Origin: Puia dinghuensis
GTDB taxonomy: Bacteria > Bacteroidota > Bacteroidia > Chitinophagales > Chitinophagaceae
Length of the DNA: 64,000 bases
NCBI GenBank assembly: GCA_026225275.1
Contig: JAMFSL010000219.1
Location: 1,459-65,458, forward strand
Reading direction: 5' to 3'
Shown here: piece after piece, positions 1 through 64,000 of the stretch
How the letters are laid out: every line of letters begins with the position of its first letter
How positions within the stretch are numbered: position 1 is the first letter of the stretch
Notes under the pieces: generated by a model
Database searches by the model: none
Told to the model about the DNA's origin: nothing
The model's input: the letters and a program-made list of their open reading frames with translations, nothing else
Position numbers and translations under genes: made by a program

Positions 1-531
1 ATGATGCCGAATAAAGACGGTTTCGCCGTTGCCAAAAAGATCCGCCAGCAAAGTGATATGGTCCCCATTCTTTTTTTGACCGCCCGTTCGATGGAAGAAG
101 ACAAGCTGAAGGGGTTTCAAAGCGGGGCCGACGACTACATTACCAAGCCTTTTTCTATACAGGAATTGCTGATGCGCATGGAGGTGTTTCTTCGGCGGAC
201 CCGTAAAATGCATTCCGATAAAACCGTCTCCTTCGTCATTGGCCAATTGAATTTCTCCTATACTGATCTCAAGCTGACGATCGGTCAGGAAGTCTTCAAT
301 CTGACGCAAAAAGAAGCCGATCTGCTCAAATTCCTGTGCGAGCACTCCAACAGGATCCTGAAAAGAGAAGAAGTGCTGTTGAATGTCTGGGGTAAAGACG
401 ACTATTTCCTCGGCCGGAGCATGGATGTCTTTATCACCAAACTGAGGAAGTATTTCAAAGCCGATCCCCAGGTCAACCTGGAGACCATCCATGGTGTGGG
501 ATTCCGCTTTAACACCCCTCCCGCCTCCTGA
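1..531 (+). CDS. OmpR/PhoB-family response regulator (5' end cut by the window edge)
   Basis: The ORF is open at the window edge. It has the C-terminal half of a receiver domain (PILFLTARSMEEDKLKGFQSGADDYITKPFS) followed by a winged-helix output domain (LTQKEADLLKFL...IHGVGFRF). The true start lies upstream of the window. Confidence 0.85.
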   Translation: MMPNKDGFAVAKKIRQQSDMVPILFLTARSMEEDKLKGFQSGADDYITKPFSIQELLMRMEVFLRRTRKMHSDKTVSFVIGQLNFSYTDLKLTIGQEVFNLTQKEADLLKFLCEHSNRILKREEVLLNVWGKDDYFLGRSMDVFITKLRKYFKADPQVNLETIHGVGFRFNTPPAS

Positions 532-612
532 CGATCCCTGTCTGCCATTTTGAAAAAGGATTTTCATTCCGGTAGGCTGGTTGGCTGCCCGGAGGATGAC
601 ACATATAACTAA

Positions 613-637
613 AGAAATTTATATTTAATAAATTTCT
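613..637. promoter_or_regulatory. Perfect 10-bp inverted repeat AGAAATTTAT-N5-ATAAATTTCT between the response regulator and the efflux operon
   Basis: Read directly: 613-622 is the reverse complement of 628-637. It lies about 86-110 nt upstream of the ATG at 723. It could be an operator or a weak AT-rich hairpin. Confidence 0.3.
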
Positions 638-687
638 CTGAATGGCGTTTATAGAAGAGTTAACCCGGGATTAACATTAAAATATGA

Positions 688-695
688 TACTTTTG
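688..695 (+). promoter_or_regulatory. Candidate Bacteroidota -7 promoter box (TAnnTTTG) for the efflux operon
   Basis: TACTTTTG sits 28 nt upstream of the ATG at 723 and matches the TAnnTTTG -7 consensus described for Bacteroidota primary-sigma promoters. Confidence 0.3.
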
Positions 696-722
696 CACAC
701 TAAAAATTAACCGTAATTACGT

Positions 723-2009
723 ATGCGAATAAGAAGGTTGGCTCTATTCCCTGCTTTGTTGACGGCTCTTTCTTTCTGGGGTTTTTCCGCCTCTGCACAG
801 CCGCATCAGGATACGCTGAGGTTAGCATTGCCCGAAGCGGAGAAGATGTTCCTGGACAGTAACCTGCAGCTCCTGGCGCAGCGATACAATATAGACGCCA
901 ACCAGGCGCTCGTTATTCAGGCCCGGCTCTGGCCCAATCCTACTTTCGGCATCAGCCATGGGTTATATTCCGCGCAGCTGCACCAGTTCTTTCCCACCGG
1001 TATCAATGACGAAACCACCATGGAGCTGGATCAGGTGATCCTGCTGGCCGGGAAGCGCAACAAACAGATCAAACTGGCCCAGGCGAATGTTGAGCTGACA
1101 CAAAACCAGTTCTTCGATTTGTTGCGGACCTTGAAATATACTTTGCGGACGGATTTTTACCAGATCTACTTCCTGCAAGAGTCGGCGAAGGTCTATGATG
1201 CCGAGATCAAAGCGCTCAGCCATGTAGCGGATGCCTACACCCAGGCGCAGGAGAAGGGGTATATTTCCGAGAAGGATGTGATCAGGCTCAAAGCACAGTT
1301 GTACAGCTTTCAGGCTGAATACAGCGCACTGATCAACCAGATCAATGATACGGAGAGCGAATTGCGGCTAGTCCTCCAGGCGAAGCCGAATTTCTTCGTC
1401 GCCCCTCAGGTCGATTCCATTGCGCTGACGAAACTTGATCCGGGCCAATATACACTTGCTACCCTTATCGACTCTGCCTACCGCAACCGAACGGATCTGC
1501 AGATTGCAAGGACCAATACGAAGATCAACCAGCTGAATTATGATTATCAGAAAGCACTGGCGGTACCCGACCTCACTTTGTCGCTGGGGTATGACGAGGC
1601 AGGTGGTTTCCTGTATGGTTATTACGGAATCGGCGCTTCCATCGACCTTCCGGTCTTCAACCGCAACCAGGGCAATATCAAATCTGCCAGATCGCAGATC
1701 CTGAACACGGAAGCTACGCAACGCTTCACCCAGGCGACCGTGGAAGAGAATGTAGCCAATTCCCTGCAAAAAGCTTTTGCCCAGCAAAAGATGTTCGGGA
1801 CGATCGACCCCAAATTTGCCGCGGACTTCCAACGGCTGAATGACGAAGTGCTGGCCCAATACATGAAAAGGAATCTCAGCATCCTGGAGTTCCTTGATTT
1901 TTACGATTCCTACAAGCAGAATATAGTGCAGATGAATACCATCCAGTTCAACCGGATCAGTGCCTTCGAGGATATCAATTATTACACGGGAACCAATTTC
2001 TTTAACTAA
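723..2009 (+). CDS. TolC/CzcC-type outer-membrane efflux factor
   Basis: 428 aa with a signal peptide (LALFPALLTALSFWGFSASAQ). Coiled-coil-rich sequence typical of the OEP family. It is the first gene of an OMF-adaptor-RND triad with short spacers. Confidence 0.8.
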   Translation: MRIRRLALFPALLTALSFWGFSASAQPHQDTLRLALPEAEKMFLDSNLQLLAQRYNIDANQALVIQARLWPNPTFGISHGLYSAQLHQFFPTGINDETTMELDQVILLAGKRNKQIKLAQANVELTQNQFFDLLRTLKYTLRTDFYQIYFLQESAKVYDAEIKALSHVADAYTQAQEKGYISEKDVIRLKAQLYSFQAEYSALINQINDTESELRLVLQAKPNFFVAPQVDSIALTKLDPGQYTLATLIDSAYRNRTDLQIARTNTKINQLNYDYQKALAVPDLTLSLGYDEAGGFLYGYYGIGASIDLPVFNRNQGNIKSARSQILNTEATQRFTQATVEENVANSLQKAFAQQKMFGTIDPKFAADFQRLNDEVLAQYMKRNLSILEFLDFYDSYKQNIVQMNTIQFNRISAFEDINYYTGTNFFN

Positions 2010-2041
2010 CCGGGCCATTCGCACAGGCCGCTCAACTATCA

Positions 2042-3169
2042 ATGATCAATCGTCTCAATATGCAAAAGATCTTTAATACCGGCAGACAGGTCCTCTACAT
2101 TCTATTAACGGGCAGTTTCTTTCTATTGATACAGTCCTGTGAGACCCAGGAGAAAAAGCCCGAGGCGGACAAAGGCTATGTGATCCCCGACACGGTGATG
2201 AGGGCATTGAAGGTAGACACGGTCTCTATCAGCCAGCTGGTCACTGCCATCACCCTGACCGGTAAGGTAGGCACCAATGACGACAATGTTGTCCCCGTCT
2301 ATTCCCTGGTCAGCGGTATCGTGAATGATATTAAGGTGAATTTGGGTGATTATGTATTGCCTGGTCAGACCCTGGCCGTCGTCAGGAGCCAGGAAATGGC
2401 GCAATACAGCAGTGACTTGCTGAATGCCCAGACCAACCTGACCATCGCGCAGAAGAATCTGGAAAAGTCCGTGGATCTCTTTCACGGTGGTTTGGCATCG
2501 GTCCCCGATACATTGGCCGCCCGCGTGGGTCTCCAGCAGGCACAGGCAGAGCTAAGCCGTGTCAACCGGGTGCTCAAGATCAATGGCGGTAACAGCGAGG
2601 GAGATTTTGTCGTCAGGGCGCCGATCAACGGGTTTATCGTTCAGAAGGGAGCCACCAATAATATGCTGATCCGCGGTGACAACAGCACCAGCCTGTTCAC
2701 CATCTCCGACCTGAAGAATGTCTGGATCATGGCCAACGTGTATGAATCCAATATCAGTCTTATCCATCAGGGAGAAAATGTCGATGTGACCACCCTGGCC
2801 TATCCGGGAAGGATTTTCAAAGGCAAGGTCGACAAAGTCATGAATGTGCTGGATCCTACCAGTAAGGTCATGAAGGTCCGCGTCGTATTGCCTAACCCTG
2901 ATTACGCATTGAAACCGGAAATGTATGCCAGCATAACGGTCAGTGACAAGGAGAACAAGCAGTGTCTTAGTGTTCCTTCCTCGGCCGTCATCTTCGACCA
3001 CAGTCAGAATTATGTCCTCATTTTCCATAGCAAATCAGATGTGGTCATCACCCCTGTGACAGTGCTGAGCGCCGTAGGCGACAAGACCTTCATCGCATCG
3101 GGCGTGAATGAAGGCGATAAGATCGTTTCATCTCAGGCCATCCTTATTTACAATGCGCTGAACAGTTAA
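2042..3169 (+). CDS. Efflux RND periplasmic adaptor subunit (CzcB/CusB-like lipoprotein)
   Basis: 375 aa with a lipobox-like FLLIQSC and HlyD/MFP-like sequence (VSGIVNDIKVNLGDYVLPGQTLAVV lipoyl-like hairpin). It sits between the OMF and the RND pump. The start could instead be the Met at 2060. Confidence 0.8.
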   Translation: MINRLNMQKIFNTGRQVLYILLTGSFFLLIQSCETQEKKPEADKGYVIPDTVMRALKVDTVSISQLVTAITLTGKVGTNDDNVVPVYSLVSGIVNDIKVNLGDYVLPGQTLAVVRSQEMAQYSSDLLNAQTNLTIAQKNLEKSVDLFHGGLASVPDTLAARVGLQQAQAELSRVNRVLKINGGNSEGDFVVRAPINGFIVQKGATNNMLIRGDNSTSLFTISDLKNVWIMANVYESNISLIHQGENVDVTTLAYPGRIFKGKVDKVMNVLDPTSKVMKVRVVLPNPDYALKPEMYASITVSDKENKQCLSVPSSAVIFDHSQNYVLIFHSKSDVVITPVTVLSAVGDKTFIASGVNEGDKIVSSQAILIYNALNS

Positions 3170-3202
3170 ACTGATAACAAAAATTATTAAAATCGCCCGG
3201 AG

Positions 3203-6200
3203 ATGAATAAATTTCTTAGAGGTATCATTTCCTTTTCTTTAAAGAACAGGTATTTTATCTTCTTTTGTGCCGCGCTCCTATTGATAACGGGTGTCATCAC
3301 CTTCAAAAACATGCCGATCGAGGCATTCCCGGATGTCACCAATACGGAAATCAGTATTATCACCCAGTGGCCGGGACGCAGTGCGGAAGAGATAGAAAAG
3401 TTCGTGACGATCCCCGTCGAGATCGCCATGAATCCCGTTCAACAGAAGATCAGCCTCCGTTCCACCAGTATTTTCGGCCTTTCTTATGTCAAGCTTATTT
3501 TTGACGACGGTGTGGTCGACAGGGACGCCCGCATGCAGGTCAACGCCCTACTGCAAAGTGTCAACCTGCCTGATAATATCCAGCCCCAGGTACAACCGCC
3601 TACCGGTCCCACCGGTGAGATCTACCGTTATACGCTGAAGAGCAATATCCGGGATGACCGGGAATTGAAGACCATGCAGGACTGGGTCATCGACCGGCAA
3701 TTACGCAGCGTTCCCGGTGTCGGCGATATCGTCAGTTTCGGCGGCAGGGTAAAGACATATGAGATCAAGGTAGATCCGGGTAAGTTGGTCAACTTAGGCA
3801 TTTCTCCTCTCGATGTGTTCAATGCAGTCGGTAAGAGCAATATCAATATCGGCGGCGATTTCATCGTCAAAAACAACCAGGCCTATGTCGTACGCGGTAT
3901 CGGTCTGCTGAACGATATCAGTGAAATAGACAATATCATCGTCACGACCAACAACGATATCCCCGTACTGGTAAAAGATGTGGCCGAAGTCGTGGTTTCC
4001 AATGTGCCCCGTCTGGGTCGTGTAGGCCGGGCCGACCCGGTGGTCGATTCCACCGGAACGCCGGTTCTGGATTCCGCCGGCCAGCGGAAGATCGTCGACC
4101 AGGACGACGTCGTGGAAGCCATCGTGATCATGCGCAAGGGAGAAAATGCCTCCACTGTCGTACAGGCCGTCAAGGCAAAGATCAACAAGCTGAATACTAC
4201 CGTTCTGCCGCAGGATACCAAAATCGTCCCCTATTATGACCGGGAAGATCTGATTCACTATGCCACGCATACCGTACTCCATAACCTCGTAGAAGGTATC
4301 CTGCTGGTGACCCTGCTCGTGTCCCTGTTCATGTTCAACTGGCGCACGACGCTGATCGTCTCGATCATTATTCCGCTGGCCCTGCTGTTTGCCTTCATCT
4401 GTCTGCACCTGATGGGCATGTCGGCGAATCTTTTGTCGCTCGGCGCCGTGGACTTCGGGATCATCATCGATGGCGCGGTGGTGATGGTGGAAGGGTTGTT
4501 TGTGATCCTTGACCACCAGGCGCGGGAGGTCGGCATGGAACGGTTTAACAAAATGGCCAAGATGGGGCTGATCAAGAAGAATGGCGCCCAGTTGGGAAAA
4601 GCGGTCTTCTTTGCCAAGCTGATCATCATCACCGGTCTGATGCCCATCTTCGCCTTCCAGAAGGTCGAAGGCAAGCTGTTCTCGCCTCTCGCCTATACGC
4701 TGGGATTTGCCCTGCTGGGCGCCCTGATCTTTACGCTCACCCTGGTGCCGGCGCTGATCAACCTGCTGTTGCGCAAGAATGTCCATGAGAAGCACAACCC
4801 TATCGTCCATTTCCTCACGGGAATGATGATCAGGGGCTTTACGTTCCACTGGAAATATAAAAAGACTACCGTCTTCACCGCCTTTCTCATTATCGGCGTA
4901 GGTTTTTATGCCTTTACACTACTGGGCACGGAGTTCCTGCCGGAGCTCGATGAAGGGGCGATCTGGCTCAGAGCCCAACTGCCCTACAGCGTTTCACTTG
5001 ACGAGTCCGTCAAAGTCGCCCGCGAGGTCAGGAAGATGATGATGACCTTCCCCGAAGTAAAAGTCATCGCCTCCCAGACGGGACGGCCCGATGACGGAAC
5101 GGATGTCACCGGTTTTTATAATAACGAATTCGACGTGCTGCTCTATCCCGAAGAGCAATGGAAATCGCACTACACGAAGGATGAACTGATCGATACCATG
5201 AACCGTAAATTGAGCGTACTGCCGGGCATAGACCTCAATTTCTCGCAGCCGATCAGTGACAACATCGAAGAGGCTGTATCCGGGGTGAAAGGTTCGATCT
5301 GCGTCAAGGTATATGGCGACTCGCTGGATTATATGGAAAACAAAGTGACCCAGGTGTATGACATCCTGAAAAGCGTCCGCGGCATCTCGGATCTCGGTGT
5401 CATTAAGAATCTTGGCCAGCCGGAGCTGGATATCGACCTTAACCAGCAGCAAATGGCTTTATATGGCGTAGCTACAGCCGATGCCAATGCCGTCATCGAA
5501 ATGGCCATCGGCGGCAAGGCGGCATCTACATTATACGAAGGGATCAAGACTTTCGATATCCGGATCCGGCTGCCCGAACAATACCGGGCATCGGTAGATG
5601 ACATCGGCAATCTGATGGTGCCTACGCTAAGCGGCTCGAAAGTGCCCATCAGGGAAATCGCTTCCATTAAGATGAAGACCGGGCCCTGCCTGATCTTCCG
5701 GGATGACAATGAACGGTATGCCGCCCTGAAATTTTCCGTCCGCGGCCGGGATATGGGCAGCACCATCGCCGAGGCACAGCAAAAGGTAGACGCTTCTGTT
5801 AACCTTAAAAAAGGCTACAGCATGGTTTGGCAAGGTGATTTCGAGAACCAGCAGCGCGCTACCAAGCGGCTGGAGCAGGTGGTGCCTATCAGCCTGGCAC
5901 TGATTTTCCTGCTGCTTTTCATCATGTTCGGCAATTTCAAGGATGCCGGGCTCGTGTTCCTCAACGTACCCTTCGCCATCGTCGGCGGGGTGGTCGCCCT
6001 GCATGTCACGGGCACCAATTTCAGCATCTCCGCGGGTATCGGTTTCATCGCCCTGTTCGGCATCTGTATACAGGACGGGGTGTTGCTGATCACCGTCTTC
6101 AAGCATAACCTGGAGCATATGCATAACCAGAGTCATTCGCTGTATACCGCCATCAAGCTGGGGGTCAATTCCCGGATCCGGCCCGTCATGATGACGGCGC

Positions 6201-6391
6201 TGATGGCGGCCATCGGTCTGTTCCCGGCGGCGATCTCGCATGGCATAGGCAGCGAAAGCAGCCGGCCCCTGGCCCGGGTGGTCATCGGTGGCATCCTGTG
6301 CGCTATGATCTTCTCCCTGCTGGTCTTCCCGCTGATCTTCGGCTGGGCCTACCGCAATGTGGATAGCAAGTACCGGGGCGAGATAGAATAA
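3203..6391 (+). CDS. Heavy-metal-efflux type RND transporter, CzcA/CusA family
   Basis: 1062 aa with RND 12-TM organisation. It carries the HME-type TM4 motif DFGIIIDGAVVMVEG and the N-terminal FPDVTNTEISIITQWPGRSAEE. Confidence 0.9.
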   Translation: MNKFLRGIISFSLKNRYFIFFCAALLLITGVITFKNMPIEAFPDVTNTEISIITQWPGRSAEEIEKFVTIPVEIAMNPVQQKISLRSTSIFGLSYVKLIFDDGVVDRDARMQVNALLQSVNLPDNIQPQVQPPTGPTGEIYRYTLKSNIRDDRELKTMQDWVIDRQLRSVPGVGDIVSFGGRVKTYEIKVDPGKLVNLGISPLDVFNAVGKSNINIGGDFIVKNNQAYVVRGIGLLNDISEIDNIIVTTNNDIPVLVKDVAEVVVSNVPRLGRVGRADPVVDSTGTPVLDSAGQRKIVDQDDVVEAIVIMRKGENASTVVQAVKAKINKLNTTVLPQDTKIVPYYDREDLIHYATHTVLHNLVEGILLVTLLVSLFMFNWRTTLIVSIIIPLALLFAFICLHLMGMSANLLSLGAVDFGIIIDGAVVMVEGLFVILDHQAREVGMERFNKMAKMGLIKKNGAQLGKAVFFAKLIIITGLMPIFAFQKVEGKLFSPLAYTLGFALLGALIFTLTLVPALINLLLRKNVHEKHNPIVHFLTGMMIRGFTFHWKYKKTTVFTAFLIIGVGFYAFTLLGTEFLPELDEGAIWLRAQLPYSVSLDESVKVAREVRKMMMTFPEVKVIASQTGRPDDGTDVTGFYNNEFDVLLYPEEQWKSHYTKDELIDTMNRKLSVLPGIDLNFSQPISDNIEEAVSGVKGSICVKVYGDSLDYMENKVTQVYDILKSVRGISDLGVIKNLGQPELDIDLNQQQMALYGVATADANAVIEMAIGGKAASTLYEGIKTFDIRIRLPEQYRASVDDIGNLMVPTLSGSKVPIREIASIKMKTGPCLIFRDDNERYAALKFSVRGRDMGSTIAEAQQKVDASVNLKKGYSMVWQGDFENQQRATKRLEQVVPISLALIFLLLFIMFGNFKDAGLVFLNVPFAIVGGVVALHVTGTNFSISAGIGFIALFGICIQDGVLLITVFKHNLEHMHNQSHSLYTAIKLGVNSRIRPVMMTALMAAIGLFPAAISHGIGSESSRPLARVVIGGILCAMIFSLLVFPLIFGWAYRNVDSKYRGEIE

Positions 6392-6422
6392 ACGGGGCGA
6401 CTGAAAGGGGCGATAAAATGAT

Positions 6423-9400
6423 ATGAACTTTAAAAAGATAAACAGCGTCTCCGGGTGGATTGTCTGCGCGATTGCTTGCACAGTCTATATCATCACCAGG
6501 CAACCGACAGTAAGTTTCTGGGATTGCGGGGAATTCACGCCCTGCGCCTATAAGTTGCAGATATCGCATGCACCCGGGGCGCCGCTGTTCATTTTGCTGG
6601 GGCGGCTTTTTATCATTTTGTTCAGCGGTAGCTGGGATGCTGTAACGGCTAACCCGCATGCCGCCATCCAGGTGAACCTGTTGTCCTCGATGAGCAGCGG
6701 ATTTGCTATTCTCTTCCTGTTCTGGACCATTACTCATCTGGCCCGTAAGCTGATGACGACAAAAGGAGAAGTCATTACGACAGAAAAAATGATCGTCATC
6801 ATCGGCGCCGGCGCTGTGGGCGCTCTGGCATTTGCCTTTTCCGACTCTTTCTGGTTCTCGGCTGTCGAAGCCATCGTATTCGGCGTATCCCCTTTGTTCA
6901 TCGCCATGAGTTTTTGGTGTATTCTGAAATGGGAAGAGCATGCAGACGAACCCGGCGCCGACCGATGGATCGTCCTGCTGGCCTATATTATAGGGTTGTC
7001 CATTGGGGTGCACCTGCTCAGCCTGCTGAGTATCCCGGCCATCGTCATGACCTATTATTTCCGGCGGTTCAAATTTTCGCGCAAGGGCATGCTGCTGGCC
7101 TTTTTGGTCGCCTGTGTGCTCACCGGCGTCGTTCAGGTCCTGGTCATCCAGGATATTATCAAGGTCATGGGATGGTTCGAGCTGCAATTTGTCAATAGTC
7201 TCGGGCTGCCCTTCAATTCGGGGTGTTTCTTCTTCATTTTTTTGCTCGTGGTGCTGATCGTCTGGGGCATCCGCTGGGGAAGGAAGCATGCGAAATATTA
7301 TTTACAGTTGGGGCTATACTGTTTTGCGTTTATCCTCGTCGGTTATTCCCCTTACGCCGTGGTACTGATCCGGGCGAATGCCGACCCGGCCGTCAACATG
7401 CAGAACGTCAACAATCCTATCGAACTGGTGGCTTACCTGGACCGCTCCCAGTATGGCGAGTGGCCCATTATTTCGGGCGCCGATTTCACGGCCAAACCGA
7501 TCAATCAGGAAGAGACGGGGAATACCTATTTTAAGAATGAAACGACCGGCAAATATGAAGTGGTGGGCAAGAAGATCAAGCTGGAGTATGATCCTTCCGA
7601 TACCCGTTACTTCCCCCGGTTATGGGATACCGATAATTCCCAGGGGCATGTCGATTACTATAAAGCCAGGCTGGGGCTGGGAGACGGAGATGTCCCTACC
7701 GGCGGGGATGACCTGCGCTGGCTGTTGGATTACCAGTTCAACTGGATGTACTGGCGGTATTTTATGTGGAACTTTGCCGGCCGCCAGAATGACTTACAGG
7801 GGACAGGCAATCCCCGGGATGGCAACTGGATAACAGGAATTCCTTTTTATGACAACCTCCGGCTGGGGGATCAGAGCAGAATGCCTGAATCGCTTCAGCA
7901 AAATAAGGCGCATACCACCTTGTTTTTATTACCGCTGTTGTTAGGTGTGCTGGGATTGGTCTACCAATGGCGGCGGGACAAGCCGGGCACCGTCGTGGTA
8001 TTTCTGCTGTATTTCTTCACCGGGATCGCGATCGTCCTCTATCTCAACCAGGCAGGGCCGCAGCCAAGGGAAAGGGATTACTCTTATGTAGGTTCCTTTT
8101 ATGCCTTTTCCATCTGGATAGGCCTCGGGGTATTGTTTGTATATGACTTGCTGAAACGCAGCAAACTGGCCGGACTCACCGCGGCCGGACTTGCCCTGGG
8201 CGCCTGTATGCTGGCAGTACCTGTGCTTATGATTGGCCAGGAGTGGAAGGCCCATGACCGTTCGCACAAGACCCTGGCCAAGGATGCGGCTGCCGACTAC
8301 CTGAATTCCTGCGCCCCGCAGTCAGTACTTTTCACGGGCGGGGATAATGATACCTACCCCCTCTGGTATGACCAGGAAGTAGAGAATATCCGCCCCGACG
8401 TACGCGTCATCGTGACAAGTCTCCTGGGGACAGATTGGATGATCAATCAACTCCGCCGTAAGATCAACCAGAGTGACCCCATCCCCATGAGCTGGTCGCC
8501 GGACAAGTATGTGGGTGATAACCGGAATTATATTCCTTTCTCCGATCAGGGGAAAATTCCAAAGGGGGGCTATATGGATCTCAATAACGCTATGGCGTTT
8601 ATGGGCAGCGATAGTAACCAGTTGGAAACACAGGGTGGGGACAGGATCAATTATTTCCCTACGCATAATTTTTCTATCCCGGTGGATAAGCAGGCCGTCA
8701 TTGCCGACGGTACGGTAGCAGCGAAGGACAGTGCGCGGATCCCTGCCCAACTGGATTTTACCTTTTCCGGTAATAATCTCTTCAAGAATGACCTGATAGA
8801 GCTCAATATCATTGCCGCCAATCAATGGCGGCGCCCCATTGCTTTTACCGAGCCCTATGCGCTGGGGTTGAATAACTACCTGCGGAATGACGGGATAACG
8901 TACCGGCTGATGCCACTGAATCCCGATGCTGATAAGAACAACGTCAACGTAGATACGATGTACCGAAACCTGATGTCCCGGTTTAAGTTCGGGGGAGCGG
9001 AGAATCCCGATATGTATTTTGATGAGAACGGTCGCCGGATATTGTTGTCCATCCGTAACGCCTATTCTATGCTGGGGCAAACATTAGCCACCAGGGGAAG
9101 TAAAGACAGCGCCTTACGGGTGCTGAACTATGGCTATACCATGCTGAACCGGACCACGCTGGCTTACGGAGCGACGTCTGCGTACAATCAGCAGGATGGA
9201 TCCGCGTTGCAATATGCCTTTGCCTTTTACCTGGCGGGAGACCCCGTCAAAGGCCGGCAGATAGCGGATGCCGTGTTGCGGGATGCTCATCAGCAGGTGG
9301 ATTATTACAATTCTTTATCGGATACGCAGGCGGCGGATTTCAGACAGGACCTTCAGACGGCGCGGCAGATCGTCGCTCAGGCAGAGGGGTTAGAGGCGCA

Positions 9401-9440
9401 GTTCGCCAAGCCGGCGGGGATGGCGGCGCCCAGGCCATAG
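6423..9440 (+). CDS. DUF2723-family polytopic membrane protein (glycosyltransferase-C / O-mannosyltransferase-like fold)
   Basis: 1005 aa. The N-terminus TVSFWDCGEF...AYKLQISHAPGAPLFILLGR is characteristic of DUF2723 proteins. It has many TM segments and a soluble helical-repeat-like C-terminal half. Confidence 0.7.
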   Translation: MNFKKINSVSGWIVCAIACTVYIITRQPTVSFWDCGEFTPCAYKLQISHAPGAPLFILLGRLFIILFSGSWDAVTANPHAAIQVNLLSSMSSGFAILFLFWTITHLARKLMTTKGEVITTEKMIVIIGAGAVGALAFAFSDSFWFSAVEAIVFGVSPLFIAMSFWCILKWEEHADEPGADRWIVLLAYIIGLSIGVHLLSLLSIPAIVMTYYFRRFKFSRKGMLLAFLVACVLTGVVQVLVIQDIIKVMGWFELQFVNSLGLPFNSGCFFFIFLLVVLIVWGIRWGRKHAKYYLQLGLYCFAFILVGYSPYAVVLIRANADPAVNMQNVNNPIELVAYLDRSQYGEWPIISGADFTAKPINQEETGNTYFKNETTGKYEVVGKKIKLEYDPSDTRYFPRLWDTDNSQGHVDYYKARLGLGDGDVPTGGDDLRWLLDYQFNWMYWRYFMWNFAGRQNDLQGTGNPRDGNWITGIPFYDNLRLGDQSRMPESLQQNKAHTTLFLLPLLLGVLGLVYQWRRDKPGTVVVFLLYFFTGIAIVLYLNQAGPQPRERDYSYVGSFYAFSIWIGLGVLFVYDLLKRSKLAGLTAAGLALGACMLAVPVLMIGQEWKAHDRSHKTLAKDAAADYLNSCAPQSVLFTGGDNDTYPLWYDQEVENIRPDVRVIVTSLLGTDWMINQLRRKINQSDPIPMSWSPDKYVGDNRNYIPFSDQGKIPKGGYMDLNNAMAFMGSDSNQLETQGGDRINYFPTHNFSIPVDKQAVIADGTVAAKDSARIPAQLDFTFSGNNLFKNDLIELNIIAANQWRRPIAFTEPYALGLNNYLRNDGITYRLMPLNPDADKNNVNVDTMYRNLMSRFKFGGAENPDMYFDENGRRILLSIRNAYSMLGQTLATRGSKDSALRVLNYGYTMLNRTTLAYGATSAYNQQDGSALQYAFAFYLAGDPVKGRQIADAVLRDAHQQVDYYNSLSDTQAADFRQDLQTARQIVAQAEGLEAQFAKPAGMAAPRP

Positions 9441-9484
9441 GGGGCGCAGTTCAAAATAAAGTAAGTATATTCGCTTTTTATTAT

Positions 9485-10414
9485 ATGAATATCCGATCGG
9501 GCTATCGCTTACCATTTTTACTCACCCTCAACCTGCTCCTCTCGACCGTATCCCTGCCGGCCCAGAATTTCTTTAAGGCGTCCATCCGGTACAATCCTGG
9601 TCGCGTCAATGGGATGGTCATTACCGAGTCCGCGATCGGGACCGCGGTTACCATCGGCCTGCAATTTCTTTGGTATAAAAAATTCCCACATAGTAAGTTC
9701 CACTTCTTCAATGACAACGCCGAGTGGCTGCAAGTCGACAAGGTCGGTCATGCCACAACCGCCTATAATATCGCTGCTTTCCAAAGCAACCTGATGCGCT
9801 GGGGTGGTATCCGCAGCGGAACCGCCGCGCTGATCGGCACGCTCACGGCACTGGGGTTTATGACCATGATCGAGGTCATGGATGGTCATTCTGACAAATG
9901 GGGCTTTTCCAAAGGAGATATGTTGGCCAATATCGCCGGCTGTGTGCTGTTCGAGGGTCAGCAGCTGTTATGGCATGAGCAACGCATCAGTCTCAAATAC
10001 TCCTATCATGGCACCCTCTTCCCCCAGTATTATCCGGCCGAACTGGGGGACAATCTGCCGGAGCGGATGCTGAAGGACTATAATGGGCAAAGCTATTGGC
10101 TGTCCTTCAATATCGCCAGTTTCCTGCCCGCTTCCAGTCATTTTCCGCGTTGGCTGAATGCGACCGTAGGATATGGGGCCGAAGGGATGGTCGGGGCAAT
10201 GAAAAATCCCGATGAAGTAGATGGCAAGCCTATTCCTTCTTTCAAACGCTACCGGCAGTTCTATTTCTCCTTCGATACCGACTTGTACCGGGTCAATGGC
10301 CTGTCGCCGCTGGCTTCTTCCCTGCTGGAAATCAACAGGGTCATCAAGACCCCCGCCCCTGCCCTGGAATGGAGTGAGGTCGGGGGAATTAAATTTCATC
10401 CTTTTTACTATTAG
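9485..10414 (+). CDS. DUF2279/YfiM-like envelope protein
   Basis: 309 aa with a signal peptide. The motifs VDKVGHATTAY and FSKGDMLANIAG resemble the DKxxH and KDxxxxxxG motifs of E. coli YfiM (DUF2279). Confidence 0.5.
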   Translation: MNIRSGYRLPFLLTLNLLLSTVSLPAQNFFKASIRYNPGRVNGMVITESAIGTAVTIGLQFLWYKKFPHSKFHFFNDNAEWLQVDKVGHATTAYNIAAFQSNLMRWGGIRSGTAALIGTLTALGFMTMIEVMDGHSDKWGFSKGDMLANIAGCVLFEGQQLLWHEQRISLKYSYHGTLFPQYYPAELGDNLPERMLKDYNGQSYWLSFNIASFLPASSHFPRWLNATVGYGAEGMVGAMKNPDEVDGKPIPSFKRYRQFYFSFDTDLYRVNGLSPLASSLLEINRVIKTPAPALEWSEVGGIKFHPFYY

Positions 10415-10470
10415 CAATAACATGTAATTAACTAATGCTTAACTTGGGGTACTCTTAACAGTGCGCCCAT

Positions 10471-13400
10471 ATGAACAAGATCATGAAGGGGATCCTCGCG
10501 TTTTCCCTAAAGAATAAGTACTTTATATTTTTCGCTACCCTATTACTGGTGATCTACGGGGTCATCACCTTCAAGAACATGCCCATCGAGGCCTTTCCGG
10601 ACGTCACCAACACCGAAATTACCATCATCACCCAGTGGCCGGGCCGTAGCGCCGAAGAAGTGGAGAAATTTGTGACCATTCCCATCGAGCTGGCGATGAA
10701 TCCGGTGCAGCGGAAGACCAGTCTTCGTTCGACCACCATCTTCGGGCTTTCCGTCGTCAAGCTGATCTTCGATGACGATGTCCAGGACACCTACGCGCGG
10801 CAGCAGGTCAATAACCTATTGCACGATGCGGATCTGCCGGACAATGTGGACCCGGATGTCCAGCCGCCCACTGGGCCGACGGGTGAAGTCTACCGGTACA
10901 CGCTGGAAAGTACCTTTCGTGATGCCCGCGAGCTGAAGACCATGCAGGATTGGGTCGTCGAACGTAACCTGCGTGCCATTCCAGGCGTTGCCGACGTCGT
11001 CAGTTTCGGCGGATTGGTCAAGACCTACGAAGTGCGTGTCAACCCCCAGATCCTGACCAATCTGGACATTACTCCGCTGGATGTCTATACCGCTATCGGC
11101 AAGAGCAATATCAACATCGGCGGCGATATCATTAAAAAGAATTCGCAGGCCTACGTCGTCAGAGGCATCGGTCTGATCAACAATATCAATGAGATCGGCA
11201 ATATCATCGTGGAGATCAACAACGGGACGCCGGTACTGGTGAAAAATCTGGCGGATGTAAGCATATCCAACCAGCCACGGCTGGGCGAAGTGGGCAGAAC
11301 GGACGCCATCGACTCCGGTGGTCATCGGCGGCTCGTCGACAATCCCGATGCGGTGGAGGGGATCGTGCTGATGCGCAAGGGGGAGAATCCGGATCATGTG
11401 ATCAAGGGATTGAAAGAGGCCGTCGAAAAGCTGAACACCCGGGTGCTGCCTGCGGATACCAAACTGGTGCCTTTTTACAACCGCGAAGACCTGATCCATT
11501 ATGCGACCCACACCGTGCTGCATAACCTGGTGGAAGGTATTTTGCTGGTGACGCTGATCGTCTCCCTGTTCATGTTCAACTGGCGTACGACCCTGATCGT
11601 GTCCATCATCATTCCGCTGTCACTGCTCTTCTCCTTTATTTGTCTCCATCTGATGGGAATGTCCGCCAACCTGTTGTCGCTGGGGGCCATCGACTTCGGC
11701 ATCATCATCGACGGCGCCGTGGTCATGGTGGAAGGGCTGTTTGTGCAGATGGATCACAAGGTGCATGACGTGGGGATGGAACGGTTCAACAAGTTATCCA
11801 AGCTGGGTATGATCCGGAAAAGAGGCGCCGAACTGGGAAAAGCGATCTTTTTTACCAAGTTGATCATCATCACTGCCCTGCTGCCGATCTTCTCCTTTCA
11901 GAAAGTGGAAGGAAAGATGTTCTCTCCATTGGCGTATACACTGGGCTTCGCCCTGCTGGGCGCGCTGATCTTTACGCTGACGCTGGTCCCGGTACTGGCC
12001 AGTGTGCTGCTGAGGAAGAATGTCAAGGAGAAGCGAAATCCCATCGTGCATGTCATAACGGGAGGAATCATGCGCGGTTTCCGCTGGGTATTCCGTCACA
12101 AGCGGCTTTCCCTGGCCGTGGCACTGGTCGGCGTGGTGGGTGGTTTTTATTGTTTCCGTTTTCTCGGGTCAGAATTTTTGCCAGAGCTCAATGAAGGTTC
12201 CATCTGGGTGCGGGCCACACTACCCTACAGCATTTCACTGGATACGTCGGTAGCCAAGGCACGCGAAATGCAGGCCATCATGATGCAATTCCCGCAGGTA
12301 CGCCGGATCATGTGCCAGACCGGCCGGCCGGATGACGGGACGGATGTGGCTGGTTTTTACAACAATGAATTCGGGGTCACACTGTATCCCGAGGAAGAAT
12401 GGTCGCCGAAGATCACCAAGGACGAGCTGATCGATGAGATGAGCAAGGCATTGTCCATCATTCCGGGGGTGGACTATAATTTCTCGCAACCGATCATGGA
12501 CAATGTGGAAGAAGCTGTTTCGGGTGTAAAGGGGTCCATCTGCGTCAAGATCTATGGGGATTCGCTGAACTATATGGAGGACCAGTCCGTGAAGGTGTAC
12601 AATATCCTAAAGAAGGTGGCGGGCATCGAAGATCTGGGGGTCATCCGGAACCTGGGTCAGCCAGAGCTGGATATCGATCTCGACCAGGAAAAGATGGGTC
12701 TCTACGGCGTCTCGACGGCGGATGCCAATGCCGTGATTGAAATGGCCATCGGCGGCAAGGCCGTCAGCCAGCTCTATGAGGGAATCCGCAAATTCGATAT
12801 CAGGATCCGATTTCCCGAGCAATTCCGGGCCACCCAGGACGATATTGGCAACCTGCTGGTGCCGACACAAAGCGGGTCCAAAGTACCCATTAAGGAGATC
12901 GCCGGGATCACGCAGTCTACCGGTCCCTGCCTGATCTTCAGGGACGACAATCAGCGCTATTCAGCCGTCAAGTTCTCCATTCGCGGCCGGGACATGGGCA
13001 GCGCTATCGCGGAGGCGCAAATAAAAGTCGACCAGGCCGTACAGTTGAAGAAGGGCTACTCCATGGTGTGGCAGGGCGATTTTGAAAACCAGCAGCGGGC
13101 CTCCAAAAGGCTGGCAGAGGTCGTTCCGATCAGTCTGTTGCTGATCTTTCTCCTGCTCTTCGTGATGTTCGGCAATCTGAAGGATGCGGGGTTGGTGTTC
13201 CTGAATGTGCCCTTTGCGGTGGTCGGAGGTATCCTGGCGTTACTGATCACGGGGACTAATTTTAGTATTTCGGCAGGAATAGGATTCATCGCATTGTTCG
13301 GCATTTGTATCCTCGAAGGCGTATTGCTGATCACGGCCTTTAAGCGAAACCTCGACCACATTACTCATAGCGAGAGTCCGTTGTATACTTCCATCCGATT

Positions 13401-13638
13401 GGGCGTGAACGAGCTTATCAGACCCGTGATGATGACAGCGCTGATGGCGACCATCGGATTGCTGCCGGCTGCCATTTCCAGCGGCATCGGGTCGGAAAGT
13501 TCGCGTCCTTTGGCGCGGGTGGTGATCGGCGGGCTGATCTGCGCTACGCTGTTCTCGCTGCTGATCTTTCCGTTGGTTTTCTTTCTGTCGTATCGCAAGA
13601 TGGATACACGGCATCAGCAGGAAGAGGAGAAAGGTTAA
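10471..13638 (+). CDS. Second CzcA/CusA-family HME-RND transporter (orphan paralog with no adaptor or OMF of its own)
   Basis: 1055 aa. 48 of its first 60 residues are identical to the 3203..6391 product (hand count). It has the same DFGIIIDGAVVMVEG motif. Confidence 0.9.
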   Translation: MNKIMKGILAFSLKNKYFIFFATLLLVIYGVITFKNMPIEAFPDVTNTEITIITQWPGRSAEEVEKFVTIPIELAMNPVQRKTSLRSTTIFGLSVVKLIFDDDVQDTYARQQVNNLLHDADLPDNVDPDVQPPTGPTGEVYRYTLESTFRDARELKTMQDWVVERNLRAIPGVADVVSFGGLVKTYEVRVNPQILTNLDITPLDVYTAIGKSNINIGGDIIKKNSQAYVVRGIGLINNINEIGNIIVEINNGTPVLVKNLADVSISNQPRLGEVGRTDAIDSGGHRRLVDNPDAVEGIVLMRKGENPDHVIKGLKEAVEKLNTRVLPADTKLVPFYNREDLIHYATHTVLHNLVEGILLVTLIVSLFMFNWRTTLIVSIIIPLSLLFSFICLHLMGMSANLLSLGAIDFGIIIDGAVVMVEGLFVQMDHKVHDVGMERFNKLSKLGMIRKRGAELGKAIFFTKLIIITALLPIFSFQKVEGKMFSPLAYTLGFALLGALIFTLTLVPVLASVLLRKNVKEKRNPIVHVITGGIMRGFRWVFRHKRLSLAVALVGVVGGFYCFRFLGSEFLPELNEGSIWVRATLPYSISLDTSVAKAREMQAIMMQFPQVRRIMCQTGRPDDGTDVAGFYNNEFGVTLYPEEEWSPKITKDELIDEMSKALSIIPGVDYNFSQPIMDNVEEAVSGVKGSICVKIYGDSLNYMEDQSVKVYNILKKVAGIEDLGVIRNLGQPELDIDLDQEKMGLYGVSTADANAVIEMAIGGKAVSQLYEGIRKFDIRIRFPEQFRATQDDIGNLLVPTQSGSKVPIKEIAGITQSTGPCLIFRDDNQRYSAVKFSIRGRDMGSAIAEAQIKVDQAVQLKKGYSMVWQGDFENQQRASKRLAEVVPISLLLIFLLLFVMFGNLKDAGLVFLNVPFAVVGGILALLITGTNFSISAGIGFIALFGICILEGVLLITAFKRNLDHITHSESPLYTSIRLGVNELIRPVMMTALMATIGLLPAAISSGIGSESSRPLARVVIGGLICATLFSLLIFPLVFFLSYRKMDTRHQQEEEKG

Positions 13639-13661
13639 TAATATTGTTGCGGTTCATTCGT

Positions 13662-13669
13662 TAGATTTG
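13662..13669 (+). promoter_or_regulatory. Candidate -7 box TAGATTTG
   Basis: It matches TAnnTTTG 27 nt upstream of the ATG at 13696. TTG triplets lie at 13645-13650 in a plausible -33 position. Confidence 0.3.
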
Positions 13670-13695
13670 CGGACCGCTAAAAAGGTCTTCTGGCT

Positions 13696-14238
13696 ATGGA
13701 AATAAGTTCTACGTTGTTTATTGTCGCGATCGTCTTTGCCCTGTTGCTCGCCGGTATCCTGGCTTGGCTTTTCATCAAACAACGCCTGCAGATGAAAGAG
13801 GCGGAGAAGAAATTTGCCGCGGATCGCCAACAGCCGGTGGCTGACGGGCTTCCTTCGCGGCAGTTACAACTCCAGGCATATGAACGGCTCATTCTGCTGA
13901 CCGATCGTATTGCGTTGCCCAACCTGATCCAACGGGCCAACCAGCCGGGGCTCAGCGCCCGCGAGATGCAATCTTTGCTGACCCTCAGTATCCGTCAGGA
14001 ATTCGAACACAATATCACCCAGCAGTTGTATGTCAGTCCCGAAGCCTGGGATGCTGTCCGCAACTATAAGGACCAGAATCTGCTGATCGTTAACCAGGTG
14101 GGTTCGTTCCTCCCTGAAGGGGCTGGAGGCAGCGACCTTAATCGTCAGTTGCTGGATCTGCTGATGCAGAATCCCAAGGCTTCGTTACAATCCGTGGTAT
14201 CGGAAGCGTTGAGCTATGAAGCGAAGAAATTGCTTTAG
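13696..14238 (+). CDS. Hypothetical N-terminally membrane-anchored protein
   Basis: 180 aa with a single N-terminal TM helix (LFIVAIVFALLLAGILAWLFI) and normal codon composition. I recognise no family. Confidence 0.5.
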   Translation: MEISSTLFIVAIVFALLLAGILAWLFIKQRLQMKEAEKKFAADRQQPVADGLPSRQLQLQAYERLILLTDRIALPNLIQRANQPGLSAREMQSLLTLSIRQEFEHNITQQLYVSPEAWDAVRNYKDQNLLIVNQVGSFLPEGAGGSDLNRQLLDLLMQNPKASLQSVVSEALSYEAKKLL

Positions 14239-15362
14239 TAAATGAATTCGCGGCTGGTCCTGACGCCTGCACCTGACAGGGTCAATATATAGATGCCATG
14301 CGCATGTGTTCCGAAAGACAGGTCCTGCGTCAGATCTCCGGCCTGTTCCTGAACTACCTGCCGATATATCATCTTTCCATCTGTCGACCAGATATTCAGC
14401 TGATAAGTGCCGGTTGCGGCGAAGTGCAACAGTGTCCTGAGGTCTCCGCCTTCCGCTGCAACACTGCGAATTCCTGTCTCACCGCCGGTTGAGGACAGAT
14501 TGACGACTATCGTAGGCGACCAGTTGCTGTTGCCATTCGGCTGTTGCGCCATGATCCGGTAATAGACTGCAGAAACCGCAGGCGGCGATGCATCCTTGTA
14601 CTGGAAGGCTGTCTGGCCGGAACCGGTCAGTTGATCGATTTCCGAGAAATTCGTTGCGTCTATGGAGCGCTCTACAACATAATTTGTCCCATCGGCAAAG
14701 CCTGAGGCTTGCCATTGCAGGTCGACCGCGCCAGCAGTGGGGGTTCCGATAAGCTCCAGGGTTTGAAGAGCCAGCGTAGTGGGAGGCGTCTGGCCCTGGA
14801 TATTGATAGCATCCGTCACTACGCGACTTGAGCCACCGGTTGAAACCTGTGCATTATAACCATACAACCGGAAGGTCACGGTTGAAGCAATAGATTGAAA
14901 AGCTGTGGGGAGTGTCACCGGGACCGTCTGATAGCTCGTTGTGAGGGTGCCGGTTTCCAGATCGGTGGAATAGCCATCCAGACTGGATCGGAGGCTCCAG
15001 CTTTGGGGGCCGGCTCCTGAGGTACCCGTCGTGCTGCGCCGGATGGTCAGGGTGACCGTATTCAGTTGCAGGAAATAGCCTGCACCGGCGGTGATGACAA
15101 ATTGAAAATAGGCGTTGGGATCGATGGTAGTGGTGGTAGGCCAGCCGCTCTGACCGAAAAATTCAACGGCGCCATTATATTCAGTGGTGTCGATATCCGG
15201 GCCGATGGTAATGTTGCTGGCGGTGAGTTTTGCTCCGCCGGCATAGGTAATGATCTGGTCATTGTTGAATGTCCAGCCGACAATGGTCTGTGCCCACGTT
15301 CCGGAAACCGGCAGGAGGCAAACGATCAACAGGGTTAGGGGCGACAGGGTGGACGTTTTCAT
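14235..15362 (-). CDS. Secreted protein with a T9SS (Por) C-terminal sorting domain
   Basis: 375 aa with a signal peptide (LLIVCLLPVSGTWAQ) and a beta-rich Thr/Gly-rich body. The C-terminal roughly 80 aa look like a T9SS CTD (GTYQLNIWSTDGKMIYRQ...HGIYILTLSGAGVRTSREFIY). Confidence 0.65.
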   Translation of the reverse strand: MKTSTLSPLTLLIVCLLPVSGTWAQTIVGWTFNNDQIITYAGGAKLTASNITIGPDIDTTEYNGAVEFFGQSGWPTTTTIDPNAYFQFVITAGAGYFLQLNTVTLTIRRSTTGTSGAGPQSWSLRSSLDGYSTDLETGTLTTSYQTVPVTLPTAFQSIASTVTFRLYGYNAQVSTGGSSRVVTDAINIQGQTPPTTLALQTLELIGTPTAGAVDLQWQASGFADGTNYVVERSIDATNFSEIDQLTGSGQTAFQYKDASPPAVSAVYYRIMAQQPNGNSNWSPTIVVNLSSTGGETGIRSVAAEGGDLRTLLHFAATGTYQLNIWSTDGKMIYRQVVQEQAGDLTQDLSFGTHAHGIYILTLSGAGVRTSREFIY

Positions 15363-15512
15363 AACATTAGATTATCACCTGCCAAGGGGCAAAAGCACTG
15401 CCACTTGTGCAATACTTTGACAATCAAATATTTGAACGATAGGTGCTTGTACTTGTTTTTCCCAAATCCGGATGGGCATTCCCGGTACGGGGATTTTTCC
15501 CGATCGATAATA

Positions 15513-15553
15513 CTTCTTTGGGAATATTCTATAGTGCTTCTTTGGGAATATTC
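15513..15553. repeat. Direct repeat CTTCTTTGGGAATATTC x2 (24-nt period) spanning the stop codon of the 15529..16188 gene
   Basis: Positions 15513-15529 and 15537-15553 are identical 17-mers. Confidence 0.9.
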
Positions 15554-16188
15554 ATAGATCGTTCTATGCGCAATTGTTCTTCCAGGTCATCGATGATCAG
15601 CTGGCGGGCATCGAGTTGCTGGCGGGCCTGGTCATAGAGCATTTCCAGTGTTGCGAGTGCGGCTTTATCCGGGGCAGCCTCCAGCAGCTCCTGGTAGCGG
15701 CGTTCTAACCGATTGAGCTCTTCTTTCAGCAGCGCGTATCGTTGATCGGCCTGGTCTCTGTATTGCTCATATTTCGCTTTCATCCAAAGGATTCCCTGGT
15801 AAATATCGTCTCTGCCTTTCCATTCGGTGACACTGTCGGTGATACGCTCTTTCGCCCATTGGTCATTATCGGCAGGAATACGCTGAGCTGGAGGTGTGTC
15901 AGGATTATCTATCGGGTGTTCATCAGGAACTCCTTCCCGGTACGATAGTGAATCACCCGCTCCGGAGGATATCGGTCCGGGGGATATCGGTTCGGGTTCC
16001 ATGGCATTGTTCCGGGCGTCGTCCAGGCCTTCGATGGACAGCTGCCAGCCGGCAGGGTCCAGCATTCTTCGCCGGTAATGGAGCCAGGTCGTGACGAGGA
16101 GTGAAATAATGATCAATGGAACGCAAATCCACAGTATGATGCGGAGATATTGTCCTAGTTCATACAGGTCGATGGTCGATAAATGCAT
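15529..16188 (-). CDS. Hypothetical membrane-anchored coiled-coil protein
   Basis: 219 aa with one TM helix (ILWICVPLIIISLLVTTWL), a Pro/Asp-rich linker and a C-terminal coiled-coil-like segment (YALLKEELNRLERRYQELLE). Confidence 0.5.
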   Translation of the reverse strand: MHLSTIDLYELGQYLRIILWICVPLIIISLLVTTWLHYRRRMLDPAGWQLSIEGLDDARNNAMEPEPISPGPISSGAGDSLSYREGVPDEHPIDNPDTPPAQRIPADNDQWAKERITDSVTEWKGRDDIYQGILWMKAKYEQYRDQADQRYALLKEELNRLERRYQELLEAAPDKAALATLEMLYDQARQQLDARQLIIDDLEEQLRIERSMNIPKEAL

Positions 16189-16416
16189 GGCAGAGAGATT
16201 TTAGGTAGAAATGCTCCCGATTGACTGATAAGGATTTAGATTAGAAAAATGATGTCTGGCGGTAGTAAGGCGCGGATAATAAAAAAGCAATATTCACGCC
16301 AAAAAAGCTGTTGTTGACCGACTCCCGGAAAGAGGGATTGCCGCCTACGTAAAAGCCCCCGGTGGCACAGGTTTTTAGCACAAATTTGGTATACCTAATT
16401 ATTAAAACGTCTAATC

Positions 16417-16830
16417 ATGAATCTATTTAAAAAAACGATCGCTTGCGCTACATTGGTCATAGCGCTTTTTTCCTTCTCGTCCAGCTACGCTCAGGGTGGT
16501 GGAATGAGAGGTGATACCGCTGCCATGCGTCAGCGGCAGGAGGCAATGCTTGCAAAGATGAAGACCGATTTGAATCTCACACAGGTTCAGGCCGACTCTA
16601 TGAAAGCCATCACAATGGAATTTAATCAGAAACGGCGTGATATCTTCATGGATCCCGCCAATCAGGGCCTGAGCCGGGAAGATCGGATGGCCAAGATGCA
16701 GCCCCTGACGGATGCGATGAATGCTCGCGTCCAGGCCGTTCTGGGATCCGATCTCTTTAAGAAGTACCAGGATTGGCAACAGGCGAATCGTCCGCAACGT
16801 GGCGGCGGTGGTGGCGGTGGAAATCGGTAA
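16417..16830 (+). CDS. Small periplasmic LTxxQ-motif (Spy/CpxP-like) protein with a poly-Gly tail
   Basis: 137 aa with a signal peptide (ACATLVIALFSFSSSYAQ), an LNLTQVQ motif, helical charged sequence and a C-terminal GGGGGGG run. Confidence 0.45.
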   Translation: MNLFKKTIACATLVIALFSFSSSYAQGGGMRGDTAAMRQRQEAMLAKMKTDLNLTQVQADSMKAITMEFNQKRRDIFMDPANQGLSREDRMAKMQPLTDAMNARVQAVLGSDLFKKYQDWQQANRPQRGGGGGGGNR

Positions 16831-16836
16831 AAAAGG

Positions 16837-16874
16837 AAGAGGCCGCCCTGAGGAAATGGGGCGGCCTCTTTTTT
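16837..16874. terminator. Rho-independent, probably bidirectional terminator between convergent genes
   Basis: It has a perfect 11-bp stem, AAGAGGCCGCC (16837-16847) with GGCGGCCTCTT (16860-16870). A T-run follows on the + strand and an A-run (16829-16834) precedes it. Confidence 0.75.
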
Positions 16875-16901
16875 ATCGTTGCTTTTTATTATTCTCTTTT
16901 G

Positions 16902-18575
16902 TTATTGCTTTTTTTGTTCCTTGACCCAGTTATCGCGAAGTGTGGAGGTCCGGTTAAAGATCAGCCGGTCTTCCGAGCTATCCTTATCGAGGTAAAAATA
17001 TCCTTTCCGCAGAAACTGATAATGTTCGTTGAATTTAACCTTTCGTAAGGCCGGTTCGGCATAGGCCACCGCTACGTTCAGCGAGTCCGGGTTGATATAC
17101 TCCTTGAAATCGCCATCTTCACTCGCCGGATCTTCGACCCGGAACAAGCGGTCATACAACCTTACTTCCGCGGTGATGGCATGGACGATACTGACCCAAT
17201 GGATGGTAGCCTGCACTTTGATATTGGACTCGGTCCCGCCGCTCTTGCTTTCGGGCAAGTAGGAACATTTCAACTCCGTTATTTTTCCTGTCTCATCTTT
17301 GACGACCTCTTCGCATTGGATGATATAGGCGCTCTTGAGCCGCACCTTCTGCCCCGGGGACAGGCGGAAGAATTTTTTCGGCGGATTTTCCATAAAGTCT
17401 TCCCGTTCGATATACAATTCCCGGCTGAAAGGCACCTGCCGGTGCGTAGTTGCAGGGTCTTCCGGGTTGTCTTCCACCGGCAACATTTCTTCTTCCCGGC
17501 CATAATTCGTCAGTACGATCTTCAGCGGATCGAAGACGACCATGCGGCGGGCGGCAATTTTATTCAGGTGTTCACGCACACAGAATTCCAGCAGCGATAC
17601 GTCGATCAGATTCTCCCGTTTCGCCACGCCGATCTTGTCGGCAAACATCCTGATACTTTCAGGAGTATACCCCCGCCGACGCAGGCCGGAGATAGTAGGC
17701 ATGCGGGGATCGTCCCAGCCGGTCACGTATCCCTCGTTGACCAATTGCAACAGCTTCCGTTTGCTCATCACTGTGTAGGTCATATTCAAGCGGGCGAATT
17801 CATATTGATGAGAAGGGAAAATAGCCAGCTTCTCTATGAACCAGTCGTACAGCGGGCGATGGGGAACGAACTCCAGCGTGCAGACAGAATGAGTAATGTG
17901 CTCGATCGAGTCGCTCTGGCCGTGGGCAAAGTCGTACATCGGGTAGATACACCAGGAATCGCCGGTGCGGTGATGGTGGGCATGTTTGATGCGGTACATG
18001 ATCGGGTCGCGGAGCTGCATATTCGGGGCGCTCATATCCACCCTGGCCCGCAGCACTTTTTCGCCGTCGCGGTATTTCCCGGCCCGCATGTCGCGGAAGA
18101 GCTGCAAATTTTCTTCCATGTTCCGGCTGCGGTATGGGCTGTCCGTCCCCGGCTCCGTTGGTGTCCCTTTCATCCGGGCTATCTCTTCGGCGCTGCTGTC
18201 GTCGACATAGGCCAGCCCCTTGCGGATAAGGTCTTCCGCAAAAGTGTATAGTTGTTCGAAATAATCGGATGCATAGAATTCATTCGCCCATTCGAAGCCG
18301 AGCCAGCGGATATCCTCTTTGATACCCTCTACGTATTCAGTATCTTCTGTGACGGGATTGGTATCGTCGAACCGGAGATTGGTTTTACCGCCATATTTCT
18401 GCGCAAGGCCAAAGTTCAGTACGATGGATTTGGAGTGACCTATGTGCAGGTAGCCGTTGGGTTCGGGGGGGAATCGCGTCAGAATCGACTTGTATTTGCC
18501 GGCGGCCAGATCTTCTTCGACGATCTCTTCCAGGAAGTTAAGGGACTTTTCTTCTTCTTTTTTGATGTCCGTCAT
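16902..18575 (-). CDS. glnS: Glutaminyl-tRNA synthetase
   Basis: 557 aa with the class I HIGH motif in RFPPEPNGYLHIGH, the KMSKS-like VMSKR, and GlnRS-typical NLRFDDTNP. Confidence 0.93.
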   Translation of the reverse strand: MTDIKKEEEKSLNFLEEIVEEDLAAGKYKSILTRFPPEPNGYLHIGHSKSIVLNFGLAQKYGGKTNLRFDDTNPVTEDTEYVEGIKEDIRWLGFEWANEFYASDYFEQLYTFAEDLIRKGLAYVDDSSAEEIARMKGTPTEPGTDSPYRSRNMEENLQLFRDMRAGKYRDGEKVLRARVDMSAPNMQLRDPIMYRIKHAHHHRTGDSWCIYPMYDFAHGQSDSIEHITHSVCTLEFVPHRPLYDWFIEKLAIFPSHQYEFARLNMTYTVMSKRKLLQLVNEGYVTGWDDPRMPTISGLRRRGYTPESIRMFADKIGVAKRENLIDVSLLEFCVREHLNKIAARRMVVFDPLKIVLTNYGREEEMLPVEDNPEDPATTHRQVPFSRELYIEREDFMENPPKKFFRLSPGQKVRLKSAYIIQCEEVVKDETGKITELKCSYLPESKSGGTESNIKVQATIHWVSIVHAITAEVRLYDRLFRVEDPASEDGDFKEYINPDSLNVAVAYAEPALRKVKFNEHYQFLRKGYFYLDKDSSEDRLIFNRTSTLRDNWVKEQKKQ

Positions 18576-18639
18576 ATGGTGGCAAAAATACGCTTTTGGG
18601 GGATGTCGGCCAAAGTCCCCTGGTTGCGGAGGATGCCTT

Positions 18640-19347
18640 TTACCGGACTGAGGAGTCTCGTTTGCCGAACAGGAGGCTGCCGATGCGTACCATATTACTG
18701 CCTTCTTCGATGGCGATGGGGTAATCGGCGCTCATGCCCATGGAGAGACGTGGGGGGTTGCCGGGAGCGATCATGGGGGTGCGGGGATCGGGGCGTGCGA
18801 TGGGGAAATATTGGTCGAAAAGCTTTTTTAGCTCCTTGAATTCGGCCCGCACGGCTGCGGGGTCTTCTGTAAAGGAGGCCATTCCCATCAAGCCATGGAC
18901 TCTAACATGGGAAAACGCGGCGGGGGTGCTGCGCACCATGCTCATTATGTCCGCCAGTTCGGCGGGGTCGAAGCCGAATTTTGTTTCTTCCCGGGCGATA
19001 TGGACCTGCAACAGTACATCCACTACCCTACCCTTCGCGCCGGCTTGTTTATCAATCTCTTTCAGCAGGCGGAGACTGTCTACCCCATGAATAAGATGGA
19101 CAAAAGAAATGATTTGTTTGACTTTATTGGACTGAAGGTGCCCGATGAAATGCCAACGGATATCGTTTGGCAACTGCCGCTGCTTTTCTGTCAGTTCCTG
19201 TACATAGTTCTCGCCGAAATCCCGCTGGCCCAGGTCATATAAGGCCTCGATATCGGCTGGCGGTTTGGTTTTGGAGACTGCCACCAACCGTATCCCAGGT
19301 CCTAGTTCCCTTAATACCCTATTATATATATCGACTTCTATTGCCAT
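18640..19347 (-). CDS. yggS: YggS-family pyridoxal-phosphate homeostasis protein
   Basis: 235 aa with VAVSKTKP (PLP lysine), HFIGHLQSNK and LSMGMSADY motifs. Confidence 0.85.
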   Translation of the reverse strand: MAIEVDIYNRVLRELGPGIRLVAVSKTKPPADIEALYDLGQRDFGENYVQELTEKQRQLPNDIRWHFIGHLQSNKVKQIISFVHLIHGVDSLRLLKEIDKQAGAKGRVVDVLLQVHIAREETKFGFDPAELADIMSMVRSTPAAFSHVRVHGLMGMASFTEDPAAVRAEFKELKKLFDQYFPIARPDPRTPMIAPGNPPRLSMGMSADYPIAIEEGSNMVRIGSLLFGKRDSSVR

Positions 19348-19433
19348 GTGTTATAATCCTGTGAAAATGGTCCAGCGCGAATATAGTTATACGGGCGGTA
19401 ATCGTTACTATTTGATCGCAAGCTAAATCGATT

Positions 19434-19441
19434 TAACTTTG
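19434..19441 (+). promoter_or_regulatory. Candidate -7 box TAACTTTG
   Basis: It matches TAnnTTTG 37 nt upstream of the ATG at 19478, in the divergent yggS/barrel intergenic region. Confidence 0.25.
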
Positions 19442-19477
19442 TATCCGACTTATCCCCAACTTAAAATCTCGTAGACA

Positions 19478-21916
19478 ATGCCCCCAAAGACAAGTCGTCA
19501 TCTCGAAGGTGTGAAAAAATCTCTTTATTTTCTCTTGCTGGTATTCCCTTTTGCTGGTATGGCGCAAAGCAAGCCGGGTCCGGTTGGTCCAATTCTGATG
19601 GGCAAGATCATTGACGGCGAGACCAAACAGCCTATCCCGTCTGCGACGATCATTGTGTTGCATAGAGACTCTTCCGTTGCTACGCAAACCATCAGCCAGG
19701 CCGGCGGGGATTTTACGCTTAAAAATATGCCCGAAGATCCCTATATCCTGGAGATCAGTGTCGTCGGATACCAAACCTTTTCGAAAATGGTGCCTGGCAG
19801 CCATCGGGTAGCCGGCGGCGCCCCGCTCAATACAGGGACGATCAGGCTGACGCCCGTCGCCGCCCAGATGCAGACGGCTGTCGTAGTAGCCAGCAGGCCC
19901 GTTTTCAAGACGGAGATAGACAAGAAAGTATTTAATGTGACCAATAGTCTGGCCAGTAAGGGCGGCACCGCGCAGGACGCGCTGCGGCAAGTGCCTACGC
20001 TGCAGGTCGACGCGTCGGGGAATGTGTCGTTGCGTAACGGCGCACCGACCATCCTGCTGGATGGCAAACCGACACAGCTGACACTGGACCAGATCCCTGC
20101 CGATCAGATCGAGAGCATCGAGGTCATGCCTAATCCTTCTGCGAAATACGACGCGCAGGGCAACCATGGCATTGTGAATATCGTGCTGAAGAGGAACCGG
20201 AAGCCCGGCCTCAATGGTAACTTCACTGGTGTATGGAATTCTCTGCACGAGACGTATGCCTTCGCCAACCTGAACATTTACAAGGGCAAATGGAATTTCT
20301 CCATGAACTATATGGCTCACGGCCACCGGTCGGTTTCCAACACCACCACCATCCTCAATGATCTTTCTTCGAATTCCTCGGTCGTCCAGCAGGGGCATGC
20401 GGTGACCACCGGGCCTTTCCAGCAAGTGAGGGCCGGGCTGGACTTTAATATGGATGCATTAAACACTTTCAGCCTGAACGGCAATGTCGGGTTCGGTCAT
20501 CATCCCACCACCGGCGCGCAGGTGACCGATTACGAGCAGACGGGCGGGTTGCCGGATTCCACCAGTAACAGAACCTCGTACACCACCAACAGTTTTGTCT
20601 TCACCCATTTCAATTTCGATTACGCGCATACTTTCGCAAAGCATGACGAGAAGCTCACGGCCGACGCTGCACTGGAGACCTATTCGGGTCCCGATAACGG
20701 CCGGTACGCGATGCAATACCTGGACAAAGGCGGCAATTCTATGGGCAGCCCCTATCTGCAGCAATACACCGGCACGGGCAGCGCACATAATGTCTCTCTC
20801 CGATCTGACTATACCGATCCTCTGCTGAACGGGAATGCCAAGATAGATGCGGGGATCAAGGCCAATCTGAATGGCAGCCACAGCTTTAACGATTTCCAGG
20901 ATCTCCTCCCGCCGCAGGGATATGTCGTGGATACGAACGCCAGCTATAATTACAGCTATACCGATAATACCTATGCGGCTTACGGCAGCTTTACGGACAA
21001 GCTGGGGGCATTCAGCTATATGGCCGGACTACGATTTGAGCAATATGAATACACCGGCCACCTGCTGGATGATAACAGCAGTTTCGGCTACCATACCACG
21101 GGGTTCTACCCCAGCCTGTTCCTCACCGAGAAACTGGGCGAGAACAGCGATGTGCACCTGAACTATTCCCGCCGGGTGAACAGGCCGCAGTGGTGGCAGA
21201 TCACGCCGCAGACGAACTATTCCAATCCGCAGAACCCGCAAGTCGGCAACCCGGACATCCGGCCGGAAAATACCAATCTCGCAGAGCTGGCCTATAACAC
21301 CCAGATGGGGCATATCGGGCTGAACACTACTCTGTACCTGAAGAACACGCTGAACCCGATGATGGCGTACAATATTCCACTGGACAAGGATACGCTGCTC
21401 AGTACCTACGAGAACGGCAACTACACGAATATTTACGGTGCGGAGATCATCCTCCGGACGCCGGTGACGCCCTGGTGGAATGCGACGACCAATTTCAACT
21501 TTTTCCAAACGGACATCAATGCGAATAATTTGTCGCAAGGACTGTCGAATAATGGCTTTAGCTGGTTTGCCAAGCTCAATTCCGACATGAAGCTGATGAA
21601 GATCTATACCTTTCAGCTGACGGGTAATTACAATGCGGCCAATGTGGTGGCGCAGGGAAAGGTACTGGCTGCGGGTGGGATGGATGCCGCCATCAAACGG
21701 GAATTCATGAAGAACAATGCGGGTACGCTGGTCCTCAGCCTTTCGGATATCTTTAATACCGAAGAGTCAAGGGTTCAAACCTATTCACAGGGTGTCTTCT
21801 TTCAGGATGCCATTACGAAGCCCGAAACAAGGGTGTTCAAAATAAGCTTTACGTATAGCTTCGGCAAGGAACTGACTGGTGAACGCCACAAGGTTACTTC
21901 AGAATCGAACGGCTGA
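19478..21916 (+). CDS. TonB-dependent-receptor-like outer-membrane beta-barrel protein with an N-terminal carboxypeptidase-regulatory-like domain
   Basis: 812 aa with a signal peptide, a CarbopepD_reg-like segment (GKIIDGETKQPIPSATIIVL...GYQT), a plug-like region (VPTLQVDASGNVSLRNG) and an alternating beta-strand C-terminal half. Confidence 0.7.
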   Translation: MPPKTSRHLEGVKKSLYFLLLVFPFAGMAQSKPGPVGPILMGKIIDGETKQPIPSATIIVLHRDSSVATQTISQAGGDFTLKNMPEDPYILEISVVGYQTFSKMVPGSHRVAGGAPLNTGTIRLTPVAAQMQTAVVVASRPVFKTEIDKKVFNVTNSLASKGGTAQDALRQVPTLQVDASGNVSLRNGAPTILLDGKPTQLTLDQIPADQIESIEVMPNPSAKYDAQGNHGIVNIVLKRNRKPGLNGNFTGVWNSLHETYAFANLNIYKGKWNFSMNYMAHGHRSVSNTTTILNDLSSNSSVVQQGHAVTTGPFQQVRAGLDFNMDALNTFSLNGNVGFGHHPTTGAQVTDYEQTGGLPDSTSNRTSYTTNSFVFTHFNFDYAHTFAKHDEKLTADAALETYSGPDNGRYAMQYLDKGGNSMGSPYLQQYTGTGSAHNVSLRSDYTDPLLNGNAKIDAGIKANLNGSHSFNDFQDLLPPQGYVVDTNASYNYSYTDNTYAAYGSFTDKLGAFSYMAGLRFEQYEYTGHLLDDNSSFGYHTTGFYPSLFLTEKLGENSDVHLNYSRRVNRPQWWQITPQTNYSNPQNPQVGNPDIRPENTNLAELAYNTQMGHIGLNTTLYLKNTLNPMMAYNIPLDKDTLLSTYENGNYTNIYGAEIILRTPVTPWWNATTNFNFFQTDINANNLSQGLSNNGFSWFAKLNSDMKLMKIYTFQLTGNYNAANVVAQGKVLAAGGMDAAIKREFMKNNAGTLVLSLSDIFNTEESRVQTYSQGVFFQDAITKPETRVFKISFTYSFGKELTGERHKVTSESNG

Positions 21917-23048
21917 TAACGATACGCTGGACCTCGCTGGTGCCTTCATAGATCTGCGTGATCTTGGCGTCGCGCATCATTCTTTCGACGTGGTATTCTT
22001 TTACATATCCGTATCCGCCATGGATCTGTACAGCTTCAGTCGCAGTCCACATGGCGGTTTCAGAGGCGAAGACCTTGGCCATGGAAGAGCTTAGCCCAAA
22101 ATCGAGATGCTGGTCTTTTTCCCAGGCGGCACGAAGACAGAGCAGCCGGGAGGCTTCGATACGAGTGGCCATATCCGCCAGTTTGAACTGAATGGCCTGG
22201 TGCTGCATGATCTCCTTACCGAACGCCTTGCGTTGTTTGGAATAGTCCAATGCCAATTCATACGATCCCGAAGCGATGCCCAACGCCTGGGAGGCGATGC
22301 CGATCCTTCCGCCCGACAATGTCCGCATCGCAAATTTAAAACCGAAGCCATCTTCTCCGATGCGATTTTCTTTCGGCACTATGACGTCGCTAAATGAAAT
22401 GCTGTGGGTGTCGCTGCCGCGGATACCTAATTTATTTTCCTTCGGACCCACAACAATCCCCTTCGAATTTTTTTCTACGATGAACACATTGATCCCATGA
22501 CTGCCTTTCGAAGCATCCGTCTGCGCGATGACGAGGTAGACGGAGGCCGAGTTGCCGTTGGTGATCCAGTTCTTGACGCCATTGATCACGTAATGATCAC
22601 CTTTGTCTTCGGCTGTCGTATGTTGGGAGGTCGCGTCGCTGCCGGCCTCGGGTTCACTGAGCAGGAAGGCGCCGATGTACAGTTCCCCATCTTTTTGCCC
22701 CCGGGCCAGCGGGGTGAGGTATTTTTGCTTTTGAGCGTCTGTGCCGAACTGATCGAGACCCCAGCAGACGAGGCTGTTATTGACGCTCATGCAAACGCTG
22801 ACGCTGGCGTCGATCTTACTGATCTCTTCCATAGCCAGTACATAGCTGACGGTATCCATGCCTGCGCCGCCATAATCCGGGCTGACCATCATCCCCATAA
22901 AGCCCAGTTCGCCGAGCTTGAGGACCTGTTCCTTTGGAAATTTCTGGTGTTCATCCCTTTCGATCACCCCCGGCAGGCATTCGGTACGGGCGAAGTCCCT
23001 GGCGGCCTTCTGGATCATCAAATGCTCTTCTGACAATTGGAAATGCAT
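21894..23048 (-). CDS. Acyl-CoA dehydrogenase (short/medium-chain type)
   Basis: 384 aa with the motifs GAFLLSEPEAGSD, GGRIGIASQALG and IYEGTSEVQRIVISR. Confidence 0.9.
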   Translation of the reverse strand: MHFQLSEEHLMIQKAARDFARTECLPGVIERDEHQKFPKEQVLKLGELGFMGMMVSPDYGGAGMDTVSYVLAMEEISKIDASVSVCMSVNNSLVCWGLDQFGTDAQKQKYLTPLARGQKDGELYIGAFLLSEPEAGSDATSQHTTAEDKGDHYVINGVKNWITNGNSASVYLVIAQTDASKGSHGINVFIVEKNSKGIVVGPKENKLGIRGSDTHSISFSDVIVPKENRIGEDGFGFKFAMRTLSGGRIGIASQALGIASGSYELALDYSKQRKAFGKEIMQHQAIQFKLADMATRIEASRLLCLRAAWEKDQHLDFGLSSSMAKVFASETAMWTATEAVQIHGGYGYVKEYHVERMMRDAKITQIYEGTSEVQRIVISRSILK

Positions 23049-23169
23049 ATGGGCAACTGTTTTATGGTTTGTTACCCAAAAATAATTGAAAGTTGTTTAG
23101 GAAACTAACAGTTGGTAGTATTTTTAATAGGGAACTATATACGAGTTGGGACAGACAAAGAAAATGTTC

Positions 23170-23400
23170 TTATTTTCCCTGAAAGTACTTTGAAGGGATT
23201 TGGAATTCCCCGTTGACATGGCGAAATCCCTCGAGTTTTCTGATAGCCTCTATTAATTCATGCCGGGGAATGGTCGCCAGCATTTGAGACAATCCCACGG
23301 ATGAAATGGTCTGATAGGGCTCAGATAATTCGGGCTCCAACAGCCTAAACATTACATCTATAACTTTTTCCTGTATTTCCCTTTCTCTTTCTGGTGCCAT
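23170..23400 (-). CDS. Small hypothetical protein (76 aa)
   Basis: An ORF in an AT-rich islet. No recognisable motif. Confidence 0.3.
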   Translation of the reverse strand: MAPEREREIQEKVIDVMFRLLEPELSEPYQTISSVGLSQMLATIPRHELIEAIRKLEGFRHVNGEFQIPSKYFQGK

Positions 23401-23472
23401 TTATGTTCCTAAAATTAGCCAAATGCCGCCGATAAAAAACCGCCCCATTGCGGGCAGTTGTACCTTTACAAT

Positions 23473-23685
23473 TCACTTGCTTTTTAAAAGGATGAAAAAG
23501 CCTGCGACTAAGGCAATCGCGCCGAAAACTGTGTTGATGAATCTTTCATAGTCGCGCCCAAAAATCTTTTTGCCGAGGCCAGTACTCTTCCAAGAAGTCC
23601 AAATCATGGGCCCTTTGTTGGCAATTCCCATAAAAAGACTTATAGCACCAAGCAAAATCAAAACTATTGCATCAACTAAATTCAT
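23473..23685 (-). CDS. Small two-TM membrane protein (70 aa)
   Basis: It has two clear hydrophobic helices (AIVLILLGAISLFMGI and VFGAIALVAGFFILL). Confidence 0.4.
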   Translation of the reverse strand: MNLVDAIVLILLGAISLFMGIANKGPMIWTSWKSTGLGKKIFGRDYERFINTVFGAIALVAGFFILLKSK

Positions 23686-23716
23686 TTATCGTGGGATAAC
23701 TATATATCAGATGAGA

Positions 23717-23896
23717 TTAGTAGGAATTTTGCTGCTGTTTCTTGTCCGATGCTTTTTTAGAAATCCGATCTAATAGTTTAAAGAATAGAACTATTCCGAA
23801 TGCTATAATGAAGGGAGATAAGAGGACAACTACGGCAAATTCGTAAAAATCCTTTGCAGGCATACCTACTGCATCCAAAAGAGTTATGGCGGTCAT
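23717..23896 (-). CDS. Small single-TM protein (59 aa; below the ORF-track cutoff)
   Basis: My own translation of the minus strand gives MTAITLLDAVGMPAKDFYEFAVVVLLSPFIIAFGIVLFFKLLDRISKKASDKKQQQNSY. It is co-oriented with the two small ORFs downstream. Confidence 0.25.
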   Translation of the reverse strand: MTAITLLDAVGMPAKDFYEFAVVVLLSPFIIAFGIVLFFKLLDRISKKASDKKQQQNSY

Positions 23897-24023
23897 TTCT
23901 ACTTTTTAGCTGCTTTCTTAGCTTTTACAATGATATAAAGTTAAACAAAAAACCGTTCGAAGACCAAAGCGGTTCAATAGTGTTCATAACCAATCCGCGG
24001 CAGTCTGCAAACAGCATCGCATT

Positions 24024-24527
24024 TCAGTTCGACGGAATACCATTGGCGCCAGTGTTTACGTAAGCGAACGTCATGATCTGCGGTTCAGCAGGCGTCTGAT
24101 AGGGACCCGTGGCACCGGGAATGATAAAGTTCTTGGACAACTGCAAGCCGTTTGGAGCGAGCTGCACGAAATATTCCGAAGGATTGGTTGAATTGAAGAA
24201 GACCGACTGGGCATAATCCGCAGTGTTGAGAGCGGCGGACGAGGTAACGACTAAAATAGTGTCCTGCCATTTCAAGGTTCCGGTGGCCCTTTCCTCGCCA
24301 TTGAGCGAAAGAATGAAGGTATCATTCGCGGAAAAAGTAATGACAACAGAAGAGTCGCGCGGAGTGTAAAAGGTATCCGGATCCGGGTTGGTAGTATATT
24401 GCCATTCCCATTCCCCGGTTATCGAGGGATGAGGGGCCGATAAAGAAGTTGAATGATCCTTTTTGCAGGACACCGACAGGAAAAGGGCTGACAGGATAAA
24501 GGCCGGGAGGCCTATTCGCAGGTTCAT
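24024..24527 (-). CDS. Hypothetical lipoprotein
   Basis: I chose the start at the internal Met (MNLRIGLPAFILSALFLSVSC) because it gives a signal peptide plus lipobox Cys. The mature part is beta-rich. Confidence 0.5.
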   Translation of the reverse strand: MNLRIGLPAFILSALFLSVSCKKDHSTSLSAPHPSITGEWEWQYTTNPDPDTFYTPRDSSVVITFSANDTFILSLNGEERATGTLKWQDTILVVTSSAALNTADYAQSVFFNSTNPSEYFVQLAPNGLQLSKNFIIPGATGPYQTPAEPQIMTFAYVNTGANGIPSN

Positions 24528-24615
24528 ACTCAATGTATTTCCCGAATTGACAAGCAGCCTGTCCATAACGTTGCATCGGGTCGTTTGGTCCAGGAAGACC
24601 CAACGCGCGGCGGTC

Positions 24616-25125
24616 TTAGATGATGCGCCCCGCCTTTTTATCCAGCAGTCCTATCGCGGTCTTGAAAATAATGATGAAAAGCCCGGCTTCTTCCTCCGTA
24701 AAATTGCTTTCTTCCTCCTCCTCGTCGTCGTCGCTGTAAATCGTTGCGGCGGCAAATTGAAGCAATTGCGGCTGACAAAAGGAGTCAATGACGGCCATGG
24801 CGTTCGTCTCATCGAATCCGTCGTGAAAGACTTTCTCCATTTCATCGAACTCCTTGTTGAAGGCGGCCTCGAATTCCTTCTCCGAGATCGGAGCAACACC
24901 CTCGCCCAACTCCCGAAAGCTAAGCAGGATAACGGTCAGGACGTAGGCGACATCTTCCCTGGCGTCGGGCACCTGCAGTTCTCTGCTCTCCCCCAAAACA
25001 TATCCCACCAGGGCAGGCTGCTCCCTCGCGAATTCATCCCATACCTTTCCGATCCCGTCCTCATCCATCTGCTGGATCCGGTCATTTACCAAATCGATCG
25101 TCTCGTCGGTAATCTGGCGCATCAC
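24616..25125 (-). CDS. Hypothetical acidic cytoplasmic protein
   Basis: 169 aa, helical, with an acidic run (DDDEEEEE). Its composition is more protein-like than the overlapping + strand ORF. Confidence 0.5.
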   Translation of the reverse strand: MMRQITDETIDLVNDRIQQMDEDGIGKVWDEFAREQPALVGYVLGESRELQVPDAREDVAYVLTVILLSFRELGEGVAPISEKEFEAAFNKEFDEMEKVFHDGFDETNAMAVIDSFCQPQLLQFAAATIYSDDDEEEEESNFTEEEAGLFIIIFKTAIGLLDKKAGRII

Positions 25126-25326
25126 ATTTTTTTTTCAAACCTACGCATAATTGTGTAATGGACAATCGGTCACCCGCTTGATTAATTTATGGACTATATG
25201 GCAAAAGCCTTACCTTTATCGGCCTTTTTCGCGCCGCGCCATCCCGGCGTGGCAACTCAGTTATGATGAAGAACAATCCACGCACATGATGGCCAACAGC
25301 CTACATGAAGACAAACAGCCGCCATT

Positions 25327-26781
25327 ATGACAAACAACCGTAAGGTTAAGATAGCCGTTGCAGTTTCCTCCGAAGTGGGGCGGCTCAGGCGTGTCCTCGT
25401 CCACAGTCCCGACAGCGGGCTCGGCAAAGTGGTGCCTTCCAAAGCGCAGGACTGGCTTTTTGAAGACATCGTTCACCTGGATACTATCCGCCGCAAGGAG
25501 TATGACTTCTATACCAAGATCCTGTTGTATTTTCTGGACCCGGAAAAGATCCGTGGCCGCCTGGCAGAGATAGACCACGAACAGCAGCGGCGGGCCTTTT
25601 ACAAACCGGGCGATGAACAATTCTACCGCTCGGAAAAGGTGGTGGAACTGCAATGGTTGCTGGCCGATATCCTGACCAGCCATGAAATCAAGCTGAAACT
25701 GGTGGCTTCGGTCTGCGCCATCGAAGGCTGCTCCTACGACACGCAAAGGCAGCTGCAAGAATTGGACTCCGTCCAGCTGGCCAAGACCTTTATCAGCGGC
25801 TCGATGAATGACGACCGGATGCTGTTCGCCCCGATCCCGAATTTCATTTTTACCCGCGACATCGGCATTGTCATCAATCACCATGTACTGCTGAATAAAC
25901 CGGCCAAGAAGGCCCGCACCCGGGAAGCCCTGCTGGCAAAATATATCTTTTTCAATCATCCTTTGTTTGAGGAATATCACGACAAGATCATCGAACTGGC
26001 CGACACCCACCATCATTTCCTGCTGCCCAGGGAAGGTGATGACCACAAGGTCACCCTGGAAGGCGGAGATGTCATGGTCGTCAGCAAGGACCACCTGCTG
26101 ATCGGTGTCAGCGAACGCACCTCCCTGGAAGCGGCCCACCAGGCTATCAAGGTGCTGTTCGAGAAGAATGTGGTCAAGAAGATCACGATCATCCGAATTC
26201 CTAAGAAGCGGGATTTTATGCATATAGACACGATCTTCACCCAGATCAAGCGGAATGTCTGGATACTGCTGGGTACCTTCTCTAAAAAAGCCAACAAGCG
26301 GGAAGATGAAGACGAAGTGCAACGGATACTGGAAAATAATAAGAAAGAAGACAAGCTCCATATCATCCAGTTCAGGAAGAAGGACCCCGGTAATCCCGAA
26401 TATTTCGACAACCTCGAAGACCTCCTGACCGATATCAGCAAGAACGACCTGGAATGTACCGAAAAGGTAAAATTCATCTATTCGGGAAATAATGAATTCC
26501 CCTTCGATGCCCGCGAACAATGGACCGATTCCTGCAACCTGCTTGCGCTGAAAGAAGGCGTCGTGCTGGGATATGACCGCAACGATAAAACGGTGGAGGC
26601 CTTCAGAGCAGGTGGTTTCGACATCATTCATGTGGAAGAACTGATCGGTCGCCTGGAAAGAGGTGAGGCCAACCCCGACAACATGGAGAACACCCTCATC
26701 CTGATGCCTTCGGCAGAACTGTCCCGGGCCCGCGGCGGGTTTCATTGCATGAGTATGCCTTTGCATCGGGACAATCTTTGA
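25327..26781 (+). CDS. Arginine-deiminase-family (guanidino-group-modifying enzyme) protein, long form
   Basis: 484 aa. The N-terminus SEVGRLRRVLVHSP and the C-terminal catalytic-Cys motif GGFHCMSMPL are typical of ArcA-type enzymes. Confidence 0.7.
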   Translation: MTNNRKVKIAVAVSSEVGRLRRVLVHSPDSGLGKVVPSKAQDWLFEDIVHLDTIRRKEYDFYTKILLYFLDPEKIRGRLAEIDHEQQRRAFYKPGDEQFYRSEKVVELQWLLADILTSHEIKLKLVASVCAIEGCSYDTQRQLQELDSVQLAKTFISGSMNDDRMLFAPIPNFIFTRDIGIVINHHVLLNKPAKKARTREALLAKYIFFNHPLFEEYHDKIIELADTHHHFLLPREGDDHKVTLEGGDVMVVSKDHLLIGVSERTSLEAAHQAIKVLFEKNVVKKITIIRIPKKRDFMHIDTIFTQIKRNVWILLGTFSKKANKREDEDEVQRILENNKKEDKLHIIQFRKKDPGNPEYFDNLEDLLTDISKNDLECTEKVKFIYSGNNEFPFDAREQWTDSCNLLALKEGVVLGYDRNDKTVEAFRAGGFDIIHVEELIGRLERGEANPDNMENTLILMPSAELSRARGGFHCMSMPLHRDNL

Positions 26782-26788
26782 GCCAATT

Positions 26789-27709
26789 ATGCAAACAACT
26801 TCCCACATCCTGATGATACGGCCGGTGAATTTCAGCTTCAACGCTGAGACGGCGGTTAATAATGCTTTTCAGCGAGACCCCGGTGGCGCTGGTGACACCG
26901 ACGCTCAAAGAGAGGCGCTTGATGAATTCAACCACTTCGTGACCCTGCTGCGCGACAATGGTGTGGACGTAACCGTTATTGACGATACCCCTAAGCCTTA
27001 TACCCCCGACAGCATTTTTCCCAATAACTGGGTCTCCTTTCATGAGCAGGGGCTGGTATGCCTTTATCCAATGTTTGCCGTCAACCGCCGGCTGGAGCGG
27101 AAGCCTGTCGTCCTGGAACAGTTGGGACGCGCCTTTCGCATCGGGGAGACCCTGGATTTCAGCCACTATGAACAGGAAGGTATTTTCCTGGAAGGAACGG
27201 GAAGCATGGTGCTCGACAGGGATAACAAAATAGCGTATGCCTGCCTGTCTCCCCGGACAGACAAGAGCGTCCTGCTGGACTTTTGCGGGAAGACGGGTTA
27301 TACGCCGGAAGTGTTTGCGGCTACGGACAGCGCGCACCAGGCGATTTACCATACCAATGTCATGATGTGTGTCGCTGACCGTTATGTTGTGGTCTGCCTG
27401 GATTCATTGCCGGTCCCGGCCGAACGACAGCATCTGTCCGATACCATCCGATCTTCCGGGAAGGAGCTCATTACTATCAGTCTTCAGCAGATGGACCGGT
27501 TTGCCGGCAATATGCTGCAGGTGCATAACCGGCAGGGCGAACGGCTGTTGGTCATGTCTTCACAGGCCTATCACTCCCTCAGCCCGCAGCAGATCGGGCA
27601 GCTTTCTTCTTATAACCAAATCTTGCATTCTTCCCTTACCACTATCGAAACCAATGGCGGCGGAAGCGCGCGGTGTATGATGGCGGAGATCCATCTGGAG
27701 ACGTATTGA
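26789..27709 (+). CDS. Amidinotransferase-fold hydrolase, CtlX (citrulline utilization)-like
   Basis: 306 aa. The start TSHILMIRPVNFSFN and the C-terminal GGGSARCMMAEI catalytic-Cys motif fit this fold. It starts 8 nt after the ADI-like gene. Confidence 0.65.
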   Translation: MQTTSHILMIRPVNFSFNAETAVNNAFQRDPGGAGDTDAQREALDEFNHFVTLLRDNGVDVTVIDDTPKPYTPDSIFPNNWVSFHEQGLVCLYPMFAVNRRLERKPVVLEQLGRAFRIGETLDFSHYEQEGIFLEGTGSMVLDRDNKIAYACLSPRTDKSVLLDFCGKTGYTPEVFAATDSAHQAIYHTNVMMCVADRYVVVCLDSLPVPAERQHLSDTIRSSGKELITISLQQMDRFAGNMLQVHNRQGERLLVMSSQAYHSLSPQQIGQLSSYNQILHSSLTTIETNGGGSARCMMAEIHLETY

Positions 27710-27743
27710 TTAGTTTCCGGCTTTTTGGACTATAGATATTTAT

Positions 27744-27800
27744 TTTAAAGTTAATTTTGCGCGATAATTTTGGAGGAGTAATGAATAAATTAACTTTAAA
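27744..27800. promoter_or_regulatory. 14-bp perfect inverted repeat (TTTAAAGTTAATTT ... AAATTAACTTTAAA) directly upstream of the toxin-like gene; candidate operator
   Basis: 27744-27757 is the exact reverse complement of 27787-27800, with a 29-nt spacer. The right arm abuts the GTG at 27801. Confidence 0.4.
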
Positions 27801-28281
27801 GTGCATAACTTTGCTACGGTTCAGGAATTTGCTCGCTTTAGGACGGTGACATATTACACGTTGAAGGGCGAAGATGCAGCCTTGTCAGAAACGGATGATT
27901 TTCTTGCCAGAGTAAAACAAGTACCCCAATACGATAACCAAAGAAAACAATTGGTAAAGTCAATAGAGTATCTGGGGAATCATAAAGAAGGGGCAGCTTA
28001 TGAAGTATTCAGACATGAAAGAATTTGTGTGGCATTGCCACCCAAGGCGAAATACTCTGGACACGGACATTGACCTTCGTCTTTATTGTCATTGGGTGAA
28101 TAATCGGATTATGATACTCTATAATGGAGGAATCAAAACGACCCATCGCGCCCAGGATTGTCCAAATGTATCGCGTCATTTTTATAATGCGCAAAGTTGG
28201 ACGAAACAATTGATCGAAATAAGGATTGAAACAAGAGGACAAGACATAACGAATTTAGAAGAATTATACATTAAAAAATAA
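27801..28281 (+). pseudogene. Gp49/HigB-like (RelE-fold) toxin gene split by a +1 frameshift
   Basis: Two overlapping ORFs (27801..28073 in frame 0, 28000..28281 in frame 1) together give one toxin-like layout. The N-terminal part is ...VTYYTLKGE...DDFL...; the C-terminal part is DIDLRLYCHWVNNRIMILYNGGIKT. The frames must join near 28040-28060. Confidence 0.5.
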
Positions 28282-28286
28282 TAGTC

Positions 28287-28718
28287 ATGGCATCCAAAAT
28301 CTTTGAAGAAATGCTGAAGGAGGTCGATCCTGAAAACAGTCAATTCGTCGAAAAGAACATGGCAATTAGTTTTCAGGTCAGGCATATTCTCGCTGTCCAC
28401 CCGACGATCAATTCCCAGAAGGCTTTGGCACAGGCTTTGGGTAAAGAGCCCAGCGAGATCAGCAAATGGCTGAGCGGCCTGCACAACATCGGGCTGGAAA
28501 ACATCACCAAAATGGAGGTCGCTTTGGGACGCGACATCATCCTGACGGATGAACAGGCCAGGGAAAGGTATGACAGGCCGGCCGGAGGCTACCAGGTTTT
28601 CGAGGTCTCCCGTTATGCAGAAAAGGTGAACAACCAGGTACATCATCCCGGCTGGAGCGGCAAGAGAAATATTACCTATACCGCTATAGAGGGAAAAAAT
28701 TCCGGTTTACCACATTAA
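28287..28718 (+). CDS. XRE-family helix-turn-helix protein (HigA-like antitoxin) with a roughly 50-aa C-terminal tail
   Basis: 143 aa with the HTH SQKALAQALGKEPSEISKWLSGLHNIGLENITKMEVALG. It starts 5 nt after the toxin-like ORF. Confidence 0.65.
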   Translation: MASKIFEEMLKEVDPENSQFVEKNMAISFQVRHILAVHPTINSQKALAQALGKEPSEISKWLSGLHNIGLENITKMEVALGRDIILTDEQARERYDRPAGGYQVFEVSRYAEKVNNQVHHPGWSGKRNITYTAIEGKNSGLPH

Positions 28719-28726
28719 TCTGAGTC

Positions 28727-29164
28727 ATGGCGAAAAAGAAGTTCAACACCGGCACAATGGATTATCTCCATATACGGGATATTGTCTTTACCTATTCGAT
28801 GCCCGATGAGACCACTGTCCCGGAAAAAGAAGGCCATCCTACCCGGTATAGCATGGAAACCGTGAAAATGTTCAATATGGAACAGGAAGTCATCCGGATG
28901 GTCTTTACGATCGAGTTGGAAACTCAATTGGAATCCGCGAAAAAAATAAAGGCCATCTATACTACCGAACATCTATTCCAGGTGAAAGGTCTTTCCGATT
29001 GGGTCAGCAAGGCAGAAGAGAAATTTGTAGTGGATCATGAACTGAATGAGGCCTTGACCTTACAGGTCTATTCGACGGCCAGGGGAATGATCCATCAAAA
29101 ATTCAATGGCACATGGTTCTCGGATTTCGTCCTTCCCGTCGCAAAGTCAGCGGCATTGGATTAG
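28727..29164 (+). CDS. Hypothetical protein, candidate SecB-like chaperone
   Basis: 145 aa, starting 8 nt after the HTH gene. By eye its segments follow the SecB pattern. LHIRDIVFTYSMPDE compares with E. coli SecB FQIQRIYTKDISFEAPN. It then has VIRMVFTIELETQ, KAIYTTEHLFQVKG, a long helix, and FSDFVLPV compared with FPQLNLAPV. This is not verified by any search. Confidence 0.35.
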   Translation: MAKKKFNTGTMDYLHIRDIVFTYSMPDETTVPEKEGHPTRYSMETVKMFNMEQEVIRMVFTIELETQLESAKKIKAIYTTEHLFQVKGLSDWVSKAEEKFVVDHELNEALTLQVYSTARGMIHQKFNGTWFSDFVLPVAKSAALD

Positions 29165-29176
29165 GTTCATGGTCGC

Positions 29177-30184
29177 TCAGAATAAAGTCGGATGGGCCGA
29201 GGGAGGTTCTTCACTGAATAAATGAGGTGGTTTTAATGAAATGCCCAATACGGCGTTGAAACGCTCTACTGCATACAGGCAAAGCTCGGGGGAGTATAGC
29301 TCATCATGGTCATGAACAAAAAAATAGATCTCCCGTAATCCTTTCCCGACCCAGGCGCTTAGCCGGTCCGCCCACTCGTCGATACGTTGAAAATCGGTCG
29401 GATGCAGCTGGTTGGCTACGAAACGGATGAAGGCGAAGGGAGCTGTCAGCCGCATATGCAGCACATCGCGGCGGCCCGGCGTATCGGTGATGACGGCGCA
29501 GACGCCCAGTTCGCGGAATAATTCCCAGGTTGCCCGCACGGCGGCCGTTCCAAACCAGCCCTCATGCCGTAACTCTACAGCCAGCCGGAAATTACGGGGC
29601 AGGCGGCGGAGGTAGTCTTCCAGTGTAGCAGCCCGGGTGGGTGCAAAGGTTTCCGCCAGCTGAAGAAATGACGGTCCCAGTGTACCGCCAAAACATTGCA
29701 TATGGTCGATAAACAACTGCGTGTCATGATCTGCATTCACGAGTTGTAATTCGTGACTGATCGTATTGGAGACCTTTGGACAGAACCGGAAGGACGGTTC
29801 CACGAGCGATGCCCATTTTTCAATCACCGGTTTGGGCTGAAGATTATACCAGAGCGCATTGAGCTCGATCGAATTGAACTGGCGCCCATATTGCTGCAAA
29901 AAATCCTTTGGCTTCGTTCCTCTGGGATATACCTTACCGATCCAATTGGGTTGGCCCCAGCCCGTTCCGCCGACATAGCAACGAAGAGAGCCCGGATCCG
30001 TCCCGGTGTCCTGCGCCAATACCTGCCCCGTCATGACAGCATCCCCAGGTAGAGAAAAATTAATTTTTTCTATATGTTGTATTCTGCCGAATTCCATCGG
30101 GTTCTTTTTCTGCTTAACAATAAATTGATCTGTCAGAAAGGAGGGATCGGCACAGATCCTTCCCATCTGTTGTTCGGGATTCAA
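29177..30184 (-). CDS. DUF72 (YecE/UPF0759) family protein
   Basis: 335 aa with a DUF72-like core (YVGGTGWGQPNWIGKVYP...FNSIELNALWY...VELRHEGWF) after an N-terminal extension of about 70 aa. Confidence 0.75.
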   Translation of the reverse strand: MNPEQQMGRICADPSFLTDQFIVKQKKNPMEFGRIQHIEKINFSLPGDAVMTGQVLAQDTGTDPGSLRCYVGGTGWGQPNWIGKVYPRGTKPKDFLQQYGRQFNSIELNALWYNLQPKPVIEKWASLVEPSFRFCPKVSNTISHELQLVNADHDTQLFIDHMQCFGGTLGPSFLQLAETFAPTRAATLEDYLRRLPRNFRLAVELRHEGWFGTAAVRATWELFRELGVCAVITDTPGRRDVLHMRLTAPFAFIRFVANQLHPTDFQRIDEWADRLSAWVGKGLREIYFFVHDHDELYSPELCLYAVERFNAVLGISLKPPHLFSEEPPSAHPTLF

Positions 30185-30292
30185 TTCAAATCCTTACTTT
30201 TGGGACTTCGATTGGATTAAGATAGAAAAAATTCAACAATTGATCGTATTAGTTAAAACTTATTAAAAATCAACGTTTAGAACAGACTGTAG

Positions 30293-31276
30293 ATGGAAAA
30301 CAAAGTCACTAAAATTGGCGTACTCACTTCCGGCGGCGACGCCCCGGGAATGAATGCAGCCATCCGTGCCGTTGTTCGTACCGGTATATATAATGGAATG
30401 GAAGTATTTGGTATTATGCGGGGTTATGCCGGAATGATCGAAAATGACATCGTTCCTATGCATTCGAGGAGTGTGGCCAATATTATTCAAAGGGGGGGTA
30501 CGATCCTCAAAACCGCCCGGTGCAAGGAGTTCTTCGAACATGAGGGTCGCAAAAAGGCGTATGCCAACCTGAAAAAGCTGGGCATTAACGGGCTGGTCAT
30601 CATCGGCGGGGACGGTTCCTTCCGCGGCGCCCACAAGCTGAGCCTTGAATTCGACATCCCCTGTATCGGGTTGCCCGGTACCATCGATAAAGATATTGCG
30701 GGGACAGATTTTACCATCGGTTTCGACACGGCGGTCAATACGGCAGTAGAAGCCATCGACAAGATCCGGGATACGGCCGACGCTCACGACCGGCTTTTCA
30801 TCATCGAGGTCATGGGCCGGGACGCCGGCTATATCGCGCTGCATAGCGGTATCGCCACCGGGGCGGAGAATATCCTTATCCCCGAGCGCAAGACGGATAT
30901 CGAGGAACTGATCGCCTCCTTACTGGAAAAAGAAAGACGTAAAAAGCTCGTTAACCTCATCGTCGTAGCCGAAGGTGATAATATTGGCGGCGCCGACGAC
31001 GTGGCAAAAGTGGTGAAGGAAAGGGTTCCGACAGTAGATACCCGGGTCTGCGTGCTGGGCCATATCCAGCGCGGCGGAGCACCTAGCTGCCTCGACAGAG
31101 TGATCGCCAGCCGGATGGGCTATTCGGCCGTCGAATGCCTGATGGAAGGACGGCATAATGTGATGGTCGGCATCGTGAACAACAAAATGCACTTCACGCC
31201 ACTGGAAAAAGCCGTCAAGGCCAAACAAAAGATCAGCGAAGACTGGCTCAAAATCGTCAAAATATTAGCATCCTGA
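30293..31276 (+). CDS. pfkA: ATP-dependent 6-phosphofructokinase
   Basis: 327 aa with KIGVLTSGGDAPGMNAAIRAVVR, GGDGS and PGTIDKD motifs. Confidence 0.92.
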   Translation: MENKVTKIGVLTSGGDAPGMNAAIRAVVRTGIYNGMEVFGIMRGYAGMIENDIVPMHSRSVANIIQRGGTILKTARCKEFFEHEGRKKAYANLKKLGINGLVIIGGDGSFRGAHKLSLEFDIPCIGLPGTIDKDIAGTDFTIGFDTAVNTAVEAIDKIRDTADAHDRLFIIEVMGRDAGYIALHSGIATGAENILIPERKTDIEELIASLLEKERRKKLVNLIVVAEGDNIGGADDVAKVVKERVPTVDTRVCVLGHIQRGGAPSCLDRVIASRMGYSAVECLMEGRHNVMVGIVNNKMHFTPLEKAVKAKQKISEDWLKIVKILAS

Positions 31277-31369
31277 GGCCCTGAAGGGGCCTCGTCCAGA
31301 ATCGAGCGAAAGCGAAGATTCCGGCCGAGGAAGAGCGTGCGAAGCAGCTCTGACGAAGGTCTCAAACAT

Positions 31370-31401
31370 TAGCGCAAGTATCGGAGATGCGCTAGTTTTT
31401 T
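31370..31401 (+). terminator. Hairpin plus T6 between pfkA and pyk (terminator or attenuator)
   Basis: The stem is TAGCGCA (31370-31376) with TGCGCTA (31388-31394), with an 11-nt loop, followed by GTTTTTT. Confidence 0.4.
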
Positions 31402-31440
31402 GGAAAAGCGAATCTCCGGTACTAAAAAAATTGCCTTTCA

Positions 31441-32934
31441 ATGTCAAAAAATCTATCGAAGTATCTGTACCAGGATATGGACAAGCAAGCAGGTCTGCAG
31501 CATACTTTCCATAAAACAAAGATCGTTGCAACTGTCGGACCGGCGTGCGACACCTACGATAAACTGCTGGAACTCGTCAAGGCCGGCGTGAATGTCTTCC
31601 GGTTGAATTTTTCCCATGGCAACCATGAAGACAAGCTAAAAATCATCGAACATATCAGGAATATCAACCTTACGGAACCGTATAATATTTCCATTCTTGG
31701 CGACCTGCAGGGGCCTAAACTCCGGGTCGGGGAAATTAAAGACGGTGGTCTGACGATCGTGCCCGGCGATATCCTGACCTTTACGTCCCGGGAAAAAGTC
31801 ATCGGCACGAAGGAGAAGATCTATCTCTCCTATCCCAATCTGCATCACGACGTTGAAGTCGGCAATAAGATCATGATCGACGACGGTAAACTGGAAGTGG
31901 TCGTCGTCAATGTCGATCCCAACGGCGATGTCAAGGTTGCCGTCACCTACGGCGGGGTATTGCTGCCGAAAAAGGGAGTCAACCTCCCCGATACGAAGAT
32001 CTCGCTGCCCGCCATTACAGATAAGGATGTCATCGATCTCGCCTTTATCATCGAACATAAACTGGACTGGGTCGCGTTATCGTTTGTCCGCAAGGCAGAA
32101 GATATCATCGACCTCAAAGCCCGGCTGGCAGAGAAAAAGAGCCAGACCAAGGTAATCGCTAAAATAGAAATGCCTTCGGCGTTGGAAGACCTACGCAATA
32201 TCATCAATCAATCCGACGCGGTCATGGTCGCCCGTGGCGATCTTGGCGTGGAATTACCCGTAGAAAAGATACCGATGGCCCAGCGGGAGATCATTCGCAA
32301 GAGCATCCACCGGGCCAAGCCTGTCATCGTCGCCACCCAGATGATGGAAAGCATGATCGACAGGGTCAAGCCCAACCGCAGCGAGATCACCGACGTCGCC
32401 AATGCCGTGCTGGAAGGTGCAGATGCGGTCATGTTGAGCGCGGAAACCGCCACCGGTCAGCATCCTGCCCTGGTCGTCGAGACGATGCGCAAGATCATCC
32501 TGGAAGTAGAAAGGACGGAATATCCTTACAACCGGGAAGACGATCTGGTTCCCCAGCCCCATTCGCCCTCCTTCCTGAGCGATGCGGTCTGTTACAATGC
32601 CTGTAAACTGGCGCAAGACGTGAATGCGGATGCGTTGATTGGCATGACCCAGAGCGGTTATACAGCGTTCGTCTTGTCCAGCTACCGCCCCAAAGCACCC
32701 CTCTATATTTTCTCCAAGGAAAAGACGCTTATCAATCAGCTCAGCCTGAGCTGGGGAGTAAGAGCCTTCCATTATGCCGAAGAGGAAAGTCTTGACGATA
32801 TCATTCATGACCAGCATGCGATCCTGAAAGAAAGAGGTTTTATCAAGACGGGTGATGTAGTGGTCAATACGGGCAGTCTGCCTATTGAGCAGCATCTGCC
32901 GACCAACCTGCTGAAGATTACGAAAATAAAATAG
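31441..32934 (+). CDS. pyk: Pyruvate kinase
   Basis: 497 aa with KTKIVATVGPA, FRLNFSHG and MVARGDLGVE motifs. The start may be the Met 12 codons downstream (MDKQ...). Confidence 0.92.
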   Translation: MSKNLSKYLYQDMDKQAGLQHTFHKTKIVATVGPACDTYDKLLELVKAGVNVFRLNFSHGNHEDKLKIIEHIRNINLTEPYNISILGDLQGPKLRVGEIKDGGLTIVPGDILTFTSREKVIGTKEKIYLSYPNLHHDVEVGNKIMIDDGKLEVVVVNVDPNGDVKVAVTYGGVLLPKKGVNLPDTKISLPAITDKDVIDLAFIIEHKLDWVALSFVRKAEDIIDLKARLAEKKSQTKVIAKIEMPSALEDLRNIINQSDAVMVARGDLGVELPVEKIPMAQREIIRKSIHRAKPVIVATQMMESMIDRVKPNRSEITDVANAVLEGADAVMLSAETATGQHPALVVETMRKIILEVERTEYPYNREDDLVPQPHSPSFLSDAVCYNACKLAQDVNADALIGMTQSGYTAFVLSSYRPKAPLYIFSKEKTLINQLSLSWGVRAFHYAEEESLDDIIHDQHAILKERGFIKTGDVVVNTGSLPIEQHLPTNLLKITKIK

Positions 32935-32990
32935 CGGGACGAGAGCCGGAACCGGATGATGCTTGATGTTCGCGAGTGTACGCGGGGGCG

Positions 32991-33722
32991 TTACGGGGTG
33001 ATGGCGTTCAGCTGTTCCCTTACCTGGCGGATCTCTTCTTCGCCGGCCATCACAAATGACTGATCCTCGTTCATCGGGCCATTGACAAATTCCATCTTGC
33101 TGGCCTGGCGGATACGCGCCGAGGTGTGAAACTCGACGGCGCCGGTCTTCTGGGCGAGCGCAACAATATTATCATGCCGGACTCCCGAGCCGGGCATGAT
33201 CACCAACCGGTCGGCAGCGAGTCTTACTAACTGATCGAGCAGAACCGATCCTTCCATGGCGGTTGGCCGCTGGCCTGATGTAAGAATCCGTTCGCAGCCT
33301 ATGGCAATAATATCTTCCAATGCTTCGAACGGATTGGCCGCCCTGTCGAAAGCACGGTGGAAAGTAACTCCTAAAGGGTAAGCGGCCTCTACCAGTCGGG
33401 CACAATGCGCCGTGTCGACGCTGCCATCCGGCAGCAACATGCCGATCACCACACCATTACAGCCTAACTGCTTGCAATAATCCACATCCATGAGCATGAT
33501 GCGGAACTCTTCTTCCGAGTACAAAAAGTCTCCCTCCCGTGGCCGGATGATCGGGTATAGCGCTATATGCAGCTTTTCGCGGGCTGTCCGGATCATGCCG
33601 ACTGATGGGGTGACACCACCTTCTTCGGGTCCGGAACATAACTCTATGCGGTCGGCGCCGGCACGCTGTGCCAGTAGCGCCGAGGGAAGGTTAAAACAAC
33701 ATATTTCCAGTTGATAGGGCAT
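32991..33722 (-). CDS. cutC: CutC-family (copper homeostasis protein CutC) TIM-barrel protein
   Basis: 243 aa with LEICCFNLPSALLAQRAGADRIELCSGPEEGGVTPS, typical of CutC. Confidence 0.85.
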   Translation of the reverse strand: MPYQLEICCFNLPSALLAQRAGADRIELCSGPEEGGVTPSVGMIRTAREKLHIALYPIIRPREGDFLYSEEEFRIMLMDVDYCKQLGCNGVVIGMLLPDGSVDTAHCARLVEAAYPLGVTFHRAFDRAANPFEALEDIIAIGCERILTSGQRPTAMEGSVLLDQLVRLAADRLVIMPGSGVRHDNIVALAQKTGAVEFHTSARIRQASKMEFVNGPMNEDQSFVMAGEEEIRQVREQLNAITP

Positions 33723-33723
33723 A

Positions 33724-34815
33724 TCAGAAATAACTTTTTACTTCTACCATTCTCTCCTCTGTGTTATTTTTCAGGGCGTAGGTGAAGCCTTTTTGGAGGG
33801 CATACGCCCCCGCCTCGCCTTTCTTATTCAAAGCAATAAAGGCTACCTGGATATCCTTCGCCTTTTCCTTTTTTATCCGGGCGATCTTTTCCACTGCCGC
33901 CTTACAGGCCTGTTCGGGAGACATCCCCTGGCGCATGAACTCCACCACCGAATGGCTGCCGCATATCCTGATCACGTCCTCACCCTGTCCCGTAGCTGTC
34001 ACTGCACCGACCTCATTGTCGACGAACAGTCCAGCGCCGATGATCGGCGAATCCCCCAGCCGTCCCCTCATCTTGAATCCCATGCCGCTGGTGGTACAGC
34101 TGCCGCTGAGGTTACCGGCCGCGTCCATGGCGACCATGCCGATGGTGTCGTGGTTCTCTACGTTGATAACGGGCTTGTATTCCGCCTTCTTCAACCATTT
34201 CTCATAGTTCTTTTTGGCATCATTTGATAAAGTAGCCGGTTCCAGCGGAAAGCCCTCGGCGATGGCGAATTGCTGGGCCCCCACCCCTACCAGCATGACG
34301 TGCGGCGTCTTTTCCATGACCCGCCGGGCTACCGATATAGGATGTTTGATCCGTTCGAGAAAACCGACCGCGCCACAATTCCACTCATGATCCATGATAC
34401 TGGCGTCTAATGTCACATAACCATCCCTGTCAGGATTGGCCCCCAGCCCGACACAACAATTCTGGGAGGCTTCGGTAATTTTTACGCCAGCTTCGACGGC
34501 ATCCAGCGCAGCCCCGTTGCGGCTCAATACTTCCCAGGCCCCTTTATTGGCGGCCAGTCCCGCATCCCAGGTAGAGATGACGATAGGCTGACCGGGGATC
34601 GGTTCGACGGCGGGGAGGGGCATGGGGACGAGTTGATCGGCGGCGGCGGGGACGAGTTGATCGGTGACGGCGGCCCGTTGTGCCGGAGAAGGGGTTGAGG
34701 CTGGTTTTTGCGTTGGTGATGAAGTCGCGGCAGATACCTTGCTTGCGGTCAGCCAGCCTAAAGAACTTAGAAGGGAAGATTGCAAAAAATAACGTCGGTT
34801 GAACATATGAATCAA
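33724..34815 (-). CDS. N4-(beta-N-acetylglucosaminyl)-L-asparaginase (glycosylasparaginase, Ntn hydrolase)
   Basis: 363 aa with a Tat-like signal (NRRYFLQSSLL) and the autoprocessing/nucleophile motif HDTIGMVAMD. Its stop lies 1 nt before the cutC start. Confidence 0.85.
   Translation of the reverse strand: MIHMFNRRYFLQSSLLSSLGWLTASKVSAATSSPTQKPASTPSPAQRAAVTDQLVPAAADQLVPMPLPAVEPIPGQPIVISTWDAGLAANKGAWEVLSRNGAALDAVEAGVKITEASQNCCVGLGANPDRDGYVTLDASIMDHEWNCGAVGFLERIKHPISVARRVMEKTPHVMLVGVGAQQFAIAEGFPLEPATLSNDAKKNYEKWLKKAEYKPVINVENHDTIGMVAMDAAGNLSGSCTTSGMGFKMRGRLGDSPIIGAGLFVDNEVGAVTATGQGEDVIRICGSHSVVEFMRQGMSPEQACKAAVEKIARIKKEKAKDIQVAFIALNKKGEAGAYALQKGFTYALKNNTEERMVEVKSYF
34624..34671. repeat. In-frame 24-bp tandem duplication in the signal-peptide/mature-domain linker of the glycosylasparaginase gene
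   Basis: The units 34624-34647 and 34648-34671 match at 22 of 24 positions. They encode the repeated DQLVP(A/M) segment. Confidence 0.9.
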
Positions 34816-34828
34816 GTGATATATTTGA

Positions 34829-35317
34829 CTAAGGATGTGATGTCGATTTACGACTGATGAATTTTTCCAGGTTGGTGCGTGCCTTTTCCCTGACCTTATT
34901 CCGCAGTACAGATGTCCAGCCGAACAGGAGGCCGCGCCATCCGAGCGCTTGTGCGCTCCATTCCCAGAGGCTGAAATCGTCCTGGTGCTCGATGATCTTT
35001 CCGTCGCTGAATTTGAAAAGGGCTTTGCCTTTGTTGACGACTTTTCTTCCTGTCGAGCTAAAAAGATAGGTCGCTGTCCAATAGCAGCTGCCGTAGCCTT
35101 CGCTGGTGCTGGTGCGGCCGAATTGCAGGTCCAGTCCCTTTGCCGAGCTCAGCAGCATTTCCCACATCGCCGCTACCCGCGGACCTTCCAGGTTGCCGAA
35201 CACCGGGTCATAGAAGAAAATGTCAGGATGATAAACTGTCAGCATGCCTTTCCAGTCGCCTTGCTGAAAACTCGTATAAAAAGCGTCTATTAACTGTTCT
35301 TCAGCGCTTCGCTCCAT
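34829..35317 (-). CDS. NTF2/SnoaL-like fold protein
   Basis: 162 aa. The start LIDAFYTSFQQGDWKGMLTVYHPDIFFYDPVFG is typical of SnoaL-like proteins. Confidence 0.6.
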   Translation of the reverse strand: MERSAEEQLIDAFYTSFQQGDWKGMLTVYHPDIFFYDPVFGNLEGPRVAAMWEMLLSSAKGLDLQFGRTSTSEGYGSCYWTATYLFSSTGRKVVNKGKALFKFSDGKIIEHQDDFSLWEWSAQALGWRGLLFGWTSVLRNKVREKARTNLEKFISRKSTSHP

Positions 35318-35402
35318 TATGTAAAAAATTAGCTGGTGTTTTAGGGGAGTTTATCATAAGTTTGGGATTCCCGACTTCGCCAAACTAAAATTAACGGATA
35401 AA

Positions 35403-37304
35403 ATGAGAAAACTACTCTTAATGACGCTGCTTTTTTCCTTGGGCAGCATATTCGCCCGCAGCCAGGGTACCGCACAGGACAGCGCCTGGATCCGGCAGAA
35501 TTATTACAAAATGGAAACCTATATCCCGATGCGCGATGGGATAAAGCTGTTCACCTCTGTCTATCTGCCAAAAGATTCGACCTCCAAACATCCGATCCTG
35601 ATGACCCGTAGTCCTTACTCCTGTGCGCCATACGGTGCGGATAAGTGGAGGAATTTCGCGACGAGCTATGTCCGCTATTACCTGCGGGCAGGCTATATCA
35701 TCGTCACCCAGGATGTACGCGGCCGCTGGATGAGCGAAGGTCAGTTCGAAGACGTCCGCCCCTTCAACAAAGACAAGAAGTCCAACACAGATATCGATGA
35801 AGCCAGCGATACCTATGACGCCATCGACTGGCTGGTGAAGAACCTGCCAGGCAACAACGGCCGTGTCGGGATCTTCGGCATTTCCTATCCGGGCTTTTAT
35901 TCCACCATGGCTGCCGCCAGCGCTCACCCGGCCCTCAAGGCGGTCAGCCCGCAGGCGCCTGTGACGGACTGGTTCATGGGCGATGATTTCCATCACAATG
36001 GCGCTTTTTTCCAGATGGACGGGTGGGCATTTTATTCCAGCTTCGGCAAGCCCCGTCCCACCCCTACTACTGTCGGGCCATCCGGTTTCAGCTATTCTAC
36101 CCATGATAATTACAAATGGTACCTGGAGACAGGCGCCTTAAAGAATATCCTCAGACTGACCGGCGATTCGATTGCCTTCTGGAAAGACTTGTATCAACAT
36201 CCCAACTACGACTCCTGGTGGCAGGCCCGCAATGCCCGTGTGGCCTTGCATGATATCAAACCGGCCATGATGGTGGTAGGCGGACTTTACGATGCAGAAG
36301 ACTGCTTTGGCGCGTGGCATGTCTATAAAGCGCTGAAAGAGCAGAGTCCGGCAACCAACAGCCATATCGTGATGGGTCCCTGGTATCATGGTGAATGGGC
36401 TTCCAATGACGGAACGCATCTCGGCAATGTCCAGTGGGGCTCTAATACGTCCTGGTGGTACCAGAACAATATTGAAATGCCCTTCTTTAACTACTATCTG
36501 AAGGGAGAAGGCACCGAGCCGAAACTGGCCGCCGCCACGGTCTTCTTCAGTGGGGCCAACGAATGGCATCAATTCGATCAGTGGCCGCCCAAACAAAGCC
36601 AGGATCAGCCGATCTACCTGCAGTCAGATACTGCATTGTCCTGGACTGCGCCAACGAAAAAGAGTGATTTCAGCGAATACATCAGCGATCCGGCACATCC
36701 CGTTCCTTACACGGAAGATGTGCACTTTTTCAGGACGCGTGAGTACATGACCGACGATCAGCGCTTTGCTTCGCGGCGGCCTGATGTGCTGAGTTTCCAG
36801 ACGCCGGTCCTGCAGGAAGACCTGACACTGGCCGGCCCGGTCGTCGCCGACCTGCTGGTTAGCCTCAGCAGCACCGATGCGGATTTCATCGTCAAGGTCA
36901 TCGACGTATTCCCTGATGACTTCAGCTATACACCTGAAGCGCCGGTACCGGCGCGCGGACATGATAACCCGCCGACCTACCCGATGGGGGGCTACCAGAT
37001 GCTGGTCCATGCAGAGGTGATGCGTGGCAGATTCCGCCAAAGTTTTGAAAATCCCGTCGCCTTCAAACCTGGAAAAATAGAGGAAGTGAAATGGGCTGTT
37101 CCCGATGTGGCGCATACCTTCAAGAAAGGGCACCGGCTGATGATCCAGATCCAGAGCTCATGGTTCCCGCTCGTCGACCGCAATCCGCAAAAATTTGTCA
37201 ACATCTATACGGCCGACGACAGCGATTTCACGAAGGAAACGATCAAAGTCTGGCATGATGCCGATCATCCTTCGAAGATCATTCTGCCGGTATATAAAAA
37301 CTAA
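35403..37304 (+). CDS. CocE/NonD-family serine hydrolase (S15 Xaa-Pro dipeptidyl-peptidase-like)
   Basis: 633 aa with a signal peptide, the nucleophile motif GISYPGFY, and C-terminal beta-sandwich motifs DPAHPVPY and HTFKKGHRLMIQIQSSWFPL. Confidence 0.8.
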   Translation: MRKLLLMTLLFSLGSIFARSQGTAQDSAWIRQNYYKMETYIPMRDGIKLFTSVYLPKDSTSKHPILMTRSPYSCAPYGADKWRNFATSYVRYYLRAGYIIVTQDVRGRWMSEGQFEDVRPFNKDKKSNTDIDEASDTYDAIDWLVKNLPGNNGRVGIFGISYPGFYSTMAAASAHPALKAVSPQAPVTDWFMGDDFHHNGAFFQMDGWAFYSSFGKPRPTPTTVGPSGFSYSTHDNYKWYLETGALKNILRLTGDSIAFWKDLYQHPNYDSWWQARNARVALHDIKPAMMVVGGLYDAEDCFGAWHVYKALKEQSPATNSHIVMGPWYHGEWASNDGTHLGNVQWGSNTSWWYQNNIEMPFFNYYLKGEGTEPKLAAATVFFSGANEWHQFDQWPPKQSQDQPIYLQSDTALSWTAPTKKSDFSEYISDPAHPVPYTEDVHFFRTREYMTDDQRFASRRPDVLSFQTPVLQEDLTLAGPVVADLLVSLSSTDADFIVKVIDVFPDDFSYTPEAPVPARGHDNPPTYPMGGYQMLVHAEVMRGRFRQSFENPVAFKPGKIEEVKWAVPDVAHTFKKGHRLMIQIQSSWFPLVDRNPQKFVNIYTADDSDFTKETIKVWHDADHPSKIILPVYKN

Positions 37305-37308
37305 TGGC

Positions 37309-39276
37309 ATGCGAACACTCCTCGCCTTTATCCTGCTGCTTCCCCTGCTGAGCTGTGGCCAGAACCGCCGGGGCGGTGAACCCGACTTCGTCAAACAGCA
37401 TTTCGACAAGGTGGAAGCCATGATACCCATGCGGGATGGAATAAAGCTGTACACGGCTATTTATATCCCCAAGGATCAGGGTCATTCCTGGCCTTTTCTG
37501 ATGGAAAGGACGCCTTACTCTGCGGGTCCTTATGGAGATACGCTGTACCGCGGATCGCTGGGACCTAACCGTACGCTGATGCATGAGATGGCCATCTTCG
37601 TCTACCAGGATGTCCGAGGCCGGTATATGAGCGAAGGTCAGTTCCAGGAGATGACGCCGGCGAGGAAGGATGCGCATAATGCGCTGGCGGCAAAAAAACG
37701 AAAAGGCGGCGCGAGGGTTGCAGGCGCTGCAGGGAGTTCGGGTGCGGCCAATCAGGCTACCGACGAAAGCTCCGATACCTGGGACACCGTGGACTGGCTG
37801 CTGAAGAATATCAAGAATAACAGCGGACGCGTTGGGATCTGGGGCATTTCTTATCCGGGGTTCTATGCGTCGGCCTCTCTGCCCGATGCGCATCCGGCCA
37901 TCAAAGCCGTTTCGCCCCAGGCGCCCGTTACCGACGAGTTCATCGGGGATGACGCCAACCATAACGGCGCTTTTTTCCTGTTGGATAATTTCGATTTCGA
38001 TAATTTCTTCGACGTCAAAAGACCGTTCCCCGTTAAAAATTACGGCGGCAATATCTTTCACGCCGAATATTCTGACGCGTATCGGTTTTTCCTGGATCTT
38101 GGTCCCTTGAAGAATTCCAATAAACCGGAATATTTCAATAACCAGGGTAAGATATGGAACGAATACCTGGCAGGTTCTACCTATGGCGATTACTGGCAGG
38201 CGCGAAATATCCGGCCGCACCTGACGAATATCCGGCCGGCGGTATTAGTCGTAGGTGGCTGGTTCGATGCGGAGGATATGTTCGGTTCGCTGCGGACCTA
38301 TGAGGCGATCGAGCAGCAGTCACCTAATAATGATAATCATATCATCATGGGGCCGTGGACGCATGGCGGCTGGGCCGGTGGCAGCTGGACGAAATTCGGT
38401 GCGCTGGATTTCGGGGGGAATGTTAATGATTACTACCATGTGGTCGAAACGAATTTCTTCAACCATTATCTTAAGGATTCGGCTACGCCCGCATTGCCCG
38501 AGGCCACGGTCTTCGAGACGGGGACCAATCAATGGAAGGAGTATGCGACCTGGCCGCCGGCCGAGGCGAAGGCGGTGAAGTTTTTTCTACAGGAGAAAGG
38601 CGGCCTCGCGACGGGATCTCCGGCGGCGGTTGGGGGTGCGGCATCGGGGTCGGCGGGAGCAAGCGCGGGGGAAAAGGCCGGCTTCGACGAATACGTGAGC
38701 GACCCGGCACATCCGGTTCCCTATATCGACGGCATTCATGCCTCCAGGGATAATCAATACATCGTGACAGACCAACGCTTTGCCGCGGAGCGGCCCGATG
38801 TGTTGTCTTACGAGACCGACCCTCTGACCGATTCGGTGATCGTCACGGGCAGGCTGAAAGCCGATATCTTCCTTTCTTCCACCGGCACCGACGCCGATCT
38901 CATCGTCAAGCTGATCGATGTGCTGCCCGGAACAGAGGTCGGTATCACAGCCACCTCACCCGCCGGCTATCAGCGCCTGGTCAGGGCCGAGGTGTTCCGA
39001 TGTAAGTTCCGCAACAGCTATGAGCGACCGGAACCTTTGGTACCGGGGCAGCCGGCGGAGGTCGCGTTCAAAATGAACGAGATCGCCCACACTTTTAAGA
39101 AAGGCCACCGAATCATGGTACAGATACAAAGCAGCTGGTTTCCGCTGGTCGATATCAATCCCCAGACTTTTGTCAATATTCCGACCGCGGGCGAAGGGGA
39201 TTTTCAGAAGGCGACCATCCGGATCTGGCATGATCCGGCGCATCCTTCGGGGATCACGTTACCGGTACTACAATAA
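37309..39276 (+). CDS. Second CocE/NonD-family serine hydrolase (tandem paralog)
   Basis: I placed the start at ATG 37309 (MRTLLAFILLLPLLSCG, signal plus lipobox-like) rather than the track start at 37195, which overlaps the upstream gene. It has the same GISYPGFY, DPAHPVPY and HTFKKGHRIMVQIQSSWFPL motifs. Confidence 0.8.
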   Translation: MRTLLAFILLLPLLSCGQNRRGGEPDFVKQHFDKVEAMIPMRDGIKLYTAIYIPKDQGHSWPFLMERTPYSAGPYGDTLYRGSLGPNRTLMHEMAIFVYQDVRGRYMSEGQFQEMTPARKDAHNALAAKKRKGGARVAGAAGSSGAANQATDESSDTWDTVDWLLKNIKNNSGRVGIWGISYPGFYASASLPDAHPAIKAVSPQAPVTDEFIGDDANHNGAFFLLDNFDFDNFFDVKRPFPVKNYGGNIFHAEYSDAYRFFLDLGPLKNSNKPEYFNNQGKIWNEYLAGSTYGDYWQARNIRPHLTNIRPAVLVVGGWFDAEDMFGSLRTYEAIEQQSPNNDNHIIMGPWTHGGWAGGSWTKFGALDFGGNVNDYYHVVETNFFNHYLKDSATPALPEATVFETGTNQWKEYATWPPAEAKAVKFFLQEKGGLATGSPAAVGGAASGSAGASAGEKAGFDEYVSDPAHPVPYIDGIHASRDNQYIVTDQRFAAERPDVLSYETDPLTDSVIVTGRLKADIFLSSTGTDADLIVKLIDVLPGTEVGITATSPAGYQRLVRAEVFRCKFRNSYERPEPLVPGQPAEVAFKMNEIAHTFKKGHRIMVQIQSSWFPLVDINPQTFVNIPTAGEGDFQKATIRIWHDPAHPSGITLPVLQ

Positions 39277-39290
39277 ATGAGAAAACTTTT

Positions 39291-42200
39291 ATGAACACAC
39301 ACCTACGACTTATTACTGTACTGACTCTGGTTTGTTTTAGCTGCTGCACGCAGGTCCAGGCACAGCCCGTCGCTATTATTCCCGAGCCCGTCAGTACCCA
39401 ATGGCATGATGGTCATTTTATGATCGACGCGAACACGGTGATAGTCGCCGATGAAGGGGACAAGCCATCCGTACAATTTTTCAATGATTATCTCCAACGC
39501 CTCTATGGGTTGCGGTTGAAAGTAGTGGGATCCGGGCAACAGCCGGCGTCAGGTTATATCCGGTTGATGCGGGGAGCCGCCGGAGGATCTGCGGCGGGAT
39601 CTGGGGCGGGTGGGACATCGCCGGAAGGAGCTTATGCTATGGAGGTAAGGCCAGAGAACGTCACCATCGGCGCGAGTAGTGGGCCGGGTATTTTTTACGG
39701 CATGCAGACGCTGATCCAACTCCTACCGCTAAGTCCGTTTGTTATGACTGAGCACGGGCCGGCTATCAGCGCAACAGCCGGATTTGCCATTCCTACCGTG
39801 ACGATCACTGACTATCCCCGCTTCGAATGGCGTGGGCTGCACCTCGACGTCGGCCGGCATTTTTTTCCTGTCGACTTCGTCAAGCGTTTTATCGATTATA
39901 TTGCCTTACATAAAATGAACTATTTCCACTGGCACCTGACGGAAGATCAGGGCTGGCGGATCGAGATCAAAAAATATCCGCTGCTGACGGAGGTCGGATC
40001 CTGCCGCAGCGGCACGATCATCGGGCATGCACCGGGAACCGGCGATGACAGCATCGAATACTGTGGTTATTATACGCAGGACCAGATTCGGGACGTCGTC
40101 AAATATGCCGCCGACCGTTATATCACCATCATCCCCGAAATCGAGCTGCCGGGTCACTCTTCCGCGGCGCTGACGGCCTACCCATGGCTGGGTTGTACAG
40201 GTGGCCCCTATCATGTCGAGCACAACTTCGGTGTTTTCAAGGATGTCTATTGCGCAGGGAACGACAGTGTTTTCCAATTCCTGCAGGACGTGCTGGATGA
40301 AGTCATTACGCTCTTCCCATCGAAGTATATCCATATCGGGGGCGACGAGTGCCCGAAAGACAGCTGGAAGGTCTGTCCCAAATGTCAAAAGAGGATAAAA
40401 GATCTCGGACTGAAAGATGAAGAGGGGCTGCAAAGTTATTTTGTCCAGCGGATTGAAAAATACATCAACTCCAAAGGGCGCCAGATCATCGGCTGGGACG
40501 AGATCCTGGAAGGGGGCATCGCACCGAATGCCACGATCATGAGCTGGCGCGGCGAAAAGGGAGGCATCGCTGCGGCCAAGCAGCATCACGATGTGATCAT
40601 GACGCCGGGAGACTATGTCTATTTCGATCATTCGCAGATCCACAATGACGACTCGCTGACCATCGGCAACTATCTGCCGTTGCAAAAAGTATATTCCTAC
40701 GAGCCGATACCCAAAGAACTCAGTGCTGATGAGGCTCACTATGTGCTGGGAGCGCAGGCTAATCTCTGGACAGAATATATGAGTAATCCGCGCAAAGTGG
40801 AATACATGCTGTTCCCGCGACTGAGCGCCTTATCGGAAGTGCTCTGGAGCCCGAAAGGAGCCCGCAACTGGAAGGACTTTACCAAACGGCTGCCTACACA
40901 GTTTAAGCGATACGCTTTGTGGGGGGTCAACGCCTACCACGCTTATATCCCTACGAGTGACAGCCTGGTGCAGGCTAAGCTGGACCGCTGGCAGGATAAT
41001 AAATTCGGGCTGCTGATGCATTGGGGTACTTATAGCCAATGGGGCATCGTGGAGAGCTGGAGCATCTGTCCGGAAGACGAAGGCTGGACACAACGGCGGG
41101 GGCCTTACGGGGCGAACTATAACGATTACGTACAGGCTTATCAGCATTTGCAGACGACATTCAATCCGACGAAATTCGATCCGGACAAATGGGCCGCCGC
41201 CGCAAAAGCTGCAGGCATGAAGTATGTCGTCTTTACCACCAAGCACCATGACGGGTTCTGTATGTTCGACACCAAACAAACGGATTATAAGATCACTTCC
41301 ACCACGTGTCCATATTCATCCAATCCCCGGAGTAATGTCGCCAAAGAGATCTTCAATGCTTTCCGGGCGGATGATTTCATGATCGGCGCCTACTTTTCCA
41401 AACCGGACTGGCATAGCCAGGATTACTGGTGGTCTTATTTTCCGCCGAAGGACCGGAATGTCGATTATGATCCCGCGAAATATCCGGCGCGCTGGGACGC
41501 CTTTAAGAAGTATACCTACAACCAGATCGAGGAGTTGATGACGGGCTACGGTAAAATGGACCTGCTGTGGCTGGACGGCGGCTGGGTACGGCCTTTGTCC
41601 ACTGTCGATGCCGGTGTCGACTGGCAGCGGGGCATCCGCTATGACCAGGACGTCGATATGTCGGGAATTGCCGCCATGGCGCGCAGGCATCAGCCCGGGC
41701 TGATCGTCGTCGATCGCAGCGTGCCGGGAGAGTTTGAAAATTATCGGACGCCTGAACAGACAGTGCCTGCATTGCCCATGGATGATCCCTGGGAATCCTG
41801 TATCACCATGGGTAATTCGTGGAGCTACGTCCCGCACGATCATTATAAATCCGCGACGGAACTGGTGCAGCTGCTCATCAGGGTTGTATCGCGGGGCGGC
41901 AACCTGCTGCTGAATATCGGCCCTTCACCTGAGGGTGACTGGGATGATACGGCATACGCCAGGTTAAAGGATATTGGTGCGTGGATGAGCATTAACGGCG
42001 AAGGCATTTATGGGAGCCGGCCGATCCGACCTTATGTATCGGGCAATGTGTATTTGACGCAATCGAAGGATAGCTCGCAGGTGTACGCCTATTACGAAAG
42101 TGAGGGCACCGATGTTATCCTGCCGGCCACCGTGACCATCGACCGATTTACCCCGCGGCCCGGCAGCAAGATCAGCATCCTCGGGGTCAAGGGAAAGGTC

Positions 42201-42299
42201 AAATGGCATGAGGAGGGGAAGAAGATGGTCATCGACATCCCGCCTGCTTTGCAGGGTAAGGTGGTCGGAAAGCATGCGGTGGTGTTCAAGCTGAGCTGA
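39291..42299 (+). CDS. Fusion of GH20 beta-N-acetylhexosaminidase (N-terminal half) and GH29 alpha-L-fucosidase (C-terminal half)
   Basis: 1002 aa. GH20 motifs are HWHLTEDQGWRIEIKKYP and HIGGDECPK. From about residue 565 GH29 motifs appear: FGLLMHWGTYSQWG, KYVVFTTKHHDGFCMFDT and DLLWLDGGW. Confidence 0.8.
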   Translation: MNTHLRLITVLTLVCFSCCTQVQAQPVAIIPEPVSTQWHDGHFMIDANTVIVADEGDKPSVQFFNDYLQRLYGLRLKVVGSGQQPASGYIRLMRGAAGGSAAGSGAGGTSPEGAYAMEVRPENVTIGASSGPGIFYGMQTLIQLLPLSPFVMTEHGPAISATAGFAIPTVTITDYPRFEWRGLHLDVGRHFFPVDFVKRFIDYIALHKMNYFHWHLTEDQGWRIEIKKYPLLTEVGSCRSGTIIGHAPGTGDDSIEYCGYYTQDQIRDVVKYAADRYITIIPEIELPGHSSAALTAYPWLGCTGGPYHVEHNFGVFKDVYCAGNDSVFQFLQDVLDEVITLFPSKYIHIGGDECPKDSWKVCPKCQKRIKDLGLKDEEGLQSYFVQRIEKYINSKGRQIIGWDEILEGGIAPNATIMSWRGEKGGIAAAKQHHDVIMTPGDYVYFDHSQIHNDDSLTIGNYLPLQKVYSYEPIPKELSADEAHYVLGAQANLWTEYMSNPRKVEYMLFPRLSALSEVLWSPKGARNWKDFTKRLPTQFKRYALWGVNAYHAYIPTSDSLVQAKLDRWQDNKFGLLMHWGTYSQWGIVESWSICPEDEGWTQRRGPYGANYNDYVQAYQHLQTTFNPTKFDPDKWAAAAKAAGMKYVVFTTKHHDGFCMFDTKQTDYKITSTTCPYSSNPRSNVAKEIFNAFRADDFMIGAYFSKPDWHSQDYWWSYFPPKDRNVDYDPAKYPARWDAFKKYTYNQIEELMTGYGKMDLLWLDGGWVRPLSTVDAGVDWQRGIRYDQDVDMSGIAAMARRHQPGLIVVDRSVPGEFENYRTPEQTVPALPMDDPWESCITMGNSWSYVPHDHYKSATELVQLLIRVVSRGGNLLLNIGPSPEGDWDDTAYARLKDIGAWMSINGEGIYGSRPIRPYVSGNVYLTQSKDSSQVYAYYESEGTDVILPATVTIDRFTPRPGSKISILGVKGKVKWHEEGKKMVIDIPPALQGKVVGKHAVVFKLS

Positions 42300-42306
42300 C
42301 GAATCG

Positions 42307-42382
42307 GATGAGCGGATGGGATGAGCGGATGGGGTGAGTAGAAGGGCGTGACGATGAGCAGGGATGAGCGGGGATGAGCTAA
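42307..42382. repeat. Intergenic GATGAGC-core tandem repeats (13-nt period x3, then 10-nt period x3)
   Basis: GATGAGCGGATGG occurs at 42307 and 42320 (identical copies), with a degenerate copy at 42333. GATGAGC(A/G/T) occurs at 42353, 42363 and 42373. Confidence 0.9.
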
Positions 42383-42459
42383 TGACCAAAGTAACTTTGA
42401 GCCGCTGACCAAAACGAGGGACCTGACGAATGACGACCTTTGTTTCATAAACAAGTACA

Positions 42460-43281
42460 ATGAAACACGACAAACAAGTCATCCTCATCACCGGCGCTTC
42501 TGCCGGAATGGGCAAGGAATTCGCCAAACAGCTCTTACAGGACGGTCATATCGTCTATGGCGCCGCCCGGCGGTTAGATAAAATGAACGATATCAAGCAA
42601 TTGGGTATCAGGGTGCTGTCGATGGACGTCACCGACGATGTATCCATGGTGCAGGGCGTAGACGACATCATCCGGGCTGAAGGCCGGATAGACGTACTGA
42701 TCAACAATGCGGGTTTCGGTTCGTACGGAGCCGTAGAGGACGTCTCCCTGGAGGATGCCCGGTATCAGCTGGAGGTGAATGTCTTCGGGGCGGCCCGGCT
42801 GATGCAGTTGGTACTGCCTTCCATGCGCCGGCAGCATTATGGCCGGATCATCAATATTTCTTCTATAGGGGGAAAAATCGCTTTGCCGTTCGGTGGCTGG
42901 TATCATGCCAGTAAATTTGCACTGGAAGCGCTCAGCGACAGCCTGCGGGCAGAGGTTGAACCTTTTGGCATCGACGTCGTCGTCATCGAACCCGGCGGGA
43001 TCGAGTCCGAATGGGGCGGTATCGCCATGGAGAACCTGATCAAGGTTTCCGGCGGGACCGAATACGGGCTGATGGCGAAAAAGCTGGCCGCCATGCTGGG
43101 CTCCTTAGAGGGCAAGATACCCGGTCCCGGGGTCATCGCGCAACTCGTCAAAAAGGCTATCGACGCCCGAAAGCCGAAGACGAGGTATGCCGGCGGATAT
43201 ATGGCCAAGGCCGCCCTGCTGATGAGAAAGTTATTGTCGGACCGGCAGTTCAGCAAGATGATGCTGAGCCAGATCAAATAA
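42460..43281 (+). CDS. Short-chain dehydrogenase/reductase (SDR)
   Basis: 273 aa with ITGASAGMGKEFA (TGxxxGxG) and YHASKFAL (YxxxK). Confidence 0.85.
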   Translation: MKHDKQVILITGASAGMGKEFAKQLLQDGHIVYGAARRLDKMNDIKQLGIRVLSMDVTDDVSMVQGVDDIIRAEGRIDVLINNAGFGSYGAVEDVSLEDARYQLEVNVFGAARLMQLVLPSMRRQHYGRIINISSIGGKIALPFGGWYHASKFALEALSDSLRAEVEPFGIDVVVIEPGGIESEWGGIAMENLIKVSGGTEYGLMAKKLAAMLGSLEGKIPGPGVIAQLVKKAIDARKPKTRYAGGYMAKAALLMRKLLSDRQFSKMMLSQIK

Positions 43282-43293
43282 ACAAACAGGATC

Positions 43294-44097
43294 ATGAATG
43301 ACACATGCGTCTCACAGGTGAACAACCTGATGTATTCCTGCTACCAGCAGAGCACGAGAGGGTATGAGCAATTCGCTCCCGAACATACGCTGGGCTATTT
43401 CATGGCAGGCGAAACTCATATTTTCGCCAACGGGCGTACGGAGATCGTCAAAGCCCCGATGATCGGGATGGTTAGGCGCCATACCCTGATGAAAACCGTC
43501 AAAATCCCGCCGCCCGGCGGCGAGTTCAGGTCCGTCAATATCTTTTTCGACCAGGCATTTTTGCGGCGGTATAGTATGGAGAATGAGATCGGACCGGTAG
43601 AGAAATATACGGGTGCGCCGATGCTGGAACTACGTTTCGACCCTTTCCTCAAAGGCTATTTCGATTCGCTGCTCCCCTACTTCAGCCATCCGGCGCCATT
43701 GAGCGAGAGCATGGCGGAGATCAAGACCCGCGAGGCCGTTGAATTGCTGCTGCGGCACGATCCGGCGCTGAAAGAATTCCTGTTCGATTTTTCCGATCCT
43801 TATAAGATCGACCTGGAAGCGTTCATGAATCAAAATTATATGTACAATGTGACGTCGCAGCAATTCGCTAAGCTGACGGGTCGCAGCCTGGCGGCATTCA
43901 AGCGGGATTTCCAAAAGATCTTCGGGCAGCCGCCGAGTCAGTGGCTGCTGAAGAAAAGACTGACGGAAGCGTATTACCAGATCAGGGATAAAGGGCATAA
44001 GCCCGTCGATGTATATCTCACTGTAGGTTTTGAGAACCTGTCGCACTTCTCTTATAGTTTTAAAAAAGAATTCGGGGTGGCGCCATCGATGGTATAG
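43294..44097 (+). CDS. AraC-family transcriptional regulator
   Basis: 267 aa with a C-terminal double-HTH region (SQQFAKLTGRSLAAFKRDFQKIFGQPPSQWLLKKRL...GFENLSHFSYSFKKEFGVAPS). Confidence 0.8.
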   Translation: MNDTCVSQVNNLMYSCYQQSTRGYEQFAPEHTLGYFMAGETHIFANGRTEIVKAPMIGMVRRHTLMKTVKIPPPGGEFRSVNIFFDQAFLRRYSMENEIGPVEKYTGAPMLELRFDPFLKGYFDSLLPYFSHPAPLSESMAEIKTREAVELLLRHDPALKEFLFDFSDPYKIDLEAFMNQNYMYNVTSQQFAKLTGRSLAAFKRDFQKIFGQPPSQWLLKKRLTEAYYQIRDKGHKPVDVYLTVGFENLSHFSYSFKKEFGVAPSMV

Positions 44098-44109
44098 ATC
44101 CGATGAGAT

Positions 44110-44139
44110 AAAAAAAGCCCCCGACGATGTATCGGGGGC
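44110..44139 (-). terminator. Rho-independent terminator of the SusC/SusD operon
   Basis: The stem is GCCCCCGA (44117-44124) with TCGGGGGC (32-39 of that line, 44132-44139). The A7 run at 44110-44116 is a T-run on the minus strand, 28 nt after the SusD stop. Confidence 0.6.
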
Positions 44140-44166
44140 CAGTGAAATTCATAGGTGCTTATTATA

Positions 44167-45792
44167 TTATTGCACGTCCCACCATACGGGGGAGGTCATC
44201 TTGTCTCCATTCTTGAGATCGCTGACGGCTGCTGCATAATTCGTGGCATTCGTCGCGGCTTCAACCGTCGAATAGGTATACCTGCGGGGAATCGTTCCAT
44301 TAGTGGCATTTCCGGTATAGACGACAGGGATAAGTGTCGGGTAATTGCTCCGCCGCCAATTGGCCCACGATTCTGTCTCATCCATGAAAGAGGCGACCCA
44401 GTACTGGTCATTGATCATCTCGAGTTCAGAACCGGACACCAGCGGGTTAGCCGTTACATAGGCAGTGACCTGGGCAGTCGAAGGACCGGCGCCAACCTGG
44501 GTGCCGAGCATTTCCATGGCTGCCGTCACACCGTTCGAATAAAAAGTCGCTGCGTTCCCTGTGATCCAGCCGCGCTGAGCCGCTTCCGCGAGTAACAATT
44601 GCGTCTCGGCGTATGTCAGAAAGAGAGTTGGGGCATTGTTGCGGGCAAACGTATAGCGGTTGACATAAGAATAGAGATTCTGGTTGCCGGGATAGTTGGG
44701 AGCATTGGCAATATTCGTAGGGTCGCTACTCACATCATAGCCATTAGGCTGACCCAGCTGATGGGCATAAGTCGTATCGCCCAATTCCGAGGTTAAGGGA
44801 GTGACATCATCGGAAATGACGGTGCCGAGATAGGACAACCGGGGGTCATTGGTCGATTTGAGAAAATTGACGAAGGTCTCGCTGAGGTGTGCAGCTGCGG
44901 GATCGTTATACACCAATACCAGACCGGACCCGTTGGCTACCTGGCTACCCGCGCCATTCGGTGGAGCGGCCTGGTGGAGCAGGATGGCATTGTCAGTGTT
45001 AGACGTGAAAGTGCCGCCGGCGAAAGCCTTGGCTACCCAGGTCTGCGCTGTCGCCGGATCGACCTTGCTCAACCGCATGGCGATACGGACCATTTCGGAG
45101 TAAGCGAATTTCTGCCATTCGGCGACATTGCCACCATAGACCAGATCAGCGACACCGGGTGTAGCAGCCGAGGGGTCGAGTGCCGCAGCTGCTGAATCCA
45201 GCTGAGCCAGCATATCCATATAAATAGCCTGTTGTTTGTCGTACACCGGTTCAGTAATACCGGAGATATAACCCAGGCCGGCCTGACTGTAGGGAATATC
45301 CCCGTACATATCCGTCAGACGCTGGAACAGGTAGACCTTGAATATCCTCGCCTCGTTATACAGATTGACCTGCGTAGCATCGTTCCTGAGGTTATAGGTA
45401 ATATCCACCAGGTTCGTCACCGGGGCCGAGTTGACATTCTCATTGTTGGGGCCTCCGCCTATGGGGCCGAAATCCTGGTCCCAGTATGCCGACAAATAGC
45501 CCGGGTCGTCTGTATACTTGTCGCCATCCCAATAGCCCGTGGTCGAGGACAGGTGTTGGATCATACAGGCAGCATATATGAGGTTACCGCGCCAATCTTC
45601 GTACGCATTACCGTCACTATTGCCGGACGTGATCAACTCGGCATTAGTGAAAAGGGAAGAATACTGTTCCTGCGTTGCGGAGATCGCATTGGGATTCGTA
45701 TTGATAGCGACGAAATCTTTTTTGCAGCCGCCGCCCAACAGGGCTATCGAAACTGATGCTGCTAAAAATATCTTCTTTTTCATTGTTGTCAA
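44167..45792 (-). CDS. SusD/RagB-family nutrient-binding outer-membrane lipoprotein (distal copy)
   Basis: 541 aa with the lipobox LLGGGCKKDF. It lies immediately downstream of a SusC-like gene and has TPR-like SusD sequence. Confidence 0.85.
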   Translation of the reverse strand: MTTMKKKIFLAASVSIALLGGGCKKDFVAINTNPNAISATQEQYSSLFTNAELITSGNSDGNAYEDWRGNLIYAACMIQHLSSTTGYWDGDKYTDDPGYLSAYWDQDFGPIGGGPNNENVNSAPVTNLVDITYNLRNDATQVNLYNEARIFKVYLFQRLTDMYGDIPYSQAGLGYISGITEPVYDKQQAIYMDMLAQLDSAAAALDPSAATPGVADLVYGGNVAEWQKFAYSEMVRIAMRLSKVDPATAQTWVAKAFAGGTFTSNTDNAILLHQAAPPNGAGSQVANGSGLVLVYNDPAAAHLSETFVNFLKSTNDPRLSYLGTVISDDVTPLTSELGDTTYAHQLGQPNGYDVSSDPTNIANAPNYPGNQNLYSYVNRYTFARNNAPTLFLTYAETQLLLAEAAQRGWITGNAATFYSNGVTAAMEMLGTQVGAGPSTAQVTAYVTANPLVSGSELEMINDQYWVASFMDETESWANWRRSNYPTLIPVVYTGNATNGTIPRRYTYSTVEAATNATNYAAAVSDLKNGDKMTSPVWWDVQ

Positions 45793-45809
45793 TTTAATTT
45801 GCTGTCGAA

Positions 45810-48800
45810 TTAAAATTTCACGTTCACGTTGAAGCCCAGACTCCGGGTAGACGGATAACCGGATAATTCCAATCCCTGACCATTGCCGGTGGAATAATTT
45901 CCTTCCGGATCTTCGTTCGGGGTATGTTTCATTAAAATGAGCAGATTACGTCCTACCAGCGAGAAATTCACGCCCTTGATTGGGGAACCTTTGATGACAG
46001 AAGAAGGCAGGGAATAGCTCAGGCTGAGCGACCGCAATTTGATAAAACTGGCATCGTATACAAATTCCTGCGCAATCTGATCGTCGCCGGTAGACAGGGC
46101 CTGGAAATAAACCTGCGAATTCACGGATGCCGTGTTGGTTGCGCCGCTGTTGAGGACTACGCCCTTGCCGACATAACCGCCCTCGGCTCTGCCCTGCAGG
46201 GTTGCCTTCGAAAGGCCATATTCGTACAGCAGCAAGTTCGTACCCGAGTAGATCTTCGCGCCATATTTGAAATCAAGGAGAAAGGAAAGACCAAAATCCT
46301 TATAGTGAAACTCATTAGTCAGACCGCCTGTTTGTTTGTAGATACCGGAACCAAGAGGAATCTGGTTAGCCGTCGGCTCAGGCTGGCCAGCCAGCAGGCC
46401 GTCGCTACCGTCGCTATAGATCTTGTTACCATGGGCATCTTTTTTGTAACCAAACCCGGTGATCTGGGCATATGGCAATCCGGTCCAATGGCTGATGTTG
46501 ACGCCATTACCCCAACGTGCGTTGGCACCGGCCACGACGATCGAGTTAACGCCGGGTGCGAGATACAATACCTTGTTGTTGTTGATGCCGATATTGAAGG
46601 AGAGATTCCAGGCGAAGTCGCGGGTGCGTACCGGTGTTCCGGTCAGCAGCAGTTCTACCCCTTTGTTGCTAATCTTGCCGATATTCTCGACGATGCCATC
46701 ATAACCGGCAGTGGGGCTGGTGGTCACACTGACCAGATCCTTTGTCGTAGTCTTGTCATACACGGCCACGTCGAAGCCAACGCGGTTATCCAGAAACTGC
46801 ATGTTGGCGCCGGCTTCTCTTTCAGCAATGTGCACCGGTCCGAGGTTGGCATTGGGAATGACATTTTGGAGAATGAAGCTCTGAGCCTGGTTGTCGATAG
46901 AATAACCCAGAAAGCCATAAGTCTGTGCATTCAGATAAGGATTGGTTCCATTGGAGGCTGCCGCATCCGACACGCGCAGTTTACCAAAGCTGATCCAATT
47001 GGGCAGTTTGAATGCGTCAGAGAACACAAAGCTCAGGCTGGCCGAAGGATACAGATAGCGGTCATTATTGATCGCCAGGGTAGAGAACCAGTCATTTCGG
47101 CCAGACACATTCAGGAACAACCAATTCTTAAAGCCAAGGTCGGCCGAAGCGTAGACGGAATTGACATGCAGCCGGGAATAACCAACAGAAATAGGGCGGC
47201 TGGTCACATTGGTAAGCGAATATAAATAGGGCACATTGAAGGGACCGGCGCCGGTGACACCACTGGACGAAGTGACATTGTCTTCGGAGTTGCCGCCCGC
47301 ATTGGCGTTGAAGCTGAAATCGTTGCCGAACTTCGTATGGACACCGATGAGATAATTCCAGTTCAGCTCGTGAAAGTTGAGGTCATTTGTCGTGATCTGT
47401 CCGCCCGCATCATAACCGGTACCGGTAGGAACGACATTCTGCTGGTCGAAGATATAACCATCCCGGGTGACGCCGCCCTGTGCGTACAGCCAATTGGTAA
47501 TATCGTACTTCACATTCAGGCCACCGGTGAGCCGTTGACGGTTGGTGCTGTTCTGAAACTTATAGGCAACGAAATAGGCGTTGTCGAAGTAAATGTCCTG
47601 GCCAGGCAGTTGTTCAGCGCCGGCAGCATTGGTGCCCTGGTTCGGCTGTTCCCATTTGATATGGAAGGTGTTCGGCAGGTAGAGCTCGCTGGCCACTACG
47701 TTGCCGGGTGCATCGCCGAAGGAGACACGATTCTTTACTTCTTCGAAAATATAATTGGCCGACAGGTTAATCGTCAGCTTAGGAAGAACATGGTACTCCG
47801 TATTGAAATTCACCCCCTGCTGTTGCATATTGGCATTGGGGACCACGTTGCCATTGTACAGATCAGACAAGCCCAGCCGGAAATGGCCCTGGTCATTCGA
47901 TCCGTATAGCGCGATCGAGGACTGGTTGTTCGGACCGTCCTTGTAAAAATCTTTGATATTGTTCTTATAGGGACTATAGGTGAAATTATTGCCGAGGAAG
48001 TTCACGGCCTGGGACCCATCCATCGGGGCGCCATAGCTATAATATTCCGTCGCCTGCGCGGCGGCCGCCGTTGTAGGTTTATCGCCCAGGCTTCCCTGCC
48101 CGTACTGGTACTGGAAATCCGTCAGGTTATGGACCATGACGTCAGTAAAGTTATTGTTCAGCTCCACACCGACCCCTTTCGATTTGGCGCCCGACTTCGT
48201 CGTGATGAGGATGGCGCCGTTACCGCCGCGATAACCGTACAATACAGATGCGGCCACGCCTTTCAATACCTGGATGCTTTCGATATCATCGGGGTTGATG
48301 TTGCTGAGGCCGTCGCCATAATCCACGCCGCCGTATTGTCCCGGCGAGCCCTGGTTGGTATTATCATAAGGAACACCGTCGATGACATAGAGCGGCTGGT
48401 TGTTGCCCGAGAGTGAAGCGTTACCGCGGATCGTTACGCGGCTGCTACCCGAAGGGCCTGTCGCCGTACCTGCGACGCTGACGCCCGCTACCTGGCCGGT
48501 GAGGGCATTGCCGATATTCGATTCACGAGATTGTGTGAATTTAGACCCATCCACTTCCGTAGTGGAATAGCCCAGAGACCGGGCCTGTTTCTTGATCCCG
48601 AGGGCAGTAACGACGACGCTGGACAGCTGGGTGTTGGATTCCGTCAGCGCGATGCTCATCTGACCCGTGCCGGCCTTCATTTGCTGCGAGTCAAATCCAA
48701 CCGAGGAAAAGACCAGTACGTCGCCCGGCTGGGCTTCGATCGTGAAGAAGCCGGCAGCATCGGTCGTCGTCGCCTTTTTGCTACCTTTCACTACTACTGT

Positions 48801-49019
48801 AACGCCCTCCAGCGGTTTGCCGTCGGAAGATGTCACCAGCCCTTTGATCGGGCCTGCCGCGACAGCACGATACCCTGCACCGGCAGCAACTGCTGGTGAG
48901 GGATAAAAGACGCGGCCTTTTTCGTTTGCAAAGCCGTCCCGCGAATACGCCGTGACGGAACTAAGGAGCTGTAGACCCAGGCAGACACCGGGCCAACAGA
49001 AAAGCTGAGATTTTCTCAT
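45810..49019 (-). CDS. SusC/RagA-family TonB-dependent transporter (distal copy, no STN domain)
   Basis: I chose the start at the internal Met (MRKSQLFCWPGVCLGLQLL, signal peptide). It has a CarbopepD_reg domain (GLVTSSDGKPLEGVTVVVKG), the plug IRGNASLSGNNQPLYVIDGVPYDNT, and a C-terminal ...FNVNVKF. Confidence 0.88.
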   Translation of the reverse strand: MRKSQLFCWPGVCLGLQLLSSVTAYSRDGFANEKGRVFYPSPAVAAGAGYRAVAAGPIKGLVTSSDGKPLEGVTVVVKGSKKATTTDAAGFFTIEAQPGDVLVFSSVGFDSQQMKAGTGQMSIALTESNTQLSSVVVTALGIKKQARSLGYSTTEVDGSKFTQSRESNIGNALTGQVAGVSVAGTATGPSGSSRVTIRGNASLSGNNQPLYVIDGVPYDNTNQGSPGQYGGVDYGDGLSNINPDDIESIQVLKGVAASVLYGYRGGNGAILITTKSGAKSKGVGVELNNNFTDVMVHNLTDFQYQYGQGSLGDKPTTAAAAQATEYYSYGAPMDGSQAVNFLGNNFTYSPYKNNIKDFYKDGPNNQSSIALYGSNDQGHFRLGLSDLYNGNVVPNANMQQQGVNFNTEYHVLPKLTINLSANYIFEEVKNRVSFGDAPGNVVASELYLPNTFHIKWEQPNQGTNAAGAEQLPGQDIYFDNAYFVAYKFQNSTNRQRLTGGLNVKYDITNWLYAQGGVTRDGYIFDQQNVVPTGTGYDAGGQITTNDLNFHELNWNYLIGVHTKFGNDFSFNANAGGNSEDNVTSSSGVTGAGPFNVPYLYSLTNVTSRPISVGYSRLHVNSVYASADLGFKNWLFLNVSGRNDWFSTLAINNDRYLYPSASLSFVFSDAFKLPNWISFGKLRVSDAAASNGTNPYLNAQTYGFLGYSIDNQAQSFILQNVIPNANLGPVHIAEREAGANMQFLDNRVGFDVAVYDKTTTKDLVSVTTSPTAGYDGIVENIGKISNKGVELLLTGTPVRTRDFAWNLSFNIGINNNKVLYLAPGVNSIVVAGANARWGNGVNISHWTGLPYAQITGFGYKKDAHGNKIYSDGSDGLLAGQPEPTANQIPLGSGIYKQTGGLTNEFHYKDFGLSFLLDFKYGAKIYSGTNLLLYEYGLSKATLQGRAEGGYVGKGVVLNSGATNTASVNSQVYFQALSTGDDQIAQEFVYDASFIKLRSLSLSYSLPSSVIKGSPIKGVNFSLVGRNLLILMKHTPNEDPEGNYSTGNGQGLELSGYPSTRSLGFNVNVKF

Positions 49020-49151
49020 TTTTTTGCAGCGTTTGTTTTGATAAAATAAATTATCCCAGGCGGGATACTTTATCATGTGCTGCGGGAGAAGCCGGTGTAA
49101 TGTTGTTTTAGTAAATTTTTTTTGGAGCGGTTTTCGGGTCGCGGGGAGCGC

Positions 49152-50723
49152 CTATTGATCCCACCAAACCCGGGAGGTCATTTTATCGCCATTAGCCAGG
49201 CGGGAGACGGCGGCATTATAGTTCGTCGTATTCGTAGAAGCCTCAGTCTGGGGATAGGTGAAGCGGCGGGGAATCGTGCTGCCGGTGACATTTCCGGGGT
49301 AGACGACGGGGGTCAGTACCGGAAAACCGCTGCGCCGCCAATTGGCAAAACATTCGGATTCGTCCATAAAGCCAGCCACCCAATATTGCTCATTTATCTG
49401 CTGCAACCCTTCCGACGGGTTATAGGGATGGGATTGCAGCCAGCCCAGGATCGGGGTATCACCGGGGCCAGCCCCTGCCTGTGCGGCCAATTGCTGCATG
49501 GCGCCCTGTACACCGGCCGTATAATAAGTCGCCGGGTTGCCGGTGACCCAGCCCCGGGCGGCAGCTTCTGCCAGCAGCAGCTCCGTCTCGCCGTAGGTGA
49601 GGAAGAAGGTGGGGGCATTCAGCCGGGCGAACGTATAGCGGTTGACGAGAGAATAGCTATTTTGGTTACCGGGCCAGCTCGGGGCGGTGATGAGATCGTA
49701 GGCGGTGCCGCTGTAGGGCGGGTCATAGCCATTGGGCTGTCCCAGCTGAAGGGCGCCTGCTGTGTCGCCCATATCCGCCGCTGAATCGGGATTCGTGCAA
49801 ACCGTGGCCAGGTAGGGCAGCCGCGGGTCGTTCGTATTCCGGAGGAAATTGACGAAGGTCTGGCTGAGACGGTAGCCATTCGGATCGTTGCCGATCAGGG
49901 TGAGGCCCGTACCATTGACCGCCGAGGTGCCGGTGACGTTCTGGTGCGGTACGATTGCATTGTCGGCATTGCTGCGCATGACGCCCGGCGCCGCGAGGGC
50001 TACCCATTGCTGGGCCATCGATGGATCGACCTTCACGAGCCGCATGGCGAGTCTTGTCATTTCAGAATAGGCGAAACGCTGCCACGACAGAACGTCGCCG
50101 CCATAGAGCAGATCTGCGGCCCCGACCGTGTTAGCCGCCTGGGTGTTGAGCTTGCTCGCGGCGTCCAGCAATTCTGCGAGCATATCCGTATAGATGGCCT
50201 GCTGCTGGTCATAGACGGGAGTGGTAATGCCCGCAATCGCTCCCAATCCGGCTTGGAAATACGGACAGTCTCCGTACATGTCCGTCATCCGTTGGAACAT
50301 GAATACCCGGAATATCCTGCAGATCTGGTAGAGGTTCGCCTGTGCACTGTCATTCATGGTGTTCTGCATGACCTCCGCCATATTCGCGATGGCATTGGGG
50401 TAATTCTCATCCCAATAGGCCGAATTGTAGACGGCGCTGTACAAATATTTATCTCCATCCCAATAGGACTCCGTGGAGGACAGATGCTGGATCATGCAGG
50501 AAGAATAGATCAGGTTGTTGCGCCAGTCTTCATAGCCGTTGCCATCCGTATTACCGGAGGTTTGCAGCTCCACGTTGGTGAACAAGTAATTGAAGTTGAT
50601 CTGCGACGCAGTGATAACATCGGGGTTGGTATTGATCGACACAAAATCTTTGCGGCAGCCGGCGGCTGTCAAAAGTATCAGGCCGATGAGGGCCCCACTC
50701 GTCATCTTTTTTATTCCTGGCAT
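49152..50723 (-). CDS. SusD/RagB-family lipoprotein (proximal copy)
   Basis: 523 aa with the lipobox LLTAAGCRKDF. It is a close paralog of 44167..45792 (shared CMIQHLSST..YWDGDKY and NGDKMTS.VWWD). Confidence 0.85.
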   Translation of the reverse strand: MPGIKKMTSGALIGLILLTAAGCRKDFVSINTNPDVITASQINFNYLFTNVELQTSGNTDGNGYEDWRNNLIYSSCMIQHLSSTESYWDGDKYLYSAVYNSAYWDENYPNAIANMAEVMQNTMNDSAQANLYQICRIFRVFMFQRMTDMYGDCPYFQAGLGAIAGITTPVYDQQQAIYTDMLAELLDAASKLNTQAANTVGAADLLYGGDVLSWQRFAYSEMTRLAMRLVKVDPSMAQQWVALAAPGVMRSNADNAIVPHQNVTGTSAVNGTGLTLIGNDPNGYRLSQTFVNFLRNTNDPRLPYLATVCTNPDSAADMGDTAGALQLGQPNGYDPPYSGTAYDLITAPSWPGNQNSYSLVNRYTFARLNAPTFFLTYGETELLLAEAAARGWVTGNPATYYTAGVQGAMQQLAAQAGAGPGDTPILGWLQSHPYNPSEGLQQINEQYWVAGFMDESECFANWRRSGFPVLTPVVYPGNVTGSTIPRRFTYPQTEASTNTTNYNAAVSRLANGDKMTSRVWWDQ

Positions 50724-50753
50724 CCTTTTTTTATTCTTTGCATCCTTTTCTGA

Positions 50754-53700
50754 TCAAAATTTTATATTCATATTCAAACCCAGGCTTCGTGCGCTGGGAT
50801 AGCCCGATAGTTCCAGCCCCTGGCCGTTGGTGTTGTTGATACTGGACTCGGGGTCAATGTTCGGAATACGCTTCATTAGTATTGCCAAATTCCTGCCCAC
50901 CAGCGATACACTGATACCCTTTATATACTTATGTGTTAACATAGCGGCGGGAAACGCATACGTCAGCGATGCCGACCGCCATTTGATAAAACTGGCATCG
51001 TAGACAAATTCCTCCGCGATATGATCAGTGCCACCTGCAGAAATATCCTGGAAATATTGCTGGGCCGGAACGGCAAAATTGTTCGGCTGACCATTTTCCA
51101 GCACGCCTTTGCCGGTATAGCCCTCTGCCCTACCCTGCAGGGTGGTCTTCTGCAATCCGTAGTAATAGAGCAGCAGGTTAGTGCCCGAGTATATTTTGGC
51201 GCCGTATTTAAAGTCGATCAGCACGTTGAAGGAAAAATTCCTGTACTGAAAGTCATTGCTGAATCCGCCGGTCGTCTTGTAAACTGTGGAGCCGAGGGGT
51301 ATAAGACCCGTCTCTAGCGGCTCCCCTGCCGGAGTAGGATTGGTGACGCCGTCGCTGTAAATGATATTACCCTTCCTATCCCGTTGGTAGGCATAGCCCA
51401 TAATCTGGCCATAGGGCAATCCCACGACGTTGCTGATGCTCACCTCGCTGCCCCAGCGGGGGTAAGCGCCACTGATCACAATGCTGTTAGGGCCGCCGAC
51501 ATACAGTACCTTATTATTATTGACCGCGAGATTAAAGGAAGTATGCCAGGAGAAGGCCCGCCATTTGACAGGGGTGGCTGTCAACAGCAGTTCAACTCCG
51601 CGGTTGCGGATGCGGCCGAGATTTTCGATCGCCTGGTCATACCCCGAGGTTGGGCTGACCGTAGCGCTGACGATATCATCTGTTGTGATCTTGTTGTATA
51701 CCGTGGCATCGAGTCCCAGGCGGTCGTCGAGGAAATGTAAATATAGGCCGAACTCCTGTTCGCGGATACTGACCGGCCGCAAATTGGCATCCGGTATCGT
51801 AGGTGTACCGTAATTGGTAGCGATAGTACCCAGTGGCTGACCGTTGATCGTATAGGGCTCGACTGCGAAGCCGAGTAAATTTTGGTAGGGCTCCGTCCCG
51901 TCCGAAGCTGCCGCGTAGGACGCCCTGAACTTGCCCAGGCTAATCCAAAGAGGGAGATGCCAGCAGTCCGTGAATACGAAGCTACCCGACAGCGAAGGAT
52001 AGAGATAATGATCCGAATGAATATTCAGGGTAGAGAACCAGTCATTCCTTGCCGTGAGGTCCAGGAACAGGTAATTGCGGTATCCCGATTCCACGCTGCC
52101 GTAAATGGAATTGACCCGGTAGTGCTGATCCGAAGAACTGTAAGGGGGACTGACGGCGATGTTGTCGGGGTTGTAATTGCCGGCCACTACAAAGGGGCCT
52201 GCTGCCCGGTTACCGGAATTCGGTACGGCGCCAATGCCGTTGACCGTCGTGACATTGTCCTGTTCATTAGCGCCCAGGTTGGCATCCAGGCTGAGCCGGG
52301 AAGCGTATTTCTTATGCGCCACCAGCATGACATTGGTATTGACCTCATGAAAGTCCAGTTCGTATTGGGTAAGGTTGCCGCCATGAACGCCGTCGCTGCG
52401 GGTGTATTCCACTCCGGAAGGGACTATTTCGGTGACATTGAAAGTGTAACCGTCCCGGGTAGCCTGTGCCTGAACCGACAGCCAGTCCAGCAGATTATAT
52501 TTTAGCGTAAGACCGCCGGTCAGCCGGTTGCGGTCCGAGGTGTTGAGATAGTCGTAGGCGATATAATAAGGGTTCTCGAAATAGGTGTCATTGCCCGGAA
52601 GCCATTCCGTCCCATTGGGGTTGACCGTATGATCTTTCATCCAGCGGATGTCGAAACTGTTCGCGAGGTAGAGCGGCGCGGCCATGACATTACCGGGATC
52701 GTCCGAGATGCTGGCGCGGTTCTGGACATGTTCGAAGACATAGTCCGCGGTGAGCACCATCTGCAGTTTGTCCGTCACCGAGTAGGTGGAATTAAGATTG
52801 ATCCCCTGCTGTTGCATCGAGGAATTCGGAACGATGGCGTCGAGCGAGAGGTCGCTGAGGCCGAGGCGGAAATGTCCTTTGTTGTTAGCGCCGGTGAGGG
52901 CTACCGAGCTTTGTTCGGTAGCCCCTGTCCTGAAAAAGTTTTCGAAGTTGTGTTTGAAGGGACTATAGGCATAGGTATCGCCGAGATAGTTGACCGCGTG
53001 AGTTCCGTCCAGCGGGGCGCCCCAGCTGTAGTAGGGAGCGGCCTGTGCCACTTCGGCACTGACAGGCTTGACGCCGGACAGGCCCTGGCCATAAACGTAC
53101 TGATAATGCCGTTCGTCTATCACCTGTTGCAGCGTCGTATTATTATTCACCTGCACGCCTATCCCATGCGTATTCAGGCCCGACTTCGTCGTGATCAGGA
53201 TGGCGCCGTTGCCGCCGCGGTAGCCGTACAGGGAAGAAGCGGCAACGCCTTTCAGGATCAGTACAGTGGCAATATCGTCGGGACTGATATTCGACAAACC
53301 ATCACCGAGATCGAATCCGCCGTATTGTCCGGCAAACCCCTGGGCGGTATTATCATAGGGAACGCCGTCGATGACATACAGCGGCTGGTTGTTACCGCTG
53401 AGAGAGGCATTGCCCCGGATGAGCACCCGGCTGCTGCCGAAAGGGCCCGTGGCATTCTGATCCACGCTGACGCCGGCGGCCTGGCCGATCAGGGCATTAC
53501 CGAGGTTCACCTCCCTCGACTGGGTGAAACCCGAGCCATCCAGTTCTGTGGCCGAATAGCCCAGCGCCCGTTCCTGCTTACGGATTCCCATAGCCGTAAC
53601 CAGCACTTCGACCAGCGGTTCGTTGGATGGTTCCAGCACGATGCCATCCCGGTCAATTTTTCCGGCTTTCACCTTCAGCAGCTTATAGCCGACGAAGGAA

Positions 53701-54260
53701 AATTGCAGGGTATCCTCTTTATCGGCCGTGAGCGAAAAGATACCGGCCGGGTCCGTTGCCGTACCCTTTTGCGTCCGCCGGACCGTGACACTGACTCCCT
53801 GAAGGGCCTTTCCATCGGCGGCCATCACCTTTCCGGCGACAAGACGGGCATCGGCATCCGCCATGGGGATCGCCATTCCGACCGCCGAGGTATCGTCCGG
53901 CTGCGCGGTGTCCTCGTTATGGTCCTGCCGGCTCCGGCTCTTCTTATCGAGAATGACAAAGGTCTGGTCGTCAACTTTTCTGAAGGTCAGGCCGGTATTG
54001 CGAAGAAGCTGGCTGAGCATTCTTTCAACGCTGGCGCCGGGTGACGGGACGAGAGGTGTTACGGGTATCTTGCCGAAAGCCGGCTGCGTAAAAAGGAAAT
54101 AGACGCCTCTGGCTTTATTGAGGGTGATGAGGGCCTCCAACAGGGTGGTCTTTGATGGGGAGGGAGAGGCGGGATGTGAGGGTGAAGATTGCGGTAGCAC
54201 GGGTAGGGTCAAGCCAATAAGGAAAGCAAGCAATATGCAGTATAGGCTTGATTTTCTCAA
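50754..54260 (-). CDS. SusC/RagA-family TonB-dependent transporter with an N-terminal STN signalling domain (proximal copy)
   Basis: 1168 aa. An STN-like segment (LLEALITLNKARGVYFLFTQ...LLRNTGLTFRKVDDQTFVI) precedes the CarbopepD_reg domain and plug. It follows a FecR gene. Confidence 0.88.
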   Translation of the reverse strand: MRKSSLYCILLAFLIGLTLPVLPQSSPSHPASPSPSKTTLLEALITLNKARGVYFLFTQPAFGKIPVTPLVPSPGASVERMLSQLLRNTGLTFRKVDDQTFVILDKKSRSRQDHNEDTAQPDDTSAVGMAIPMADADARLVAGKVMAADGKALQGVSVTVRRTQKGTATDPAGIFSLTADKEDTLQFSFVGYKLLKVKAGKIDRDGIVLEPSNEPLVEVLVTAMGIRKQERALGYSATELDGSGFTQSREVNLGNALIGQAAGVSVDQNATGPFGSSRVLIRGNASLSGNNQPLYVIDGVPYDNTAQGFAGQYGGFDLGDGLSNISPDDIATVLILKGVAASSLYGYRGGNGAILITTKSGLNTHGIGVQVNNNTTLQQVIDERHYQYVYGQGLSGVKPVSAEVAQAAPYYSWGAPLDGTHAVNYLGDTYAYSPFKHNFENFFRTGATEQSSVALTGANNKGHFRLGLSDLSLDAIVPNSSMQQQGINLNSTYSVTDKLQMVLTADYVFEHVQNRASISDDPGNVMAAPLYLANSFDIRWMKDHTVNPNGTEWLPGNDTYFENPYYIAYDYLNTSDRNRLTGGLTLKYNLLDWLSVQAQATRDGYTFNVTEIVPSGVEYTRSDGVHGGNLTQYELDFHEVNTNVMLVAHKKYASRLSLDANLGANEQDNVTTVNGIGAVPNSGNRAAGPFVVAGNYNPDNIAVSPPYSSSDQHYRVNSIYGSVESGYRNYLFLDLTARNDWFSTLNIHSDHYLYPSLSGSFVFTDCWHLPLWISLGKFRASYAAASDGTEPYQNLLGFAVEPYTINGQPLGTIATNYGTPTIPDANLRPVSIREQEFGLYLHFLDDRLGLDATVYNKITTDDIVSATVSPTSGYDQAIENLGRIRNRGVELLLTATPVKWRAFSWHTSFNLAVNNNKVLYVGGPNSIVISGAYPRWGSEVSISNVVGLPYGQIMGYAYQRDRKGNIIYSDGVTNPTPAGEPLETGLIPLGSTVYKTTGGFSNDFQYRNFSFNVLIDFKYGAKIYSGTNLLLYYYGLQKTTLQGRAEGYTGKGVLENGQPNNFAVPAQQYFQDISAGGTDHIAEEFVYDASFIKWRSASLTYAFPAAMLTHKYIKGISVSLVGRNLAILMKRIPNIDPESSINNTNGQGLELSGYPSARSLGLNMNIKF

Positions 54261-54315
54261 TTATGCAGCGTTTTGGTTCAATGACTTATTGACGAGCGCT
54301 TACTTCTGCGACTTC

Positions 54316-55377
54316 TTATTTCTGCGACGGTCGGGCGGCGATAGTGATCGCACCGCCTTCCTGTCTGGTCACCTTCAGATTCCCCATCACTTCGACGTCT
54401 TTCAGCAGTTCGTCGAGGTTATTATTAGGAATAATGCCGGAGAGGGTCGTCGATTTAAGGGAGTCGTCTGCCAGATGGATAGAGACGCCATACTGATCAT
54501 AGATCGTATTGACAATGTCCTGCAGACAGGTGTTGTCGAGGAATATCGTCTTCTTCTTCCAGGCCAGCAAGCTATCCGGTCTTGCCGTTCCTTGTTGCAG
54601 CCGATCCTCGCCCAGGGCGATAAAGTCGCCTGGTTTCATATTGATCACTTTCCCATTGGCAGCACGGAGGCTGACGGCTCCTTCTTCCAACATAATATTT
54701 TCTTTCCCCGGCCGGTTGACCACATTGAAGCTGGTGCCCAGCACGATGACATCACAATGATCGAGATGTACGATGAACGGGGTTTTTTCGGGGGTATGGC
54801 TGACATGGAAGAAAGCTTCCCCTGTGACCCAGACCTCCCTGTCCGTCCCTTTCTTCCAGCCGGACGCCAGTTCGAGCCGGCTATTGGCGTTCATGGTCAC
54901 TTCTGTACCGTCCGGCAATACCTGCTGTCCCAATTCTCCGTATTCCGTCCTGAGCTGAGAACGGCGGGAATGCTCAACTGCGTACAACAGTACACCGCCT
55001 GTCAGCAACAGGCAACAGGCGGCGGCTATCCAGCGTGCGGCTCCCTTTAAAGGCAATATCCGCGCTGTCTTTGCTGCCCCGGTCCCGGAATTCTTTTCGT
55101 GAACGTCGTATTGACGGATGTCTTCCTGCAGCCGGCTGATCCCTGCGAGCATTTTGTCTGCAGCGCGGTTAATTTGTTCCTGCGGCATCATCCGCTGGGG
55201 CATGCGGGTCAGTTCAAGCAGTTCCACGGCCTGCCGCACCAGTTCCTGGTGTCCGTCACCAGCGTTTATCCAATCCTCCCATACCCGATCCTTTTCGCCC
55301 CCGGTCTTAAAATACCAGTGAAGAAAGGATTCATCGGCCAAAAGGTCTTCGGGTTGGCTGTATTGGTCTAACATCAT
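54316..55377 (-). CDS. FecR-family anti-sigma factor
   Basis: 353 aa with a cytoplasmic N-domain, one TM helix (WIAAACCLLLTGGVLLYAV) and a periplasmic FecR/DUF4974-like domain. It lies directly upstream of the STN-SusC. Confidence 0.85.
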   Translation of the reverse strand: MMLDQYSQPEDLLADESFLHWYFKTGGEKDRVWEDWINAGDGHQELVRQAVELLELTRMPQRMMPQEQINRAADKMLAGISRLQEDIRQYDVHEKNSGTGAAKTARILPLKGAARWIAAACCLLLTGGVLLYAVEHSRRSQLRTEYGELGQQVLPDGTEVTMNANSRLELASGWKKGTDREVWVTGEAFFHVSHTPEKTPFIVHLDHCDVIVLGTSFNVVNRPGKENIMLEEGAVSLRAANGKVINMKPGDFIALGEDRLQQGTARPDSLLAWKKKTIFLDNTCLQDIVNTIYDQYGVSIHLADDSLKSTTLSGIIPNNNLDELLKDVEVMGNLKVTRQEGGAITIAARPSQK

Positions 55378-55573
55378 GAGAGTGACGATTCTGCAAGTAA
55401 GTGCGTGTAAAGATAAATTTGTAATACGCTTTTCTGAAGTTTTTTGGGCTTTTTTTTAATCCGCTGAAAAAAGTTGGACTTTTTATAGGGCCGGAATAAC
55501 GTTTTTCGTTCAATTGAATTAGTTTCACGACCCTGACCAAGACCAGCCATTCAAGACAATCGAAGTTAAACCA

Positions 55574-56164
55574 TTGAATACTGCCCACTCCGACATAGTG
55601 CTTTGGGAGTCTTTCCGCAAAGGGGATAAAGATGCCTTTGCAGCCCTTTTCCGGCAGCATTATGAGACGTTATTCCGGTATGGCAACCGGATGACTGCCG
55701 ACACAGAGATACTCGAGGACAGTATCCAGGAACTCTTCATCGAACTTTGGCAGGCCAAGTCTGGCGCTCCGGTGCTTTCCGTCAAGGCATACCTCCTCAA
55801 ATCACTCAAATACAAGCTCTTAAAAGTTTTTCGTCAGCGGGGCCGGGTGCAGCCGTTATCGGACGGCGACGATATTTCCTTCGAGTGGAGTCATTAAAAC
55901 TGGCTGATCGTCCAACAGGAAAATAAGGAAAAAAGAGAGCGGGTGCTCGATGCGCTTGGCCGCCTGTCGAATCGTCAAAGGGAGATCATCTATCTGAAAT
56001 ATTACCAGAACCTGAGCTATGAGGAGGTCAGTGAGATCATGAATATTAATTACCAGGTTGCCCGGAATCTGCTGTACCAGGCTATCAAGTCCCTGAAATC
56101 ATTGCTGGCGGGGGCCATGATATTTTTTATCTTACCGCTGACATTACATTTATTTCCTTTTTGA
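55574..56164 (+). pseudogene. ECF (sigma-70 family) sigma factor interrupted by one in-frame TAA
   Basis: Region 2 (DSIQELFIELWQ) is in ORF 55574..55897, which has a TTG start. Region 4 (SNRQREIIYLKYYQNLSYEEVSEIMNINYQVARNLLYQAIKSLK) is in ORF 55943..56164. Both are in the same frame, and the only stop between them is the TAA at 55895-55897. Confidence 0.7.
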
Positions 56165-56219
56165 CACCTACGGTTGTAAATTCGCCCCGCTTTGATTACC
56201 TACACAAACAATTTGAGCT

Positions 56220-58127
56220 ATGAGCATGGTAGACTCGTTCGAGAAAATTCCGGTAAAGATCTTTGGTTCATTGGAAGAAGGCAGCCGCTTTATCGGCAAA
56301 GAAATTGCCCATCTGATCAGGGAAAAAGAGTCCAAAGGTGAAAAGGCCGTACTGGGTCTGGCGACCGGTTCCTCACCCAAATCCCTGTATACGGAGCTGG
56401 TCAGGCTGCATCGGGAAGAACGACTGAGCTTCAGGAACGTGATCACCTTTAACCTCGATGAATACTACCCTATCGATAATGATGCCCTGCAGAGCTACAA
56501 CCGTTTCATGAAGGAGCAGTTGTTCGACAAGATAGACATCGATCCCAAAAACTGTCATATTCCCAACGGGCAGTGGCAGAAAGAAAATATCAAGCAGCAC
56601 TGTATCGAATATGAGCAGCTGATCGAAGATGCAGGCGGTATCGACCTGCAGATCCTGGGCATCGGCAACAACGGGCATATCGGCTTCAACGAGCCTGGTT
56701 CCAGCATTTATTCCCGGACGAGGCTCGTGCCGCTGGACAACTCCACCCGGATTGCCAATTCACATGATTTTCAGAATATCTCGCAGGTGCCGCGGCTGGC
56801 GGTCACCATGGGTATCAGCACCATCCTGAAGGCCAGGCGGATCATTTTGATGGCCTGGGGTCAGATCAAGGCGCCAGTCCTTCAGAAGGCGGTAGAAGGC
56901 AACGTGACAGAGCAGATCCCGGCATCGCTGCTGCAGCAGCACAACGACAGCACTTTTGTGATCGATGAGATGGCAGCCAACGAGCTGACCCGATTCAAGT
57001 CCCCATGGCTGACAGGCGACACTGCGTGGACGCCAGCCCTGATCCGCAAGGCCGTCGTCAATATGGCGCTGAAGTTGGGTAAGCCCATCCTGAGCCTTAC
57101 CAACAACGATTATAATGACAATGGTCTCAGCGACCTGTTAGTGGAAAAAGGAGATGCCTACGAAGTCAATCTGCAGGTATTCTATTTATTACGAGACAGT
57201 ATTACCGGCTGGCCCGGGGGCAAGCCCGGCGCGCATCTACCTACTCATCCTGAACGTTCCGAGCCTTTTCCCAAGCGGACGATGATCTTCTCGCCCCACC
57301 CTGATGACGATATCATTTCCATGGGCGGCACTTTTATGCGGCTGCATGACCAGGGGCATGACGTACATGTCGCTTACCAGACGTCGGGAAATATTGCGGT
57401 CACGGATGAATTTGTCACCCGATTCCTGGATTTCGCCGTCGGCTTTGAAATCCTTGCCGGTATCGATGCGAAGAAGTCTTCGCAGATCCTGGAGCAGGCC
57501 ACCAGTTACCTTAAGACTAAAAAACCGAGCGATATAGATACGCAGGAGATCCGGAGCATCAAGGGGCTCATCCGGCGTTGCGAGGCCAAGGCAACCTGTC
57601 GTTATGTAGGCATTCCCGACGAAAATATCCATTTCATGAACCTTCCTTTTTATGAGACGGGGACCATCGAGAAAAAGCCGATGGGGGAAGAAGATGTGCA
57701 GCTGACCATCGAGCTGTTGCGAAAGGTCAAGCCGCACCAGATCTATTGTGCAGGGGATCTGGCCGATCCGCATGGTACGCACAAGGTCTGTCTGGATGTG
57801 GTGTTCGAGTCGCTGCGGCGGCTGAAGGCAGCCGGGGATAGCTGGTTGAATGACTGCTGGCTGTGGCTGTACAAGGGGGCCTGGCAGGAATGGGATATCA
57901 GCGAGATCGAAATGGCGATCCCTATGAGCCCGGACCAGGTGAGGAAGAAAAGGTTTGGCATCTTCATCCATCAGTCGCAGAAAGACATGGTGCCCTTCCA
58001 GGGGAATGATAGCCGGGAGTTCTGGCAGCGGGCGGAAGACCGCAATGCGAATACGGCTAATTTGTATGCGCAGCTGGGGTTCACCAAATACGCCGCGATG
58101 GAGGCGTTTGTGAGGTGGCATTATTAA
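56220..58127 (+). CDS. nagB: Long-form glucosamine-6-phosphate deaminase (NagB domain fused to a LmbE/PIG-L-like deacetylase domain)
   Basis: 635 aa. The N-terminal half has NagB motifs (VLGLATGSSP, FNLDEYY, GIGNNGHIGFNEPGS). The C-terminal half has the LmbE-type PHPDDDIISMGGT motif. Confidence 0.85.
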   Translation: MSMVDSFEKIPVKIFGSLEEGSRFIGKEIAHLIREKESKGEKAVLGLATGSSPKSLYTELVRLHREERLSFRNVITFNLDEYYPIDNDALQSYNRFMKEQLFDKIDIDPKNCHIPNGQWQKENIKQHCIEYEQLIEDAGGIDLQILGIGNNGHIGFNEPGSSIYSRTRLVPLDNSTRIANSHDFQNISQVPRLAVTMGISTILKARRIILMAWGQIKAPVLQKAVEGNVTEQIPASLLQQHNDSTFVIDEMAANELTRFKSPWLTGDTAWTPALIRKAVVNMALKLGKPILSLTNNDYNDNGLSDLLVEKGDAYEVNLQVFYLLRDSITGWPGGKPGAHLPTHPERSEPFPKRTMIFSPHPDDDIISMGGTFMRLHDQGHDVHVAYQTSGNIAVTDEFVTRFLDFAVGFEILAGIDAKKSSQILEQATSYLKTKKPSDIDTQEIRSIKGLIRRCEAKATCRYVGIPDENIHFMNLPFYETGTIEKKPMGEEDVQLTIELLRKVKPHQIYCAGDLADPHGTHKVCLDVVFESLRRLKAAGDSWLNDCWLWLYKGAWQEWDISEIEMAIPMSPDQVRKKRFGIFIHQSQKDMVPFQGNDSREFWQRAEDRNANTANLYAQLGFTKYAAMEAFVRWHY

Positions 58128-58201
58128 TTCGCCAACGTCGCAGGAATTCTGTATTAAATTTGTGTTAATACAGCTTTATTGTATTTTTGTGGCTTTACCT
58201 T

Positions 58202-58861
58202 ATGCCACAGACTACAACCTTTATTACTATCAGACAGGAATGGCACGAAGCCTGGATCACCCCCAGTTTTCGACGAAAAGTGATCATCGGCATGGCGATA
58301 TTGATCCCCATTCTGGGCTTTTTGCCATACTTTTTTCAGTCGATAGAGCTAAGGCACGGCATCGTACTCAATGATCTTATATTAAGGGTATTAACGCCCC
58401 ATAATGTCTCGGTTCCTCTGTTTATCATCATCTGGGCGCTTTCTCTCTTATCCATCGTGAGGGCGGTGCAGCATCCCCGGATGTTCCTGACCTTTTTGTG
58501 GGCTTTCATCCCCCTGACGCTTTTCCGCATGCTGACGATCACCCTGGTGCCGCTGGACCCTCCGGTAGGATTGGTCGGGCTGGTGGATCCCCTCAGCAAT
58601 TTCTTTTACGGACCGAAATTCGTCACCCATGACCTGTTCTTCTCAGGCCATACTTCCACGGTATTTCTGCTGTATCTCTGCCTGCCGGGTAAGGTTGACA
58701 AGAAACTGGCGATGATCGTTACGTTGAGCGTCGCTATCCTGCTGTTGGTGCAGCATGTGCATTATACATATGATGTATTGGGAGGATTCCTTTTTGGCTG
58801 GATCGCCTGGCGGATCAGTACCCGGCTGATGGTTAAGGAGCCGGTAGGCCGGAACTGGTAG
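58202..58861 (+). CDS. PAP2_C / sphingomyelin-synthase-like membrane protein
   Basis: I placed the start at ATG 58202 (the track start at 58187 is TTG). It has multiple TM helices plus FFSGHTS and HYTYDVLGG, which match the SGHT and HYTxDV motifs of the SMS/IPC-synthase branch of the LPP superfamily. Confidence 0.6.
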   Translation: MPQTTTFITIRQEWHEAWITPSFRRKVIIGMAILIPILGFLPYFFQSIELRHGIVLNDLILRVLTPHNVSVPLFIIIWALSLLSIVRAVQHPRMFLTFLWAFIPLTLFRMLTITLVPLDPPVGLVGLVDPLSNFFYGPKFVTHDLFFSGHTSTVFLLYLCLPGKVDKKLAMIVTLSVAILLLVQHVHYTYDVLGGFLFGWIAWRISTRLMVKEPVGRNW

Positions 58862-58884
58862 TTTTGCCCGGCTGGTCGATCTCT

Positions 58885-60105
58885 TTAGAATGCCTCACCG
58901 AGCTGTAGGTATAATCCATTTGATCCGCCTTTTGCCAGCCCATAATCCAATCGAAGATTCAGTTTTTCCTTTTGATTCAGCGCAACGCGTAGTCCGCCGC
59001 CGTAGGAATATTTGAAGTGTTCCAGGTTGACATCTTTCAGTTCCGGTCCTACATTGCCTATATCCCCGAAACCCACCGCCCCAAAGCGCCAGAATAAGGG
59101 CACCCGGTATTCCGCCTGGATAACGCCGGCATTTTTGTCCCGATAGCGTCCTTCATAATAGCCGCGCATCAGGCTGGAACCGCCCAGATAAGCCAGGCTT
59201 CGGAGGGGGACCTCTCCATTATTGAACAGGCCGTATGCCTGCAGGGCCAGTACCTGGTCCTTATAGACCCTGATGAACCGGCGCAGGTCTAATATATAAC
59301 TGGTATACAGGTAGTTACTACCGAAAATAGGCGCAAATTGATCAAAATAAAACTGCAGCATCGATCCGCGATCGGGGGAAAAAGCGTTATTACGGGTATC
59401 ATAGGTCAGGCTCAATCCCAGGCCGGAGACATGGTATCCCTGTCTTCCCACTACATTTTCGATGACAAACAGTCCTCCCGAGTCATAATCGATATTAAAT
59501 ACACGTTGATACTGGTAGACGACGCCCAGGAACAGGCTTTTGGAGATCAGTAATTGGGGATGGAGGAACACAAAATATTGCTTAAAACTGTAGTTTTCCT
59601 CGTTGCTGTCAGGCGCCCTTTTGCCGAGGCCCCAGAATTCGTCGGGGAAGGAGCTATAGGACAGCTGTTCATTTAGGATGAACCGTTCGCCCGGGAAGTA
59701 GATGGAACCATTTATAGCCGACACAAACTGCTTACGGGTTGTATAGAGAGCGACCGCTTCCACGTTTGAGGTCCGCGAAACCGTATCCCGCAGCGTGGCC
59801 GCCGTATCGTGGCTTCTGAGGCGGAAAGTGGCTGCGCTGGCGCCCCCGAAGGACCAGCCGGTCTCGATGGACCGGGCGATGATTGGGAGTACAAGAACAT
59901 GATGTATATTTGCCGGGCTTTTGATAGGCAATTTGAGCTTATCGACGGGCACGGTTTTTAAACTATCATTTTGGGCAGCCGCGTTGAACGGTACCAAAAT
60001 AAAATAGGAAAGTCCAAGAAAATAGATAAATATTGCTTTTCTGATGAAAGGAGAAGGCAATGTTGTATTATATTTATTATTATGTCTATTGATAAAGTAA
60101 GGCAA
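58885..60105 (-). CDS. Omp85/BamA-superfamily (surface antigen D15-like) outer-membrane barrel without POTRA repeats
   Basis: 406 aa with a signal peptide (IFIYFLGLSYFILVPFNAAAQ), alternating beta-strand pattern, a GGS.LMRGY motif and a C-terminal ...LQLGEAF. Confidence 0.6.
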   Translation of the reverse strand: MPYFINRHNNKYNTTLPSPFIRKAIFIYFLGLSYFILVPFNAAAQNDSLKTVPVDKLKLPIKSPANIHHVLVLPIIARSIETGWSFGGASAATFRLRSHDTAATLRDTVSRTSNVEAVALYTTRKQFVSAINGSIYFPGERFILNEQLSYSSFPDEFWGLGKRAPDSNEENYSFKQYFVFLHPQLLISKSLFLGVVYQYQRVFNIDYDSGGLFVIENVVGRQGYHVSGLGLSLTYDTRNNAFSPDRGSMLQFYFDQFAPIFGSNYLYTSYILDLRRFIRVYKDQVLALQAYGLFNNGEVPLRSLAYLGGSSLMRGYYEGRYRDKNAGVIQAEYRVPLFWRFGAVGFGDIGNVGPELKDVNLEHFKYSYGGGLRVALNQKEKLNLRLDYGLAKGGSNGLYLQLGEAF

Positions 60106-60246
60106 ATTAACGCGGAAAATCTAGATTTCTTATATTTGATGATTAATGAAGATTTCACAATTTGTTAAAATTCAATTAACCCAATATTTAAAAGCTCTGA
60201 AGCGGAAAGGGATGACCCTTCCTTTTCTTAAATAAAGCTCGCAGTT

Positions 60247-61062
60247 ATGAAAAAATTCGAATGTCCCGATTTTGTTCTGGGAGAAAAAATAACAGAAGAA
60301 CAGTATAGCTTTTTCGATAAGTATGGCGTGATCATATTCAAGAATTTTTTGAATTCGGAGAGTGTTAAATTATACATATCAGAGCTTAACAGGATTGAGA
60401 AGCAATGGCTGGATGAAGGCCGGGACAAGATCAATGGTATTCCCCTGAAATTCGGAAAGGACCAGTATGGCAATAAGATGATCCAGCGGATGTGTTTTCT
60501 TTCCCTTTTCAGCAATCCGCTGCATGAACTGCTGCAGGACTCCCGCGTTCAAGCCACGACCGGCCTGTTATATCCCTATGATGGGCGTATCGGGGAAAAT
60601 GAAAAGGATGGATTGATCCTGAATCATTATGTCCGGATGCCCGAAAGCAATTTTACTCAAATGGGTTGGCATACAGATAGTCCGCGGGACCTTTTCATGG
60701 GCCAGAAGATTATGCCGATGTTGAATGTCGGCATTCACCTGGATGACACGCCGTTTGAAAATGGCGGGCTGCGGGTATTGCCGGGAACGCACAAACAAGG
60801 TATCCTCCGCCTCTTGTTCGGCAAAAAATATTTCATTGACAACAATCCCGATCGCCGCGAAATTGGCTTCGATCTAAAGGCCGGCGATCTGACCGTGCAT
60901 GATGGCCGGATCTGGCATCGCGCGCAGCAGTCGCCGCTATATGGGGAAGCCAGCCGCCGCCGGGTCATGTATATTCCTATCATCACGGGGAAATATATGC
61001 CCAAAGACGAACACAGCAAGACGCCATTCTATCATCGTCTTGCGGGAAAAGTACAGAATTAA
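60247..61062 (+). CDS. Phytanoyl-CoA dioxygenase (PhyH) family Fe(II)/2-oxoglutarate oxygenase
   Basis: 271 aa with the WHTDS (HxD) and HDGRIWHRA (distal His/Arg) motifs. Confidence 0.8.
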   Translation: MKKFECPDFVLGEKITEEQYSFFDKYGVIIFKNFLNSESVKLYISELNRIEKQWLDEGRDKINGIPLKFGKDQYGNKMIQRMCFLSLFSNPLHELLQDSRVQATTGLLYPYDGRIGENEKDGLILNHYVRMPESNFTQMGWHTDSPRDLFMGQKIMPMLNVGIHLDDTPFENGGLRVLPGTHKQGILRLLFGKKYFIDNNPDRREIGFDLKAGDLTVHDGRIWHRAQQSPLYGEASRRRVMYIPIITGKYMPKDEHSKTPFYHRLAGKVQN

Positions 61063-61145
61063 CATCATCATTTGATAATGCCGTTTGGCTGCGATACCCG
61101 ATGTAATGACATGCATCGGGTATCAAGTTTAAGTATCTTTATATT

Positions 61146-61922
61146 ATGACGGAATACGCTCTTATTACAGGTGCCAGCAAAGGGATTGGCAAGGCCATCG
61201 CTCATGAGTTGGCGGCGCGGGGATTCAATCTGTTGCTGGTAGCCCGGTCAGAAGCATTGTTGGAGGAGACAGCTACCCGCATCACTACGCTGCATCCCGT
61301 GAAAGCCGACTGGATGGCCCTCGATCTGTCTACCGCAGAGGCGCCGCAGAATGTCTATGACTGGTGCCGGGCCAAGGGATATACGGTGTCCGTGCTGGTC
61401 AACAATGCCGGTTACGGGCTGAGCGGTCCTTTTGAAAAATACAGTACTGACCAGAATCTGAACATGATGCAGCTGAATATGCTGACACTGGTCGCGCTGA
61501 CACGGCTATTCGTGCCGGACTTTCATCAGCTACCGAAGGCCTATATCATGAATATCGCCAGCTCTGCCGCCTACCAGGCCATTCCCAATCTCAGTCTCTA
61601 TGCGGCTACCAAGGCGTTCGTGCTGGCCTTCAGCCGCGGTCTGCACCAGGAACTGCATAACAGTCCCATTACCGTCACCTGTATCAGTCCCGGCGCCACG
61701 GACACCGATTTCGTCAACCGGGCTCAGCTGGGCGAAAAAGGGCTCAAAGCAGCGGATAAATTCAACATGACACCGGACGCCGTCGCTTCGATAGCGGTAC
61801 GCGCGATGCTGGCCGGCAAGGCCGAGGTCATCACCGGTTTCGTGAATAAGGTCGGCGCGGCGATGGCGTGGCTGCTGCCCAAGACATTGGTGGAGCGTAC
61901 TACGATGAAGATCTATGAATAA
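61146..61922 (+). CDS. Short-chain dehydrogenase/reductase (SDR)
   Basis: 258 aa with ITGASKGIGKAIA and YAATKAF motifs. Confidence 0.88.
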   Translation: MTEYALITGASKGIGKAIAHELAARGFNLLLVARSEALLEETATRITTLHPVKADWMALDLSTAEAPQNVYDWCRAKGYTVSVLVNNAGYGLSGPFEKYSTDQNLNMMQLNMLTLVALTRLFVPDFHQLPKAYIMNIASSAAYQAIPNLSLYAATKAFVLAFSRGLHQELHNSPITVTCISPGATDTDFVNRAQLGEKGLKAADKFNMTPDAVASIAVRAMLAGKAEVITGFVNKVGAAMAWLLPKTLVERTTMKIYE

Positions 61923-62000
61923 GTTTTTTCGTTCCCGATTTTGTAATATATTTGCAGCCCCTTAGCGCGTAAAGCATTCCTCCCTCAGCGCTTAAGAACT

Positions 62001-62074
62001 GGCCTTGTAGCTCAATTGAATAGAGCATCTGACTACGGATCAGAAGGTTTCAGGTTTGAATCCTGACAGGGTCA
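62001..62074 (+). tRNA. tRNA-Arg (anticodon ACG), CCA not encoded
   Basis: I folded the cloverleaf by hand. The acceptor is GGCCTTG/CAGGGTC (two G-U pairs). The D arm is GCTC-AATTGAATA-GAGC. The anticodon arm is TCTGA-CTACGGA-TCAGA. The variable loop is 5 nt, the T arm is TCAGG-TTTGAAT-CCTGA, and the discriminator is A. Confidence 0.85.
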
Positions 62075-62080
62075 CAAGCG

Positions 62081-62105
62081 CCCCCGACGATAGTCGGGGG
62101 TTTTT
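62081..62105 (+). terminator. Rho-independent terminator after tRNA-Arg
   Basis: The stem is CCCCCGAC (62081-62088) with GTCGGGGG (62093-62100), with a GATA loop and then TTTTT. Confidence 0.7.
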
Positions 62106-62576
62106 GCATTTCAGGAGCGGGGCGAACTTGTTCGCCAGAGCGGATGAATGCAAAAACCAGGCGCCTCCAGGCGCCGAGGGGCGTTTGGGTTTGGATGTCC
62201 AATCATTTTTATAACATACATGCCTACTCATTCTTTGGCTGTCTTAACAGATACGATAGTTCACCTATTCCACCAGATGATATGGTTATTGTGCAATGAC
62301 CATACAGTTCTTGGAATCTACGGCATGAGTTTTAGAAAACCTGGTGAAATTTTGTTCAATCTGTAAAGAGACAACAAGAGAACGCGGATTTTACAAATGC
62401 CTCCGCATACCCCTGCCGATGCTCGTTCCTGCACGGTTACTGTATCGAAACCGAACATCATCGTCTCGCTCAGGCCTTCACAGAAGAATGGTTTTAAAGA
62501 CTTTATAAACCCGGCACTCTTTTGGGATCACCCTAATGATTTGGCCGCCTTACTCGTCACAAAAACCGACCAACCC

Positions 62577-64000
62577 ATGTTCCGCAACTATCTCAAGATT
62601 GCCTTCCGCAGCCTCAGGAAAAGCAAGGGCTTTACCGCCCTCAACGTCATCGGCCTCGCTGCCGGCCTCGGTGTCTGTCTGCTGATCGTCCTGTACGTCA
62701 CTGACGAGCTCAGTTACGATCGCTACAACGTCAACGCCGACCGCATCTATCGGATCGATGAGGATCTCTACTTCAATAACACCCAGTACGACGCTACCAC
62801 CACCTCCAAATTTTTCGGCCCCGCTCTGGTCGCTTCCTATCCGAAGATCCAGCAGATGGTCCGATTCCGCAACCCGGGCGCCGAGCTGGTGAGGAAGGGC
62901 AACGACCACGTCCTCGACCATCATTTCACCTTCGCCGACTCGACGATCTTCAAGGTCTTCACTTTGCCCATGATCGCCGGCGACCCCAATACCGCCCTCA
63001 ACAACCCTCATTCCATCGTGATCGATGAAAGTGCCGCCCGCCGCTATTTCAACAGCACCGACGTCATCGGCCGCACCCTGGAGGTAGGTGGTAACAATAC
63101 ACCCCTCAAGATCACCGGGCTCATCCGGGACATGCCGGAACAGTCTCAGTTCCATTTCAGCTTCATCCGCCCCCTCCGCGAAGCCTACAACTTTAATGAC
63201 CCCAACGACAACAACTGGATAAGCAATGGTTATTATACCTATATCCTTGCCCAACCCGGCACCACGCGAGCCGAGGTCCAGAAGGATGTAGACGAAGTCG
63301 TCAACCTCAATATCAGCCCGGCCCTCCAGGGAATGTTCCACACTTCGGGCGCCGACCTCGAGAAAGCGGGTAATCATTTCCGGTGCCGCATCTTCCCCCT
63401 CGCCGATGTGCACCTCCATTCCAATAAGTCTGGTGAGCTCGAAGCCAACAGCAATATCCAGTTCGTATACATCTTCTCCGTAATCGCCGTGCTCATCCTC
63501 CTGATCGCCTGCGTCAATTTCATGAATCTCAGCACCGCCCGCTCCGCCAACCGCGCCAAGGAAGTGGGCATCCGCAAGGTCGCCGGCTCGACAAAAGGAC
63601 ACCTCATCCTCCAGTTCCTCACCGAGTCCATCCTGCTCAGCCTCTTCTCCCTCGTCCTCGCCCTTGGCATCGCTGTCCTGCTGCTACCGATGTTCAATCA
63701 GCTTGCCGGCAAATCGCTCCATCCCGACGCGCTCTTCAGCGGCCGGTTCCTGCCCATCCTCATCCTCCTGGTGCTGGTGGTCGGCTGTCTCGCAGGCAGC
63801 TACCCCGCCTTCTACCTTTCCTCCTTTCAGCCGATCGATGTATTGAAAGGGAAGATATCCGCGGGCTTCAAGAGCAGCTGGCTCCGAAGCAGCCTGGTGG
63901 TCTTTCAATTTTTTATTTCTATTGGCCTCATCGTCAGCACCCTCGTCATCTATCGCCAGCTGCACTATATTCGAAATAAGGAAGTCGGCTTTAACCGGGA
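62577..64000 (+). CDS. FtsX/MacB-type ABC transporter permease (3' end beyond the window; absent from the ORF track)
   Basis: My own translation from ATG 62577 is open to the window end: MFRNYLKIAFRSLRKSKGFTALNVIGLAAGLGVCLLIVLYVTDELSYDRYN...ACVNFMNLSTARSANRAKEVGIRKVAGS.... This is the standard MacB_PCD plus FtsX architecture. The track shows only its antisense shadow ORF. Confidence 0.85.
   Translation, partial: MFRNYLKIAFRSLRKSKGFTALNVIGLAAGLGVCLLIVLYVTDELSYDRYNVNADRIYRIDEDLYFNNTQYDATTTSKFFGPALVASYPKIQQMVRFRNPGAELVRKGNDHVLDHHFTFADSTIFKVFTLPMIAGDPNTALNNPHSIVIDESAARRYFNSTDVIGRTLEVGGNNTPLKITGLIRDMPEQSQFHFSFIRPLREAYNFNDPNDNNWISNGYYTYILAQPGTTRAEVQKDVDEVVNLNISPALQGMFHTSGADLEKAGNHFRCRIFPLADVHLHSNKSGELEANSNIQFVYIFSVIAVLILLIACVNFMNLSTARSANRAKEVGIRKVAGSTKGHLILQFLTESILLSLFSLVLALGIAVLLLPMFNQLAGKSLHPDALFSGRFLPILILLVLVVGCLAGSYPAFYLSSFQPIDVLKGKISAGFKSSWLRSSLVVFQFFISIGLIVSTLVIYRQLHYIRNKEVGFNR

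Follow-up and report, generated by a model that had tools for sequence, protein, structure and literature searches.

Tripartite toxin-antitoxin-chaperone (TAC) systems couple the availability of a chaperone to the release of a toxin and have recently been shown to sense phage structural proteins. The toxins HigB and MqsR are RNases, and CmdT is an ADP-ribosyltransferase. The closest described systems are HigB1-HigA1-SecB(TA) of Mycobacterium tuberculosis (Rv1955-Rv1956-Rv1957) and the HigBAC, MqsRAC, and CmdTAC systems of Escherichia coli, all of which include a SecB-like chaperone; the anti-phage TACs of E. coli are located on mobile elements and beside defence genes. The antitoxins of TAC systems carry variable C-terminal chaperone-addiction (ChAD) extensions (PMC5105189). 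In addition, 11 “AC” systems lack a toxin altogether, and toxin loss has been proposed as one possible origin of such systems (Sala et al. 2013, PMC3581621).

A three-gene cassette of Puia dinghuensis, located in the window (the whole 64,000-nt stretch of DNA that was analysed), is probably a TAC-type operon of an uncharacterised family that occurs in Bacteroidota (on two plasmids and in a Chitinophagaceae lineage) and on unassigned metagenome contigs. It shares with the M. tuberculosis system the gene order toxin, antitoxin, chaperone, an XRE-HTH antitoxin whose C-terminus is extended by about 45-50 residues with aromatic and basic stretches, and a third protein with a predicted SecB fold, whose model matches the 5mtw chains with E 1e-5 and TM 0.57-0.66. 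By contrast, Pfam SecB does not detect the third protein, whose identity to its mycobacterial counterpart is only 10-12%, no similarity to HigB1/Gp49 (PF05973) could be detected for the toxin (about 159 aa), the host belongs to the Bacteroidota, and the local toxin is a pseudogene.

The tripartite organization with a SecB-like chaperone is also shared with the TACs of E. coli, and some relatives of the window triad resemble the anti-phage representatives in their genomic location. The E. coli systems differ, however, in that they employ other toxin families, and the window copy lies in a conserved housekeeping neighbourhood. Like the toxin-less AC systems (PMC3581621), the window locus combines an antitoxin and a SecB-like chaperone with no functional toxin, but here the decay is still in progress and the toxin reading frame remains recognisable.

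Layout and conservation of the triad

The three genes are co-directional on the plus strand, with gaps of 5 nt (28282-28286) and 8 nt (28719-28726), and are flanked by a CtlX-like gene and a convergent DUF72 gene (Table 1). The measured coordinates thus agree with the arrangement given in a preliminary description of this DNA, and all peptides quoted there are present in the sequence. Of the GC mosaic that it had reported from hand counts, the pattern of a low-GC toxin and a higher-GC antitoxin gene held, but the values (toxin, 33%; antitoxin, 57%; CtlX-like gene, 57%) did not. The measured GC content is 25% in the leader, 39% in the toxin gene, 49.5% in the antitoxin gene, 45% in the third gene, and 54% in the CtlX-like gene, with 52% for the entire window. 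The contrast between toxin and antitoxin genes recurs in all orthologous copies, which makes it a property of the module and not a mark of recent transfer at this site. The neighbourhood of the window copy consists of conserved housekeeping genes and is not part of a mobile element. Scans for tRNAs and Rfam families near the locus yielded nothing relevant.

Table 1. Coordinates of the cassette, its leader elements, and the flanking genes in the window.
Feature	Position	Strand	Remarks
DDAH/CtlX-like gene	26789-27709		5' neighbour of the cassette; PF19420, E 5e-99
Left arm TTTAAAGTTAATT of a perfect 13-bp inverted repeat	27744..27756	.	AT-rich leader; candidate operator half-site for the HTH antitoxin
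TAATTTTG, match to -7 promoter element	27765..27772	+	Between the repeat arms; direct reading of the sequence
Right arm AATTAACTTTAAA of the 13-bp inverted repeat	27788..27800	.	Abuts the toxin GTG start
Toxin-position pseudogene	27801..28281	+	GTG start; family about 159 aa
Antitoxin, XRE-type HTH, 143 aa	28287..28718	+	Pfam HTH_3 (PF01381), E 3e-7
Candidate chaperone-addiction segment GGYQVFEVSRYAEKV	28584..28628	+	Antitoxin residues 100-114
Second aromatic/basic stretch WSGKRNITY	28653-28679		Antitoxin tail
SecB-fold protein, 145 aa, putative dedicated antitoxin chaperone	28727..29164	+	AlphaFold2 and Foldseek
DUF72 gene	29177-30184	-	Convergent; 3' neighbour of the cassette

The order toxin-antitoxin-chaperone is conserved in all of the approximately 30 related loci examined, with the homology of each component verified by HMMs. 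It is kept in 20 of the 20 metagenome loci that were found via toxin motifs on contigs reaching far enough, and occurs also on plasmid pHsw1 of Hymenobacter swuensis, on a plasmid of B. thetaiotaomicron, and in distant metagenome contexts. Every triad contains an antitoxin homolog. At 50% identity, the family of the third gene falls into 386 clusters; triads were present in every informative context sampled from this family, and no homolog without adjoining toxin-like and HTH genes was found wherever the contig allowed a check. The three genes, which the preliminary description had taken to be a module, thus form a unit among the checkable contigs.

A search with the alignment of close homologs of the third gene retrieved only one GTDB genome, the Chitinophagaceae MAG palsa_949. 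All three genes have been under purifying selection, with dN/dS values of 0.08-0.26 (antitoxin, 0.10-0.22; third gene, 0.12-0.26). Some relatives have a type I HsdR gene together with IS66, a DUF4041 gene, or helicases as neighbours, and the presence of such restriction and defence genes is compatible with a role in defence.

All proteins of the window triad match a single PADLOC candidate system, PDC-M64, which comprises the same set of gene families. The matches include the frame-repaired toxin (PDLC04755/04752; full length, 1e-36 and 3e-29), the antitoxin (PDLC04757-62; 1e-23 to 1e-24), and the third protein (PDLC04763; 1.5e-16). The PDC-x entries of PADLOC are unpublished, unvalidated candidates (PMC11811056), and the literature yielded no paper that mentions PDC-M64, identifies it as a TAC, or describes its third gene as SecB-like.

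The leader upstream of the toxin gene contains a conserved inverted repeat and a promoter-like element. The left arm of the inverted repeat is invariant or nearly so in six orthologous leaders, and the corresponding coding regions are only 41-89% identical; the repeat is kept even between lineages with protein identities of just 41-70% and may represent the operator of the HTH antitoxin. The element between the arms matches the -7 promoter consensus of Bacteroidota (TAnnTTTG) and is kept with zero or one mismatch in five of the six leaders. A sigma-70 promoter scan of the leader gave nothing above shuffle expectation.

The SecB-fold protein and the antitoxin tail

The third protein is predicted to have a SecB fold. 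Its AlphaFold2 model, which is based on an alignment of 131 sequences (pLDDT 92.5, pTM 0.85), consists of four long strands, a small hairpin, and a long helix. In a Foldseek search of this model against the PDB, ranks 1-19 are all occupied by SecB (1qyn, 1ozb, 1fx3, 5jtl) or Rv1957 (5mtw), with E values of 2e-6 to 1e-4 and TM scores of 0.55-0.76, and the best matches among viral structures are phage “SecB” proteins. The SecB-like succession of strands and helix that had originally been traced by eye is therefore reproduced by the predicted secondary structure and by the structural search. A first model, which was built from 16 close homologs (pLDDT 63.6) and placed actin-capping protein at the top and SecB at rank 44, was replaced by the 131-sequence model.

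Sequence profiles give a different picture. The third protein has no match in NCBIfam or Pfam, including PF02556 (SecB), the profile that had been named as a check in the preliminary description. Among its 131 relatives, a single one matches PF02556, and only weakly (E 0.006), and searches of PDB sequences with profiles of the family found no SecB. An hhalign comparison of the family profile with three SecB sequences produced a colinear alignment over 124 columns (P 0.011; controls, 0.12-0.34), which pairs the YSTaRG motif of the family with FPYARE of SecB.

The protein shares with the canonical SecB of E. coli and Haemophilus influenzae (PF02556) the same four-stranded sheet and long helix (TM 0.63-0.76) and a colinear helix motif (FPYARE...GTFP..LAP in SecB, YSTxRG...GT...LP in the family). 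By contrast, the sequence similarity is at noise level, and the members of the family are, in all contexts that could be checked, part of a triad and not solitary. With a SecB fold obtained for the third protein and no solitary homolog encountered, the TAC-type reading put forward in the preliminary description is supported.

The second gene encodes an XRE-type HTH protein followed by approximately 50 additional C-terminal residues with an aromatic/hydrophobic patch, as had been recognised at the outset. The HTH_3 match is above the gathering score and covers residues 43-84 (28413-28538). The conserved domain spans residues 1-93, and the variable tail comprises residues 94-143 and includes the patch GGYQVFEVSRYAEKV. 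Variable tails of 29-66 aa are present on every antitoxin examined, all of them encoded in chaperone-bearing loci, and the PDC-M64 antitoxin models of PADLOC comprise in some cases 93-100 positions and in others 123-135, a difference that hints that chaperone-independent antitoxins may lack the tail. The only recurring feature of the otherwise unrelated tails across the family is an alternating hydrophobic/aromatic segment located directly after the HTH domain.

In the window protein, this part of the tail resembles the aromatic and basic SecB-binding motifs of HigA1 from M. tuberculosis (PMC5105189, PMC6377645). Judged from its sequence, the tail is consistent with a chaperone-addiction element, and it may bind the SecB-fold protein. 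The presence of the tail, its variability, and the order of the three genes all match published properties of TAC systems (PMC3581621, PMC5105189).

Decay of the putative toxin gene

The first gene of the window triad is split over two frames (ORFs 27801-28073 and 28000-28281). An alignment with the DNA of four relatives, all of which read AAATATCTGG at this position, locates an extra C at 28055, which causes a frameshift and a premature TGA at 28071-28073. The gene is therefore not the single open reading frame it had been taken for, nor does it begin at 27744, which is part of the leader; the GTG start is at 27801.

The first gene has 42 homologs, most of which encode 159 aa. The frame-repaired protein has no meaningful match in Pfam, NCBIfam, or PHROGs, and the same holds for 32 of its relatives in Pfam; a profile search of PDB sequences with the toxin family was empty, and no homologs were found in a phage collection. 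Comparisons of the family with RelE, HigB, HigB2, YoeB, ParE, and MqsR by hhalign gave probabilities below 1%, as did the comparison with the HigB1/Gp49 profile, which is a weak negative because both profiles are shallow (Neff ~3). The Gp49/HigB-type RelE fold (PF05973) initially proposed for this protein is thus backed by none of the sequence or profile tests that were run. By eye, the stretch LRLYCHWV..VVILYNGGIKT resembles the core strands of HigB1 (FRVLFFRW..VALTAFYKNQQKT), which is a lead only. The position of the gene and its recurrent loss suggest that it encodes a toxin.

Lesions of the toxin gene, counted only if verified in the DNA or by an internal deletion, have arisen independently at least seven times (in the window, the L001 group, L029/P0206, L042, L045, P0204, and P0194). 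One of these lesions is present in at least 40 independent contigs, and three of the four in-frame deletions (P0194, P0204, and P0206) take out the same central segment. Not every toxin call of 122 aa represents a lesion; in locus L046, the gene is intact and starts with GTG, and the gene caller had chosen an internal Met. Antitoxin and chaperone genes are intact wherever the DNA of the locus was examined (the window, the L001 group, L029, L042, and L045). The repeated loss of the first gene alone, with the second and third genes kept, is the pattern that a toxin and the proteins neutralising it would be expected to show.

At the same site in the chromosome, some relatives carry an intact toxin ortholog, among them the closest one (L019), whose toxin is 89% identical. 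The window locus is most likely a TAC-type module that is decaying to an antitoxin-chaperone remnant, and with its toxin broken, the site cannot function as a TAC at present.

A sequencing or assembly error in a genome that actually carries an intact, functional three-gene system is an unlikely explanation of the frameshift. The exact sequence is represented by one assembly and the encoded third protein by a single contig, the toxin of the closest relative is intact at the high identity given above, and if the extra base is disregarded, the gene has an undisturbed frame and retains the conserved residues of its family. However, the extra C is located outside a homopolymer (AAATA[C]TCTGG), and the flanking genes for ADI, the DDAH-like protein, DUF72, PFK, and PK are full length compared to their orthologs, indicating that the assembly is not indel-prone. 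Moreover, lesions restricted to the toxin are common in the family, including the one shared by the many independent contigs.

Possible functions and implications

Somewhat less probable still than an assembly error is a reading of the triad as a defence or regulatory system of three components, with the SecB-fold protein acting as a phage-protein sensor or adaptor, or as the partner of an effector, and with a first gene that may encode no classical toxin. PADLOC lists the triad only as an unvalidated defence candidate (PMC11811056), the first gene lacks a recognisable toxin domain, the SecB family of the triad falls outside Pfam SecB, and in characterised TACs, the chaperone is itself the phage-sensing element (bioRxiv 10.1101/2024.02.24.581848), so that the roles of sensor and chaperone are not exclusive. 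By contrast, the gene order, the HTH antitoxin with its variable tail, the SecB fold, and the tight spacing match TAC systems in every testable respect, and the selective loss of the first gene has occurred repeatedly while the other two were retained.

It is highly improbable that the third gene product serves the host as a general export or holdase chaperone of the SecB type and that the gene simply adjoins an ordinary two-gene toxin-antitoxin pair: although the TAC/AC chaperones of M. tuberculosis and M. smegmatis can replace SecB in E. coli (PMC3581621) and the gene has a conserved chromosomal position across the Chitinophagaceae lineage, it always follows the same toxin and HTH pair in the roughly 30 loci, including those on plasmids and in unrelated metagenome contexts, the informative sampled contexts of its 386-cluster family are all triads, and a survey of 2015 lists only nine Pfam-type SecBs in Bacteroidetes (PMC4361572).

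For the TAC-type module, a mechanism can be proposed by analogy with HigBAC of M. tuberculosis and HigBAC/CmdTAC of E. coli, which would extend to the toxicity of the first gene product, its neutralisation, the binding of the tail by the chaperone, autoregulation, and a role in defence. In a Chitinophagaceae lineage, the triad would have become a fixed part of the chromosome at a site between the CtlX-like and the DUF72 gene, and all three proteins would be produced from one transcript that starts in the AT-rich leader. The HTH antitoxin would bind and neutralise the toxin encoded upstream and would probably also repress the operon via the conserved 13-bp inverted repeat, whose arms flank the promoter and whose right arm borders the start codon. 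The variable C-terminal tail would render the antitoxin unstable unless held by the SecB-fold protein; titration of the chaperone by a phage structural protein or under stress would then release the toxin. In the genome of the window, the toxin gene is dead owing to the extra C, and the remaining antitoxin-chaperone pair is still under purifying selection.

A possible, still tentative extension is that PDC-M64 represents an unrecognised, Bacteroidota-wide class of TACs with a chaperone outside Pfam SecB and maybe a new toxin family, possibly with a new fold or activity and not a divergent RelE. Its chromosomal copies would have been repeatedly disarmed by frameshifts and in-frame deletions, giving rise to AC pairs that might function as anti-addiction or immunity modules.

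If the TAC-type reading is correct, the class would reach the Bacteroidota, a phylum with only nine Pfam-type SecBs in the 2015 survey (PMC4361572), and a large SecB-fold family missed by sequence profiles would join the known relatives of SecB. An uncharacterised family of toxins would become accessible through a clear genetic handle, and the unexplained PADLOC candidate PDC-M64 would gain a mechanistic hypothesis. For the annotation of the window genome, the gain is modest and consists of one pseudogene and of names for two genes (HTH antitoxin and SecB-like chaperone). The series of copies that have been disarmed naturally at a single site in the chromosome also offers a convenient view of toxin-antitoxin modules that are decaying into antitoxin-chaperone pairs.

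Organization and occurrence of the cassette

The locus is most likely a toxin-antitoxin-chaperone (TAC)-type cassette in a Bacteroidota genome. As the preliminary description had it, three co-directional reading frames lie in close succession between a CtlX-like and a DUF72 gene, and its central idea of a TAC module holds, both in the predicted SecB fold recovered by Foldseek for the third product and in the linkage of its gene to adjacent toxin-like and helix-turn-helix (HTH) genes. The GC content is 25% in the leader, 39% in the toxin gene, 49.5% in the antitoxin gene, and 45% in the third gene (window, 52%); the hand counts first reported for the toxin and antitoxin genes were too extreme. 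Since the same gradient is seen in five orthologous copies, it is a property of the module and no sign of recent transfer into the Puia genome.

Features of the cassette and its flanks (window coordinates)
Feature	Position	Sequence or size	Remarks
DDAH/CtlX-like gene	26789-27709		upstream flank of the triad; PF19420, E 5e-99
Left arm of perfect 13-bp inverted repeat	27744-27756	TTTAAAGTTAATT	in AT-rich leader
Promoter-like element	27765-27772	TAATTTTG	between the repeat arms
Right arm of perfect 13-bp inverted repeat	27788-27800	AATTAACTTTAAA	touches the GTG start
Toxin-position gene (first)	27801-28281		GTG start at 27801; split over two frames
Antitoxin gene (second)	28287-28718	143 aa	5 nt after first gene
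Predicted SecB-fold gene (third)	28727-29164	145 aa	8 nt after second gene
DUF72 gene	29177-30184		minus strand, convergent; downstream flank of the triad

In six lineages, with protein identities of only 41-89%, both arms of the leader repeat are conserved and the spacer varies. The arms bracket an element that matches the Bacteroidota -7 promoter consensus, and the right arm abuts the start codon, a layout which suggests autorepression of the operon by the HTH antitoxin. Directly upstream of the cassette, an arginine deiminase (ADI)-family gene (PF02274) adjoins the DDAH/CtlX-like gene (25327-27709 for both); a 526-aa antisense reading frame overlapping the ADI gene (25261-26841) is probably spurious.

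PADLOC already lists the triad as an unexplained candidate system, PDC-M64, whose models match all three proteins (toxin, 1e-36; antitoxin, 1e-24; chaperone, 1.5e-16). The PDC-x entries of PADLOC are unpublished candidates (PMC11811056), and a literature search found no paper mentioning PDC-M64. In keeping with the module first proposed, the three genes recur as a unit. Distant relatives of the toxin or chaperone occur in identical order on unrelated metagenome contigs, and the triad is present on plasmid pHsw1 of Hymenobacter swuensis and on a plasmid of Bacteroides thetaiotaomicron, where RefSeq labels the genes hypothetical, HTH regulator, and hypothetical. Toxin motifs retrieved 24 metagenome loci. 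In all 20 with a sufficiently long contig, the antitoxin and SecB-like genes follow the toxin; the remaining four stop within the antitoxin gene or directly behind it.

Some distant copies have other neighbors: a type I restriction R subunit and an IS66 transposase (L010, 938-3934), a DUF4041 protein (L021, 148-1548), or, on a megaplasmid, large helicases (L020, 1-2754 and 6162-6339). DUF4041 is a domain reported in defence systems of E. coli. These contexts look like defence islands and differ from the housekeeping setting of the window copy.

The predicted SecB fold and the antitoxin tail

The third protein has no match in Pfam or NCBIfam, and a word-indexed search found only 18 close homologs; searching 1.84 billion representatives with a profile yielded 386 clusters (E ≤ 1e-3), of which the best 150 are mostly 140-165 aa long. 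A shallow alignment gave a poor model (pLDDT 63.6), whose fold search was uninformative. With 131 diverse relatives, the predicted structure (pLDDT 92.5, pTM 0.85) comprises four long strands, one short hairpin, and a helix of 22 residues, and ranks 1-19 of a Foldseek search against the PDB are exclusively SecB (E. coli 1qyn, H. influenzae 1fx3/1ozb, 5jtl) or Rv1957, the TAC chaperone of M. tuberculosis (5mtw), with E values of 2e-6 to 1e-4 and TM scores up to 0.76. On this model, the third protein is predicted to have a SecB fold, bearing out the pattern first noted by eye. The sequence-level relationship is marginal: the Pfam SecB profile, named initially as a check, does not match the protein itself and matches only one of the 131 relatives (E 0.006), searches of PDB sequences with the family were empty, and hhalign against three SecB sequences gave a colinear alignment of 124 columns (P 0.011; unrelated controls, 0.12-0.34) that places the family-invariant YSTxRG on FPYARE of SecB. 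Among viral proteins, the top fold matches are phage products that bear a SecB annotation. Some uncultured siphoviruses in BFVD encode SecB-fold proteins matching the model (A0A8S5U130, E 4e-6; A0A8S5P8E8, E 1e-3); such phage-borne proteins could belong to TACs carried by phages or serve as decoys against those of the host.

The second product is an HTH protein with a C-terminal extension, as described initially. Pfam HTH_3 matches residues 43-84, and residues 1-93 are conserved across the family; the tail beyond them (29-66 residues) has no conserved sequence. The sole recurring feature of the tail is an alternating hydrophobic/aromatic, strand-like stretch just past the conserved domain (YQVFEVSRY in the window; YVTLKVSA, FVTLKVYI, and IVMFPISV in relatives), which coincides with the aromatic/hydrophobic patch already flagged; a second, aromatic/basic stretch (WSGKRNITY) lies farther along the window tail. 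Known TAC antitoxins likewise have variable C-terminal extensions with aromatic and basic SecB-binding motifs, such as WHRLSSYR in M. tuberculosis HigA1, with key residues W108, R110, and Y114 (PMC5105189, PMC6377645). By analogy, the tail is a candidate chaperone-binding element.

The PDC-M64 antitoxin models fall into two lengths, 123-135 positions (PDLC04757-59, B gene) and 93-100 positions (PDLC04760-62, C gene). On the window antitoxin, the short models cover only residues 1-91; they may represent tail-less antitoxins in chaperone-free arrangements. In one marine lineage (L037, 2988-3767; L038, 822-1601), the antitoxin has been duplicated in tandem, a single reading frame of 260 aa holding two HTH modules, and it still lies between a toxin homolog and a SecB-like homolog.

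The putative toxin family and its recurrent decay

The first frame of the toxin gene ends at 28073, and the remainder continues in the next frame. In a DNA alignment with four relatives, the split is caused by a single extra C at 28055, where the window reads AAATA[C]TCTGG and all relatives read AAATATCTGG. Because the extra C lies outside any homopolymer and the flanking genes are all full length, the frameshift is probably real and the toxin a pseudogene, which would make the locus an antitoxin-chaperone remnant.

The repaired product (159 aa) forms, with 42 homologs, a well-conserved family with the invariant motifs FR.E...ALPP, DLRLYC, and NGG.KT...Q.C.NV. Searches of Pfam, NCBIfam, PHROGs, and PDB sequences gave no meaningful match, and profile comparisons with RelE, HigB, HigB2, YoeB, ParE, MqsR, and HigB1/Gp49 were all negative, leaving the original Gp49/HigB assignment unsupported. 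By any sequence test, the family is not HigB, MqsR, HicA, or CmdT; a RelE-type fold is a lead. TACs are modular, with diverse toxins. Public gene calls often begin at an internal Met, giving 122 aa (e.g., P0202 and P0205), even where the reading frame is unbroken from the GTG start onward (L046, 2501-2869), so database entries understate the length of these proteins.

The triad occupies the same chromosomal position (ADI, DDAH-like, triad, DUF72, PFK, PK) in close relatives, among them the Chitinophagaceae MAG palsa_949 and Puia sp. GCA_035555335.1, indicating that the insertion is old and vertically inherited; the neighborhood of ADI, DDAH/CtlX-like, DUF72, PFK, and pyruvate kinase genes is itself conserved across Chitinophagaceae relatives. 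The dN/dS ratio of the toxin is 0.08-0.11, that of the antitoxin 0.10-0.22, and that of the chaperone 0.12-0.26. Between the window/L019 and L009/L001 pairs, the toxins are 64-68% identical with saturated dS, whereas the antitoxins are 83-89% and the chaperones 77-85% identical (dS 0.6-0.9). The relationships of the toxin genes conflict with those of their partners, which suggests either that recombination exchanged the toxin end of the module or that this end has evolved at a much higher rate.

Intact toxin genes are present in L007, L009, L011, L019, and L046. The L001 group (at least 40 contigs) carries a lesion different from that in the window, a 1-nt deletion in codon 3; L042 has a frameshift, and L045 combines a 39-aa deletion with a frameshift, its sister L036 being intact. 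Across the family, in-frame deletions of 32-41 aa have arisen independently four times (P0194; P0204; P0206/L029, 2477-2854; L045, 1551-1886), each leaving an open reading frame. The first three remove the same central region with the invariant FR.E residues, P0206 also losing the ALPP motif; that of L045 removes the adjacent ALPP...NGG.KT core. The shortened proteins might retain a role, for instance in co-repression or translational coupling. Beside the broken toxins of L029, L042, and L045, whose locus DNA was examined, both partner genes (antitoxin and chaperone) are intact. This toxin-only loss matches the toxin-less antitoxin-chaperone systems that make up 11 of 60 TAC-like loci (PMC3581621). 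More interesting than this locus is the family as a whole, in which a large group of SecB-fold proteins escapes Pfam, the toxin is unassigned, and disarming recurs.
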